Source of the DNA: Oikopleura dioica
Lineage: Eukaryota; Animalia; Chordata
Direction: 5' to 3'
Assembly: GCA_907165135.1 (NCBI GenBank)
Contig: OU015567.1
Span: 15,252,001 to 15,316,000, forward strand
Length of the DNA stretch: 64,000 bases
In this document: one piece after another, positions 1 to 64,000 of the stretch
How positions within the stretch are numbered: the first letter of the stretch is position 1
Layout: the number at the start of each line of letters is the position of its first letter
Program-made: the position numbers and the translations under genes
The notes under the pieces: model-generated
Database searches by the model: none
Told to the model about the DNA's origin: nothing
What the model saw: only the letters and a program-made list of their open reading frames with translations

Positions 1-2821
1 TGAACAAACCTGAGAATCGGAAACCGCGTTCGCGATTAAAAACCCTCGTCAAGAAAATAATCGCTCAGCTTGAGTTCTACTTTTCGGAGCCGAATTTGAG
101 ACGGGATTCCGTCCTCCGTCGTTTGGCAGGGCCCAGTGGGACGCAGCCAGTTCCGATTGCCTTTATTCTTAGATGCAATAGACTCAAGCAGATAACGCAA
201 GATTTCAACCTCGTCCGACGGGCTGCTTTTGTCAAGGGATCAGACAATCGCAAGATTGGCTCGGAAACCTGTGTAAAAACCTGAGTCAGGGTCTTGAAAA
301 AGCTTCGGCATCTATTCTTCAAGCGATGTTGCTTCGTTTAAAAATAACCCGCTAGGGGCTTTTATCATCTTTTAAGACTCTGACTCAGGTTTTCTACATA
401 GAATGCCGAGCCTAGGTCGCAAGCCTTCTATTTTTGTTAATATTCCTGTTAACGATCCCTCTATGCAGACAGTAAAATATTAAAGCTGGCAGATTTGACA
501 GTGGAATATGATCAAGGAGGCATTTGTCGCGTCGATCCAATACCACCAAGTCCTCGTTCAATTCGCCACAAGACGGTGTTTATCGAGGGTCTGCCAAAAG
601 ATGCCACTGTCGAATGGATGGAGGCTCTTGTCAAGGCACTCTCAGATTGCACCCCTTCATTCATAACGATCCCAAGGCACAAGAAGGGAAATGCCTGTGG
701 GTATGCCTTCCTCGAGTTCAACTCGATAAAGCTCGCGCAAAAAGTCCACAGCGGTAAGCCTTTTTACGTATATCTGACGCGGTTAAAATCAATAAATATC
801 ATTTTGCTAGCATTTTTTCCATGGAAGTCAACTAAGTTTAGATTTCAACTCGAAACGAGCAATGTCGACAGCGTTTTTGCTTACAAGTAATCGCCGAAAA
901 CTCTTCCAAAACAAAATGCGCGAAAAACAGTCGAGTATCTTGGAAGAAGACATTCCGATCCCTCCTCCTTGTTTGAGATTTCTCCCAGAGGATGAAAGGC
1001 TTCGCCGGAAACCAAGAACTCCCTTGGTAGAGGTACAGTCAAATAACCTTCAACGAGATGACGCGAAAAATACAGCTGAATTGCCAAAAACCCAGACTGA
1101 AAAGCAGATGAGTATAGATGAAAATTATGTAGATATTCAACTTACTGACCAGGTAAACGATATTAATCTGAAAGTTTATCATTTTAAAAAGCCGGAAATT
1201 CCGACTGATCGAGTCTCCCGTAAAAGGAGAAGAAGTCCGAGCTCACAAGACTTGATTGACGGACTTGAGTGTCATCCGGTAAAGGAACTGAAAATCGACC
1301 CAGATTCGATTGAAGTGCAAGCAGAACCCGCAGAAGAGCATGAACTTATTATCCAGGAATCGAAAGAAACTCAAGATGCCGTCGAGCCCAGTGAACCCAC
1401 TCGGCCCATCTCGTTGTTTTTACGAGCAAGGCGAAATTCATTTCCCCCACTGTTCGGCTGTTACGCTCATCATGGACTGACCTATTGGCAGGGATACTAA
1501 AACACTTGCACGAAAACACTTTCAAATGTCGTACATGCATAACTTATGTAAACGATGGTCATTATCTCTCTAAATTATCGATGTGTGAGTTTTTAGTATC
1601 CAATAAAAGGGCTCCTGAACTTTACGCGTTTGAACAAGGAACGGTTTCGTCGAACCCGCCTGCCATATCCAACGGCCTGCATCAAGACGTCTTGATTCCA
1701 CCACAAAATGGAGGATCAGCGACTAAGTTGTCACAGCCTGAGCGCGAGCTTATCTCTACAGGCACCCAAACCGAATCAAGTTCTATCAACGAGCGCGTGG
1801 AGCATTTGCTGAAGTATGGGCGAAGTCAAGCAGAACAACTCAAATCGAGAAAGCGCAAGATCCCTTCGACAATCAGCGTCGTTCCGGCGAAGAAAAGACG
1901 GCGGAAAAGCCGCATTCGACGGAGAAACAAAGGAGTATCAAAACCTATCAATACACGAAATCGAAGATCAATGTCGAATTTGATCATTCCTTCCTGGGGA
2001 GGGAATCGATTCAAGGCGTACCTGGGCTCCGAGTGGCAAAAGATGAAGCGAGAGTACAAGCAGATGCAGAAGTCGAACATGGGCAGACTCAAGCAGAGAC
2101 TGAAGGACGACACTTTTCGATTCATGGGCGCAGCTTTGAGAAAACATATCAAGCACGATGAAGTTTGCAAGGGCTTATCCGGTAAAACATTTGATTTTCG
2201 ATGAAGACTCATTTGATTTTAGACGACGAGGATGAAGACGACCAGTCAGCGACGGAGAATGAAATGGACTTCAATAGCACTTATCCAGTTCTGCGAGTTC
2301 ACGATCCACGTGGCGCTCGGCGAAAGGGGGATGCTCCTACATACCGACCGGGTAAGTGTACAATGCTTAACATTTATTAATGTATACTCAAACTCAGGCG
2401 TCATTGTTAAAATAACTTCGGATGGAGCATTATCAACGCATGAGCGTATACGCGCCAGGTTCGACGAGTACGGAAATGTCGCCTACGTCGATGTCAAGCC
2501 TGGATCAAATGTTGGATACGTCCGTTTTAGCAATCAATCTGGAGCTCAAAAAGCCATCGAGCTTGAAGGCATGTTCAAGCTTGAACTGCTCACGGGACGA
2601 GAAGAAGATAATTACTGGGAGGACCTACTTCAAAAGGCAAGATTTAAAACACCTTCTTATTTTCTAGTTTTCATTCGTAGCGAGAAACAAAGCGAAGTTC
2701 AAAGCGTAAGAAAACGCGCGGCGTCGACCGGCTCGCCAGAAGAGCTGCAAAGCAAAAGAAGAAAGAGCGAAAACTCCACATACTTTTTGACGTCGATATG
2801 GAAGACGAGAATGACTTTTGA
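1..2821 (+). CDS. LARP7: La-related protein 7 (La motif, RRM1, C-terminal xRRM); multi-exon, 5' end outside window
   Basis: Frame 3 gives KTLVKKIIAQLEFYFSEPNLRRD (La motif). After intron 231-485: LADLTVEYDQGG...KTVFIEGLP...GYAFLEF (RRM1). EWQKMKREYKQMQKSNM matches the LARP7 pre-xRRM helix, and GVIVKI...VAYVD...KLELLTGREEDNYW is the xRRM. After GC-AG intron 2637-2680 the tail KKTRGVDRL...KLHILFD resembles the LARP7 C-terminus; TGA 2819-2821. Exons between 890 and 2050 are not fully resolved. Confidence 0.9.
258..413. mobile_element. MITE family A copy in LARP7 intron 231-485
   Basis: TIR pair GGCTCGGAAACCTGTGTAAAAACCTGAGTCAGGGTC ... GACTCTGACTCAGGTTTTCTACATAGAATGCCGAGCC; the same termini recur about 10 times in the window. 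Confidence 0.85.
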
Positions 2822-3149
2822 ACTTTTAGAAGCCACGATTCATGCACACTTTCTTTTTTGCTGCCATTCCAAGACAAGTTCGTTTTTCTATCAGCATATT
2901 TAGTTGCTGAAGATTTCAAATTTTTCAATTACAGAAAAAATTCACTGATGCCTTAGACAACCAGTTCATGTTCAAAAACACGCTTATGTATTTAAAAAAA
3001 CAAAAACCTCTTCAATATATTGATATGTTTAACGATGCATATTGTCTTCTCCATCGCAACATTATTTCCAAAAATATATTTCATGTTTATTCATATTGCA
3101 CAGCTTGAAAAATCATCAAAGGATCATCATCATGATCAGCCATTCTTCT

Positions 3150-4010
3150 ACTGAAGCGAACCCATCGATCCTTGAACATCAGTTTTTGCATGCAAGTACA
3201 AAATTAGAATAATTTACCAGTAGTCTTCGGTCAGTATGATCAGATGTTGTTAGAGATCCGAATAACGCTCTTTGGTTTGCTGATGCATGACGTCCTGAGT
3301 GTGACCAACTTGAATGTCTTGAAGTTATCTGCATGATGGTCAGTAACATACCTTAGAGCTGCCTTCAGGAACGCAGAATAATATAAAAGAAAAACTAAAT
3401 ATCGTGACATAAAATTGACAATTTCTCGAATGCTGTAATCTTTCAACCCCAAGGACCTTTTACTTGGAAAAGGGATGAATAGTTTATCAAGGCACTCAAC
3501 AGTTAATTCATATGATTTCTGACGTTTTGTGGCCGACAAAGTACACCAGAAACCCAAATAACATAGAAAACGCGACATTTTTCATACCGACACCTCATAA
3601 TTTATCAAGTGGTACAAGGTTAAGGTGGAAGTATCACTTTGGAACATGTATTTATTTGGAATTCTGGCACTAGTGCTCTCTGAACTCTTCTTGAAATGAC
3701 TTGATTTTTGCTTGAAAAGTCGAAAATGTAAGCGATAAAACTTGATCTTCTGTGATAACGAGGAACATTTCTTGAATGTCGCTGGATGATAGTTCGGGCA
3801 TAACTGTGATCATTGTTGATTGCAAGTCTTGCATCGAAATAATTCCATCTTGGTCTTTAAATGCTTCATTCTTTAGTTGACCATAGCCTATGGTCCATAG
3901 GTCAATACGAAAATAGAAGCTAGAATTAGAGTTCATAAGTGATCGAAACATTCCCTTCATCCAAGTATTCGAATACTCTTTCGAGTTTTACATTTTGCGA
4001 TGCTCTTATA
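3150..4010 (-). CDS. Uncharacterised multi-exon gene or genes, possibly EF-hand-like
   Basis: Minus-strand ORF pieces KLERVFEYLDEGNVSITYEL and EAFKDQDGIISMQDLQSTMITVMPELSSSDIQEMF resemble degenerate EF-hand helix-loop-helix units; splice structure not resolved. Confidence 0.3.
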
Positions 4011-4470
4011 GATTTCTTTGCCAAGGCTTTCCATTTTCTCGATTTCGGCTGAATGAAACGACTAATAGTAGAACATTGAAATCTCAAAGATTTACCACAA
4101 CAATCGCTCGTTTTCCCATTGCTCTATATTTTGTATACATTTAGTTGTTTTGAGAGTTTATATGGAAAGTTATATCGATCTAGACGTCAGCCAGATAATA
4201 CATTTGCGAGAAGTTTTAAATGTTCCCTGTCAAAACTAATTGTCTTATAATGTCTGACTGTCTTTTAAAACCTACAAACAGGGGCTGCTTACATGTATTT
4301 CTAAGGATAACTATACACATGCATCGTATGAAATTCCCTCAAGATAAACTTCCACACCCACTTTATAGCTCTGCTCAGCAAATATTGAACGAGTTGATGA
4401 ATTTGCTCGGGGGCAAGAGTAATTCTTAAATAGTTTTTTCGGTAAAAAAATTACCTTGAGAGCTTCAAGA

Positions 4471-5868
4471 ATGGCAGACATTGTGACAGAGAGTGTATCA
4501 GGCTATCTTCGATTTCAGTTGATTCAAGTTGGCCTTGAAAATGGCCTTTTTGATGTCATCGAAGTAACTCTTGGAAAAACAACGAAGCAGATCGCGAATG
4601 AAGCTAATTGCGACACAAGATACGTCGAAGAGTGGTGCCAGGTAAGAAGAAGGATAGTGATTAGTAAGTTGTGTAAACCTACTTAGGCATTAGCCCTGGG
4701 AAACATTTTGGTTGCGAACTTAGACAACAACTCAAAGGAGTATCTTTATTCAATGACTGCAGACATGAAGAAGACAATTTCTGAGATGACTCCGATGCTT
4801 CGACTTGTCAATTCAGTCGGATCAGCTATTCCAGAAGTCTGTTCCAACTTTTCGAGTGGCGCGCCCGTCTTCTTTGAAAAATACTGTAATGTCGCGAAGA
4901 ATATTTCTAATGCTCTTGGCCCCTGGTACGAGACAGAATTACAGGGACGTTTATAGAAAGACCTTTCTATTTGGAGATTCAAGTATTCTACGGCGATTAT
5001 AAACAATGAAAGGGTGTCCTGGAGCGAGCAGGAATCAACAAAGACTTCAAACACATCCTCGATTTCGGCTGTGGATTGGGACGTTCTACCTACGCTCTGG
5101 CAGACATTTTTCCCAATTCTACCATTCACGGAGTCGACCTAGATAAATTGTCAATCGATGAAGCACGGAAGAATCCCAAGTGTTCCGACAGGACGAAATT
5201 TCACTGCCAAGATGCTTCTGAATTCACTACCACTGGTCAACAATTTGAGCTTATCTGCTTCTTTGTTTGCCTTCACGATTTCGCTCATCCGACCAAAGCT
5301 CTTCAGGACCGTTCATAAATTGTCAAAGAAGGTGACTCCTTAACCATAAGAAAGAGACGTATTTTGAATCACTCAAAGCTTTGTCAACATTTGCTTACTT
5401 CTGATGGAAAAGTAATCGTCATCGAAATGGCTGGAAAGGATCATTTTGCTCCTGAGAAGTAGAGTAGCTTTCTATAATTTCTATATAAAGAATAAAAAAC
5501 ATATTTTGTCTCATAAGCGCTTCAAATTCCATTACAGCAAAGAAGAATTTAATTCTGTGGCCATTTCCGCTCTCCATTGTGTACCAGCATCGCGGCCAGA
5601 AAATGGAGAAAAAACTGGTAGATATCTCAATAACTTCCATAGAGAAAGAATTTTATTCTAGGAGAAGATATTGGCAATCCATTCCGTCTTTCACAGTTAC
5701 AGAAGATTTCCAAGACAGCTGGATTTGAAGTCGAAAGAATTTCCGACGAAGTTCTCACTGATACTGGTTATCAACTCTTCATTCTGTCAAAATAAATCTT
5801 CTTGGACCCTAATTCTTTATCGTCTTTGCAGGTTCGAAAACATCAAAATCAGAGCACGAATGGTATAA
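4471..5868 (+). CDS. Class I SAM-dependent methyltransferase with N-terminal winged helix (Rv2258c-like architecture)
   Basis: QVGLENGLFD...KTTKQIANEANCDTRYVEEWCQ (wHTH); motif I ILDFGCGLGRST; TIHGVDLD; FELICFFVCLHDFAHP; DGKVIVIE; SALHCVP; short introns. 3' end approximate. Confidence 0.75.
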
Positions 5869-6810
5869 ATAGGCTCTGCAAATCCATAAATTGTCGGAAG
5901 ACAAACCTTACGCAAATACCGGAATAAGCGCCAAATCAAATTATGCTTTAGGCTCAGAGGGGATTTTTATAATCACCCCTTGACCTAACACATAAATCTT
6001 CCGGGCAAAAATACACAACTTGAGGCGGCTTCGCAAAAAAAGGGCTCCACGGTAAATTTGCGCTGGACTTGGAAAATTAGGTTACAAGATTTTTAAAGGG
6101 CTCGGCCTTTTAGGGCATTTTCTTTATTTGCTTTGGCCAAACGCAGCGGTCGGTCAATCTCTTGCTGCGATGGACAAAGGACCAGACGATTTGCATTTGC
6201 CTTCCCAGGCGATGATAGAAAATGATAGCGCACGCGAAATGTCACCCACTGGTTCTTCTTCGTGCTGCAGACAGGTTCTGCAATCGACGATTATCTTGCT
6301 TTATTGTCAATAAAACTACTCTCGTTCGCTTTTTACTGTAACAATGGAGGCTCATTTTAACACTTCATTGTTACATACTATCAAGAATTCAATGGACGTA
6401 ATTCTTTTCCCAAATGAAGATCTTTTAGGAGCAATTTAACATGATTTATTCGCACTGATTTCCCAAGTTTCGTAACGCTGTTTTGTAAGAAGGCCCAATT
6501 TATTCCGTGAACAGCTTGAGTCACCCCATGACACTCGTAATTTACGAAAACTCAATCGATCAGCATTCCCTCTCATCCCGCCCAATTGACCCGAACGACA
6601 GCCACCCATCAAAGGTTTCTGTTCATAAATATGCTCGATGACGCGTCTTCGACGATAATTATGTTTTGATCCCTTGGATCTGGACCAAAACGCGGGCGGC
6701 AAAGTGCTTCAAGTCTGAGATTTTTGCTATTCAAGCTCTAATTTTCATAATTTCTGATTGATCACTTCTGCAAAAGAGGATTACTTATTCAGCCTCGAAA
6801 AAAGAAGAAA

Positions 6811-6964
6811 GGATCGGAAAAGATGAAACCTGAGTTAGGGTTTGAAAGATCTTTAGTAAAAAGCGGCGTAGCAATTTTCTTATTCTGGCGAAGCCGCTTT
6901 GCGGCTTCGATTCTAAAAAAGCCGCGTAGAGATCTTCCAAACCCTAACTCAGGTTTTCCGAGCC
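6811..6964. mobile_element. MITE family A variant (CTGAGTTAGGG arms)
   Basis: AAACCTGAGTTAGGGTTTGAAAGATCT ... AGATCTTCCAAACCCTAACTCAGGTTT inverted pair; internal GAAGCCGC-nnn-GCGGCTTC hairpin shared with the copies at 34635 and 36526. Confidence 0.7.
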
Positions 6965-8144
6965 AGATCGGAAAGGATAAAGCACAGGAGAAGCAGATGC
7001 TCTTTCGAATTTGCTCCCAAGTTATTAGGAACTAACTTTTCTTCTAAATCAATCTTTCAATAAACGCCAAGACGAAATGAAGCAGAATAAGTCGACTTTG
7101 AATGATGTTTCCGGCTTCTGTCTCGCAGAGCATAAACTTTGCTCAGGCTGAGAAAAGCTCTGTACTGAAGCTTGTAAACTTCTCAGAAGAGTGATTTACG
7201 GCGCGTTTGTGCATCTTAGGCAATCGGCCCGCCGTAAAATCAGAGGAGGAGATCGTCAAGTCCGATCAGCGCTTTGAGATGGCATCCTTTCCGCCACACC
7301 TTTCAGCCTCCCCGCCTATCGAAGCTCTATCTCCCTAGATATCCGGCAGGCCATGCTTTATTTTATCAGAAGGCCTTGGAACTTATTGCCCGTGGTGTAA
7401 AATCCGCCTTATTTATCGTAAATCGTGTGAAACTACTGATGTCTTTCAGAAATTCAGGGCGAATTTTGATTTGAATAAATATTGTTGAGCACCAACTATG
7501 GAAATAAATATGATTAGCGTTCTGTTGAAAACACAATTAATCTGAAATTTCCAAATTTCTGCGAGGCAATATCCGGTTCAATCAAGACTTTCCCAATCAG
7601 ACTTTCCCAGAGAATCTGCCCACCCAAGATCCCGATAGCAACAAGATTTCGATAAAAATTCAGTATCAGAAAGAAAACACGGAGGTGGTCTGGCAAATTC
7701 GATCAGAAAACTCGCTCGTAAGAAGTTTGTCTTGAACCGACTCAAACAATCAGAGAAAAAACGAAAAAATATTGATTTATTTTATGAAAAAGTAAGTTTT
7801 CTCGAGATACAAATATCAAATACGCGATGATTCATCATCTGATGCCGTTCATAACTGAATGATTCAGGCATAACTAAACCATGACAGTACCTTTTTTTCG
7901 ATTAGTCCCACATGGTATCCTGCTGCATAGGATGCCTTAGTTACAGCCTCGCGTGCATTGGACGGCTGCATCGAGATTTTCATGGAAGATGGCGCAGCTG
8001 CGTCCAATCCGATTTTTCTCCGAGGAGGGGAATCGCTGTGACGCGCTCTCGCTAGATGGCGCATCACCCGCGCATTTCTCTTTATAATCTCTTCGGTGGG
8101 AACCACAGTCAATAAGCAAAAAATTCAGAAAACCACAAAAGAGA

Positions 8145-9554
8145 ATGACTTCCACTCCGATTTCTTGGGCCAAGGTCGCCGTCACCAAGCCAAAACCAAA
8201 GCCCACTCCACAGAAGACTTCTTCTCCCGCCCAGCATTTTCCTGCTCTCGCGAAACAGTCATCAGCCAAGGCTCCACCAGGATTCGAAGCTGTCAAACCT
8301 TCCGTCCCACAGTCTCCGGCCCCCGTCAAGAAGAAACCCCTCACAAAGACCCTGAGCGAGGAAACTGGCAAGCCAAAGCTATCGGATATCCTCCGCCGAG
8401 AGACTGTCGCCCCGAAGAAGAAGCCCCAGCAAAAGCTGAAACGAAGCATCGATTCGGGTCTCGTAGCACTGGCCGACGCGAAGCAACAGAAGTACCAGAC
8501 GATTTCGTACATTCGCAGCCAGTATCAAGGCGTCAAGGGAACGAGCCAGCTCAAAAAGCTCGTCGAAGGACTTCGCCTTTCAAAGGAGAAAGAGATCGAG
8601 AAACTCCGTCAACTGGAGCATGAGATCGAAGCAGTGGAGCAGAAACTCAAATTCGACAAGGTACAATAGTTAACTAGAACATATGTGACCAAGAAGTAGA
8701 TACGTAGAACTTAATCGCTTCATAATTGAGTTTCGGATATTACGAATATAAATAAAATTGAGCTATCAAATAAAACGATGATTTCAGGACGGCTCCAGCT
8801 CCATTCCCGAGTTCCAGATGATGTCCAAGGAGATCCGCCTTCGCAAACGAAGGATCGAGCTCGTCCGCAACCACATCAAAGCTGCCAACGAACGGATCGA
8901 GATCCTCTTGGACGACGACAATGCTGGAAACGATCTGATCGACAACATCAATAATCTCATCGATGAATTCAACGAAGAGTTCATCTTTGATCCCAGTAAG
9001 TAATAACTAAAAACAGCTCGTAAAACACTTTTTTCGATCATAAATTAAAATCCTCTTGAGTAATCAGATAATAATTGCATCTTTCAGGTCGAATGACTCC
9101 ATCTGCAGATTCCTTGGGATCCTCAGCTCCTTCGATCGAATCTTTCAGCTCATCGGGCCGAAGCGACTCGCTAGACAGCCTAGGAGACTCCCGGCCCTCC
9201 ACTCCTGCGTCGCTCAACCCTTCCGCAGAAGTCTTCTCGCCAAGCAAGAGCCGTCCATCGACTCCGATCATGTCGACTGCCCAGCGATACAAGAAGTGGG
9301 TCGAGGAGAAGATGGCTCCTGAATTCGCAGCGATGAATGCCGAACCACCACAGCAACCAGCTCCAGCCATGCCCATGATCCCCAACGTTCCACGATACTG
9401 CGCCCTGGTCACCTACATGCCCGGATTGTGGATGATGCAATCGCCAGTTGCTGTCAACTGCTACAAATATATTATACTGCCAAAATCCAGAAATGTGCCC
9501 GCTGTACTTCACACTACCCAACCTTACTGTACTACCGGTCAATTCTCCCACTAA
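8145..9554 (+). CDS. Orphan 3-exon protein: K/P-rich N-terminus, coiled coil, PAM2-like motif
   Basis: ORFs 8145-8660, 8788-8996 and 9088-9554 join in frame through GT-AG introns (KFDK|DGSS; FDPS|RMT); SLNPSAEVFSP at 9210-9242 fits the PAM2 consensus. Confidence 0.6.
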
Positions 9555-9619
9555 AATATTTTCATTTTTAAAACTTTTATTTGTCTTTTCTTTGCATAAT
9601 CTCATAAGCAGTAAATCGA

Positions 9620-9742
9620 CGCCAAAAGGCCTGTGAAGAAATCCTGAGTCAGGGTCTTGTAAGAACTGTCATGGTATGCTCATTTGAAACGGCAGGGGAC
9701 TCTTTCAGGACTTTACTCGGTTTCCAACACAGATTGCCGCAA
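9620..9742. mobile_element. MITE family A, degenerate copy
   Basis: CCTGTGAAGAAATCCTGAGTCAGGGTCTTG ... CTTTCAGGACTTTACTCGGTTTCCAACACAGATTGCCG. Confidence 0.65.
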
Positions 9743-9790
9743 TTTTATGGCCCCAATTCGACTTGACGCGATTCCGTTCGAGGAACATAG

Positions 9791-10253
9791 CAGGGTGGCT
9801 ATTTTGGACAAAATTTTGGGGTCTGGCCATCCAATTTCCATCCAATAAATTTTGAGTTGGAACTTTCCATCCAAAATCCAACCCAATCCAATTATTACCC
9901 AATTCCCAAAAAATCCCCAATTCCAATTAGATCCAATTGGATAAATCCAATTTTTCCAAGGCTTTTAGTACTTTGAAAAGAAGCGAAACAGTAAGTTTTT
10001 ATCCGAAAGGAGGATCAACATAGCCAAAACAATGATTTTTTATCCGAAATTGTTCATTTTTATCATGAAAATGACCCTTCTTTGCATAGTTTAGCGATAT
10101 ATTTTTTATTGGATCCAATTCCCCAATTTCCCCCAATTGCCCAATTTTCCCCAACGAAATCCGGTACCCTGGCCATCCAAATTCCATCCAAACCTTATTG
10201 GATTGGATCCAATCCAATTCCAACTAACCCCCAAATCCAAAATAGCCACCCTG
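9791..10253. mobile_element. Non-autonomous TIR element (CAGGG ends; hAT- or P-like)
   Basis: Perfect 18-bp TIR CAGGGTGGCTATTTTGGA / TCCAAAATAGCCACCCTG; direct repeat AACATAG on both sides (7 bp, 8 if the overlapping G is counted); CCAAT-rich interior; no ORF. Confidence 0.85.
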
Positions 10254-10338
10254 AACATAGATTTGTTTATTAGAGGGCAGTAGGAAAAAGTTGGACAAAT
10301 CAAGACCGCAGAAAACATGACAGGAAATTTCATCTTCA

Positions 10339-12535
10339 TTACCAATCTGTGACATTTCCGTATCTTTGAGCAGCCCTGCTTTTGAGCTCCTGTTGAGTCG
10401 CTTTCTTCGTGAACTTCGGCCCCTTCGCCCCCTCCGGCATCTGTTTTGGAGCTTCTTGAACTGGCCTCCTAAAGTTTACAAGTTTATATATCACAGTCGT
10501 AAAGTTTGTTCTTTACTTTTTCGGGATTTTGATTTTGCGCTCATCTTGCGTTGTTTCAATTGGCATCTCACGGATTGTTGTTTTGTGTATGGCCTGTTCC
10601 ATTTCGCCGTGGCTGAACACAAATATTTACCGGGCTTTGTTTTACGCGGGTCAAACCTAAACTGGCGGCTCCAACCAACAGCCATATCCTGCACATGCGC
10701 TGGTCGAACAGTTTTGCCCTGAAAAGACCTCAAAATTTATTTATGTTCTTCTTTGAAGGTTGCGCTCGTGTGAGAGGAAAACCTGAGTCAGGGCCCTGAG
10801 AGCCTGAAAGACCCAGAGGTTAAAATCCTACGATTTCAGAACACTGACTCAGGATTTCTACTCAGCCTGCCGAGCCAAGCTTTACCCGCATCGAGGAAGC
10901 TTTATTGCCTTCCTGGAAGAACTTCTCGTCATCATCTGCCGCATCAATCGGTTTGAGATCGTTTTTCCACGCCTTCCAAGCTTCAGCCGGGTCTGGCGAG
11001 GGCGGCCGTGGCGCCGAGAACAGAAGAGAATCATTATTCCAATTGACTCCAAGCGCGTCATCCGACGTCTTGAAGAAATCCGAACGAGTTTTCGTCAGCA
11101 GCATCTCTTCTGGAGGAGGAAGGGAGGATTTGCTCTCATCTTTTGGCTTCTCAGGCTTTTTGAATTGAGCCTTTTCTAGGGCAAACGAACTTTAGGAGGA
11201 TGAAGAATTGTTCTTCTTGAAAACGATGGTAAATCTCCTCTTATCTAGCTATTCCGAGAAGAAAATTACATAAGGAACAAATGGATCTTGTTCCAAATTA
11301 GATACAGCTTTGCTGGCTTAATTACTTTATTCAAGAATTCAGAACTTCATCATTAAATTGAGAGATTAGAGCTCGTTCAACTGAGTCAGGAACTAGGTCT
11401 AGGATGGGGGGTGATCGCTGGAGATCCAAAATGAGGCGCTCGAGATGAATCACCGATGAGTGGAGCGCGGGTTGTTTGGATCTCCAGAGCGCGGAGATCG
11501 AAGCTCGATCTCCAAATCAATCCCAGGGATTCTGTCGATCTCCAGTTTTCGGTGACCGGAGCTCTGAATTTTCTCGACCAAGGATTTTTCTCGATTAAAT
11601 TCATATTTTGCAGGGACTTTGCGGATCAGTATCTCAAAAAAATGATAATTTCTAATGCTAATCTTCAAGAAATTATCGCTCACCCGCCGAGCTGAGTCTT
11701 TGGAATATGAAACCGAACCAATTTTAGAATTTTGAGATTTCAAGTATTGAAAAATGTTGAAACACATCGAATTGAGAAAAATACTTGAGCAGAGATAATA
11801 AATAGTACATTTTTCCCTAAAATTACTATCCATGCACTTGTTTTGACAAAAGATTTGAAATCTACAGTGCCGAATTAGTATTGCCTGAGATTTTTACGTT
11901 GATCCGGTCAGTCGCTTCTGATATCAGTAGGCTGGCAGAAGATTGTTTTAAAGTGACTCATCCGACTTAGGGGATCAAAAATTTTTGGATCTCCAAGAAG
12001 TGGAGATCGAGAGTGGTGATCGATCACCGCAATTTCGGAGTGGAGATCGCGCGGATCTCCACGCAATCGGAGATCCAAACGACCTGCGCACCACTCATTG
12101 GTGATTCCTCTCAAGCGCCTCATTTCGGATCTCCAGCGATCACCCCCGATCCTAGACCTAGGTCAGGAAGACTTTGATGGATAAGGAAATCGAAATTGAG
12201 CTCGGCAATTTGTGTAGAAAACCTTTAAGTCAGGCCCCGAAGACCGTTTATCATTCAGAACCTGACTCAAGTTTCAATGTTTTCTACAGAGGTTGCCGAG
12301 ACCAGAATAGAATAGGGCCGTTTTGGGGTGTTAAGATTTGTGTTGATTTCAAATTATCCAGCCCTGCTTACATCATTAAAATTATTGTAGCGAGGAGATT
12401 TACCATATTAAAATGATCAGTGCTCCTCTCTGAGAAGCACTGCTCAGCTAAATTTGGGAACTTACCTGGCTGCTGCTCAGTTTCCGAGTCTGACGAATCT
12501 GAATTTGAGTCGCCGAGCCCGAAGAAGTCAGTCAT
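10339..12535 (-). CDS. C1orf52: UPF0690 / C1orf52-like protein, multi-exon
   Basis: MTDFFGLGDSNSDSSDSE...LPPPEEML...VNW...AP...WKAWKNDLKP...DMAVGWS has the same motif order as I recall for C1orf52 (acidic N-terminus, LPGPDELF, IDW, FKIWKSNYVPP, DMAIKWS). Recognised by eye. Confidence 0.6.
10764..10879. mobile_element. MITE family A copy, 5 nt from a splice donor of the C1orf52-like gene
   Basis: GGAAAACCTGAGTCAGGGCC ... ACTGACTCAGGATTTCTACTCAGCCTGCCGAGCCAAG. Confidence 0.75.
11393..12161. mobile_element. Non-autonomous hAT-like element, CTAGG termini, ~95-bp TIRs (family B1)
   Basis: TIR CTAGGTCTAGGAT(G/C)GGGGGTGATCGCTGGAGATCC...; exact 8-bp TSD GTCAGGAA (11385-11392 and 12162-12169); internal GGAGATC/GATCTCC repeats; intronic. 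Confidence 0.9.
12196..12305. mobile_element. MITE family A copy
   Basis: GCTCGGCAATTTGTGTAGAAAACC ... TTTTCTACAGAGGTTGCCGAGACCAG. Confidence 0.75.
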
Positions 12536-13096
12536 ACGATCGAGTTACTAAAAATTACTGTGACACTGACCCTGTCGATTAAGGTTAGAGGAAACAGTAA
12601 ATGAATCGGATATGCCTGAAGTGAGAGTTAAAAGATCTCATGATTTACATCATATTTATCTGTTTATGTATGTAGCAATTTTCAAAGCAATTGAGGCATG
12701 AAATTGCTTCAGCAAGATGTTTGAAATGTTCTTTTGATTGTCAAATTTTATGTCTTCGGCATGTTTAAATGATGGAAACAATGACATGCTCTTTCTTTAT
12801 TCTTTAGTTGTTAGATTAAATTCTTTAAAAAAGACTCGAATAGTTACATCTTGTAAATGATTTTATTGAAAAGAATAAACGGCAGTTATGTGAATATTCA
12901 CAGAGTATAAATTTCATCGAGGATGGACAAAGATTGATGCTGTTTGTTCAGGATTCAAAATAATAAATGGTAGTAGTGGCATAAAATGTGATGGTGCGCG
13001 TTTTTTCTCGAATTCGTCTAATAGTGAAATGGAACCAGGAGAAGTTGTGTGAAACTGGACATTTGCGGGAGCAGCTCTTCTTGTGGGGTTGGAACT

Positions 13097-16000
13097 TTAG
13101 AGCTTGAGCCAGGGATGCACTTCCAACGATTTCTTCGACCGATCGCCGTAGTCGTAGAGAAGCTCGGTTCCCGCAGGAATGTCTTCTTTCGCGAAGATGA
13201 TGAGGCGCACTGGGTCGATCGGGTCTTGCATCTAAAAACAAATCTGTTAATTTAAATTCCGACAATGGAAAACTTACGTCCAGAGGCTTCGTCGCGCAAT
13301 TGGGCGTCTTGCAGGAATGATTCAAAAGCCTTCCGTAGAAAGGCGACTCTGCCGTGGCGTCGATGCAGTATTTCTTGCCCTTGAATTCGAACCAATACAT
13401 GTAGGAGCCAGTTTCGGGATCTTCGTAGTACTTGCTTTCTTGGGCGTAGCTTTCTTCGATGTTTTCGGGGTAGAAGAAGTCGCCCTTGTATTCTACCACG
13501 AAATCGCCCTAAAAACAGAAACCGTAAGACATTTTTCACTGAAAATGTTTATATAATAAGTACGCTCCGAAGTTTAGGAGGAATCCAATTAATTCGCGTA
13601 AATAATCAAACTTACAGGGTCAGTAGAGGGGTTGTCATTTGATGATCAAATTTTGAAAATATAAAAATTGAAGATTGAAGATCAAAATTTAGGAAAGCCT
13701 TCTATTATTGGTACTTACTTTATTGAATTTCCTGGTACTATAGATGCCTCTCTGCTTGATTGGACAGTTTCTGATCTCAAGGCTAAAAGTATCAATTGAG
13801 TATCAATCACTGTTTTCTAAAAAAGCCTTACCCTTCCTGACACTGAGATTTGACAAGATCGCGCCAGAGCTCGTCCTTCTCATCTTCGATCTGTTTGCTC
13901 GTCTTTCGGTTGCTTCGTCGGACTTCGAAGAAATCTGTGATTCGTGTGATTGTGTTCTTCTTTTCGAAATCTTCATCGGTTTCTTTTTTCACTTTTCTCT
14001 TCGGCTTCGTTTTCTGAAACAGAATATTACTGCAAGTGCCGGCTTACCGGTATTTTCCCCATTTCACTATCAGAAGTAGATAAAGAGATTAACACTGTTT
14101 TTTTAGGTTTACTCCCACTTTTTCAGACGCCCTTTATTCGCGTCAGGGCACGAGCTACCCCCTTATGATCAATAGTAAAAATGATCCTCGTCATCTGGGG
14201 ATTCTAAAACAATATCATATAAGGATGTTCCTTGGCCAGAGTCATGGAAAAATTTCACGGTTTTACACATAAAACAGGCCATTTTGGGCATACCCTCTCT
14301 TCGAATGAGTCATTCGAGGTCATGTGACCTCACCAAGGTCACGAGACCCAGACGAGGACACGCAGCAGAGTCTGGGCTTTCAGAAAATATATAGAAGTAT
14401 GGGGGTTACAACTAAGGATTTTGAATGCGGTTGGGACAAAGTGGGAGCTAGGTTCAACAAATCGAAATCCGATGCCCGGAAAACCCGATATCGGATCGGA
14501 TATTTATCGGGTTTTGTCGGGTTTTTTTTTTCACCCTACAAAACCCGATCCTGAAAATTTCAAAAACCCGACGTAGGATCGGGTTTTTGTCGGATTTTGT
14601 CGGAATTTCGTCGGGTTTTTCTTGCCTTTTCAGCCAATCACAGTCGGTCAAATAGCCTCCCTTGCCCTTTTTTACTCAAAAAGCACTCGAAATAGATGAG
14701 AACTGCCTCCAAAACCGGGGAAAGGCAGAGAACGAGCTCTAGAGGACATTTACATTAATCTTACCAAAGATAATCATCTGGCGATTGAGAGAATGAAATT
14801 CAGCGAGGTCCCTGGCAATCAGCGATCCATTTCGAGGGCAGAATTTCAGAGAACGCCTGAGCTTGAAGGCCTTAGCAGAACAGTCTTTTAGGTTGACTCC
14901 CACTATTTTCAACCCCATGGGTTATTTAAAGTCATGTGACCTCGGCAAGGCCTAACCCCCTAAACTGCAACTCAGCAAGGTCCAAGCTTTCTAAACATAT
15001 AAAGAGGGTTTGGATTATTTATTCTATATTCTACCGTATTACTAATATTATTGCACAATGGGAAAATGCACATTCTAAATAATATTATTAATGATCCTCG
15101 AAAATTGTTGAAAAAATCTGCTCGAGATAAGTTATTGACCTTCTTTTGACTTGATTTTTTTAATTTTTGCTTGTAGGAAACCCGACAAAAATCCGACAAA
15201 AAACCCGATAAAAACCCGATTTCGGACCCGACAAAAACCCGATAAAATCCAACAAAACCCGATCCAACAAAACCCGACCTCCTAAAAAACCCGATAAAAC
15301 CCGATCTTGGTTTCGGGCGATTTTGTTGAACCTAGAGTGGGAGTAAACCTAAAAAAAACAGTGTTATTATCAGTACAAGAGGTTTAAATTTTTGCAAACT
15401 AAGCTCACTGATAAACTAAGCTAAAACTCAGCTTAGTAAGCTGGAATACCATATACCGTATATTCTCGCGACTCAAAGTAAAATACAAATTGCCTCTTTG
15501 AAGTAAAATCTTTCGATAATGTGTCAACTAAAGAGTCTTGTTTGATCCTCTTTGATGAATATACAAGGTACTATCATTATTATATTATCATTATATTAAA
15601 GATAATTGTAACTGTAATTGTTACTTAATCACCTTTGCTTTCTTCTTCTCATCTTTTGGTTCTGGAGACTTGAGAACATCGTTTAGATTGCGCCTTGCCG
15701 AATCTTCTACTTTTACTTCTGGTTTTCTTGTAAGTTTGGGCATTTCCTTCGCTGCCGCTTCTTTCTTCTCAGGCTGCTCTTTTGGTTCCTCTTTTGGCTC
15801 TTCTTTGACTTCTTCTTTCGCTGGCGGAATTTCACGAAGAGGCGATTTACGAGCTTCCATTTCTTCAAAGGGGCCTCGATACGGCGATTTAGGAGCTTCA
15901 TTTATCGCGACTTTCTTGTTTTTCTTCGGCTTCTTCTTTTTCTCAGCTGTCTTTTTCGATTTTGAGTCTTTCAGACTTTTTGCGCCTCGGATTTCTTTTT

Positions 16001-16550
16001 CTTCATGATTTCGCCGATCGTTGGCGGCGAGGGAGGACTTTGATCCAGGTAATTTGGGGTCTGCACATCGCCACTAAAGATGCAAATGAATTTGTATTTT
16101 CTCTTCATTTTTGGTTTTGTTTGAAAAAGGGGAAAAAGAAAAGCTTATATTTACCTCGTTCCGGAGACAACAACTGACGCCTTCTGATCGAAATCTAGCT
16201 TTTTCTAAAATCTCGGTTGGAAAAAGACACAAATCAAAGACACGCATACTAAACAGGAAGTCCTGTCATATGACAACCGTTTCTTGGGGCGAGCAGGGGA
16301 GGCACTTTCTCCGCGACTCCTCGAAGTTGCCTTTTCGAAGCTTTAAAAATTGAATGATTTCAAATCGAATCGTTTGATCTTCAATTAATTAAAATCAAAT
16401 GATACTTTCTGGTAAAAATCAAAGCTTTTCCTTTGTAGAAGCACTTTCATTCTTCCTCGGCGAAGCTTCTAGCGTATCTTTCAGAACTTTTCTGGGACTC
16501 TCAGGCGTACAGATCGGCCCATTATTTTTCTTCTTACCGACATGAACCAT
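13097..16550 (-). CDS. KMT5A: H4K20 monomethyltransferase SET8/PR-Set7
   Basis: ITDFFEVRRSNRKT; GDFVVEYKG; YMYWFEFKGKKYCIDAT...GRLLNHS; ELLYDYGDRSKKSLEVHPWLKL* are diagnostic SET8 motifs. K/E-rich N-terminal exons at 15620-16550; ATG directly after a TTTCAG acceptor. Confidence 0.9.
14092..15364. mobile_element. TA-flanked non-autonomous element (Tc1/mariner-like MITE), interrupted by B2
   Basis: ~30-bp TIR ACACTGTTTTTTTAGGTTTACTCCCACTTT with TA on both sides; the right TIR is reconstituted when 14448-15335 plus one TSD copy is removed; lies in a KMT5A intron. Confidence 0.8.
14448..15335. mobile_element. Non-autonomous hAT-like element, CTAGG termini (family B2)
   Basis: TIR CTAGGTTCAACAAA...TTTGTTGAACCTAG; exact 8-bp TSD AGTGGGAG (14440-14447 and 15336-15343); subterminal arrays of AAAACCCGA(T/C) in inverted orientation at the two ends. 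Confidence 0.9.
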
Positions 16551-16603
16551 CTGAAAGATTCAACTTGAAAATTTGGTAAATAAGTCTGTCTTCAATTTTA
16601 TAG

Positions 16604-18300
16604 TCAGAGAAAAGAGACTTTGATCTCTCCTTTTGAATACTTTCGTCTTTCGCCTTCAAATAAATATGAGTTTTCGCCACGAGCAGCCGATAAAAGTTGA
16701 TTTTCTAGCGTTCTTGGGTCCGGTCGTGGAATTGGCAGCGCTGGAAATGGATTTCCTAAAGAAAGATATAAAGGTCAACACAACTGCTCTAGAAATAAGG
16801 CATCTGGGATCAGCAATCTGTGTAAAAACCTGAGTCAGGGTCCTGAAAGAGCGATAAATTGTAGGCTCTTCGTTATTGACTGTAATTTATAGCTCTTTTG
16901 AGGGCTGACTCAGGTTTCGACACAGGTTGCCGAGCCAGGAAAAGCACCTTTAATCTCCAAAACACTGTAAGAAGTAACATCAGTTTCAATAATAGCTTTG
17001 AAAGACTGAGGATCGTAAGTAAGCCCGGCTGCGTAATCATCGCCCCAATAAAGCGTTTCTCTCTTGTCGAAGTTGCCCAGCCACGCTCGTTGAGTAGCTA
17101 AACAGTAATTCAAAACGATTAGCGATGAGCAAGAAAAACATACGCTTCTTGAGAACGCCCATTTTGGAGAGACGAGGAAGAATAACATTCAGAAATTTGG
17201 ACTCGATGCCCGTATCGCGCTCGAGTGGCTGCTCTTCATGTGTCTAAATAAGAAACACAAATTAACGGTCGAAAAGACAGACGCCCACACTCGAAGATAA
17301 CAACGACCGAATGGTCGTGATTCAACGAGCCTCGGTAACCTGTGTCAGGGCCTGAAAGAGCTTGACTTTTCATTCAACCTTTCGGGAAATGAAATCCAAA
17401 CTCTTGGTCGAACCTGTTTTTTTGTAAGAAAAATTGCTTCAAAAGTAAAAAAATACCTTGTGATGAAGGTAATTTTCCGGAATTCCGCCAGTACCGAGCC
17501 ACCAAGAAAGCATTTCGTTCGCATATCTTGGTTGTTTCTCCTAAATACCAGTTTAAAAGAAGCAGAGATCGAATACCATGAAGTTTAACTCTTGTGGGAG
17601 AAAGCCCCTGGGCCCCCTTCCCCGTATCCCGCACAAATCACTGTCGGGGAAGTCTAGAAAATTTCTTAACCACTTGCTCGGCGGTTTAGAAGAATCTCGA
17701 GATTCTGAAGAACAGAATCTGGAAAGTAAACGAGTCTGAGCCAATGAGAGAGCCGACAAGGGTTTGCGCGGCTTCTCCCAAAATTAGGCGCGCTCAGAAA
17801 TGCCCATGTCCCGGGCCAATATCTCCCGCCACATGTCTTCAGACATGGGCAGATTCTCCTATCTCCCTTTACTGCTCAACTTCATGGTAGAACCTTGTTT
17901 AGTGCGATGAAAACGAGTTTCTTGAAGTAGCTTTCAGCGTTCATCGCCTGCCGGGTTCTGAATTCGACGCGCTCCATGTCAATCAGCATGTGGAGATCAT
18001 CTCGCGTGTGTTTTAGATGGTTCCAGTTCACATCGCCCAAAACGGCCCTAGATCGAAATCACGTATATAATTTTCTCGATATGAAAAATGGCAGGCTTAT
18101 CTGCTTGATAAGATAATTTTCTCGTCTAAAAATACCTCTAAAAGAGCTTTACTTACCAATCTCCAGGTCTTTTTGCGTAACAGTTCCATAAATACTCGAT
18201 AGTCTGTTTCTTTTCAATCGGCCGAGACAACTTCCAGATATTCTCATTTCTTTCACATGTTTTTCAAAAGCATTTTATCTCTAGAGAAATCATATTCTCC
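16604..18300 (-). CDS. Uncharacterised multi-exon gene (possibly two genes) upstream of KMT5A
   Basis: In-frame spliced exons, e.g. VLEIKG|NPFPALPIPRPDPRTLENQL...GEIKVSFL* and DLEIG|AVLGDVNW...IALNK. An in-frame TAA near 17783 must be a gene boundary or lie in a short non-canonical intron. No family recognised. Confidence 0.4.
16804..16938. mobile_element. MITE family A copy, intronic
   Basis: CTGGGATCAGCAATCTGTGTAAAAACCTGAGTCAGGGTCC ... GGCTGACTCAGGTTTCGACACAGGTTGCCGAGCCAG. Confidence 0.85.
17332..17362. mobile_element. MITE family A solo, internally deleted arm
   Basis: CTCGGTAACCTGTG joined directly to TCAGGGCCTGAAAGAG. Confidence 0.45.
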
Positions 18301-18457
18301 GTGAAAATTTGAGAAATCACATAAAATCTATAATTGATTGAGAATTTCTCAAATAATTTAAAAAAATATGTTTTGAAAAAAACATTCCTTCAATTTGGTA
18401 CTTCAAATTCTTCTCTTTTGCTTGTTTCCTCTATATTTCGCTATCCCTTTTTATTTC

Positions 18458-19115
18458 GGCTACACGACGTTTTGACTAAACCGACGTTCTCGCTAACCGA
18501 CGTTTTCGCTAAACCGACGTTCTCACCAAAAGTCAAAACGTCGGTTTAGTCAAAACGTCGGTTTAGTCAAAACGTCGGTTTTCCTTAAAAATGCGGGGGC
18601 AATCAGAGCGAATGAGAATAAGCTCTTCCTGGATTATAAATTCTGTCTAAAGCCCGCCGTCTTACTCAAACCGAAATTAACTTGGAAAAACAAAATTTAT
18701 ATTTTTTAATTTATTATTTTAAAATTATTATTTGAATAACAAAATCAATAATTTTAAAAAATATTAAGTCTGCATAAATTACTGATCTTTTTACATTTTA
18801 TCGGTCTTGGGATCATTTTTAAAAGATTTATTTTAGTTATATTCGTTAATTTAATGAAGATATTCATTATTCTTATACTTTTACTCTTCACAATGATCTT
18901 TCGAAAGATAATGAAAACGTCGGTTTGACGAAAACGTCGGTTTCCAAACTGAGTCTTAACCAAATTCAAGGCGTCCACGCATTTTTAAGGAAAACCGACG
19001 TTTTGACTTAACCGACGTTCCGACTAAACCGACGTTTTGACTTTTGGTGAGAACGTCGGTTTAGCGAAAACGTCGGTTAGCGAGAACGTCGGTTTAGTCA
19101 AAACGTCGTGTAGCC
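18458..19115. mobile_element. Mutator/foldback-like non-autonomous element
   Basis: ~140-bp near-perfect TIRs GGCTACACGACG.../...CGTCGTGTAGCC built of AACCGACGTT(T/C) units; exact 10-bp TSD TTTTTATTTC (18448-18457 and 19116-19125); AT-rich core without ORF. Confidence 0.9.
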
Positions 19116-19248
19116 TTTTTATTTCTCCTTGCGCAGGTTTCTCTTCTCGCTCCTTATTGGCGCGCCCAATCAATAAGCTTCCTTTCTCGACAAAATCCGA
19201 TTTTCGAATAAAAGCGAGATCTTTCAATTTTTAATTTTAGATTGAGAA

Positions 19249-20852
19249 ATGCCTCTTTCTCGACTGGACGGAGTGGAGAAAAGAGTCGGCTTCAAATGTA
19301 CCGTCGACGAATGCGGGAAAGTCTTCCAGGAAAGGGAAGACATTCTCAAGCACATCAAAGAAAACCACAAAACTGGACGTTTCAAGAAAGTACTGCTTGG
19401 CTCAACTGCTAAGCCGCCGACTGCTGGAGCCATTACTGGTACTTTATTTCTTTCCGGGCTCGGCAACCTGCGTAGAAAACCTGACTCAGGGTCCGAGAAA
19501 AATTTTGACCCTGACTCAGGTTTTCTACATAGGTTGACGAGTCCACATTTCAATTTTACTGTTTTCCATGCTATTTTAGCCAAGAAAACAGCCGGACTAG
19601 CATCGATCACTCTCCACAGAAAGAAAGAAACGAAGGAAAAGGAAGAAAAGCAGAAAGTCTACCGTTGCACCGTTTGTCGACTGATTAAGCCAACTCGGAA
19701 TGAAATCGAAGCTCATTGCTTGGCAAAACACAATCAGAAATCTAAGTGGATTCTTGTCAATCGAAAGAAGCAGATGGCGAGAAAAGCAGTCGACTCACTT
19801 AGTAAGTTGCCAAAAATTGAGAATCCTGATCTCTAGAACGATTTCTCCGATTTTATGTTTAATTTTAAGAATCATTGAAGGACGAGTACGACAATGTTGA
19901 AACTTATCATTGTCCATATTGCGAGTTCGAGACAGAAAAGCTCACGGGACTGGTGAAACATTTGCCACAACACACACCCGATGATTTGTATGAAGTGAGC
20001 CTCAGATTGCAGAAGAATATGAAGTTGAAAACCTTCAGGTTTCATTTCTCCGCTTTTTTCTTTCGTTTATCAACTCTTTTAAGATGCATTGTCTGCTTCT
20101 ACAGGTCGCTGAAAGGGTCGACTTTGCGCGAACACTTGGAATCTCATTCGGAAGAAGATATCCTCGATCGTGCCTTGGACTTTTCCAACGATCAAGCAGA
20201 TGACTCCTCAAGCGAAGAGGAAGAAGACGAAGAAACAGAGCCCGAGATTGAGGAAGAAAATATCATCGACTTCAAGCAACCGCTGCAATTCAAGCCAGGC
20301 GATGCTCACTAGTAAGATTCTCCGAAAAAAAAGATCAGAAACTCTTATTTTAGTCAGGCAATTCAAGATAACGATATTGTCTTGCCAAAGAAGTTCACCT
20401 GCACCCTTTGCAGCTACCTATGCTCCTCGAAGAAAGAAGTCTCCATGCATGTGAAGGACTTTCATAGAATTGAAATGAACGAACACCTGATCTTGTCGAG
20501 CTTCATTGACGAGAAGCTGGAGTCGTTGACGACGGATACACCGGATAAGAAGGCGAGAGAAACTATCACATTGCCAGCTGCTAAGAAATTGACCACGAAG
20601 CCTCACCAAGGCCGCAAGGAGTCGACCATTTGTCTCGGGCTCAATATTTTTGATAATTGCTGACGTTGATAAATCCCCATAGGTATCCATTTTCTGAGCC
20701 CTAGAATCAGTAAATACTGCGGCAGAGAAATTCCAGCGTGGGATCATGTTTTTCTCCAACGCCATTTGGAGCTACATGAGAAAGCTGCTACAGGAGGAAG
20801 TGTTGCCCTCCCCTATCCCGCTGAATGGATTGTCGACTCCACCTCCAAATAG
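19249..20852 (+). CDS. Dispersed C2H2 zinc-finger protein (5-6 fingers)
   Basis: CTVDECGKVF...HIKENH; CTVC...HCLAKH; CPYC...HLPQH; CIVC...HLESH; CTLC...HVKDFH; probable KYC...HLELH in the last exon (junction not resolved). Confidence 0.8.
19456..19544. mobile_element. MITE family A minimal copy (almost pure hairpin) in zinc-finger gene intron 19439-19579
   Basis: GGGCTCGGCAACCTGCGTAGAAAACCTGACTCAGGGTC + 13-nt spacer + GACCCTGACTCAGGTTTTCTACATAGGTTGACGAGTCC. Confidence 0.9.
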
Positions 20853-20965
20853 TTCAATCCTCTTTTTCCTCAGTTTTTTGCCCATTTTTGCTTTCAAAAC
20901 ACTACCTGACTGAACAAAACAGATGATAGATACTTCTACAAATCTCTTTTATTAAAATTTTAGAA

Positions 20966-22371
20966 ATGTCAGACCAGGCAGTTTCGGAGTTTATGTCCAT
21001 CACCGGATGCAGCGACGCCGCTAGGGCAAAGGTAGGTCAACAAATTTATGATCAACGACTAGTTATGTCATTAATCGTGCTCTTTTATCCTTGCGGTCAA
21101 TAATTCTGAAACAACTTCTAGTTCTTCCTTGACGCTGCGTCGAACGACCTTTCCGCCGCGATCACAAATTTCTTCGACGCTGGTGGAAACGATGCTCAAA
21201 TCGACCAGCCAATGGAGCAAGTAGCAGAACCAGCTGTTCCAGAGCCCGCACCAGCGGCAGCAGCACCCGAACCACGACTTGCGGGAGGTACTGCGGCATA
21301 GCTCGTTTTATTGCGTGTTTATGGGATCAGTCATTGGTGGTCTTTTTAGTACTAATGCCTTCTCTCCTTAGTTTCTATGGGAGGCACCCAGAGAGGCAGA
21401 AACGACGGCCCTAGAGAATTCAGCGTTGGAGGCGAAAAATCTGGACTTGCTGTCATGAAGGACGAAAATCAGGATAACGACTCTTACGTCAAGAGCATTT
21501 TCAAGGTGAGATCAGAATATTGAGCTTTCATCTAAAAAGTACAAAAGCGAGCTCAAGAAAATGCCGGAGCTACGGACGAAGACCCATCAGAGAAAAAAGA
21601 ACGCTTCTCTGGCGGCGGTTACAAACTCGGAGGCGACGGACACGCTTCTCAAAGAATCGAAAAACCGAAACCGAAAGAACCAGAAAAAGTTAAAATCACG
21701 ATGTGGAAAGATGGTTTTACTATCAATGATGAAGTAAGGATTTTTCGTTTTTGATTGTTCAACTCATTGTTTGAATAATTTTAGGACATTCGACTTTACA
21801 GTGAGCCCAGAAATCAGCAATTCTTGGATCAAGTCACCAGCGGAAGACTGCCGACAGATCTTCTGAAATACGGAACAGAAGTGGCTCTGGAAATGGAGGA
21901 CAGACGACAAGACGATTACGAAGAAAACAAGGTAACATGTTACCCAGAGAAAGGTCTTAAAAACAGCGATTCTAGCCAAAGCCACAGTTCAAAGCTTTCA
22001 CTGGAAGTGGAAACAGACTTGGCGCAAGCGACGCTGGTCCCTCAGTTCCACCACCAAAGGCTCCGGCGACGGAATCACTGGTCAACATTGACGAGTCAAA
22101 ATCAAAGACCAAGTTGCGATTCCGTCTTGCTTCTGGAAAACAGCTAGTTCAAGGTAAATCATAAATTAACGCCACTGTTACTCATAAACTCGCAGAATTC
22201 AACCAAGACCACACTATCAGCGACATCAAAAAGTTCTGCGACCCTCATGCCGGCGGACGCTCTTACGAGCTGCGTTCTGGCTTCCCGCCGAAGCCCCTCG
22301 ATCTCAATTCCACTTCTTCACTCGTCGAGGCGAAACTGCTCAATGAAACCGTTATTCAAAGACTGCTCTAA
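20966..22371 (+). CDS. NSFL1C: NSFL1 cofactor p47 (UBA-SEP-UBX)
   Basis: VSEFMSITG (UBA-like); FSVGGEKSGLAV; FSGGGYKLG; ITMWKDGFTIND...FLDQVTSGRLP (SEP); FTGSGNRLG (SHP); LRFRLASGKQLVQEFNQDHTISD...SGFPPK (UBX). Confidence 0.95.
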
Positions 22372-22967
22372 CAATCTAACAAGTATCACTCACTTCATAT
22401 TTCTATTCTCACATGTACTGCGTTTTTAGTCAATTCTTGCGTTAAAAGTTCAAAAAAGCGATTACATGGAGATGCAACTGATAAGCCACTATGTATTGTC
22501 TAATAAAGAATTTTGTCAAACATAAGAAATCATTACGTTTTGCGATATTTTATCGTAATGATCATGTGTCAATTTTTTTAAGCATTGAAATAAGAAGAAA
22601 AAGTCATCTTCTTTTGTGATTGTAGATTTATTCAGATTACATTTATCTGGCTCTTTTTTCAGTGGCAGTTTTGAAAAACAGGTCGAAATTGGACTATACT
22701 TTCAAACTATTCGTACAGTGGTTTGACTTGATGTAGGTGGAACTTAATCTGACAATCCCTAGCCCAACGCAAGGGACAGTATGGGTGATCCTCGTCGTCG
22801 GCTTCATCTTTGAAGCATTCGTAGCAAGCAACATGGCCACACCTTGCCAAAAACGATTTTTGGCGATCTGTATCGTTGTAATCCTCGTTACAACCTTTGC
22901 AATATTGGAAGTCTTTTCTGCTTTCTAAAAGAATGACGTTACATTTCCCATTGAAATTGTAGCAGCA

Positions 22968-23780
22968 TTAGGTCGATTTGTTAAAACATGAACTTACCTT
23001 TTGCGTCAACCTCCTCATCGAGAGAGAGCTTGGCGGCGACTGGATGAAATTCGTATGAAAGTTGTTTGAATCGTTTGAGAACAGCGTTTTTCTCTTTCTC
23101 TCGATGAATAAAATCTTCCTTGTCATATTCATTTTCCTGTTTCTTTTCGTCAACATATTTCTTCTTTTTTTCTATGAGTTTTTCTTCATCAACAACTTTC
23201 TTTTTGGCTTCTATGAGTTTTTTCTCGGCTTCTTCCGCTTGCTTCTTTAGCTGTTCCAGGATACCTTCGTGTCGTTTTATACTGCGTCCTTGTCTTGTTA
23301 TCTTGGCTTTAGAAGTCGCATAAGCATCCTTCGTGCCTCTGAGAGAATTTAATTCATCCTCATAAAAGTAATGAACAGCGTTTAGTTGTTTTTCCTGGGC
23401 TTCAAAGTAATTTTATAAATCTGTGATAATATTTAGTTTCATACCTTTTTCATTCTCCACCAGCACTTTTGAAGCTGGTTCGCAACATGTTCCCAGGAAA
23501 AAATCCTTGAACGAAACCTCCTTTGATTTGCAGCTTTCTTCGTCATTGTAGGCAAGGCATTTGAATTTTGCGTCAGACTCTCTATAAGACAACACGACCG
23601 AGCAGTTCTCGGTTTCGGGCGAGTCGCTGCCATACTCTTTTGTTTCACAGGTTTCACATAGTCTTCTTCCTTCAATTTCGACCGTTCCAGTCGGTACTCT
23701 TCAAATTCAAACTCCATCAAAGCAACATGATTTTTCAGTCTTACCCGTCGCACTCAGATCCAACGCACTTTCCATAGTCT
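22968..23780 (-). CDS. Uncharacterised K/E-rich coiled-coil protein
   Basis: Minus-strand exons with LEQLKKQAEEAEKKLIEAKKKVVDEEKLIEKKKK; GTAAG donor after MESALDLSAT; no family recognised. Confidence 0.4.
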
Positions 23781-24232
23781 CCGTATGAAATCAGCATGCC
23801 AGGGAAAAGACTCTCAAAGGACTCTACTTTGGCCCTCTTTGGCGCTGAGGTCGACGCTTCATCTGAATCAATTTTTCGTGACCTGAGCTTCATCGATAAA
23901 AAAAGTGAAAGGATTAATTTGCCGGCTTTTCTCGCAACTCAAATTGAGAGATTTTCATATAGGGTGCTGATTGGACAGATTTAACGGAAAAGAACCGAAT
24001 TTCAGCCAATTGTCTATCGACTATCAAGGATGCACCATCGTGATTTACCAGAAACTTTCTGCTACCTTAGGTAGATCAGGGTTCTTTTGAAGTGATGATG
24101 GTTTACTGGAAATTATCTCTAGAACTTATTTTGGTTCCATTACGTGTCTCATATTCTTGGATAGAAAGTAAGCAAGGACATCAAAAAAGGTTAAAAAACT
24201 CAGGAAATTTATCCTTGCTAAATTGTTTTCAG

Positions 24233-24780
24233 ATGACAGATGATTACTACATGATCAACGATTATTATACAATAGACGACGACAACTACGAAGATTACGA
24301 CGACGTTCGCGGCGTGATCCAGCGCCGTGGCCCTGTTCTCGAACGAGCCATCGAAGAACCAGAGGAAGACGAAACGTTCGGCAACAACAAGATCATCAAC
24401 TTCATTCTCGAGCAGAGCCCCTTCGATGACGAGCGAATAACATTTGCTGTTGCTTCCGTCGCTCTTTTCATATTCGTAAGTAGAAACATTTTTCTTCTCA
24501 ATCACTTTTGAAACTTTAGCTCATCATACTCTTCTATGTCGTCAAATATTGCTGTTGCAACTCAAAGCAGAAAACATCTGTCATCTATGGATTCCCACGC
24601 GCCTCTGCTGGCAAATACAACGACCTTGAAACCGGAGACTACGATTCAGGTACAGTCAGAGTTCCAGTCATTGAAAAACCATTTCCTCCAGACAGCGACA
24701 TGTCTGATATCAACGAAGACATCCCTCTTCTCGAGTCACCACGAAGCGATGCTCCAGCTATTCCAGATCGAGACTACTAG
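24233..24780 (+). CDS. Small single-pass membrane protein with acidic D/Y-rich N-terminus
   Basis: ATG after TTTTCAG; TM ITFAVASVALFIF|LIILFYVV followed by KYCCC; two short GT-AG introns. Confidence 0.5.
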
Positions 24781-25238
24781 AAATATGAAGAAAAAAAACT
24801 CACTCAAGAATTTTTAAACTGCATTTATCACATCACCGCCCATTTTTTTAAAATAAATATTCATAGATCATATTTTTGAGCTTTTTTTTTATTTGATAAA
24901 CTCTTGCAAATGCAGATAAATACGGAAGTAACACGATTTTGAATCTTTAATTTTGGTTTGAACCTAACCAAGCAAAGCAAGTAGTGGTCGAGATCCAACA
25001 AGATCGTCCAAATCGGAGGTCAAGCAGCAAAGATATGAAGCTGTAGCTGGGTTAGGTTCCTTTTTAGCTGGATTGAAAAAGGGCCCGGCCAAGCAAGATT
25101 AATTAGTTCGTTGTAGGTAATTAAATATGGATCATGTGACTGACCCAGAAGTCGAGTTGTATAGTTTACGAGTGCAAAATAAGACAATAAAAACCTAAGT
25201 TCATCTGGGTGCTCTTATTTCAATCCTGACCTAATGAT

Positions 25239-25680
25239 TCAACCGTTGGAGTTTTTCTTCGAGTACTGGTTGACTACTTCGTTCGTGTGGTGCACCCAGA
25301 CAGCAGCTTTTCCCAAGGAAGTAGTTGGAATGGCCGTCTTGGGGACCATCTTCTCGTCTTGCAATTTACGCAAATTGCGCAAAGTATTCTCGACTCGCTC
25401 CAGATCCTCTGGCTTGAGCTCTGTCAGTTTGCGAAGGGTAGCGTCTTTGTTTCGTTTCGCAACGTTGACGTTTTTCACCGTTTCTTTGTTGAGATCGACC
25501 CTAGAAAAAACTAACATTCGATGATTTGCGAGAGACTAGCCACAGTGAAAAAAATGTGCTCACTCGTGAGACAGCATTCGTTCCAAACTGCCATCTGCAA
25601 TCACCGACGAGTACTGCCTTCTTCTTCGAGTTGAATTTTCAATCTTCTTGACCATCTTCTGGCGGATCTCGTTTAGTTGG
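25239..25680 (-). CDS. Uncharacterised small protein
   Basis: Spliced exons QLNEIRQKMVKK...MLSH| (GTGAG donor) and VDLNKETVK...YSKKNSNG*; 5' end unresolved. Confidence 0.4.
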
Positions 25681-26261
25681 GGCGTATTCTTTTGAAGCCT
25701 CAAAATTGGAAAGTGGAAAAGTTTTGAAACATTTTCGAAAACCCAAATTTTTTAAGAGCCTTCCCTGTATAGGCGGTTTCTTACAATGCGTTGAAAAGAC
25801 TAAAAGCATTTTTTTCTCTCTCTGCACTTTTCTTTTGATAATGAGCAACTGGGGGAGACTTACACTTTCGTATCGGACAAAGCGCCATAAAAACCAGAGT
25901 TTATCTCTTGGGCGTAATTGAATCACGAGTGTACTAGCTGCAATTTTCAATTGAGCTGGCCGCGGCTGGGAAATCTATCTTGCCTTATAAAGTCATGTGA
26001 GTTTCATGTAGGTCTCCTCGTGTAAAGCCCATTGTAATCAAAAGTACTCGAGCGACGTAGTAAGATGATCCCCTTCCTAAATTACTGCAAGCCTAATGAT
26101 GCTCAAGACTGTTTTGTCTAGTTCACGCTTCACCTAATTTTCGAAATTGTGTTTTTATGACAGAAAAACAGGTCTCTCTTTTCTCGAGGACCAAATTAGC
26201 AAAATCAGCTGATTGGGACAAATGAGTTTTAGTTAATTAATTTCGCATATCAAAAGGAAAC

Positions 26262-26476
26262 CAAACCCTAACCCTAACCCTAACCTAACCAAAACTCTAC
26301 CCCGAACCCAGCCCAAACCCAACCCAACCCAAACCCAAACCCAACCCAACCCAAACCCAAACCCAAACCCAAACCCAAACCCAAACCCAAACCTACCCCA
26401 AACCCAACCTAAACTCAACCCAAACCCAAACTAAACCCAAACTAAACCCAAACCCAACCCAAACCCTAACCCTAAC
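26262..26476. repeat. Interstitial telomere-like array: (CCCTAA)n at both ends, (CCCAAA)n/(CCCAA)n core
   Basis: Read directly; about 215 bp of hexamer and pentamer variants. Confidence 0.9.
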
Positions 26477-26784
26477 TTGCCTTATGCGAATAATAAAATA
26501 AGATTAATTGAAAAAGAATGAATCTGAATAAACTTGAGTTTAATGTTGATGACCTTGTTTCCAAATGCCAAAAGATATTAAAGATTAATTTGAAAGGCCG
26601 CGGAAGAAAAAGCCCCGTGCAAATAGTGGAATCCAAATCGCCCCGTTTTGGAGATTTCAAAGAAGTCCTGTGAGAGAAGAAAAACTTATTTGGGCAGTCA
26701 GTTGCTAGGGCTGGCGGCCTTGGTTGAATATATCTCCGACCAAAAGTTCTTTTTATTGATTTGATCAGATTCTAGTGGCGTCGG

Positions 26785-27785
26785 ATGAATGAAACAGAAC
26801 ATGAGGAGAGAAAAAGTGAGTCAATTATCGATTTGTCAGATTCTTGCGCAAACAGAATCCAGGGATACAAATTGCAGTGCAATTTACGGGCAGGATCAAA
26901 GAGACTAAATATTTTTACAGGCGAATATGCGAAGAGACGACAATGCTGATCAGGAAAGTGAACGAGAAGGCACTTGAGAAAGTCAAGTTGTGTGCCTAAA
27001 CGCCCACAGCTACCAGCTAACTCGGGTCTTATCGTATATTTATTGCCGTTCTTGTTAATGTTTTGATGGACTTTAACTTCCTTCCGTTCACTCAAAATTT
27101 GATACGAGATCAGCTCAAAGAGCTCAGAGAAGAAAACAAGAAGCTAAAAGGAAGGGATTTTTAATTCATGATTTTTAACTCGCATTTCTAAAAAAGCTAC
27201 ATTTCGAGTTAAAAATTCCATAAGGCCAACTGCTTGATTTTGTCGTCCGCGACGATGCAAGACAAGAAGCCGATACAGATAGCAGCGAAGATTCGTCCCT
27301 TTATGCGATGGTCCAGCAGTACATGATGGAAAACCAAGTGCTGAAAAACGAAAACAACGAATTAAAATCACAAATCGATCGTTTGAAATCAGAACTCGCT
27401 GCCAAGCACCAGCAGAAAGAGGACATCACCCAGGAAGTCCTACGCTACCTGATGAATCAAAATGCAAACACCCGAGGTTCCAACTCGTACGCCCAAATTT
27501 ACCCGAAAATGGAGCATCATCTCATTCCGCCTGCAGGAATTCCCTACAGTCCTCAGTCACTGCAAATGGGTCACTACATGCAGCGATATCCTCCAGATGA
27601 AAACATCGTCTACAGGTAAGGACCTACAGTCCTCAAATGACTAAACGCTTTCTATTGTCAAGTCCGAGCTTCCCAAGAATAGAAAGCGTGGACTCCTCCC
27701 CGAACACACCTGCTCTATTCAAGCGCGTCCCACAAAAGAAGTCCAAAATTCCAAAACACATCCAAGAAGTAATCGCAGATTAGCG
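26785..27785 (+). CDS. Uncharacterised coiled-coil protein with P/Y/Q-rich tail
   Basis: ORF 27308-27619 (ENQVLKNENNELKSQIDRLKSEL) plus flanking short exons; boundaries approximate. Confidence 0.45.
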
Positions 27786-28137
27786 CCAGAAAGAACCAAC
27801 AACTTATCTAATTCAGAGAAACCGCGAGATCGACCGATTATCAAGAATCAACCGCTCCGCTCAATCTGACATTGACGAAATCAACAAGCAAATTCAAATG
27901 TATAAAAAGCTGAATAGAACCCAACGCCTGCCGAGATAAAAACAAAATAAATAATCTTCTATATTTTATTCTCATTATAAATAATTTGTAAATTGCGGCC
28001 GAGTTACTTTCGGAATCGGAGTTCGCGTCATTTCAGAGAGACTCGGCGTCTCTAAAGCTCAAGTCATTGCTAAGCAAATCTACTGGCAAAACCAGGTCTT
28101 TGCAAGTTCTCGTGAATTTCCGATCCTTCCATTGGCC

Positions 28138-29453
28138 TCAGAATCGTTTGATCGTGCATGTTCTCCGAAGTGTACTCCAAGCCTGACGATTCGTCCGCCT
28201 GACTTTGACGAGTAATAAGATCAGAAAAGAACGGAATAAATTTAACGCGATTTCAATAACTAAATTATCGTCTTGATATTTTTTGACCTCTAACGATTCG
28301 ACGTTGGCGAGATGAATTTGCTCCAGCACTTGATGATTCCGTAAACGAATAGAATCGCCAAAACTAAAACTTTACACTTCATCTTTAGACGGAGACTCTT
28401 ACGGGATAGAGCGCAAACATTGAATATGGGATTCGTAGGAAGCTGGAAGTCTTTTTTCATAAGTGTAGCCAACATAGCATTTATGATACGAAAATATATT
28501 CTGCAGCCGTTTGCATTCTTCGCGGCTTATATTTCTTGTTCACTAGAATTACCTTCTTCCTGAGAAGCCGATTCCTGTATCTCCTTCTTTGCAGCTACAG
28601 TAATAGTTTTCCAGATTTCGCAGCGCTTTTAAACAACGCGACTTTATCCTATTTTCGTTAGGGCTGACATCGCAATCATCTTTGAACAGCGAAACTATTA
28701 CTTGTTTAGAAACCTGTTCGATAAATAAGTCCACTGCATCTTCGACAAGTCCCTAAGCATTCAGAACTAGCTGTGTGATAGTGTTCAGCGCAGACATTGT
28801 CTGCCTCGCACTGAGACTGAATAACGTCGCACGGAGGCCAAAGTGGATTTCGAAGACAATCCCAAGGAGCAAAATCTGGAGGAAAGCCTAGACACTTTTT
28901 GCCGCTCTCGCAGCACTTGTAAAATTGCCTGTGAAACTGAACCATGATCGTGTCTTGGTTCGGATACCACAGTCTGCTGATATTGCCGGCACAGTCGCCT
29001 TTATTGCAAATTTCAAATCGAGACGTTCCATAATCATTTTTCGCTATGTAGCAGGCTTTATTGATGGCATTGAGAACGCTTGAGCATTCAGAATGCCCAC
29101 GGCAGTCTGTAAAATTTTTGGATTTTGCTTGTACAATTAAACCTTACCCTTGTATCTCTGATAAGGACTCTTTTATTCTCTTTTAGGCAGATAAGAAAAG
29201 GTCGGGTTAGAGTTAGGTAAAGGTTTGGACTGAGTAAGGGTTAGGGTCTTATTTGGTTACTCTTTGGTTAGGGTTTGTGTAAAGCTTGGCTAGGGTAAGA
29301 GAAAGATAATTTCGGGCCCTACTCTGATCACAAATTTCTTGTAGTGAAGGTTCATCTGATTTCCTGGAAATGTGGCACATTTCTCTTCACGGGCTTCATA
29401 AACTCACTCAAACATGCAAGAAAAACGAAGCAACAAAAGATCTGCTTGACCAT
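28138..29453 (-). CDS. Secreted or membrane cysteine-rich protein, GDNF-receptor/GAS1-like cysteine spacing
   Basis: Signal-like MVKQIFCCFVFLACL; EICDQNCRGHSECSSVLNAINKAC; CDVIQSQCEADNVCAEHY; CLKALRNLENYYCSC; hydrophobic C-terminal stretch. Family assignment rests on Cys pattern only. Confidence 0.4.
29200..29300. repeat. Degenerate TTAGGG-like G-rich tract in an intron
   Basis: GGGTTAGAGTTAGG...GGGTTAGGG...GGTTAGGG...GGCTAGGG. Confidence 0.45.
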
Positions 29454-30229
29454 TAATGATCAACCTCAGAAGCCATCGAATCGATGCGAATTTAGTTTGC
29501 GTTTTTCAAGATAATTGCATTTGAACGCCAAATGAATGCGAACGAAGCTCAAGCTTGTTATAAAACATAATTGCTGCTGATTATCATGTTTTTCGAGCTG
29601 GATCCAGAATAATTTATTTATTGGAAAAAATGTCGGAACAGTTGATCATGCGAAAAATGTTAGTAGAAATTGGGAAGATAATATCATACACAATGCTAGA
29701 AAAGAAGAGAGATTCGAAAACTTATTTCGATATTTTTTATTGAAATAAGAAGTCAACAGCTTAGGAAGTAAGATCAATGGATAATAATAAAGGTATCGTA
29801 TATTTATAAACAAGAATAAATGAAATTAACAGAGAAGCATTTACCAAATTGGAAGATTTCAACATGTAGGGGTCTAGTCTTTTTCGGATATTTTGGGGCG
29901 TAGAAGTCAAAAGATAAATGAACTGATAATATAAAGGTTTCAAGGCGGTTTTTGTTCGTTTTTGTATATTTTCAACTTTGGGGACTTTTGTGCAAGGAAG
30001 TATTTATAGAAGTATATTTCGAGAAGCATTTTTTGACTATTTCGTTTTGGTAATTTTGAAGCAGTCGACATGTTGCATCATTGAGGAAGATATTGAAGGA
30101 AAAGCAGGAAGGAGTTAGTCAGGCAGAGATCGTGAGACCTTTTTTTTTCAGGCAACTTCTGTTTCGAAAGAGATTCGGAAGTTCGATGGAAATTAGCAGC
30201 TAGGTTCGTAGTGGCGATCGACGAGTAAT

Positions 30230-32972
30230 TTAGATGAAGGCTTCGGAGTCCTGGTTCGACGTCAGAGCTCGGTGTTCCGAGTCGCCTTGGGTCGAGATGT
30301 CCTAGAATGCAAGTAAGATTTTTTAAGAGAATAAAAGGCGGTCGGGATGGTTCAAAACTTAGAACAAGTTTGACTTTTTTAAGTTTTTCCATCTTATGCT
30401 TCGAATTTTCTGATGAATCATGGAAAAATGAAGTTTTTTGTTTACCTAGAACTAAACCAAAACCTCTTGATCGTCCTACAAAGCTCTTACACAAAGAAAG
30501 AAGTCTAGGAATACATACCGTATAGGAGTATCCATATCCGCCCTTCATCGAGTTCCGTCTGTTCCACTGTCTCCATCCGATAAAGCCCAAAACTGCGAGA
30601 ACTGCGCCAAGGAAAACTCCGCCAAACATGAATCCGGGTCCACCGGAACTGCCACCCTCGATCGGCGTAACAACAACCAGTTCATTGTAGTTAATCGTGT
30701 TCAGAGTCTAAGAAATATTTTACGATCGATGAGATGTAAGATTTCTACCTTTCCAATAAGCTCTGGTGGTGAGGAACACTTCAACTCAGTTGGCTGGAAG
30801 ACGTTGTAAATTTTAGAGCTGGTCTTGCTGTTTTCAAAGTGGTCCTTGAACGGCTTCAATCTCGTGTCGCAAACGAGGTTGTTTCCATCGATGAAAATCC
30901 TCTCCAATTTCGTGTTCGTGACAGCTTCTAAATGAAGAGATCAGAATCGCAAGAACTCGGCGGGTAACTAACCTTTGACCCAGTCCATGTCCAGATGATC
31001 GAGCTTGTTGTCTTCGAGGTGAATAAACTTGAGCTTCTTCAGGCCATAGAAAGCTTGGCTCTCAATCTTTTCGATCCTAAATGAACTGTTAGTTTTTCAT
31101 CGATTGAATAGCGCTCTTACTTGTTGTTCTTCAGGTACAAATATTCGAGATTGTCCATTCCTTGGAAGGCGTAGCTTGGAATAGTCTTGAGGAAGTTATG
31201 ATCCAGAACGAGGATTTGAACATTGTCCAAGCCGTCAAACTGAAAATTCAATTTATTCAACTGGCAATAGAATTAAACTGATTACCATCTGGGCTCTGAG
31301 CTCATCGAGTCGATTGTCTCTCATTGTTAGAATTCTCAAGTCGCCACAGTCCGAGAACGCGCCGTTTTCGATATTTTTGATTCTATTCGAGTCCACTTTC
31401 AGCTCTCGAATCTGTTTCATCTTACGGCAGAGGCCTTTCTCGATCTCTGGGACTTTGTTCAAAGTCATGTCCAGATGAGTGTAGTGGGATTTGATGATCG
31501 GAATCTTGGTGAGTGCTCTTCCGCTATCTCCGACGTTTTCAGCGTCTGAGCAATCCACGGTGGAGGAGCTACACTCGCAGTTCGCAGGACAATCCGAGTC
31601 GATGTCAATTCGATAGTCATTGTCGAATTCAAAGTCCTCATTGTTGATACCGGGCAAGTGATAGTCGTTACTATCTAGTCGCTGTCCGTTCTTTTCCATT
31701 CCACCGTCGATCCATTCGTAATCATCACGTGTCTTCTTCCACTCGTTGTCATCACGGTCGTACTCCCATCCATCTTCATCAAGGTCGTCTTCGTCGTAGT
31801 CATCTCTATCATTGTCATCGAAAGGTGATGAACCAGTGACTGTAATTTTTGTAGAAGCCTCCATCGACCCAGCAGAATTCGTTGCTACGCAGCGGTAGAT
31901 ACCTTGATCAGCCTTTCGAAGATCTTCGATAAGAAGCGCGCCGTCCTGGTGAACTGTGATGCCTTCAAAGTCTTCGGATTGAAGCCGGTAGACATCTCCG
32001 TTTGGAGCTTTCCACTCGATCTTTGGTTGCGGAACTCCTTCGGCGAGGCACTTTAGGAGGAGCATTTTGCCTGCATCAACTGTTGATGACTTTGAGATTC
32101 CAGTAATCTTTGGTGGCGTGCACGGAGTAAGTTTGCTTGACAAACTGCTCCAGTTGAACATGTCCATTCCTAGGTTGTGAGTGTCATCTTTGTTGTTGCA
32201 TTTGAGTGATGAGCCTCCTCTTTCAAGAAAACTTGTCATCATCCTCTTGATTGTTGGGTTCTGTAGAAAGTTCTTTTCGTTTTGAAGATCACAGTCGCAC
32301 GCCCATGGATTTCCGTCGAGCATGACTTCTTGCAGATTATCATCGATAATGCTTGTAAACCATTTTGACTTGAACTCGGTAAGCTTGTTGTTCGCCAAAT
32401 TGAGTGTTCGTAGTCTTTTGAGCTCGTCAAAGGCGTGGGGATGAACGAAGAATAAATCATTGTCCGAAAGGTTAATTTCTTGGATCTCCTGGAGATCATA
32501 GAAGAGAAAGTGCTGGATAAATTCGAATTTGTTGTTCGACAAGTCGAGCGTCTTCAAATGAACGGGATTCCACTGGAAGATATCGTCCTCGATTTCGTTG
32601 AGCTGGTTGTATGCCAAGTTCAGGTTCTCGAGATTATCAAGTCCATCAAAGGCGTCAAAGTGGATCTCGCGGATATTGTTATGACTCAGGTTCAAATCAA
32701 CGAGGTCTAAAAAGGGAAAGATGAATACATTGAATTATCAAAAGAAATTTACCTTCGAGCTCGTCGGGCAATTCATTGACATAGTTAATATTATTGTAAG
32801 ACAAGTCCAGTCGAGTTTTTCCGCGAGGAAAGCTTCCAGGAATAGCCTTCAGTCCCTTGTTGGAACAATCGACGACTGTGCTGTAGCAATTGCAATTCTG
32901 AAGCTCAGGATAGGATGATCCGCACGACGAGGAGTACGCGCTTCCGACGAGAACCGACCCAAGAAGCTTCAT
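30230..32972 (-). CDS. Type I membrane protein: signal, LRRNT-LRRs-LRRCT, Ig (I-set), acidic linker, second LRRNT-LRRs-LRRCT, TM, short tail
   Basis: CNCYSTVVDCSNKGL (LRRNT); repeated LxxLxLxxNxL; GNPWACDC (LRRCT); LLKCLAEGVPQPKIEW...DQGIYRCVATN (Ig); CPANCECSSSTVDC (second LRRNT); GNNLVCD...LKCSSPPELIG (second LRRCT); FMFGGVFLGAVLAVLGFIGW (TM). Confidence 0.85.
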
Positions 32973-34505
32973 CGTCTCTGGTTTTTTTTCTTTCTTCGTC
33001 TTCCCGAAATCGATGTCACGAATTCAACTTATCTCTGTCTGAAAATAAAGCCGCGTTATTTCTTTTATCAGTCCCTGGATACAGCAAAATATCTCTATTT
33101 AAAGATTTTGAAAAGAAAAAGAATAAAAAAGAGCGGCCCGGGTATACCAAGCCATACAAATTGTACGCGCTGAAGCATGACCAAGACGCGGGCGCTCGTG
33201 CTTTTTGTTCTTCAACAATACGGGTCTCCTTTTGTTGGCTCAGCAAATTTCTCAAATGCTCGTAAAATTTCACCCTCTTGGTCCAAAAATAAAGCGCATC
33301 AAACGCGCCTGGGTCAGTCTTCAATCATATTATAAAAAGAGCAATAAAGAGCTTTGCTGAGGGGTTTATGTGTCCAACTCGCTGTCTCCGTGACATTTGG
33401 CTCTTTTCTCTTGTCCTGCTGAGTTCCGAGTTCTCCCCCTTTTCTCGCTAATATTAATTTAATTCTGTCGATGGACAATATTCAAAAAGTGATCATCACT
33501 GAATTGCGCCGCCGTAGTATGAAAAAATCAATTTTGTTCTCGACGGGCAGCGTGTCAGGAGTGATAAATAACCACTTCATGGCGGGTGTTAAAAAAGGGG
33601 TGACCCCCAAGGCAGTATCCCAGGTGGCTGAAAAATTTTTCTATGATAGAAATTTGGCGCGCTTTTCACACTTCTTTTTTCTCACGGGGATGGTAAGCGC
33701 CGTTCTTTGAAAACACGGGTGAAAATGTGTCTGCAAATAATTGTCCGCAACTCATTAAAAGAACCAGCTGAGTAAATTTACCTTTCGCGCGGTTAGCTAC
33801 AAGAAACTCTTTCACTCTGCCGCGAGATCGCTAAGCTAGGTTTCCAAGTAGCGAGTCGGTTTTTACGAGCACGTTTATGATACGTTTACGGTCAAATCAT
33901 ACTGAGTAATGTTACCAGGAAATACTCTTGACTGTGTCATATTCTCTTGCTTCAGAACGAAGTGACTCAAAAATAAGCGGAAATGTGCACTCATCAATAT
34001 TAAAATCACTCTAAAATAGTTCAAGCGATTTAATAAATACGGTATAGTACGCTGGATAAATTTGCTGGATCAATAAAGAGTCTTTTTTTCTCTAAATTTT
34101 TCTTTCAAATGAGAGACGAAAAAGTCTTGATCTTGAAAACAGTGAATGAGGATCACGTTTTTTTAAATAAAAGAGACGAAAACCAAGCTGTAAATTACCC
34201 TCGCAGGCCAGTAATTATCGTCCTTGGGTGAGCTCCAGCTCGTCCGCTTATGATTAGAAAATCTCTGTTACTAGCAACTTACTGATTAATTCGGCGGCAA
34301 TTTTTCTCAGGGGCTTTGAATCTCAAAGTACCTCCAACCTTTATTTATAAATATTCTCTTGCCTCGCCATCTAGATAATAAAAATAATATTGATTATCGG
34401 CCACTGGGTGGAGAATATGATCTGCGACACTTGTTATTGGAAATATGAAGAAGGTAATCAAGGCGGATTGAAACATATTGAAGAAAAGAAGATACATTTG
34501 AACTC

Positions 34506-36951
34506 TCAGAATTTCCAGTCCCAGGGAATGATCAGAAATCCATCGAAGTGTTTTCGATAGTTTTTGGAAATAAGAAGTCGGTTGCCAACTGTGAATAGGA
34601 TTTGATTTTGAAATTGAAAATTTCAACAGTCCATTTGGATTCCGCAATCTGTGTAAAAACCTGACTCACGACCTAAACAAGCTTCGCTAGAATGAATAAA
34701 TAGACTGTAATCGTAGGTTTCCCGAAGCCGCCTCGCGGCTTCGTTCTCAAAAAAGCCGCTACGCGGCTTTTCATTCAAGCTCGTTTCGGCCCTAACTCGG
34801 GTTTTTTCACAGGTTGCCGAGTCCAGCTGTCAGTATCTTTAATTACCCCTAAGATGGATTCACACTAATAAAATTGTAATTTTCGAGAGATTCTCATTTA
34901 GAATCACTAATTAGGTTTCAAAGTAATTTTATCCTCTTTCCTATTAACGGATAGTTATCAAGAATCTTCGACCTCTGCAGTCTCTGGAGACAGTCGACCA
35001 TTTTCGAATCCGGCAGACCTGGCTGCTTCCGAATCTCCTTGATGCCATAAGTTTCGCAAAGCCGCTCTTCGAGAAAATTTCTCCTTCTCTTGAGCTGTCG
35101 ATAAAATTGCCTTCGCTCTCTTGCTTCTTCGGAGAATGTGCTGAGGTGTTCAATTAATTGCTCTGGACGGATATCGTATCTGACGAGGAAGGAGCCTCGT
35201 TCTGTCACGGAGAATGACGTCGTTTTTTCTCTGCTGGAAGTTACACAAAATTAATCAAAATCCCCCGAGGGCGTGAATTACCAAGAGGTTGAATGATTAG
35301 GCTATGTTTCATCACGCTAGTTCCGAAAAGAAAGCTTCTAATCTACTTAAACTTTCGGAGAAAACAATCACCCTCGTTTAAAAGTAAGTTTTGCATAACC
35401 GTCCTTTCTGATGGGAAAATAACGCCCGTCTCCCACTGGGCAATATCAATTTCCAGCTCAAACTGACTCATACTGTGCTCATCAAGCACTTCATTGAGCA
35501 TGTACAAGTGGTGTAGCAAAATGCCAATGCGCTCCTTGTACAGTAGTATCTCGACTGGTCGGGCAATCTGTGAGCCGCCGACAGCACCGATTGCAAGCGG
35601 TCGGAGAATTTTAATCCCTCCGAGGATTCGCCGCAGTTCGTACTCTTTGTAGTCCGTATCTTTGATCAAGTACTGCAGGTCCGTCTGGTTGTATCTTCGT
35701 AGAAATCGCGCCCAGTCTTCGGCCTGGTCAAGAACTGCGAGACAAATGGTATGACGAGCGGCGCGGTCGGCCGCCAGTGTCGTATGATGAAGGTCCGAGA
35801 AGATTACTTTTGTTCCCTCCAAGTGTCCGAGGCTGTCCAAGTGACGCTGCACCGTTCTGTGAAAGCCCCCGATGACGCCAGTTTGTAAATTGAGGCCCAT
35901 TGTCGAGCACCATAGAAACTCTTTCAACTTGAGCTGCTCCTTAATCTCTTCCATTCTTTTTCGCACCAGTTGTGTTCGCCGAAAATGCTTTATTTCGTTA
36001 ATAGCGACATCAGTCAATTCAACACACCTTGGACTGTAACTTCACCGCTTCCTCGAGATACAGTCTGAGCCATTTTTCCAGCGCGGGGTTGAGATCTAAC
36101 GATGGAATGTTCACTTTCTTGCCGAAGGAGAATATGTCGTCATCAAAATTGACAGATGCTTGATTTCGATGATGAGTCCTCGTGGATTCATCCCTCGCGT
36201 TTTTACTCGATATCAAATATTCTAAGTGGGTTGTAGTCAGACCAGTGCCCTGAAGAAAGAGGTCTGTTTTATTTATGCGGTTATTGAGTATCTACTTTCA
36301 TTCAGAATGTCGCACTTAGATATTTATCGATGCTTTTCTATCACGAGTTATTTGATCACGAGTTGCGAGATTCTCAATTTTGAGAATCTTTCGCAAGTAC
36401 CTTCAGACACTTTTCTATTCCATCAAGGACATCGTCAGACTGCAACAAAAGGGACACTGATCGAGGAAGCTGTTTTCCTTCTTTGAGATAAAAAGTAATC
36501 GGCAACTTGAGAAGCTCCTTTATGGCTGGGGTCGACAACCTGTGTACAAAACCTGAGTCAGGGTCCTGAAAGAGCAATAATTAAAGCTGCATATGCGGCT
36601 TTTTCAAATACGAAGCCGCACAGCGGCTTCCCCAAAATTACAAGTCACAGGCCTTACACAGGCTTTCTACACAGGTTGCCGATCCCAGCTTTTTGGTCTT
36701 CATCTCGTTGAGGCTGGAAATCCATCCGTGAAGATTCGAAAGCGACTTCGAATTAACTTCGCGGATGTCCGGATGCTGCCCGAAGAGATCTGGGTGGATC
36801 TGACCGTCATTTGCTCAAAATTATGCATCTAAGTCTAGTTATCAAACAGTTTGCTATTTTTTCAGAGCAAAACCTTGGTTATCAAAGGCTTGAGCGCGCC
36901 GTTGATTTCAGAATTCGTCAGTCGCCCGAGAAGTGAAAACGAGACATACAT
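34506..36951 (-). CDS. TCAIM: T-cell activation inhibitor, mitochondrial (C3orf23 family)
   Basis: ALKPLITK|IHPDLFGQHP...ITFYL matches the DUF4460 HPDxFGQxP motif; the C-terminal DGFLIIPWDWKF* matches the TCAIM end. Start approximate. Confidence 0.85.
34635..34826. mobile_element. MITE family A copy in the last TCAIM intron
   Basis: CAATCTGTGTAAAAACCTGACTCA ... CCTAACTCGGGTTTTTTCACAGGTTGCCGAGTCCAG, with internal GAAGCCGC/GCGGCTTC hairpins. Confidence 0.8.
36526..36688. mobile_element. MITE family A copy coextensive with a TCAIM intron
   Basis: CTGGGGTCGACAACCTGTGTACAAAACCTGAGTCAGG ... CTACACAGGTTGCCGATCCCAG; coding sequence abuts both ends. Confidence 0.85.
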
Positions 36952-37261
36952 TTAAAAATTAACTGAACGAGTGGCAATCAATTTATAGTGACTTGTTTTT
37001 GAGACTGGAGAAAATTCCGGTAGTATATTTAAAATTTCAGCAGCGACTTTGAAGGAAGGAAAAAGATAAAGAGCTTCAAATATTAAGTTAGTTGTAATGA
37101 ATGAAAGTTGAATCAACCAGTGGCGATGGCGATTGTTTTGATCTGATTTTTCAGAAAAATAGAACATGTTTGAAGAGCTGGTAGTTTAACAGAAAGCTGT
37201 GGTGAGTTCTTGAACCGTTGAGCATTTTTTCAAGTTTCCGGAGAAAGTCGGACAGGGGAGG

Positions 37262-38753
37262 TCATCCCAGAGTGCTTGTTCGGGGGCCTGGCTCTTCCAG
37301 GTTCTTTCGCAGTTGAACAAGCCATCTTTTCGTGGTCCTGAATGTCGCTGTTAAGAAAAATCGCTGTCAAGTTAATGATGAGACATTAACTTTTATCAGA
37401 ATTTTCTTGAACAAAACAGAAAGTTCTGTATCTCGAAAAAATCAATTTTTTGTCGCAATTTTTGCCACCAAAAGAAGCACTTACTGGTCTTCTTTGAGAT
37501 CGGGCGCAAAAGTCGTGTCCTTGAGCTGTTCAGGAAGACATTGTCGGAGAGCTTCCTTCGCTCGGCAGTTGTCCGAAAGCCGCAAATAACATCTGACGAT
37601 GTGCTTGAGCAATCTTCCCGGATTTGAGTAATCCTAAGAAAGACATTTTCAAAAAGAAGGGGATCGAAGAGAATAAATCAAAATGAAAGCAGTCAAGAAA
37701 GAATGGTAATTGGGCGGATAAATGAGCTGTAAAATTTCCTGTAACTTCTGTTTTTTACCTCATGTTCTCGATAGTGCACCTGATAAAAAGAAAAACGGTA
37801 AAATTCGAGAATTTCAACAGTGATTTATGACTAACCTTTTCGGCCAAACGGTGAACCATCTTGTCGAGTGTCAGGGCAACATTACAGAATCTGTCGTACG
37901 TCTGAATAAATACGGGTCAAAATTAGAATGAGTAAGGAAAGTCTCACCGCGCAAATGTAGTCCAATCCTTGGTTATCGACCAGTATCTTTTGAAGAATGA
38001 AAGTGGCCACGGTTTTTGATAACTCGGAACCGCCGTCCATTATTTCCAAACAGAGAGGGACGATTTCAGTCTATGAAGGATTGAAGAACTTGTTTTTGGA
38101 AAAGGGAAAACCTGCAAAAGGAATGTAATGACTTCGTTTTCGTCGGTTTTGACGAGAGCGCCAATGACGCCCAAGGAAGTGAGACGGAGGTATTCGAAAC
38201 TTCGGTTTGCACTAAAACCAAATTAGAGATGATTATTTCGATTCAAAAGGTTACCTTTTAGTGCTGAGAAACGGATAAAGAAAGAGAGGAATATGAGCTT
38301 GAAGGAAAAATTGACGAGTATCCGGGTGAGAAGCGACGCATTGCAAAAGCGCCAGGGCGTTGCATACTCGATTTGACTAGAATTCAATAGAAAATTTAAG
38401 ATATTGTATAATCTTCTACCTGATTAGGTGTGAGAGTGGCGGGATCAATGGCGTGGTAAACGCCGACGATTTCTTGAAGAAGAACGGCTATGGTTCCGAA
38501 GGAATGCCAAAGCATTGGGGCAAGTTGCTCGACTTTTTCGCGCATTTTCGACAGCTCTAGCAAGGCAGTTTCGCGGGTTTCGGGGCTAGAGTTTCATTTT
38601 TCAAGAAAAAAGGGATGCTTTTCGATGATACCTTGTGAGTTCATTAATCCACTGATAGATTTTACGCATGTTCTGTTCGTGATCGAGGCCCTGATCGCGC
38701 CCATCGACCATGCCAGTCATCATCGTTTGAGGAAAAGAAGAAATGTCGTTCAT
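37262..38753 (-). CDS. CNOT9: CCR4-NOT subunit 9 (RQCD1/CAF40)
   Basis: [24 protein letters not shown]...[18 protein letters not shown]; [17 protein letters not shown]; [17 protein letters not shown]; [15 protein letters not shown]; TTKRWL. An N-terminal extension from upstream exons (38760-39200) is possible. Confidence 0.97.
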
Positions 38754-39306
38754 GACGAGTCGGTTGCCTAGCTGTCCTCCAAGCTGGCCACCGCCCAGTG
38801 ATGACTGTAACGACTGCTGCTTCCATTAGGATTAAGATTATCTTCAATTATTAATAATTAAATTGACTTTCATCCCTCAAAAACAACATTTGACAGCTTC
38901 TCAATCCCTTAAATTCAGGCCATACATCGGCGCCTTCCTATCTCCAGCAAAAAACTACTTTCTTGTCCTTTCTTCTGAATTCGAGTCTGTCGCTATGAAA
39001 GACTGGGCTGTTGGATTTGAGAGAAGTTGCCCCAGAAGGCGATTCGCTCTTTTTGCTCGCTCTGCGATTCGGGTGACTATTGCTCCGCCTACTCGCTTTT
39101 CCACGCTGATCATTGGCTGATAGATATTCACTACTCCTTTTCCTCTTTGAGAAATGGTCATTTTCCACCATATTTTTTTGATTTTCAGAGATTCTGACAT
39201 CCAAGAGACTTTTTTTCCCTGTTAGAGTAATTTCTTACTGCCCTTTTTATGCAAATGATAAGACCCATTTTCTAACAGAGCAATTTTTAGACTCAAAGAG
39301 GACCTT

Positions 39307-40358
39307 ATGGCGGACGCAGCTCCAGCCCAGGCATCCCGTGGTGGTTTCCGAGGTGGTTTCGGTGGTCGTGGCCGAGGACGCGGTCGAGGCCGTGGACGAG
39401 GTCGAGGCAAGCCCGAGCCAAAGGAATGGCAACCCGTTACCAAGCTCGGTCGACTTGTCAAGGACGGTAAGATCAAGTCCATCGAAGAAATCTACAACTT
39501 CTCCCTTCCCATCAAGGTAAAATTAGAATCTGAAGCCATTCTCTCATCTCGAATTTCAGGAGTTCGAGATCGTTGATCACTTCATCGGTCCCTCCCTCAA
39601 GGACGAAGTCTTGAAGATCAAGCCCGTCCAGAAGCAGACCCGAGCCGGTCAGCGAACCCGATTCAAGGCCATCGTCGCTGTCGGTGACGGAGCCGGTCAC
39701 GTCGGCCTTGGCGTCAAGTGCTCCAAGGAAGTCGCTACCGCTATCCGTGGCGCTATCATCCTTGCCAAGCTCTCTGTTGTCCCAATCCGACGAGGTTACT
39801 GGGGTAACAAGCTCGGTGAGCCACACACCGTTCCTTCCAAGGTACAAACTTAGAACCTCTTTCTGCGATGATAGCTAAAATTGAGAAGCCGCTTGCAGCT
39901 TCGAGCAATTTTAAAGGAACACACGCAAAGCGCGGTTTTTAAATTCTCTTGCTCTGAGCCGCAAGCGTCTTTTCGATTTGAGATACAAGCATAAAAACAA
40001 TTGTCGCTTCCCGTTTCTCAAAATTTATTTCTAGGTCCACGGCAAGTGTGGTTCCGTCCACGTCCGATTGATCCCAGCTCCCCGAGGAACTGGTCTCGTC
40101 TGTGGTCCAGTCCCCAAGAAGCTTATGCAGATGGCGGGTCTTGAAGATTGCTACACCTCCGCTTGCGGCTCCACCTCCACTCTTGGAAACTTCGCCAAGG
40201 CTACTTTCCAGGCCATCTGCGCGACCTACTCCTTCCTCACTCCCGATCTCTGGAAGGACGAGAAGCTCCCCGTCCCACCATTCGAGGAGTTCTCCGAGTA
40301 CCTCGCCCAGAACCACAAGCAGGGTGGCGTCCAGCGAAAGGAAGTCAAGAAGTACTAA
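39307..40358 (+). CDS. RPS2: 40S ribosomal protein S2 (uS5), 3 exons
   Basis: RG-rich N-terminus; [13 protein letters not shown]; [19 protein letters not shown]; LIPAPRGTG; GNFAKATF. Confidence 0.99.
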
Positions 40359-40559
40359 ACACCACCACCTGTTTAGCCCTGTTCCCAATTTTATTCTGCA
40401 ACTTTCACGAATTCTATTCGGGAATAAACTTCTGGCAAAAAAAAACTCATGCGTAGTTGCGTTTAGATTAAAAAATGGCAAGTGCGGAATTTTACAAAAA
40501 CTTCGGGGAAATTAGATGTTTCAAAACTGACACTAGACTTGAGTTTGAGCCTCCAGGTT

Positions 40560-41471
40560 AGCCAGTATCTTTCGAAGGGTTGAACAATTTCGTAGTGGAG
40601 TCGCGAAAGGAGGACATTTTCAGGCAGCATGAAGGCAAATGGGTTGATTTCTCGGTTTGCTGTGTTGATTGTGGAGGTTGAGGTTGCTAAGTATCCAGAG
40701 CTTCTAGTTATCAGCTGTTACAGCTATGGTAGTCACCTCAAAATGTAGGAATTCTGGCTGATAGAAAGCAACGTCGAGTGTACTCTCTACCGAGTACCGA
40801 TTGGGAAGCGATGCATTTCACTTGCTCTGAGACGAAGAAAGTATCAGATGAGACGATAAAACGGCGAAAAGCACCGCAGTTCGACATGGTTCTCTACTGT
40901 GCGCTTTGGTTGGAGATAAAAGATACCGACTTTGAGGGAGAAGTCGACGAGCTCGACTGCGAATGCAAAAGAAAGTACAAAAATAGGCTGTTTCGACCTG
41001 ATATTGTTGTGAAAATCTACAGCGGAGAGGACGGCGAGGTCTCCGTATCTTCTGGAATGGAAAGTTGCGTTGCCGAAAAGTTTCTAGAGCTAGGGAGGGT
41101 GCGGCCTGTTTTTCGCTTTCTGATCGCAGATCTGGTCATTTCGGTGATCCAGTTAGAGAGCTACCTGCAATTCGGGAGAGGATCAAAATTCAAGGTGAGT
41201 TTGATTGGTTACTGTCACGGTATTTTTACACGGGAATTGTTTCTAGCCCATGGTCAAAGTGGAGATCCACAGTGAATCACACCCGGTAAACAAAACACTC
41301 GTTGAAGTGGAGTTGGAGACTGAAGAGCGCCAAGGAGTGCAGATAAATTTCCCCCCGAAGAGAGTTTCTGAGCTAATGGACACTCTTCAAGCTAACAAGC
41401 TGCTACTGCCAGAGAATATCCGGGAAGACCGTTTTGTTTCGTTCCTAAGATTTTCCGTTGATAATAAGTAG
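40560..41471 (+). CDS. Uncharacterised gene between RPS2 and SHCBP1
   Basis: ORF 40778-41205 spliced (GTGAG donor) to 41247-41471; stop lies 31 nt before the SHCBP1 ATG; 5' end unresolved; no family recognised. Confidence 0.5.
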
Positions 41472-41502
41472 CTTCCTGAGTCTCAAATTTTCTCGCTTCA
41501 GA

Positions 41503-43455
41503 ATGAGTGTTGAAGGTCCGACGGAAATTGATGTCGCTGCGCCGCAGAAAGAGCTCGATGCTCAGCTGGACATCCAGGATGTTGAAAACTCTAACTCGGA
41601 AGACGAAGAATCCCAGTGTGGAGAGGATGACGAGACCGAGGAAAAGTATCAAACTCTCATTGAGCTTGAGCCCTTGACAATTCACCTCCAGCAAAGGTAG
41701 TCTCAAAAACCACCACTTTACTTTGCTAACGGTTTTTTAAAGATACTGGTTCTATTGCCGCGAGTGGGGTCTTTCCCGAATGCAAATGAAGGACGTTTAC
41801 AATGCCGTGCTTCAAGAAGCTTCTGGCACTTTGAACCCTGATCCTAGTGATCCTCCCTTCCTCTGCAAGTCTGAAGATGACGAGAGTATCTTCTACTGGC
41901 AGGTGTTGAACATCCAGGACGGCTTTGCTGAATGCCGATCGTTGGAGAATGAAGAAGTCGAACATGTAAGCAAAACTATCGCGAAGGAAATTCATGCCTA
42001 CTCATTTTAGATCCACTTGAATGACCTTGAAGTGCTGTTCTCTGGCGACGAGGATTTCAAAATCTCTCAGGAGCGACAGCTGATCATGGATATGTACAAC
42101 TTTTTCACGACCTTTGTCTACCCTCCATGGGGTCAGCTCGATGAGAGTAAGCTCAGAACATTCAAACGTTCATCTTATCTCCAATCCTAGGCATGAACGA
42201 AGTCCCATTTGAGCCCCTCCTCCGCGAGCGACTCAATCTTTTCAACCTCCTCGCTTCCGAGCATGTGCCTAAACATGCCGAGTTTCGATATCGAGTCCAG
42301 AAGATGGAATTCGAGCAAGCTTACGAAGACCTTGATCGCTTGACTGCGACTATTAATGAAATCCAGGTAGGCCACCACATTTGACTTCGTTTTTCATATT
42401 CGATAACAAGCGGGTTCAGAACGAAGTGCAGGAATCCGAAGAGGATCAAAGAAATCTCTTCGAGTCGATGTACAACCAGTACGCAAAGGTCTACCGATAC
42501 TGGCTCTACCACGCTGAAGGTCTCCAGAAAATGGAGGCTGAGATCTGGGAGAAATACCATATCACCGAAGAAGGGCCCGTCGAAGTCGGTTAGTAGATTT
42601 AGCAAAGAATAGGATGTGAAACTTCATTTTAGTTCGAAAGATCAACGGCCCTCGCCCTGAAAACGAAGGGCCAGTCCACCATCTTGTGGCTGAAATGCTC
42701 ACGATGAAAGACATCAAAGAGCTCAACTTGGCCGAAAATGCCAAAGTTCGATCCTACGCGACTTTGGATCTTACTGAAGCGCTCCAGGCCTGTCACGAGG
42801 GGGATACTATCATCCTCTTCCCTGGAACATATGAGTAAGAACTCATCTTTTGATTGCGAATAACTTTTGGTTAAGAATTCCTTACTTGTGCGACTACCTC
42901 TTCCACGAGTCGATCACAATCAAAGGCTGCACAGACAACGCAAACGACATCAACCTAATGGCCTCCGATCGCCAGCGCTTCTTCATCCTCGCCGATGCTG
43001 TCGACCTGCAGTTTCAGAACCTCACGCTCAACGCCCAGTATCACACTGAAGGCGCCATTTGCGTGCGAGGCGGCAGCGTCACCCTCGACAATGTGATCAT
43101 TCGCACTGATGAGGTCACCCGCGGCGTTGTCATCCATCCTTACTCAATTTGCAAGATGAACAACTGCGAGATCGAAGGAAAGCACGATATTTCCGTCGAC
43201 ATCAAGAACGGCGCCATTTTGGAGAAGAAGGGAACTAACAAGTTCGCTGTTGAGCCGGCTCTTCGAAAGATTCGACAACCATGTAAGAAAAAATCCAGTT
43301 AGCACTTTCATAACGATATTTCAGTGATCATTGATGTCGAAGAAGTTGTCCAGCCAAAAGAAATCGCTCCCGCTAGTGAGCCAGTAATGTACGCAAAGCC
43401 GAAGCCCGTCGTTGTGGCTCCACAGCAAGGCGCCGGCGATGTCATCTCTACATAA
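41503..43455 (+). CDS. SHCBP1: SHC SH2-binding protein 1 / Nessun dorma-like (C-terminal beta-helix)
   Basis: FFTTFVYPPW, LLRERLNL, EALQACHEGDTIILFPGTY and PbH1-type repeats follow the SHCBP1 motif order. Confidence 0.75.
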
Positions 43456-43895
43456 GTTCAAGCAGCACAGAACACAAAATACTCACAGAATTCCACTTAC
43501 CTTCTGCCCATATCGCCACATTTTAGCCTTTCTGCTTTATTTTTTACTTTTTTTCTATTTTTGTATTCTCAGCAAATATATTTTACAAAGAAAACCATAA
43601 GATACTCATGTGTTCTAACCATCCGGTGTTAATTCTGATGGGTGGTGGTCATAGCAAGGATGATAAAACATTGATAGGTCAGTCTTTGAGGCCCGCTGGG
43701 TCGCTGACGATAATCACACAGACACTTGAACTGAAGCTCACACTAAACTTCTATCAGTTTATTGTTGCAGGGCCCTATCATAGGGCATCACATCTTCATA
43801 AATACTAAAAGTCCAGTATCCCGTACTGCGAGAATCATAATCCTACGGCTTATCCGAACTTATGGGCATTTTTACCGGACAAACTCGTTTCGTTA

Positions 43896-45094
43896 ATGAT
43901 GAAAAAACGACTTCGAGTCAGTCTTACACCCACCATGGGGAAAACTTCTAAGACACTTGAATCTGATACAACTCACTCCAGATGATTCCAAATAACAACC
44001 CGAAAACGGGTTTCCTAAAATAAAATTTGCCTTCAGAAATATATGACGGAAGATGGGCCACTTTTTTACGAAAAATTGTCGTCTCGTGAATTTACGCCCG
44101 TCGAGCGTTTCCGACGAGCATCGTTGAAGGTTTTTGCAGGAGCACTTGGCCCGCCTCTGAGCTTTGTCTGGTCTTCTTTGCCGAAACATCTCGTGTTCAT
44201 GCACAAGGCAGAAAATGTGGCCGAAAACTTTTTCGCCGATCCGATGAAAAGTTTCGGTGTCGACTCACTTGATTACAAAATCACATCTTGCTCTGGAAAC
44301 ACAATCGGCCTTTGGGCAGTGAAGAAAGAGACATCAATCGGGTCCGTTTTATTTTGTCATGGGAGTGGAGGGAACAGGGCTTCTCCTCCTCATCGACTTG
44401 CTGTTTTGAAAAACTTCACTGCCCTAAATTTCAACATTGTTTCATTCGGTAACTGGTCCGTCTTTGACCTAATTTTGATAACTCTGTTAGACTATTCCGG
44501 TTTCGGTGATTCTTCTGGAGCCCCAAACTGCATCAACGTTGTGGAAGATACAATTTCTGCGTACAAATTTATGACTTCCCACTTCAAAGGCCCCTATCTT
44601 ATGTACGGTCATTCTCTTGGTACAGCGATCGCCATCGAGGCTACAGTTCGGTTGCAAAGTGATGAGAACCCAGTCGACGGGCTAATCTGCGATTCCTGCC
44701 TTCCCTCGATGCGGCGAGAAATGCTCGAGTATCCCACTGTACAGCTTTCCCGTTCGATTTACTCTGATCGCGTTTTCGAGTGGTTCGTCGACCACCACAT
44801 TCAAAAATCTGATCTAAACTTTAACACTGACTTGTCTATCGTCAAAGTGTCTTGTCCAATTTTACTTCTTCATTCCAAAACGACTCCGTTATCAAATGGG
44901 AACACGCGCAGAACCATTTCAAGGCAATTTGCGTCGAGGGCGTTTCGCGTTGGTGCAGATTTATCCTTTTCGAAGAGGTTCATAATTACGGCCACTGCGG
45001 AAACATCTATTTTCCCGGCTTGCCGTCGATCTTGACAGACTTCGTCAATGCTATCAAATTTAACGTACAGCGCTATCAAGCTGATGTACTCTAA
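43896..45094 (+). CDS. Alpha/beta hydrolase, ABHD12-like; apparent 1-nt frameshift at 44877-44880
   Basis: LFCHGSGGNR, F|DYSGFGDSSG, nucleophile elbow YGHSLG, CPILLLHS; continuation NDSVI...YGH lies in another frame. Confidence 0.75.
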
Positions 45095-45224
45095 GTTAAA
45101 TCGCCTACTCTAACTATGTCCTTGTTTACCTATCGTCCTTATTTCTTCAAACCATCTGTCTTTACTTCTTCATTCATTGTTTAGTACCAAATTGCTAAAA
45201 TTTAAAATATGTATTGTAGATAAC

Positions 45225-48015
45225 ATGTATAACAATGGGAGATTCATGAGTCGGCCGAATTTCCGCCGGCCGATGAAGAAGAAAAAGGGAAATGCCCTCG
45301 CTCACTTAGAGAAATTCACTGCTGTTCAGCAACTCGCCATATTTTGCCCAGATCTGAAAATAAACATCGAACAGCATCCCACAGAAGCGCAGTACTTCAA
45401 AGCGTCTTGCTTCATGCGCGGTCGACAAGTCGAAGCTTTTCACAAGGGCAAAAAGAATGCGAGGCAAGCACTGTGCTCAAAAATTATCAAGGTAGTTCTT
45501 GGGGAAAGCGTTTTAAAAATCTCTAGTAGCAATTCAAATTGCTCGACGATTGCCGGGGCGACGGTGCCTCTGAAAGCATGAGCATCGGCGTGCACCTCGA
45601 AGAAGAGCTTCCAAGCTGTGTTTCTTCTGCGAAAAGCGAGCCCACTTCATTCAAATCCGAGATCTCCAGCGAACAGCTCCAATCAATGGAAGTGATCATG
45701 CAGCAAGAAGTAAGCATCAAGTCCTTTTTGATCAGTCTTGATTTTTTGGCCAATTTTCTTTCAGTTAGACTCTGGCGCTACGCTTGCGTTAGTTTCAGAA
45801 TCTAACTGATAATTATTTTAGCCGGAAGTTAAGAATGAGCAAGCAGGGCCTCTTGCGAAAGGCTTGTGGTTGAATTTTTGTGAATCTTGATAAAAAAACC
45901 CTTTTTTTACTTTTTGTACCACTGTTGAAGCCCACGGTTATACCGGTTCTTACAACTCATCTTCTCTTCTCAATGATTTGGACAAAATGCCTGCCCAGCC
46001 GATGGAAACATCAAGCCAACCTTCATCTTCTAACTTGATGCCACCACCAGTTATTCATCGCGAAGAATACAGACTACCACCAGCTCGAAACGATAACACG
46101 AACAAAACGCCGATCTCTATTCTCCACGAAAGAATGAGGAAAGACGTGGACTTCCAATTCGCAGAAGCTGTCCGTGATATAAATACGGGTCTTTTCATGG
46201 TCCGAGTCGTATTCACTGATGGAATAATGTTTGACGGATTCGGCAGAAACAAGAAACTAGCAAAGCATCACGCCGCTGCTCTTGCGCTAGAAAGTAGATT
46301 TAACATGCCACAGTTTTCTCTTCCTGAAGGCGCTGGGCTCGGCAAAGCCGACCAGAAAAAAGCTGATATCGGTTTGCTAAAGGAGATTGATGTAATGATC
46401 GGGAAGGCGAAGAAAGAAAGCTTCCCCTCGCCGTCTAAAGATCCCTTGTACATCGACCCGGCGAAAATTATCTCGAGGGTAAATGAGCTTCATCCAGGCA
46501 TAGGCGCATTGGTCGTTACTACACAAGATGACGGAAAACAACCATTGTTCCATTGCTCTGTTACTGTAAATGGCACTGAATTCATGGGTCACGGACGAGC
46601 GAAGAAACAAGCCAAGTTTGACATGTGTTCGAAAATAATGCGAGATCTGCATGGCTACAACTTGAAGGCGCCCCGCGCGGGCCAAGAGATCTTCTGTTCT
46701 GAAGATATACAAACTAGAGGCCGTATAGCTGATAAGATGCAGGATGCCATTGTGATGAAGTTCAATGAACTCTGCGCGAAAGGAGTCGATCAGGTACTCT
46801 TTTCAAACCAAACTCGAATAACACTATTGATAGGATGCACATAAAATGAAAGTACTAGCTGGAATCTGTATGACAAGAGAGCCAGTTACTGATGAATCGG
46901 AAGAGATCCCGACGGTCATCGCTCTCGGAACGGGAACGAAAACCATGACTGGCGAGCACGTTTCTACCGTTGGAACGGCAGTTATTGACTGTCACGGTGA
47001 AATCATTAGTCGACGGAATTTGAAGCGATTCTTTTACTCCGAACTCCAAAAAATCGCCAATGGAGAGGGCCTCGCTTCCATTTTCGAAAGAAAGAATGGC
47101 CAAGGAAAATTCGCACTTAGAGACGGGATTAAATTCCATCTTTATATCAACACCACAACGTGTGGTGATGCGCGTGTTTTCAACCCGAATTCCAATGATG
47201 ATTTTGAAGATTTTAATAGTTCCAGAATGAGCCGAGGCATTCTTCGATCAAAGGTTCGATTAAGATTTCTTCTTAAGGAGTTTTAAGATTTTATTAGATC
47301 GAAAACGGGGAGGGAACAGTTCCGATTAACAAAGAAGAGTCAGTCTTAACATGGGATGGGATCATTGGAAACGCTCGACTGAAATCAATGAGTTGTTCTG
47401 ACAAAGTGATGCGCTGGAATGTTCTTGGTTTACAAGGAGCTCTGCTGAATCAACTCATCGAGCCGATCTATCTCTCTAGCATCTCTCTTGGAGGCCTGTA
47501 TCACCGTCAGCACTTCCCGAGAGCAATGTTTGAGCGAATTGAAAACATCGGCACTGATTACGCTTCCAGCTTCAGGCTCAACAAGCCAATGATGTCTCCG
47601 TGTGGAACTGAAGAGCCAAGAAGGGCCAAAAACACTCCTCCGTTCTCTATCAACTGGTGTATCATCGACGAAAAGCTTGAAAAAATCGATACAGTAACGG
47701 GTAAACAGATGACAAGAGAGCCTTCGAGATTATGTAAACGCGAGCTTTTTCAACTTTATCTGGTAATTAGTTTTCTTCTGCCTTTACACTTTTGAATATG
47801 CAATTGTTCAGCGAACCATCGAGCAGCTGGGCCCTGTGGTTGATAAATCCTACGCGCAGAAGATTCAAGAGATAAAAACGAAGAGCTACTTGGACGCTAA
47901 GAACTTATCAACAGAGTATCAAACTGTAAAGAATTCCCTCTACGAAAAGATGAAGGTTGCCAATGTTGGATATTGGGTGAAGAAACCTGAAGAGTTCGAG
48001 AGCTTTTCCATTTGA
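45225..48015 (+). CDS. ADAR: dsRNA-specific adenosine deaminase (three dsRBM-like domains plus deaminase)
   Basis: dsRBMs ending GKKNARQ, GRNKKLAKHHAA and GRAKKQAK; deaminase motifs GTGTK, DCHGEIISRR, TTCGDAR, IENGEGT, MSCSDKVMRWNVLGLQGALL, WVKKPEEFESF*. ADAR1 versus ADAR2 subclass not settled by eye. Confidence 0.93.
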
Positions 48016-48048
48016 AAGAGAGATCTATCAAGTGTCGCCAATTGTTAT

Positions 48049-48652
48049 GACGTGCTTTTTTTAAGGTTGTGCAATTTATTTCACCCACTTCCCCATTTTA
48101 AGACCCAGAACACCATACATATTTGGAATCAGTGAAAAAAATCTAAAAACTTGACCGTTTTAGTTTTTCGAAATTCACTTCCGGTTACGATTCTAGAGCC
48201 GGAAGTCCACGAAATTTATAAGAAATACGTACATATGACCTATCAAATTAAAGCTTGCAATAAATCTAGTCATCAATGACCGAAATCGAGTCCAACCGCG
48301 GTCAAAAAACGCCGGTAAACGACCGGTAAAAATTGAAAAATCTCCCATTAAATCATGCTTTTTTCATAGTTTTACCAGTCAGTTTAACCGCGTTTGGGAC
48401 TGTTTCTTCAAATTAGTTGATGATGAGATGACTGAGAATCTTCTGCGCATCAATTTGATAGGTCACGCTTTACCATGACTCCAAAATTTCGCCTACTTCC
48501 GGCTCTAGAATCGTTTCCGGAAGTGAATTTCGAAAAACTAAAACGGTCAAGTTTCTAGATTTTCTCCACTGATTCCAAATATGTATGGTGTTCTGGGTCT
48601 TAAAATGGGGAAGTGGGCGAAATAAATTGCACAACCTTAAAAAAAGAACGTC
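48049..48652. mobile_element. Non-autonomous element with ~165-bp TIRs and 3-bp TAT flanks
   Basis: GACGTGCTTTTTTTAAGGTTGTGCAATTTATTTC...GCCGGAAGT (48049-~48205) is the near-perfect reverse complement of ~48495-48652; TAT on both sides. Confidence 0.9.
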
Positions 48653-48802
48653 TATATTTCCTGACCAGAGCTCAAAAAGCATGATTCATCGCGTGCGTTT
48701 TGATGAGCTGTGAACTTTCCCCTGCCATCGCATTTTACTCAAAACGCCCTTTCCCTTTTACGTTTACTCATTTACCATCCTTCAAAAATTAAATTCAAAC
48801 AA

Positions 48803-51800
48803 ATGGATACTTCTTCTTACAAGTCATGTTACCAATCGCCCACTTTTACGTGGTTGCTTCAGACAATGGAAGAGAAAGCTGAAATAACCCTCACCGCAGG
48901 GTATCACCGCGTCAACTCGAGAGAGGTTGACCTCTTCCTTGATCCTGATTCAGACCCGGGATCGTCCAAGCCGCAGTCTACTTCCGTCAAATCGCAGGCG
49001 AGGGTTCGCAATTCAACCAACGATTTTATCAATTTTTTTTGCAAATTAATAATTTTGATTAAAAAACTTCTGGTCAGTTGCCGAACCATAATCAAAGACA
49101 GTTACAAAATTCAGCTGGCCAAAAGCGTACTACATTGGATCACTCATTACTGCCAGCAACACGGTAAACATTGTTTATTGAAGAATGTCTCCTAGTCATC
49201 ATTTAGTTCATCGCGTACGTTATCCGAGGCAAATCTGATGCTGTTCGAATTTTAAATCGTCTCACTGCCGCTCGAGTGCTCATCAAAGGCTTTGCTGGCC
49301 CAGTTTGCGACGTCGCCTTTGCCCACAGCGACTCGTCCCTCTTCGCCGCAATCGACGAAAGCGGCTCAATCTACATTTACTCAATCAGCCAGCCAGAAGG
49401 CAACTCGAAAAATATCGAGACCAAGCTTCTCTTCAAAGTTGAGAAGCGTAACACAATTCGAAATCCCTCCCACAGAATCGTCTGGTCGCCTAAAATTCAT
49501 CACTCCAAAAACGAAGACGAGCCCGAGCTAGTTGTCGAAACCAACTATCTCGCCGCAACGAGCATGAACGACATTGAAGTATTCAAGCTTCATCAAATCA
49601 TCAACGACGAAGTCACGAAGCAAGGAGAACCAGTGATCAAGAAAGACGATGATTTGCTCAATGGTTTTACTGGCTACGTTGGTTTCCAAGCCCACGCAAA
49701 TGTCATCACCGATGTTTCGATCGCCCCGGACGGCGCTGTCATGTGTACTTCATCCGAAGACGGCTATGTCCGATTCTGGAACACTGCTGGCCTCACCGAG
49801 GACAGGTCCGAGACTCCCAATACCCTGCACGAGTGGTACCCGCATGACAAAGCACCTGTTAATTGCATCAAATTCCTGGACAATTACCAAGTCTCAGACC
49901 CTGACGTGCCTTACTGGCGATTCCTGCTCACTGCGGCAAAACAAACTCAAGAGATTAAAATCTGGTGTACAGTCAAGTGGAATTGTCTGCAGTCGCTCTC
50001 CTTTCACATGAATCCAATGGTGCCGCTGAACAATTACAGTATTCCTCCGCAAATGAAATTGGCCGTCGATCAGACCGGAAACTACATCATGATTACCGAT
50101 ATCAATCGTCGAGTCTTGTACTGTCTCGAGTGCTGCTCCGAGTTTGGGGACGGCGACCAGGGCCCGTACAGCAACGGTGACTGCTCCATCCGATCCATCA
50201 ACGTCTGCCTCATTGATACTCCGATTCTGTCCTTCCATATGTCCGCTGTCAAAGGTAAGTGTCCTTGATCGCGAGCGTTAATAGGAAGTAATCGTTTAGG
50301 TATCACAATGATGTCGGCCGAAGAGCCCCCGCGTCGCCGTCGAGGAGTGCAAATCCAATCATTTACACTCCACCAGTCTAATCTTTACAAACTTCAAAGT
50401 CGAATCCTTCACCACAAGAGTTTCCTGACTGAAGTGCCCAATTCCGGCGGCGGCACACCTTCTGGCATTCTCTCTCCGCAGCGAGTCCTGTCTCCTGGTC
50501 TTTCTGGCGATGAGGTAAATTGAAAAATAGCTCAATTTAAACTTGCTCGCTCTATGACAAGGGCATGCGAAGCTGTCTGTGAGGAGTATCAGCTCCTGAC
50601 TGGTCTTTGCGGGGTGTTAACTCACCTTGTGAAATGTCAGCTCAATTTTTTCTCTCAACTACTGCAATCTTTAGCAAATCTACTCGCCCAAATCGAGACT
50701 ATCCGACAGTGAGGAGCCGAAGAAACGCTCGCGCTCTAAGACCCCTTCGCGACGCAATAAATCCAAATCGCCAGCGAGGAAGATGAGCCAAGGTTTGACT
50801 TTTTACTTTGAATAGATCTTTCTGTTGATTTTTCATAAACAAACTTTTTATACTGCAATTTAACCGCATAAATTTTATATTGAAAACCCGTAAAGAGTAC
50901 CATTCTAGAGCTTTAAATTCTAGAAAAAAATCGGTGCGCGCAGTATTCGCAAAAACACTGAGCGGTAGCCGCGTCTGGCCCGAGGGTTAATTTAGCTGAA
51001 AATCATTCAAATAAGCGCAATTATGAAATTCAAAGTTAACTTTGCTGGCTGCGATGTTTTTATCTTGAATTAGTATTTTTTCAATGAGAGGAAAATTTTC
51101 ACAAAAGTTGCAATTTTTTGAAACGCTTTCTTCAGACTCGAGCTTGGGCAGCGAGAAAAAATCGCCGCAAAAAGAGGAAAGCATGAATGACATGAGCTCA
51201 ATCATGGAAAAGCTGAAGAGTCAACCGAGAAGACAGAGCAACAGCTCGACCAGTACTAATGGTGCGATCGAGTCTACAACCGGCCTTGACGCTGACAAAC
51301 CATCAGAACCAGTCCAAACAGAGCCAGAAGCCCAAACAACAGCTTCGACTGAAATTCCAGTTAGTTTCGCATCTGACGAGGAGAAAAAGTCAAGTGGAGA
51401 CAGCAAATCAGAAGCGGACGAAAGTTCATCCGTTGGTACAAAGCCAGCGATTTTAGACAAATTGTTCGGCAAGAAAAGCGTTCCTGAACCAGAACCAGCA
51501 GCCAAATTCGAACAAGAGTCGCCAAAAGAGCCCGAACCAAAGCCAGAGAAGCAGCCTTCTCTTTTGGAAAGCATTTTCAGTCAAGCATCAAAGAAAGGCA
51601 AGGGAGTAGTTACTCTCGAAGACGATAGCACCTTGACGAACGTCACGCCCATCAACATGCAAGAAGAGAGCGAGTTGCACGAAGCAGAGCTCACTCCTCG
51701 CGAGACCGAACGGGAGGATCCGATGACAGCAATGAACAATCTCCTCCAGTCGCTCAAAGCGCAGACGGAAAACAAGACAAAGAGCCCTGAAGTGCCCCAT

Positions 51801-54800
51801 GAACCGCTGCCCGTTGCTTCTTCGTCAAACAAAGTCTCATTGATCTTTGGCGATCAGATTCTCAGCGACATAAATAGGATCATCGGCTCCATCAAGTACA
51901 ATTGCGAAATCCATATGCTTGATGGCGCGCTCACCAAAAACATCAAAAAGTATGTGACCGAGATGGGAACACGAAAAGACGCCGAAGTCGTTATCTTCCA
52001 TGTTGGCAGTAATGATATCTCCGCCAAAACAACAGAGAGCCAGTTCAACACTGATCTGATGCTGCTTTTCGGAGCCGCACGAAGTGCTTTTCCGAATGCG
52101 AAGCTTTGCATGAGCTCCGTTCTTCCAAGACACGACGAGTTCGCGTCAAAAGTATCCAAGTTCAATTCCGAAGCGCTGAAACAATGCGAAGTCTGCTTCA
52201 TCGAATTCTTGGACAATACGAAGATCTTCCAGAAAATCGACAACTTCGCTTATCAAAGTGATCCCAGCGAATGCCTAGCGCTCAATGAACACGGAAAGGA
52301 AAACCTGTGGATCCATTTCTTGTGCTTTATCGAAGATCATGTTCAAGAAGGAAGTTCTTACACCTCAGTCAAGTTTATTGAAGGTCCACGATTATCCCCG
52401 AAACTTCCAAAAGATGGAATTGAAGTACGAAACCTAACTCCTGTTTGCGAAGACAGAGATGAGCCTCCAGAAGTCGAGTCGGAAGACGAAGCACCAAAGG
52501 TACCAGAAGAACCGAGAGTCGAAGGCGATGGCTCGAAGAAACCAACCGCCGGACGAGATGGAAATGCGGACGGATCTCAGAGTCCATTGCCACCTACTCC
52601 TACTTCTCTTATCCCGACGCGTTCTCAGCGCATTCCAGCAGCTCCTGTTCAGACTCAACTTGTCAATGGAACTCCAAGCCAGAGTGACATAAGCACGCTT
52701 ATTATGATGATGAAGAAGCAATCTGAAGACATTGAATCCCTTAGAGCTGAAATGAGACGGAACCAGGTACTTATATTCGTTTAAATTATTGTTCTCGATA
52801 TTCTCCTTCTAGAGAAACAATCAGGAGAACATGACAAGACTAAATCAGGACATGCGAATTAACACGAGCCAAAGCAAATCAAACGGCCTTCCAAATTCGT
52901 CTATCGACGCCGTGTTACCCGGGTATTTGCATATCATAAAAGCATTGGGCTTATTTAACGCGCATATTTAGAATTCAAAAGAGAGTTGGAGATGCAGTCG
53001 AGCGCGCATCAGCGGAGAAGATCGAGCAGCTCAAGCCGACGATTCAAAAGCATATTGAGAGGGTTGTTCAGAACGCCACTCCTGGAATGATGCAGGCAAT
53101 GTCGAAGACAATGGAACAGACAGTCAAAAGTGTCTATCAAAGCTCAATTGAGAAAACATCGATACCTCAATTTGAAAAAGCAACACGCGAGATGTTCGAT
53201 CAGCTCTCTGTTGCTTTCAGCAGAGGCCAAGAGGAATATATATCCAGGTTAATATGTCTCATCGTTAAATTGTTTTAACAGTTGTCTTAGAATCGAAAAA
53301 ATGTTGGAAAAACGAGTGCGAGCCGAAGTGAGCTCAATCGAAGGCACAGTCGCCAACGCTGAGGATCCAAATGGACGTCTATCCGCAAACCTATCAGCCA
53401 ATATTTCCCAGACTCTACAGACGCAACTCCTATCAGATCTAAATAAGCAAATGGCGCGAAACGCACAGGAGCAAAACCAGTTTATGAACCGCACTTTCGC
53501 ACAACTACGACAACAATTGGTAATTTGCACTTATAATTTTGGAATCAAAACATGTTTGTAGATAATGGACATTCAAAAAATGCTCGACAACCACACAAAT
53601 CAGCTTGACAACAAAGTAGAAGATGCTATTGCTCGTGCTCAGACTCCAGCTCCTGTCCAAATCGACGAAAACGCGGATGTTCGAGACAAGGTACCTTCAC
53701 ATCTCCTCTCATTCTCTTCTAAAACTGTTCAGATTCGCGCATATTTGAATGGAGAAAAATATAATGAAGCATTTACGGCTGCGTTGATGCAGTCCAACTT
53801 GGGGCTTGTTGTGGACACGATGGAGTCGGTAGACTCTGCGAAAATCTTCAGCCCCGAAGCGGGGCCAAGCGGGACATGCCTTGAGGCGCGTGGTGATAAA
53901 TACAGTAAGGCAAATAGACAACCAAAAAGCTCTCAAGCAAAAGGAAACATTTCAAAGCCAAAAATCATCGCTTCCAATACTTCTACCTTTCCTAAACCTT
54001 CTCTTTCTCTTACTCCTTCTAACTCTTCCCAAGTCCGGCCTCGTTCGGCAAAGCTCATCAAATCTGAGTACAAGCTCAAGCCAAAGGCTCTTCCTGAGAG
54101 GCCCGCTGAAACTAACTACAATAATCTAACATCTGAAATAATCTCGTCCTGCGAGTCGTTCTACGACTCCGATCATTACTCGTCAAAACCGATCCAGAAT
54201 AAGTCTTTGGCTCGTAAAGATTCAGCTTTTCTGGACGATTCTGACATGGACATACGCTCGAGCACAGATACCAAGCTCAGTCGATTTTTTCTTTTGAATA
54301 AATATTAATTTACGTAGGCCTTGATCTTTTTCTCTCTCTCTCTCTTTCTTTTCCTCTTTCACTTCCTTTCTGCTTCAATAAAGACTACACGGCTTTCGTT
54401 TTTGGCAAAGTTTTAAAGGAAAAGTGAGTATGTCTGATCAAAAAATCACCACGCTGAAGCAAAATATTATTCTGTCTTTGATCTCCCAGCTGTCTCAGGA
54501 TCTTGGAACGAAGTCAGCGTTGAAGCTTACATATCTACAGGATGCTGTGTTGAGTCTTAATTATCTTCACCCTTCTTCGCAGCATTTCCCACAAGTTCTT
54601 GGTTTGTGTTATTTAAGTTTTTCATCGCTCTTATGTCTGATTAGGAGAGCTGCAGCAAAAGATCCAACAGTTCATCCAACTCAATCCCCGCGATCCAAAT
54701 GCCCGGACCTTCAAGATGCTGAACATGACCGTGGCTGGAATCGTCAAAGAAATCGCCGGAGCAAGTGTTCATTTGGACGTCTCCAGATCGAATATGGGAG

Positions 54801-54832
54801 CTGCTCCTGGTCGAAACGCAACGTTTTCATAA
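48803..54832 (+). CDS. EDC4: Enhancer of mRNA decapping 4 (Ge-1): WD40, long linker containing an SGNH-like domain, helical region, C-terminal domain
   Basis: VTKFSWPKAYYIGSLI, LIKGFAGPVCDVAFAH, APDGAVMCTSSEDGYVRFW, WRFLLTAAKQTQEIKIWC (WD40); IPQFEKATREMFDQL; YNEAFTAAL; NIILSLISQLSQDL...KLTYLQDAV (C-terminal domain). Confidence 0.93.
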
Positions 54833-55402
54833 AAAAAAATCACCTAAATCGAATCACGAAGTTATCCCCTATTGAAATCCAGTTCATTGCACCTTTCCCC
54901 TCTTCCCAAAAGTTAACTTATTTTCCCGGCGCCTACTATGCATCACCAACATTGTGAGCCAAAACCCTAAAAATTCACACAGCCACTCGAGCAATTTTCG
55001 CCACGGGCAATCCGTATATTTCAACTCTCACCTACTAGGCCACTTACTTGTTCATTATCATCATTTTACCTCCTCCTGACGTGAAAAAAAAACACGTTTA
55101 CCGCAAAAAAATACAGTCTCAGTTGTCTCTAGTCAGAATTGATGTGTTCAAATAATCAAATAAATAAACTGAGCTTCCAAACAAAAAAAAATATATAATT
55201 TTCACACTTGTTAATAATCTACTGTAAAATATAAACCGGTCAAAAATGCCGACCTTGACCATTATTTTGCTTTCCTGTTGTTTTTGTTTCCACTTTTTGG
55301 TACTTTTGCGTTCTTCAATAAATAAATTACAACACTGAGTTTTTTCACTAATTTAAAACATACGATCGTTTTCAACTTTCAAGTCAGTCGCATCTTTCAA
55401 GT

Positions 55403-56480
55403 ATGATCTCGGCTCTCAAGGGTCAGTCCGGTCCAATACTTGTTGGAGTTGTATCCTGGACTTTCGCGACGCTCCAAAAGCATCAATTTGAGACAAGACA
55501 AGCCGAAGTCGCTACTATTGCCGAGAAGATCCGTGTTCTTTATGGCCCGCTCAGGGGCAATCGCCTTGGTGAGTCAATTTTGCGTTTTTCTTCTTCTTTT
55601 ATGATTTACCAGAAAACTAGTTTACCGATCATCGTACGCTGCGATTACTCAGGATCAACCTCTCAAAGATTGGCTCCAAAAAGCACAAGAAACAAAAAAT
55701 AAAGAAATGATAATTGCCTGGAGAAAGTAAGTCTACATTTCTCTTTAATAATGTAGCGATAAATGTTAACATAAATTCTATCGGTTCCATGTCTCAACTT
55801 TGCATCCACTTGATCTGGAGGCGGTCAAACTGATCAAAAATAACTCCCATTTGATTCATAAGGTTCAGCTTCCTTTCTTCTTTCGCTCTCTCTCTACCTA
55901 AAATGGGCTTGCGTGAAAAATTTACTACTAACTCGCGCGTTTGTTTTCAAAATTGTGTTCCGCATTGATGAACATGAATTCGGGCACCAAGTTTCTTTCG
56001 AGTTTCTTTTTTGAGTTGGATTTTTAAGAATTGCAACCCCGTCGAATTTGAGAAATTCATCACTCGTGTGAGTGGAAATGTCTACCAAATGGAGACCTGG
56101 ACGAACGAGCTGGGTAGGATAGAGAAAGCTGACCAGATGGACGACAATGACTTGCTGGTGGAAAATAACCTCATCGGATTCCGCTGCAAAAGAAAAAACG
56201 TAAAATGTGTTTTGTGTTTTTTGGTTATATAATCTTTTCTAGAGCACTGATCCATTTGGTGATTGTGGAAACTGCGCGCTCTCAAGTTACGTTGACGGTG
56301 TTCTCGACGAGCTACAAACTGTAAGTAAGGTAAATTTAGGCGTGTGGAAGAATAAAATTTATAGCGGAAAAACGAACTCGAGGGGCATCTTCAATCTCAT
56401 TCTTCAATTTGGGGCTCAATGGTTGCGCTCTTCGCGATATTTGCAAGCTATGCCCAGTGACCTTTCACATCTAACTGTTC
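55403..56480 (+). CDS. Uncharacterised multi-exon protein with N-terminal hydrophobic anchor
   Basis: ILVGVVSWTFATL, then VLYGPLRG...AWR...HPLDLEAVKLIKNNSHLI; several GT-AG introns; 3' end approximate. Confidence 0.55.
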
Positions 56481-56549
56481 CCCTCTTCTCTTCAAGCAGA
56501 TTTATTTCAGCAATCCAAACTCGCCACTCATCCTTCTTCTTCTTTTCAG

Positions 56550-59397
56550 ATGGGCAGTAGCGATGCCGAAAAACGCATCCTCAGACTTAGACAGAAATTG
56601 GCAAAGCCCTTCGAGTCAGACAAGAGAGCATACTCGGTATGAGATGCCACGAGATTTACAGCTCCGCTGAAATAAGAGCTAATTTAGGTGATAAACGAGC
56701 TTAAGAATCTCAATGTTAAAGGGAAGACCATCAAAGAAGTCAGGATTAGGGACCATCTCAAGAATTTTCTGAGAAACTACGAGAGGAAGTATGAATTTTC
56801 TCAGCCAAGATATAAATTTGAAAATCTAATTATAGGCTTGAGAAAAGGACGATCGAACGCGCCAAAGAAGTTCTTGCTCGTTTCAAAGAAATTCAAACAC
56901 GATTTGAAGAGAGAAGAGCATTCGGTTCTGACTCAAGCTCCGATGAAGAAGAAACTCGCCGTCGAAAGTCGTCAGGTTCTGACTCTGAAGATGATGGTGA
57001 TGATGTTCCAGTGAAACAACCCCCTAAGAAACTCCGGTTTGTAATTCTTTCCAAAGCTCTTTTCATCTGAAAATTAAGGGGCTTCTTCATGGACGACGAC
57101 GACGACGACGACGACGCCGGCGAAGATGACGACGAGGACGAGCTGGAAGATCTAATCGACGACGAAGCGGACATGAGCTACCTAAACGGCGGCGATGACA
57201 TAGATCTATATCAAGCCTTCCCAGCTGACGACGATGATGATCCCTTGGCTCTTTTGAATAAACTTACAAGCGAAAAAGAAAACAAGAAAGAAAAATTATC
57301 AAAAAAGCGCCGCAGTGATGTAAATTACGAAAGCCAAAAACCATCGAAGCGCGTTAAATCGTCACACGACGACTCTCAATTACAGAAGCAGCGACTCAAA
57401 GAGAAAGAAAAAGAAAGAGAGCGCATCAGACGAGAAAGGGAGCGCGAAAAATTTCTTGCAGAAGAAAATGAAAGGAAGGCGCGAAAGAGGGAAAAGGAAC
57501 GGCTGAAGATTGAGAAGCTAAAGAGGGAAGAAGAAGAGGCCAAACGCGCAGCTGAAAAAGCGAAAAAGAAGAAGCGCAAAGAAAAGGAGCGTGCTCTAGC
57601 TGCTCAGCTAAAAACTGAGTGGAACAGTGAGTACACTCCCTCAAGCGTCAAAGCAGAACCTTCGGAAGAATACGTTCCCTCCTTCTCAAATTCAAAATCG
57701 AAGAGCAAAACCTCGCGTCAGTCGATCAAAGAAGAGTACATTCCCCAATCCGTCAGTAGTTCCAAGCATACTGTAAAGCAAGAATACATCCCCGCACAAA
57801 GCGAGAAAAAACCAAAGAAAAAGAAAGAAAAACTGCATGTGAAACAAGAACGCTACTCATCACCTCCTAGACAAGCGAGCTCCTCCAAACCTATTGACCT
57901 TTTTGGGACAGATTCTGAATCAGATGGAGGAGCACCTCCTACCCCTTCACCGCCGAGATATAAAAAGAGTATCAGGCCAGAACCTCGCCAAGAGATACCA
58001 ACTACTTCAAGAGTTTCGCATAAGCCAGCATACGATCCAAAGCCCGAAGTCAAAGAAGAGCCAGAGGAACCGCCACTTACCATCGCGCAACAAATCGAAG
58101 AAAAGAAGCTTGCGAAAAAGAAAGCCGAGAAAAAACTCAAAAAAGCGAAGAACAAGACAAATCTCGTTGCAAAAGAGGAAATGGAAACGGAAGGTTTTTC
58201 CTTCGAAGCGATGATGTCGATGAACACGGCGAAGGTAAAGAAGAAAAAGAAGGCGAAAAAACTCAACGTCGATGAATCAAATGCGAGCTGCTTGCAACTT
58301 TCTGCAGCGGATATGAAGCGCTTGCCGATGAATTCTGGCGCCTCAGCTGCTGCCAAAAAGCCACCGAAAGAACTCAACGATCGTGACGCTGCTTTTTTGG
58401 CAACGACTAGTAAGAAAGGTAGGGATCTTTAATGAAACTTATCTGGCAGCGATTGATTATTATAATTAGGCGGAGTGCAGGAACTACTCGCTGAACGCAG
58501 CTCGTTGAAAGTCAGATTAGTGGCAAAGGTGTACCCTTTGATGGAAATTTGCCAAAAGATGCTCACAACTCATCCACAGTATCTCTTGAATTGTATGGAT
58601 CAATTTGTTTACGCGGCGGACGTTATCATGCCTGCTCTTGAACGTCTCGACGCGAAGAGTTTGAATCTAGTAAGCCCCAAGGAGCCAGATCAGAGTTTTA
58701 ATGGTCGTTTCGTAGCTTGAAGAGCATCAACCGCATCTCGAAGAGGACACAAATCACATTTGGCGAAAACTGTGCAACGCAAAATATGGACTCGTCAGTT
58801 CGAGCACAGTCGAGGGACGCGGAGAGACATGGAAGGAAGGCTTCATTCGGTGAGTTAGTGACTCAGGAAGTTGCAAAAACATCCATATCTTTAGACTGAC
58901 AAATGAAAATGACGCTCGCCTAAAAGTCCTCACGAAGAAAATTGTCAAGAAAACGGCAAAAGACGAAGCAAAACAGTTGAATACGAAACTTGCATTTTGC
59001 CATGGATATGTTAAGCCGCCTCCTGGTGTTAAAGTATGGCGGGTTTTTAATGCGTGCGAGGCTAATACTTTCGTGTTAGGTGTCGAGAACTGATATACGC
59101 AGCAAACGATTCGATGTTGATGTTCCAGGATATCAGAAATCGAAGCATCACAGTGCTACTGTTCCGGGAAATGTAAGTCGCATTTAGAATGATGCCCTTG
59201 AGCTTCCTACTTATATATTATCAACTATTGATTTACTCCCTGTTCAGCTTGGAACCCCAACGTCAAATCGACGGGACGTCGATCACACTGGCCGAACGCG
59301 AGTAAACGTAGCTTCCTCGGCGAACAACGCGTCCAAACGCAAAACTGGCCACCTCATGCAAAAAGCTTTACGAGGTATCGCAAAGTTCAAACGGTAG
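56550..59397 (+). CDS. ELOA: Elongin A (TFIIS-N-like N-terminus, low-complexity linker, BC-box/Elongin A domain)
   Basis: ATG after TTTTCAG; VYPLMEICQKML (BC-box-like); LEEHQPHLEEDTNHIWRKLC; ETWKEGF; ARLKVLTKKI; KLAFCHGYVKPP; GHLMQKAL. Confidence 0.85.
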
Positions 59398-59746
59398 TCT
59401 TCATTTTTTCTGCATGTTTGACTGCAGTAACTATTTTTGTCTCCCTGTATTCAACCTCCTCTTTTTAAGTTATTTTTCAGCTTACAACTTTAAGTTTCTT
59501 TTATTTCTGTAACCACCACTCTGCTGCTTTATTCTTGTCTTCAAAACTACTGTGCTTAATATTTATTCTTTTCAAATTGTGGCAAAAACAGCTAAGATCA
59601 ATTCATATTCCAATTCATAATTCGCTTTTTTGATGAATGTATGAATTAAGATTTTGAAACGGCCTTAATTATTATCTTGGCTGAGTGAGAAAATGGAAGC
59701 TATTTCTGTTTGATATTCTACCAGCAGTTAGCGGAAATCCAGCGTG

Positions 59747-61230
59747 ATGGATAGCATTATTCACCAGGTAGATTTGTCATTCGCACTCTGATTCAAGAAA
59801 GTAATTTATTTCTTTAGGCGCAGAAGACCGACGATGGCGCGGAACTGACAGCACTTACAGGGAACGAGTCTCGATCACGAGAAAGAGGCGGCTTCTTGCG
59901 GTCCCTCTTCTGCTGCTTCGGCGACCGGCGCAACTCGCACACATATGAGGAAGTATCGGAGCCGCCGCCTGAAGAACCGAGCCCAAAGCAGGAGGTAAGT
60001 GGCCACTCAACGTGATAGAGTGCCTAATCAAAAATTTGTTTGTTTCTTATCGAGGACATGGTCTACAGACCGTAGATCTGTAGCTAGCCGTTAACAATGC
60101 GGATAGCGCAGGCTCTAAAAGGTCTGAACATCAGAGGTAGTAGTACTCTTGTAACGAGAGTCTTGACAGTTGTTATTTAAAAAGTTTACTTTTTGTAGAT
60201 AAATTGGCCACTTTTGGGCCCCTTTGAAGTTTATTAAAAACAAGAAAGACAACGGTAACAGTTCAGCAATTAAAGACTATTCAAGCGGAAACGTCTTAGT
60301 TAACAATCTTTGACATATCAGGACTGACAAGTAATCTACGTGTAGTATTAGATCACCCGTGCCTCTATAAATAGCTTCTCACAGCTCTGAGCGGCTCTTA
60401 AAAATTTTAATAGGACGTTGTTGTCCCCGATCCATCACCTATCGTCTCACTGCTCGGCCCTGCGGACGATCCCAAGAAGATCTGTTGCGTGATAGATCTC
60501 GACGAAACTCTTGTGCATTCCTCGTTCAAGCCGATCGCCAACGCCGACTTCCATGTGCCAGTCGAGATTGAGAACATGGTTCATCAAGTATACGTGCTCA
60601 AGAGGCCATACGTGGATGAATTCCTCGCCAAAGTCGGCGAGTTATTCGAATGCGTCCTCTTCACCGCCTCATTAGCCAAATATGCTGACGAAGTCGCCAA
60701 CGAAATCGACCCAAATAAGTGAGCTCCGATTAATCAATCCAGATTTAATGAACATCAATCATTTCTAGTGAGTTTTCCAGCAGATTGTTTCGCGAGTCGT
60801 GCGTTTACGACAGGGGCAACTACGTCAAGGACTTGACCAAGCTCGGCAGACAGTTGGATAGAACGATCATTATTGACAACTCGCCGGCTAGTTATTTATT
60901 TCAACCTCAAAATGCGATCCCAGTCAGTAGCTGGTTCGAAGATAAAAATGACACACTGCTACGAGGTGAGGAAATCCTCATAAATAGCACCCCATTCAAT
61001 CCTTTCCCTGGGGAAATGGGGATGAAAGGGGGTAGAACCATCCCCAACCCCACTATGCCCTCTTTGATGGTGCATTTTACCCATTCTAGCACAGTACTAA
61101 TAACTTAAATTCAGATATAATTCCTGATATGGAGCGCATCGCCGAATCCACACCAGAAGATTTTTACACCGTGGTCAGACAAGTGCAGCAAAGAATAGCC
61201 CAGCTCGTCGAAGGCTACAACTCCCAGTGA
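59747..61230 (+). CDS. CTDSP: Small CTD phosphatase (SCP/CTDSP family, FCP1-like HAD)
   Basis: [68 protein letters not shown]. Confidence 0.95.
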
Positions 61231-63099
61231 ATGAATAGAAGAAAAAACAACGATCAATTTATTTCTCTGGTCATTCTGCATAACATCTCGAGCCCATAAC
61301 ATATTTAGACTACTTTAACTCTCAAAACAGCTCCTATTTCGTTTTTGGAAGCGCTCAACCCTTTATGAAATCTGAAAAGAAAAAAAACACTGTCCACGAT
61401 GATTATGTTCAAGCTACTCAATACTTAAACTCAACAAATCTTCTCTTTCCGAAGCATTCTTCCGGACATTGTGAGACCCAACTTTAGATTATTTTTAAGT
61501 TGAATAAAACTTACTCCTTTTTCGAGTGTCGACTTATTATTTCTTACAGGCTGGTATTCTTATCATAAGTATACGCCACAAATTCATTTTTTACATGCCT
61601 GCTCCATTTTCAGCATAATGTGGTGAGTTGATTCACTTTTTATTTTACCGATATTTCGAAAAATTATTCAAAGTACGCTGTGCCTTCTTTTTTAAAAATT
61701 CTTTTTCCATATTCAGCCCTTCTTCCTTTTTCCTAAGTTTTGTTCCAATTCTAATTCGATTGTAATTTTTCCCGAGTTCGTTTTTTTCGGAAGAAAAAGA
61801 GGCTCTTTTTGTATTTATCCTTTGGTGGCTTCGTCTCTATGCATTCTTATCAAAATTATTAATTTGCCGATATTAATTGGCTCTAAAAATTGTAATAGTT
61901 CTTGAGTCTCGTGCTCAAGCCGCATACTTTCATTGTGGTCGAAAAATTATCAAGCAGAAAGCCGCCAAGATTAAGTTCAAACGTATTTCAACTCCTCTCC
62001 ATCTTTTTAAAAGCATTGTTTCCGTAATTAGCTTAATTATCACCGCGTTTGCCTATGTATAGTAATATGGATCATGTGGTTTTTTCTAACTCTTGCGCAA
62101 ATTTACCTTTCAATTCTATTCAACATCTATCACTCGAGCTAAAAAACTTGGCTCTGGCGATAGAATCAAACGTAAAATCCAACCAATTTAATTATTTGAA
62201 TCAATCACCACATCCTTGTCACTAACTTTGTTTTATTTCCACCAACTATCAATCTCTGAGCTCCTTGACCCCATCAAGCGCCCCAAAAACATCCCATTCT
62301 CCCCCCTAAAAAGCAGTTCCTGCTCCCAAAATGATGATTTATTCTGTGTATAAATAAACGAACGAATAATTCGACGATTCACGGTGAATTTATGAGTGCA
62401 ATGATTAGTAACATACTAATTGTCTTTATTTATAGATTCACCTTTTTATTGAAGGGTTAAACTTGTGCATCTGCAAGTGAGGCTAGATTCTCAGCGTTGT
62501 ATTTTTAGCTTGTTTCTATCGAATATTTATTTCTTCTCAATCAAGCCCTACCGGAGTTGAAATGAGTCGCTTTTAAGATAGAATTCAACACAAAACACGG
62601 TCTAAAAGTGTTATGGAAAAAGTACCGTCTTCGGAAAAAGAATGAGTGGTCTGGTAATCCGTTCATAAAACACTTAGAAACGCGCGAATACTAGCGTTAA
62701 ACAATATGATTTGATAAAGGAGCGAGTCTTTGATCGGGCTTCTGACACAATGATGTGCTAAATCTCCGCGAAATTCACCTTGGCCCCTGTCCAATACGTC
62801 ATCGCAATACGACCTTGGGTATGCTGGGTTTGAACAGCTGGATATATCCGGCCGCAAGCCTCTATCAGATTATTTACTAGAAAAGTCCAAACGCATCAAT
62901 CTGGGGACATTTTATGCCCCGGATTTTATGACGAAAGGAGTGGCGAAATCTGTTTTGTTTCAGTTTGAAAGTATCATTTTATTTACAGTATTACAGTTCT
63001 CGTTCAGAAGCAGGACAGACTCATTGTCTTTCGTTTTCAATAATTATCAAAATAGAAAACGCAAAACAGCAAAACAAAGTAAAGCACTCGAATATTTTA

Positions 63100-63754
63100 C
63101 GAAGAACTACTCAAGTTGGAAATCACTGTAGTTGAAGACTTGGTGCGTAAGCGGAGCGAAAGTTCACGCGCTTGATTTTTCTGGCCTGGAAAGGGTGCAA
63201 TCATACGTCATGAACCAGTCCACATCGAGGTTGGAAAGTTCGCCTTCTTGTGGCATCGCGATGTCGTCAAACTCGTCGGGGGTACTTTCGCGCATTGGCT
63301 AGAAGATATACAGTCAGGCTGGGGTTTGTTTGAGCTTTCGTTTTTGGTTATCGGCCAGAGAGGAACCGGTTTCGCTTTTTATAATTTCACATTTGGCTGG
63401 GAACAGCAAACAAACATCGAAAAAATCGGAAACTGCACTTTCGATACTGTCATTTCAGTTACCTTATCTGTTGATGACAGGGTGGAGGAGTTGGAGGACG
63501 ACTGGATCGAGTTGACCGAGTTGTTGCGCGTCGTCAACGCCGCCGCGGAACTGAGCGAGTTGAGACCGAAGGGAAGCGTCGGTGGCGGAACCATGAACTT
63601 GGCGGGAAGGGACAGCATCGTCGAGCGTTGGCTCAGACTCCGCTCTGGCTCGCTGCCAACGGAAGAGTCCAGCGAGTCGTCAGCGCCCAGCGAGCGGCGG
63701 CTGCTCTCCCGGCTGGCACGCATTACTGGCACTTCAGTACGACGAACTGAATAA
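63100..63754 (-). CDS. 3' exons of an S-rich protein whose 5' part lies beyond the window
   Basis: Exon SVRRTEVPVMRASRESS...LSSTD| (GT donor) and downstream exon PMRESTPDEFDDIAMPQEGELSNLDVDWF; no family recognised. Confidence 0.5.
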
Positions 63755-64000
63755 GCATGTTTCTACTTGCAGAATATTCAATAGTTCAAATTCAAGTGAA
63801 GAGTAAATTTACATTCGTTTGAGAACTTTGCTCTCCTGTCATACTTTTGCGAGTAAATACTACATTAGAGGGCATCGCCTTCTTTGATTTATGAGCTTTG
63901 AATGCTATGAATATTAGAAAATTTTGATTATTGTTTTCACTCCTGTTTCTATGATGGAACTATCAATATGGATACGCAAAAATAGCTTCAAATAAAGTGG

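Follow-up and report, generated by a model that had tools for sequence, protein, structure and literature searches.

In the 64,000-nucleotide stretch of Oikopleura dioica DNA analysed here, hereafter the window, the sequence indicates that a MITE copy landed inside a coding exon of the TCAIM gene, from whose mRNA it is probably spliced out. The element is an inverted-repeat sequence of 163 nt on the minus strand (36526-36688) and separates two in-frame coding pieces of the TCAIM-like gene. Read in minus-strand order, exon A (36799-36689) has NEMKTKK as its last residues, the element extends from 36688 (CTGGGATCGG) to 36526 (CCCCAG), and coding sequence continues as IKELLKLPITFYL from 36523. 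The initial annotation had placed the element and its coding flanks at these positions, and all of its coordinates hold on re-reading. It was also right that coding sequence resumes in frame, but this does not happen directly after the terminal CAG of the element, because the dinucleotide CC (36525-36524), which is part of the downstream copy of the target-site duplication, intervenes between CAG and the ATA codon. Translation carried on in frame through the element would meet two stop codons. Its arms of 38 nt are 84% complementary, and its RNA is predicted to fold into a single long hairpin of -89.9 kcal/mol (z = -9.3 vs shuffles). The target-site duplication is 8 bp long: the upstream copy (36689..36696, minus strand, CCAAAAAG) lies within the codons for T-K-K, and the downstream copy (36518..36525, minus strand, CCATAAAG) is identical to it at 7 of 8 positions and stands in the same codon phase. 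Taking out the element with one of these copies, 171 nt (57 codons) in all, gives back one open exon.

The interrupted gene is a TCAIM homologue

Seven TCAIM exons were placed on the minus strand of the window, all of them open; each exon was searched and aligned separately, and counts were added up across exons. Exon 1 (36874..36951) has 26 codons including the start codon, forms the start of the public protein CAG5114234.1 and shows 100% amino-acid identity to L031, a sequence of another O. dioica lineage (Logan SRR29245574, ~77% nucleotide identity). Exon A (36689..36799) has 37 codons, encodes the HPD-containing part of DUF4460, and is conserved in L031 and in the Bergen reference L032 (GCA_000209535.1). 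Exon B (36401..36523) has 41 codons and is contiguous with exon A in every orthologue examined. Downstream lie exon C (36031-36249 as analysed, with its true end at 36028) and exons D to F (35404-35987, 34941-35230 and 34509-34588). The Pfam profile PF14687 (DUF4460) matches exon A with 40.7 bits (cut-off 25.5, E = 2.7e-10), and PF14688 (DUF4461) matches exons D and E with 34.4 and 39.4 bits (cut-off 24). DUF4460 is thus followed by DUF4461, both above their curated cut-offs, the arrangement by which the gene was assigned to TCAIM, and its Styela homologue carries the name T-cell activation inhibitor, mitochondrial-like.

Exons B and C contain no in-frame ATG, therefore they need an upstream start, that of exon 1, and a protein starting 3' of the element was rejected for the same reason. 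Introns D/E (35231-35403) and E/F (34589-34940) are of the GA-AG type, with donors AAAG/GAC at 35403 and ATAG/GAA at 34940 (the slash marks the exon end), and the corresponding introns of L031 and Bergen are GC-AG. Intron C/D was observed to differ between O. dioica lineages. A search of the whole assembly for a further copy or a haplotig of exon A found none.

The element belongs to a palindromic MITE family

A first look at the genome gave at least 451 candidate sites of the family, with 78 matches reported, therefore the TCAIM element is no chance repeat. A chance inverted repeat was rejected on this ground, the element being a member of a family with hundreds of copies. The family is palindromic, with CTGGG...CCCAG ends and 8-bp target-site duplications, and its usual member is a palindrome of ~244 nt made of two arms of ~113 nt. 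The copy at TCAIM is a short, internally deleted form in which one arm is complete and the other is cut down to 45 nt. Perfect duplications (8/8) flank six other copies (L005, L006, L008, L013, L021 and L030), and L007 and L024 resemble the TCAIM copy in having 7/8 duplications.

TIRs together with duplications of 8 bp point to a hAT-like MITE. Common to hAT-superfamily MITEs and this family are the 8-bp target-site duplication, TIRs, the lack of coding capacity and the presence of hundreds of copies, whereas the CTGGG ends and the long palindromic arms (~113 nt) set the family apart. The usual terminal motif of hAT elements is YARNG, which the consensus family end, CTGGGCTCGG, does not match.

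Most of the family copies examined lie outside exons. A second member (34637-34826, minus strand) sits within the last TCAIM intron, E/F, which is 352 nt long in the window vs ~70-80 nt in L031 and L032. The initial annotation had put all other copies that it could place inside longer introns or outside coding sequence, which is mostly right in the window, as this copy illustrates, but a 93-nt copy at 19454-19546 has long ORFs on its flanks, which are candidate coding sequence only. Flanks could be used for 26 copies, and in three of these, not counting the one at TCAIM, removal of the element restores an ORF of at least 65 codons on each side; for comparison, 3.5% of random sites do so at a threshold of at least 60 codons. 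Only one of the three looks convincing, the copy at L024:1414-1611, which has its 7/8 duplication, restores a 200-codon ORF and carries GT at TIR positions 5-6, where a donor would leave the same scar of 4 plus 8 nt as is discussed below for TCAIM. From its sequence, it is a probable second exon-splitting copy. Searches of the L024 flanks against Pfam, PDB and Atlas gave no identification.

The exon is uninterrupted in other lineages

In L031, exons A and B form one exon, from which the element, one copy of the duplication and one further codon are missing, so that the alignment gap is 174 nt vs the 171 nt of the element and one duplication copy. The Bergen reference and the metagenome contigs L033-L035 carry an identical uninterrupted exon of 75 residues, and L036/L037, from an Oikopleura-like species that is further removed (49% identity), are also unbroken here. 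The initial annotation had read the element as a new insertion, which predicts MITE-free orthologues without an intron at this position, and this is what L031-L037 show. When the element is removed, the restored window sequence has the same length as Styela TCAIM (P0016) and aligns with it gap-free. Because the other lineages and the outgroup carry one uninterrupted exon, the interruption is almost certainly a derived insertion into coding sequence. The reverse polarity, in which an old intron or element was precisely lost from the other lineages, finds some encouragement in the rapid intron turnover of O. dioica, of which the lineage differences in intron C/D are an example, and in nothing else. 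It would have to account for the absence of the interruption both from three sources of O. dioica type and from a distant outgroup, the 8-bp duplication that marks an insertion, the restored length equal to that of Styela TCAIM, and the finding of no family copy in the ~25 kb of other-lineage DNA examined. We regard it as extremely improbable, and an ancestral intron lost elsewhere was rejected.

Further sequences were sought in several ways. A protein word search with the uninterrupted L031 exon ORF and two exact-anchor scans of JGI metagenome contigs gave no match, a protein search with P0001 returned other lineages only, and a profile search that took Styela TCAIM and each window exon as rows of their own turned up no O. 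dioica protein of full length. Two entries, P0030 and P0031, look like the window lineage.

The insertion site itself is variable in length. It varies by 0-2 residues among species, and the one-codon indel adjoins it. In the AlphaFold model of the Styela protein, which is of low confidence here (local pLDDT ~60-70), the site falls between a helix (53-75) and a strand (85-92). On this structural prediction, it is plausible that a few extra residues would be accommodated at this point.

The copy does not look young and the gene is constrained

Several features suggest that the TCAIM copy is not young. Its target-site duplication has one mismatch in 8 bp, its TIRs match at 32/39 positions vs 33-39/40 in other copies, and its 3' arm differs from the family consensus by 11.4%, within a range of 7.8% to 23.5% among 53 sampled family arms that include no young copies. 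This estimate of age is based on consensus divergence and TIR mismatch, and the source copy could already have had those differences.

Meanwhile the coding sequence shows strong constraint. With exons summed, the window differs from L031 by dS 1.22 and dN 0.072 (dN/dS ~0.06) and from Bergen by dS 1.18 and dN 0.082, and L031 differs from Bergen by dS 0.44 and dN 0.035. After polarising, only 7 residue changes are specific to the window, all of them conservative. Nonsense changes make up 4.9% of the possible single-base changes in the TCAIM coding sequence, and neutral drift at K = 0.05 predicts 3.6 nonsense changes (P none = 0.027) and 53 non-synonymous changes, an argument from gene integrity that loses force at K below ~0.02. 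Because the gene stayed intact and constrained with the element in it, the element is probably spliced out of the TCAIM mRNA, unless the insertion happened far more recently than these features suggest.

The same data bear on the possibility that the sequenced allele is broken or leaky, with the element retained, translation stopped and transcripts degraded, which would make TCAIM null or hypomorphic, possibly in the heterozygous state, in the sequenced male. Reading through the element does reach two stops, and the OKI2018_I69 assembly comes from one individual, an Okinawan O. dioica male (PMC8008620). Against such an allele stand the ~490 codons that have accumulated no stop or frameshift and only conservative changes despite the old-looking copy, and the public gene model, which shows expression and splicing downstream of the element. 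We judge a broken allele improbable.

Candidate splice sites at the ends of the element

If the element is removed by the spliceosome, its own ends offer sites that would keep the reading frame. The gene-sense 3' TIR (36526..36570, minus strand) supplies a candidate acceptor, the AG formed by its final two bases (36527-36526), and the gene-sense 5' TIR (36644..36688, minus strand) contains three candidate donors. Joined to the terminal AG, the GA at 36684 would define an intron of 159 nt and add 4 residues, GTGTAG at 36672 an intron of 147 nt with 8 added residues, and GTAAGG at 36657 an intron of 132 nt with 13 added residues. The initial annotation had named two in-frame donors, GA and GTAAGG; both are real and in phase with the terminal AG, but it missed the third in-phase donor, GTGTAG. 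The scars, 4+8 = 12 nt by the GA route and 31+8 = 39 nt by the GTAAGG route, are frame-neutral at any insertion phase. An internal acceptor in the 3' TIR, TTTCAG (ending at 36566, phase 0), is the best-looking one, and with the GTAAGG donor it gives a TGA stop; a working partner for it would have to be a phase-0 donor, for example GTAGAA at 36670, with 22 added residues.

The gene-sense 5' TIR departs from the family consensus at positions 6, 26, 31 and 34, and two of the differences make it more donor-like. Positions 5-6 read GA in the TCAIM copy, a dinucleotide found in 2.7% of 110 TIRs (the TCAIM copy included), vs GC in 67%. Positions 32-37 read GTAAGG, and the earlier remark that this departs from the family consensus is borne out: with the TIRs of the TCAIM copy left out, GTCAG occurs in ~93% of the 103 other TIRs and GTAAG in 2. 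These donor-like changes, GC to GA and GTCAGG to GTAAGG, are present only in the gene-sense 5' TIR; they were singled out post hoc, and the chance rate of each is ~2-3%. Other features speak less well for these sites. GA donors of O. dioica have AG upstream and A downstream (PMC7072748), a context from which the 36684 site, CTGG/GATCGG, departs. In addition, every candidate donor and the terminal acceptor are buried in the -90 kcal/mol stem.

Taken together, we tentatively favour an intron bounded by the element, with the MITE spliced at its own ends, and hold this at somewhat short of an even chance. GA-AG splicing, which the public model uses twice elsewhere in TCAIM, was counted in its favour.

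The public gene model splices outside the element

The only public gene model of the TCAIM locus, CAG5114234.1 (P0029; Oidioi.mRNA.OKI2018_I69.chr2.g8297.t1), has 453 residues, maps 100% to the window exons, and takes another route. It drops exon A and joins exon 1 directly to LPITFYLK. Neither splice site falls within the element: the donor is that of exon 1, at 36873, and the acceptor is an AAG at 36506. The resulting intron (36506..36873, minus strand) is 368 nt long, reads GT...AAG, takes in intron 1/A, exon A and the MITE, and extends six codons into exon B. The initial annotation had claimed that the MITE is itself an intron; the part of this claim that concerns insertion into a coding exon stands, but the public model, which is not a transcript, splices outside the element.

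The structure of the model thus matches an alternative in which exon A is skipped, with the exon 1 donor joined to the cryptic AAG acceptor 20 nt past the element. The MITE would then lie within a larger compound intron, and the protein would lose 43 residues, including the HPD motif. AUGUSTUS is not known to take GA-AG introns from anything but hints. The model contains both GA-AG introns, D/E and E/F, therefore the TCAIM gene has read support. On this evidence TCAIM is expressed, and the model may reflect a real junction between exon 1 and position 36505. The OKI2018_I69 models were made by AUGUSTUS with RNA-seq intron hints (PMC8008620), which also favours skipping, as does the fact that the predictor passed over an available canonical GT-AG route through the element. 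An AAG acceptor is used in TCAIM intron C/D too, and the hairpin would hide the element's own sites.

A gene model is, however, not a transcript, and models of O. dioica often miss these exons. The public Bergen protein CBY20642.1 also has no exons 1, A and B, although the exon is uninterrupted there. In the window, exon A is still intact and conserved, as are the 21 intronic bases that precede it, the part that would be skipped is the best-conserved stretch of DUF4460, and skipping leaves the donor-like changes in the 5' TIR unexplained. The public TCAIM model is likely to contain either a defect or a real oddity, and we consider the skipping of exon A rather unlikely, though less so than a broken allele.

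Discussion

The sequence of events that we propose begins with a step that the sequence comparisons show: a short MITE copy inserted into a TCAIM coding exon that was uninterrupted until then, in the Okinawa (Ryukyu) lineage of O. dioica after its split from the others. The site of insertion corresponds, on the predicted structure, to a variable linker after the HPD-containing helix of DUF4460. The spliceosome would then remove the element, most likely as an intron bounded by the element's own ends, with the last AG of the 3' TIR (36527-36526) as the acceptor and with one of two 5' TIR sites, GTAAGG at 36657 or GA at 36684, as the donor. Splicing of this kind would leave an in-frame scar of one duplication copy and 4 to 31 TIR bases, equal to 4 to 13 added residues.

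Transposon-derived introns are already known. Huff, in work of 2016, reportedly described introners as families of DNA transposons that create spliceosomal introns. Such families are documented in Micromonas, Aureococcus and others, among algae and many more eukaryotes (PMC9860276 / 10.1101/2022.06.06.494994), and one Aureococcus family adds 4 bp and an 8-bp duplication, equal to 4 residues (PMC9860276); the GA route at TCAIM would leave the same 4 bp and 8-bp duplication. Like introners, the TCAIM copy is a multi-copy element with TIRs and a target-site duplication, lies in a coding exon that is intronless in orthologues, and has its candidate splice signals at the element ends. It differs from them in that the family copies examined are mostly non-exonic, the host is an animal, splicing at the element is a candidate with which the public model disagrees, and the copy is old and diverged and not part of a recent burst.

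Closer hosts have also been described. In the larvacean Fritillaria borealis, according to the account of Henriet et al. 2019 given in PMC11282704, there are MITE-derived non-canonical introns. As far as that account goes, they share with the TCAIM copy a larvacean host, TIRs, target-site duplications, lineage-specific positions and a tolerance of non-GT donors, and differ in that they have AG-AC and AG-AT ends and dominate the genome. O. dioica itself has G*-AG introns, with ~11% of its introns non-canonical (PMC8008620). Introner families have been listed for an Oikopleura sp. Tara MAG and also for Styela clava (Gozashti 2022 Dataset S01; PMC12130899). The families of the Oikopleura MAG have a tunicate host, average 202-215 nt, which is close to the size of the TCAIM family, and mostly GT donors; these and the Styela clava families belong to other genomes and are likened to the TCAIM family by size and host only. 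Among the entries examined in the Gozashti 2022 survey there is no introner family for O. dioica (Bergen), though this genome is in its genome list. One review credits Denoeud 2010 with intron gains by transposon insertion in Oikopleura. Transposon-induced exon skipping and the use of cryptic sites are what the public model shows at TCAIM; what sets the locus apart is that skipping would delete the most conserved motif of DUF4460 while exon A stays conserved.

What our comparison adds is a well-polarised case at TCAIM, in which splicing at the element ends is putative, together with empty sites in other O. dioica lineages and an outgroup and an old-looking copy in a constrained gene. Beyond this locus, the CTGGG...CCCAG family could be a working chordate introner, of which the TCAIM copy would be an old, fixed member whose donor was sharpened by selection after insertion, and the family could be a source of some G*-AG introns; this broader proposal is doubtful on present sequence data. 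If it is true, the TIRs would offer G-N at positions 5-6 and a terminal AG in either orientation, so that any insertion into an exon could be spliced with a frame-neutral scar of 12 nt, and selection after insertion would turn GC into GA or GT, and GTCAGG into GTAAGG. Some of the G*-AG introns of O. dioica, and its rapid intron turnover, would then descend from the family, as in Fritillaria.

O. dioica has undergone wholesale intron turnover and has many G*-AG introns, and where its new introns come from is mostly a matter of inference. The TCAIM locus is cleanly polarised, being marked by a target-site duplication in an exon that runs without a break in two sister lineages and in an outgroup, and the copy appears old enough that the integrity of the gene says something about how the cell copes with the element. 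The locus therefore bears on whether the spliceosome of an animal makes a clean intron of a MITE at the cost of a small peptide scar, or saves the gene by leaving a conserved exon out.

Introns of TCAIM in the window and in other lineages

Exons C and D of TCAIM are separated by a 40-nt intron (window 35988-36027, minus strand) that begins with GT and ends with AAG, the AAG triplet closing both the upstream exon and the intron itself. Among the four sources compared, this intron is restricted to the window lineage; an unbroken LQSK-HFRRT is encoded in L031 (a Logan contig from another O. dioica lineage), the Bergen reference (L032) and the outgroup L037. Intron C/D is a second intron specific to the window lineage within TCAIM. 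No obvious transposon features were found in 35988-36027. In the distant Oikopleura-like species (L036 and L037, ENA metagenome contigs), TCAIM is nearly intronless, and a single open stretch aligns with the Styela homologue across 475 residues.

Two further minus-strand introns lie at conserved positions and carry GA donors, AAAG/GAC at 35231-35403 and ATAG/GAA at 34589-34940. Both donors are GA in the window but GC in L031 and Bergen, and the public model CAG5114234.1 splices out both GA-AG introns. CBY20642.1, the public protein for Bergen (L032, FN653015.1, 3001-3783), is a truncated TCAIM model, in which the start falls inside exon C and the GC donor after FPSER is read through. The Bergen DNA nevertheless contains exons 1, A+B, E and F, all of them unannotated.

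Other copies of the MITE family

TCAIM contains a second copy of the MITE family (window ~34637-34826) within its last intron, which is 352 nt long in the window compared with ~70-80 nt in L031 and L032. Another copy, with a 7/8 target-site duplication, is located elsewhere in the same assembly (L024:1414-1611, corresponding to G000:C2 ~856355-856552), and once it is taken out, 96 + 104 codons join up again as one ORF. In gene sense, the TIR of this L024 copy begins CTGA/GTTCGG, with a canonical GT at the position occupied by GA in the copy between TCAIM exons A and B. For the protein flanking the L024 copy, Pfam, PDB and Atlas gave no match. Within the window, a 93-nt copy with a 6/8 duplication (19454-19546) is flanked by possibly coding ORFs of 71 and 93 codons, and the right-hand ORF includes a zinc-finger-like C-x2-C...H-x3-H stretch.

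Conserved 3' end of intron 1/A

Over the final 21 bases of intron 1/A (window 36800-36820, minus strand; L031 ~256-276), L031 matches the window throughout and Bergen at all but one base, although synonymous sites are saturated (dS 1.2). These 21 bases form a constrained intronic element.

Follow-up and report, generated by a model that had tools for sequence, protein, structure and literature searches.

The window analysed here, a stretch of 64,000 nucleotides of the Oikopleura dioica genome (contig OU015567.1, forward strand), carries an EDC4 locus in which a long exon of ~1.6 kb, located between the exons encoding Ge1_WD40 and EDC4_C, contains a predicted SGNH domain with substituted catalytic residues. 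The features of the locus, in window positions, are the following:

49207 to 50254, plus strand: EDC4 exon for the greater part of the Ge-1 WD40 propeller (Pfam Ge1_WD40, PF16529, E 1.6e-59, 202 bits), with an AG acceptor, a GT donor and an open frame
50300 to 50514, plus strand: conserved exon after the WD40 exon, frame carried via the split codon GGT, AG/GT sites
50675 to 50792, plus strand: Ser/Arg/Lys-rich linker exon, open frame, AG/GT sites, ending in phase 1 (G/GT)
51136 to 52766, plus strand: long stop-free exon encoding a low-complexity linker, the SGNH-like domain and again a low-complexity linker, GT donor at 52767
51831 to 52340, plus strand: catalytically dead SGNH domain of the ORF1p-esterase type, based on Pfam, PDB, homologue and structure-model evidence
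51849 to 51857, plus strand: block I, GDQ, nucleophile Ser replaced by Gln
51924 to 51926, plus strand: block II Gly, the oxyanion-hole position in active SGNH enzymes, kept (G37, near-invariant in alignment A1)
51996 to 52016, plus strand: block III, FHVGSND, Gly and Asn kept, His equivalent to H191 of ZfL2-1
52113 to 52115, plus strand: Ser equivalent to S228 of ZfL2-1, aligned to S228 of PDB entry 4c1b
52275 to 52295, plus strand: block V remnant, LALNEHG, catalytic His replaced by Ala
52813 to 52922, plus strand: short downstream exon, AG/GT sites, open frame, exiting in phase 2
52972 to 53247, plus strand: first exon of the C-terminal helical region, stop-free, frame restored by the split codon GGA, 3' end provisional
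54424 to 54600, plus strand: exon of the EDC4 C-terminal domain (Pfam EDC4_C, PF21289, E 5.3e-13, 49.2 bits, cut-off 27)

A further EDC4_C match lies at 53565-54308 (E 4.3e-6), and with GT-AG splice sites throughout, the model links six exons into one continuous frame. Marine metagenomic contigs from related species preserve this arrangement. In L008 the order is ADAR, Ge1_WD40, SGNH exon and EDC4_C, and likewise in L005, the ADAR-EDC4 synteny being common to the window and these contigs; the exon at 50300-50514 shows 76-100% identity to L008 by tblastx, and the one at 52972-53247 is conserved in both L005 and L008. The canonical splice model and the synteny in related species support the original prediction that the SGNH domain lies in frame within EDC4, and they make it probable that the domain is part of the EDC4 protein, within which its exon would be translated. 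DCP1, DCP2 and XRN1 assemble on EDC4 in the P-bodies of metazoans, and the middle of this platform is considered a serine-rich linker without ordered structure. Published descriptions of the human protein list a WD40 domain, a serine-rich linker and an alpha-helical domain but no SGNH module (PMC4005699), which fits the earlier statement that no such domain is known in human EDC4. In Oikopleura dioica and several related marine-metagenome species, as judged from their genomic sequences, the EDC4 linker holds a folded, domesticated SGNH module.

The plus-strand translation of 51831-52340 reads SLIFGDQIL...LDGAL...VVIFHVGSNDI...LCMSSVLPR...FLDN...CLALNEHG, exactly as had been quoted before our analysis, and is enclosed by an unbroken frame of 566 codons (51084-52784, plus strand). 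All homology searches were performed exon by exon, for EDC4 and for the SMG6-like gene described below alike. Pfam matched this segment to Lipase_GDSL_2 with an E-value of 4.9e-5, under the gathering cut-off of the family; its top PDB sequence match was 4c1b, the esterase of the ZfL2-1 ORF1p (E 1.4e-4), and with a profile built from the EDC4 relatives alone the same entry was the only PDB match at E<=1 (E 1.3e-6). A search of 1.84 billion representative proteins returned 141 matches at E<=1e-3, Ge1_WD40 being absent from all the long representative-protein matches checked for that domain, and the Atlas look-alikes of the segment were eukaryotic GDSL clusters scoring 0.95-0.96. On the strength of these matches, the SGNH resemblance exceeds chance by far. 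As AlphaFold reached a pLDDT of only 42 on the single sequence, an alignment-based model was used instead; this model, whose underlying alignment holds mostly active esterases, predicts a three-layer alpha/beta/alpha fold with a five-stranded parallel sheet. Predicted fold and Pfam and PDB matches agree, and the proposal of an SGNH fold is upheld. A homodimer prediction for the domain scored 0.00 and returned no verdict.

Residue columns were scored in an alignment with 57 ORF1-like homologues, and alignment A1 was used for near-invariant positions. The column of the Gln codon (51855-51857) holds Ser in 56 of the 57 homologues, and the column of the Ala codon (52278-52280) holds His in just as many, so that both substitutions pointed out in the original prediction, nucleophile Ser to Gln and catalytic His to Ala, are real. 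In the EDC4 relatives, the first of these columns is Glu (GDE) in all five that cover it, and the second is Gln. In the ZfL2-1 esterase, S143Q and H282S each abolish activity (PMC3905857). With the Ser nucleophile and the His base missing, function as a Ser-His hydrolase is impossible for the EDC4 domain, and its residues mark it as non-enzymatic. The substitutions spare the other signature positions: the block III Gly and Asn, present in 57/57 homologues, are kept together with the block II Gly, and G37, G64 and N66, near-invariant in A1, are all found in the Oikopleura dioica domain. Also preserved are the His equivalent to H191 (51999-52001), seen in 51/57 homologues and in every EDC4 relative covering the column, and the Ser equivalent to S228, seen in 53/57 and in the EDC4 relatives covering that position. 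Schneider et al. 2013 (PMC3905857) describe the buried His191/Ser228 pair as specific to transposon esterases.

Within the SGNH superfamily, the EDC4 domain falls in the retrotransposon ORF1p-esterase/Texim branch. With the ORF1p esterases (that of ZfL2-1, PDB 4c1b, and those of CR1/L2, RTE and Penelope-like elements), which are its nearest relatives and the closest to it in sequence, it shares an SGNH fold of ~170 residues, the buried His/Ser pair, the block II Gly and the block III Asn. Their conserved active site, however, is gone, Ser143 and His282 of ZfL2-1 being replaced by Gln or Glu and by Ala or Gln, respectively. The ORF1p esterase, moreover, sits in ORF1 beside an ORF2 with endonuclease and reverse transcriptase, whereas the EDC4 domain sits in an EDC4 exon, with no recognisable coiled coil upstream. 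We are highly confident that a conserved, dead SGNH domain of the ORF1p type is present in the EDC4 locus. Origins from PAF-AH-type or bacterial SGNH proteins were discarded for lack of a PDB sequence match at E<=1; the PAF-AH Ib alpha subunits (PDB 1wab, 1fxw and 1vyh), which are active enzymes with an SGNH fold, gave no match to the EDC4 domain at that threshold.

As for the donor, both a LINE and a "Texim-like" SGNH gene, residing in the host or on a transposon, come into question. Of the earlier suggestion that the domain was captured from a retrotransposon, the kinship stands, given that the nearest relatives are LINE ORF1p esterases and that the His/Ser pair is shared, while direct capture from a LINE has an alternative in the intron-bearing SGNH genes of the same type that the genome contains. 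Texim genes are intron-containing cellular SGNH genes of fish, Oikopleura, amphioxus and sea urchin that lack a reverse transcriptase, one of them having been reported in Oikopleura (PMC4021074). Exon shuffling or duplication from such a host or DNA-transposon-borne gene, in place of LINE capture and possibly in the same event that supplied an SMG6-like gene of this genome with its copy, is a serious possibility, if one that falls somewhat short of an even chance. At least seven further SGNH loci of the same type are found in the genome, interrupted by introns and several with an intact GDS...GTN(D/N)...H series; no reverse transcriptase, endonuclease or other LINE remnant flanks the SGNH domain, whose neighbours are EDC4 exons. 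In a tree of a 90-column single-exon region, the EDC4 clade (support 99) is nested among ORF1-like sequences with its sister unresolved, and for exon C of the SMG6-like gene, the scores with the EDC4 domains surpass those with most ORF1-like matches. On the other hand, the nearest non-orthologous relatives include the confirmed LINE ORF1 proteins P0019 and P0043, distant homologues whose genes immediately precede ORF2s that carry Exo_endo_phos and RVT_1 domains, the sole solved structure matched by sequence is a LINE ORF1p, and the EDC4 SGNH locus is single-copy with no close paralogue in the genome, the best single-sequence match being 28% identical. Texim genes resemble the EDC4 domain in that their SGNH domain is kin to CR1 ORF1 esterases and in that several such loci exist in the genome. 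Texim proteins, however, stand alone as predicted esterases whose catalytic motifs are intact, and are encoded by genes free of reverse transcriptase, and the EDC4 domain, dead and placed inside a large scaffold, does not qualify as one of them.

The charge of the domain bears on its possible function. It is acidic (net charge -6, pI 5.5); together with its orthologues it spans pI 5.0-7.0, acidic up to neutral, in contrast to the basic ORF1-like esterases (median charge +6, median pI 9.2, pI >8 in 88% of them). Net charge is a crude proxy for the surface, which may still include a ligand pocket or a locally basic patch. Such acidity speaks against the binding of RNA or anionic lipids and favours a protein-docking pseudoenzyme instead. 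In the mechanism that we propose, charge-driven binding to anionic lipids or RNA would have been lost, and the pseudoenzyme would act as a rigid docking or spacing module in the decapping complex, where it would recruit a protein partner; alternatively, the old cleft might hold a small ligand within that complex. We advance protein docking tentatively, as a possibility somewhat less than even. The overall reading, a conserved dead SGNH domain of the ORF1p/Texim branch that sits in the EDC4 linker and acts as a docking or spacing pseudoenzyme, is the one that we favour, with moderate confidence.

The original prediction had rather envisaged an RNA- or lipid-binding module comparable to the OSK domain of insect Oskar in germ granules; such a module would tether EDC4 or P-bodies to RNA or membranes. 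OSK does have a catalytically dead SGNH fold, in a protein that organises a membraneless RNP granule; it binds RNA and is regarded as basic. The EDC4 segment gives a weak match to the Pfam OSK profile (PF17182, E 0.09) and keeps the Gly and Asn that line the cleft, and for the ZfL2-1 esterase, binding to liposomes and anionic phospholipids is reported to persist after mutation of the active site. That binding, however, is reported to occur through positive surface charge, which contrasts with the pI values given above, and the same esterase is reported not to bind oligo(A) RNA; the OSK profile score, 12.4 bits, is far under the cut-off of 27, and the pocket may be occupied by the side chain of the Gln or Glu that replaces the nucleophile. 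Neither a role in binding RNA or lipids nor membership in the OSK type is supported by these data, and we consider such a role unlikely. The EDC4 domain, furthermore, has no accompanying LOTUS domain, and while OSK is reportedly of bacterial origin (PMC7250577), the EDC4 domain is of the transposon/Texim type and acidic.

Another matter is whether the domain is joined to the WD40 half of EDC4 at all. The long upstream intron and an ATG at 51084 leave a rival in which the ORF at 51084-52784 would be a gene of its own further downstream, such as an operon gene for a split-off C-terminal part of EDC4; we judge this to be quite improbable. The interval 50793-51135 is, in fact, unusually long for an intron of this genome (343 nt, and ~1.1 kb in L008), and the ORF has an ATG close to its beginning in the window and, at position 10001, in L008 as well. 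The RNA data, three oligo-dT runs labelled with the species and one metatranscriptome searched over 5901 bases, placed one or two reads on 51664-52057 and a single metatranscriptome contig of 168 nt on 52469-52636; the reads, 90-99% alike and mostly partial, stem from a diverged lineage, contain no junctions of the exons in question, and weigh neither way. Against a separate gene, the L008 homologue of the linker exon at 50675-50792 likewise ends AGC G/GTAAGT in phase 1, and the polypyrimidine tract and AG acceptor at 51134-51135 fit this donor and recur with the same phase in L008, these signals being kept although the two species have diverged to saturation at synonymous sites. Conservation is missing from the residues that separate the ATG from the acceptor and starts immediately past the latter. 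Downstream, the long exon joins in frame to the helical and EDC4_C exons, so that the domain would still be fused to the C-terminal half of EDC4 even if a separate gene were involved.

Selection on the domain could be gauged from the relatives. Across several species, the EDC4 SGNH domain retains 47-66% identity, and it is more conserved (65% identity) than the linkers (~40%) and the WD40 pieces (~57%). With dS saturated, dN was 0.29 in the domain versus 0.58 in the adjoining linker, and a comparison of two close relatives, L022 and L023, indicated purifying selection, with 10 synonymous and 0 non-synonymous differences in 67 domain codons. The relatives carry introns inside the SGNH domain, and the reading frame resumes after each; by this comparison, introns have been gained or lost within the domain since the species split. 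The substitution patterns point to strong purifying selection on the domain, in force from a time before the split of these species. A decaying, functionless transposon fragment in a frame open by chance would account for the loss of the catalytic residues, but it is contradicted by the halved dN and the lack of non-synonymous changes, as well as by the single-copy locus, the identity kept across species and the frames maintained across lineage-specific introns, and we reject it as extremely improbable.

If our reading is correct, this would be the first core factor of mRNA decay found to have domesticated an esterase domain of the ORF1p type; a full-text literature search returned no paper linking EDC4 with SGNH, nor Oikopleura with EDC4. 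Next to OSK in Oskar, it would also be a second, independent instance in which the scaffold of an RNP granule has acquired a dead SGNH fold. A partial parallel is offered by L1TD1, a host gene of mammals that descends from LINE-1 ORF1, in which a part of a LINE ORF1 was likewise domesticated into the biology of cytoplasmic mRNPs and P-bodies; L1TD1, however, comes from an ORF1p of the RRM/CTD type and is a stand-alone RNA binder unrelated to SGNH. Because selection preserved non-catalytic contacts in the EDC4 domain, these contacts may hint at what the puzzling esterase of LINE ORF1 binds.

A second dead SGNH copy was found in the same genome, in the SMG6-like NMD factor mentioned above, a gene with an EST1 domain in which the SGNH-like domain is spread over four exons. 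This second, independently dead copy suggests a function common to the mRNA-decay machines of the lineage, which the EDC4 and SMG6-like modules would share. It is conceivable, although we regard it as improbable, that the two modules form a matched pair, either binding each other and so bridging NMD and decapping, or acting as decoys that sense transposon SGNH proteins. Mutual binding would physically connect NMD with decapping in a new way in this gene-poor lineage. Decoys, in turn, would recognise the basic SGNH proteins of the many SGNH-bearing transposons of this genome and send their RNPs to mRNA decay, and would thus represent a transposon-derived sensor within the core decay machinery.

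Translation of 51831-52340 on the forward strand reproduced the peptide quoted in the original prediction, 170 residues long and within a 566-codon open frame (51084-52784), and its reading as an SGNH fold withstood a structural check. In Pfam, the peptide matched Lipase_GDSL_2 with an E-value of 4.9e-5, which is under the gathering score, and OSK only faintly (E 0.09). The best match in a phmmer search of all PDB sequences was 4c1b, the ORF1p esterase of the zebrafish LINE ZfL2-1 (E 1.4e-4), which was also the sole PDB match at E<=1 for a profile of EDC4 orthologues only (alignment A2; E 1.3e-6). A single-sequence AlphaFold model was uninformative (pLDDT 42); the model from the 64-sequence alignment A1, which holds the domain with 57 ORF1-like homologues and its EDC4 relatives, reached a pLDDT of 92.1 and a pTM of 0.89, with strands and helices alternating in SGNH-hydrolase order; Foldseek matches at probability 1.0 tie it to many SGNH esterases of known structure. 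Against 4c1b itself the TM-score was low and the rmsd high, which fits the published crystal form of this esterase, described in PMC3905857 as two separated half-domains. Among language-model look-alikes, eukaryotic GDSL clusters (0.95-0.96) stood above bacterial ones (0.87). Its place in the transposon/Texim branch of SGNH proteins is clear.

The substitutions claimed for the active site, Gln for the nucleophile Ser and Ala for the catalytic His, were borne out against the 57 distant homologues that A1 contains.

Signature residues of the SGNH-like domain
Block I nucleophile: Ser in 56/57 homologues; Gln in the window; Glu in the five EDC4 relatives covering the column
Block II Gly: nearly invariant in A1; present in the window and in EDC4 relatives
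Block III Gly and Asn: 57/57 homologues each; present in the window and in EDC4 relatives
Block V base: His in 56/57 homologues; Ala in the window; Gln in EDC4 relatives

Schneider et al. (PMC3905857) report that S143A, S143Y, S143Q and H282S each kill hydrolysis by the ZfL2-1 esterase, and the Gln of the window is of a substitution type tested there (S143Q). The residues of the EDC4 domain rule out hydrolysis by a Ser-His mechanism. The same paper describes H191 and S228 of ZfL2-1 as conserved in transposon-encoded esterases only, and as sharing a buried hydrogen bond. With the residue offset set by S143 in the 4c1b alignment, H191 falls on the FHVGSND His (51999-52001) and S228 on the Ser that comes first in MSSVLP (52113-52115); the window has both, as do the EDC4 relatives covering these columns.

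The flanking exons are unambiguously those of EDC4 (Pfam: Ge1_WD40, 202 bits; EDC4_C, 49 bits). Checking splice sites, phase and stops one exon at a time gave the following model, in which every exon has an AG acceptor, a GT donor, compatible phases and no stops.

49207-50254 (+), EDC4 exon
50300-50514 (+), EDC4 exon
50675-50792 (+), EDC4 exon
51136-52766 (+), long EDC4 exon with the SGNH-like domain
52813-52922 (+), EDC4 exon
52972-53247 (+), EDC4 exon

Of these junctions 50792|51136 is the least certain; its intron spans 343 nt. In L008, a 25-kb metagenome contig of a related species, the homologous Ser/Arg-rich exon likewise ends G|GTAAGT in phase 1, and the long exon is preceded by a polypyrimidine tract and AG acceptor, the same frame being restored a few codons 5' of the onset of conservation. 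Introns interrupt the domain at differing places in several relatives, with the frame picking up after each: after EGK(LR) in L008, after TEQ in contig L023, and at further sites judged from fragment ends. The L023 intron (~1560-1810, roughly 250 nt) is missing from contig L022, 93% identical in exons, and its only frame-preserving boundaries are GA...AG; it is apparently non-canonical and lately gained or lost. Coding exons that have long resided in spliced genes behave in this way. RNA runs (2026) labelled as the same species match the assembly over 49300-55200 at 90-99% only and over parts of reads, and are therefore from a clearly diverged lineage; on EDC4 their reads are scattered and partial, with a few on the linker/domain boundary at a depth similar to other EDC4 exons. 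The claim of an in-frame EDC4 exon is supported by the six-exon GT-AG model and the phase shared with L008; the RNA reads gave these partial matches only, none across the exon junctions. At 54957/55036, 3' of EDC4, many reads skip 78 bases with ends GC..AC.

Run exhaustively over 1.84 billion representative proteins, HMMER gave 141 matches at E<=1e-3, in two groups. The first (P0001-P0011, P0014 and P0063) comprises fragments 47-71% identical to the window from marine metagenome contigs; L008 carries in order ADAR (dsrm, A_deamin), Ge1_WD40, the SGNH exon and EDC4_C, contig L005 the SGNH exon and then EDC4_C, and the window is collinear with both in tblastx, so that these fragments are orthologous EDC4 loci of other, rather diverged related species. 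The ADAR-like gene lies immediately 5' of EDC4 on the same strand (window, 47002-48015; L008, 3742-5728), a synteny kept although synonymous sites between the two are saturated (pS 0.95). The second group holds proteins 20-35% identical, typically a Lys-rich stretch followed by xIxGDSxxK...HVGTND...SSIxPR...LHLNxxG. The matches P0043 and P0019 are LINE ORF1 proteins, since directly 3' of each lies a long ORF carrying Exo_endo_phos and RVT_1 (plus RNase_H) domains. The few long matches were bacterial multi-domain proteins or proteins with other domains, and none of the long matches carried Ge1_WD40.

Amino-acid identity between the window and L008 is 65% in the SGNH-like domain, about 40% in the linkers, about 57% in the WD40 pieces and 65% in EDC4_C. 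A decaying transposon fragment is excluded, since the domain is single-copy in its own genome, its dN between window and L008 is half that of the linker preceding it in the exon (0.29 vs 0.58), and L022 and L023 differ over the 67 available domain codons by 10 synonymous and 0 non-synonymous changes (dS 0.32; adjoining linker, 8 and 2). In A2 selection has kept the fold and, above all, the loops round the old cleft, namely IFGD(E/Q), HML(E/D)GA.TKNI, IFHVG(S/T)ND, LPRHDE(F/Y) and DP(S/T)EC. The fast-evolving linker also holds short motifs kept across relatives (51186-51221, 51543-51599 and 51723-51764), MSSI(M/I)EKLKSQ, PSLLESIF..ASKKGKGVV and, just 5' of the domain, D.M..LL.NLK.QT, candidates for linear motifs or for a short helix.

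A captured, possibly retrotransposon-derived origin had been proposed, and it agrees with the transposon/Texim affinity and with 4c1b as best match, but no LINE remnant was found flanking the domain, and the donor may have been a LINE, another mobile element or a host gene. By descent the LINE ORF1p esterase is nearest, but the EDC4 domain lacks three of its defining features, namely the ORF1 setting, the active site and the basic charge. For Oikopleura and other deuterostomes, PMC4021074 reports cellular genes with introns (Texim) that are related to CR1 ORF1 esterases, and a profile search found at least 7 further loci of ORF1p/Texim type in the genome (G000), several of them split by introns and with their GDS, HVGTN(D/N) and H motifs intact. 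Those with introns, most of them intact in these motifs, include:

G000:C2:2719667, L013
G000:C5:14596304, L014
G000:C4:10081301, L015, with an N-terminus rich in Arg and Ser and a long acidic tail
G000:C1:12980960, L018
G000:C5:13538654, L020

Two of the loci, L012 and L016 (G000:C3:2862797 and C3:2135092), look like a repeated element because they are near-identical copies of one divergent SGNH-like ORF, with MVGTND and without the transposon-type His.

The suggested RNA- or lipid-binding role fared poorly once charge was considered. The ZfL2-1 esterase does not need its active site to bind phosphatidic acid, phosphoinositides and liposomes, a binding that its authors put down to surface charge, and it does not bind oligo(A) (PMC3905857). 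Of the 57 ORF1-like domains, 88% have a pI above 8, and their medians are basic (net charge +6, pI 9.24); the EDC4 domain is on the acidic side (net -6 and pI 5.5 in the window; pI 5.0-7.0 in relatives), and this reversed sign speaks against charge as a means of binding RNA or anionic membranes. Because charge is reversed, catalysis is ruled out and fold and cleft loops are preserved, we tentatively favour, at somewhat short of an even chance, a pseudoenzyme that would give a protein partner a rigid place to dock inside an otherwise disordered EDC4 linker, or offer its cleft to a small ligand. We file it as a domain co-opted as a pseudoenzyme. The OSK domain of Oskar is the closest analogue in logic, but the EDC4 domain fails the OSK profile test, and for OSK a bacterial origin is reported (PMC7250577). 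PMC4005699 describes three parts in human EDC4, namely WD40 domain, serine-rich linker and alpha-helical domain, and our literature search found no paper joining EDC4 with SGNH, nor Oikopleura with EDC4.

Searching the genome with the EDC4 domain also gave a weak second match, an SGNH-like domain over four exons of an SMG6-like gene, which match the A1 profile collinearly at positions 5-50, 54-87, 89-141 (E 2.8e-11) and 148-164.

L002:599-1823 (G000:C2, about 2294450-2295675), SGNH-like domain inside the helical region
L007:6283-8130 and L021:131-352, its context

With the motifs GDG, HVGSED and LSDKG, this domain is without Ser, block III Asn and His, and is catalytically dead. The upstream exons pass the Pfam cut-offs for EST1 (28.7 bits vs 25) and EST1_DNA_bind (34.2 vs 22), and a downstream stretch, VVPDTN...ELEGL, resembles a PIN domain, with no Pfam match to PIN there; the gene belongs to the SMG5/6/7 family and is probably SMG6. 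The largest exon of its domain scores better against EDC4 domains than against most ORF1-like matches, in a match set that is biased, and the tree leaves the kinship of the two domains without a clear branching. A tRNA-Glu(TTC) gene lies at L002:1258-1329, within an intron splitting the SGNH-like domain of the SMG6-like gene.
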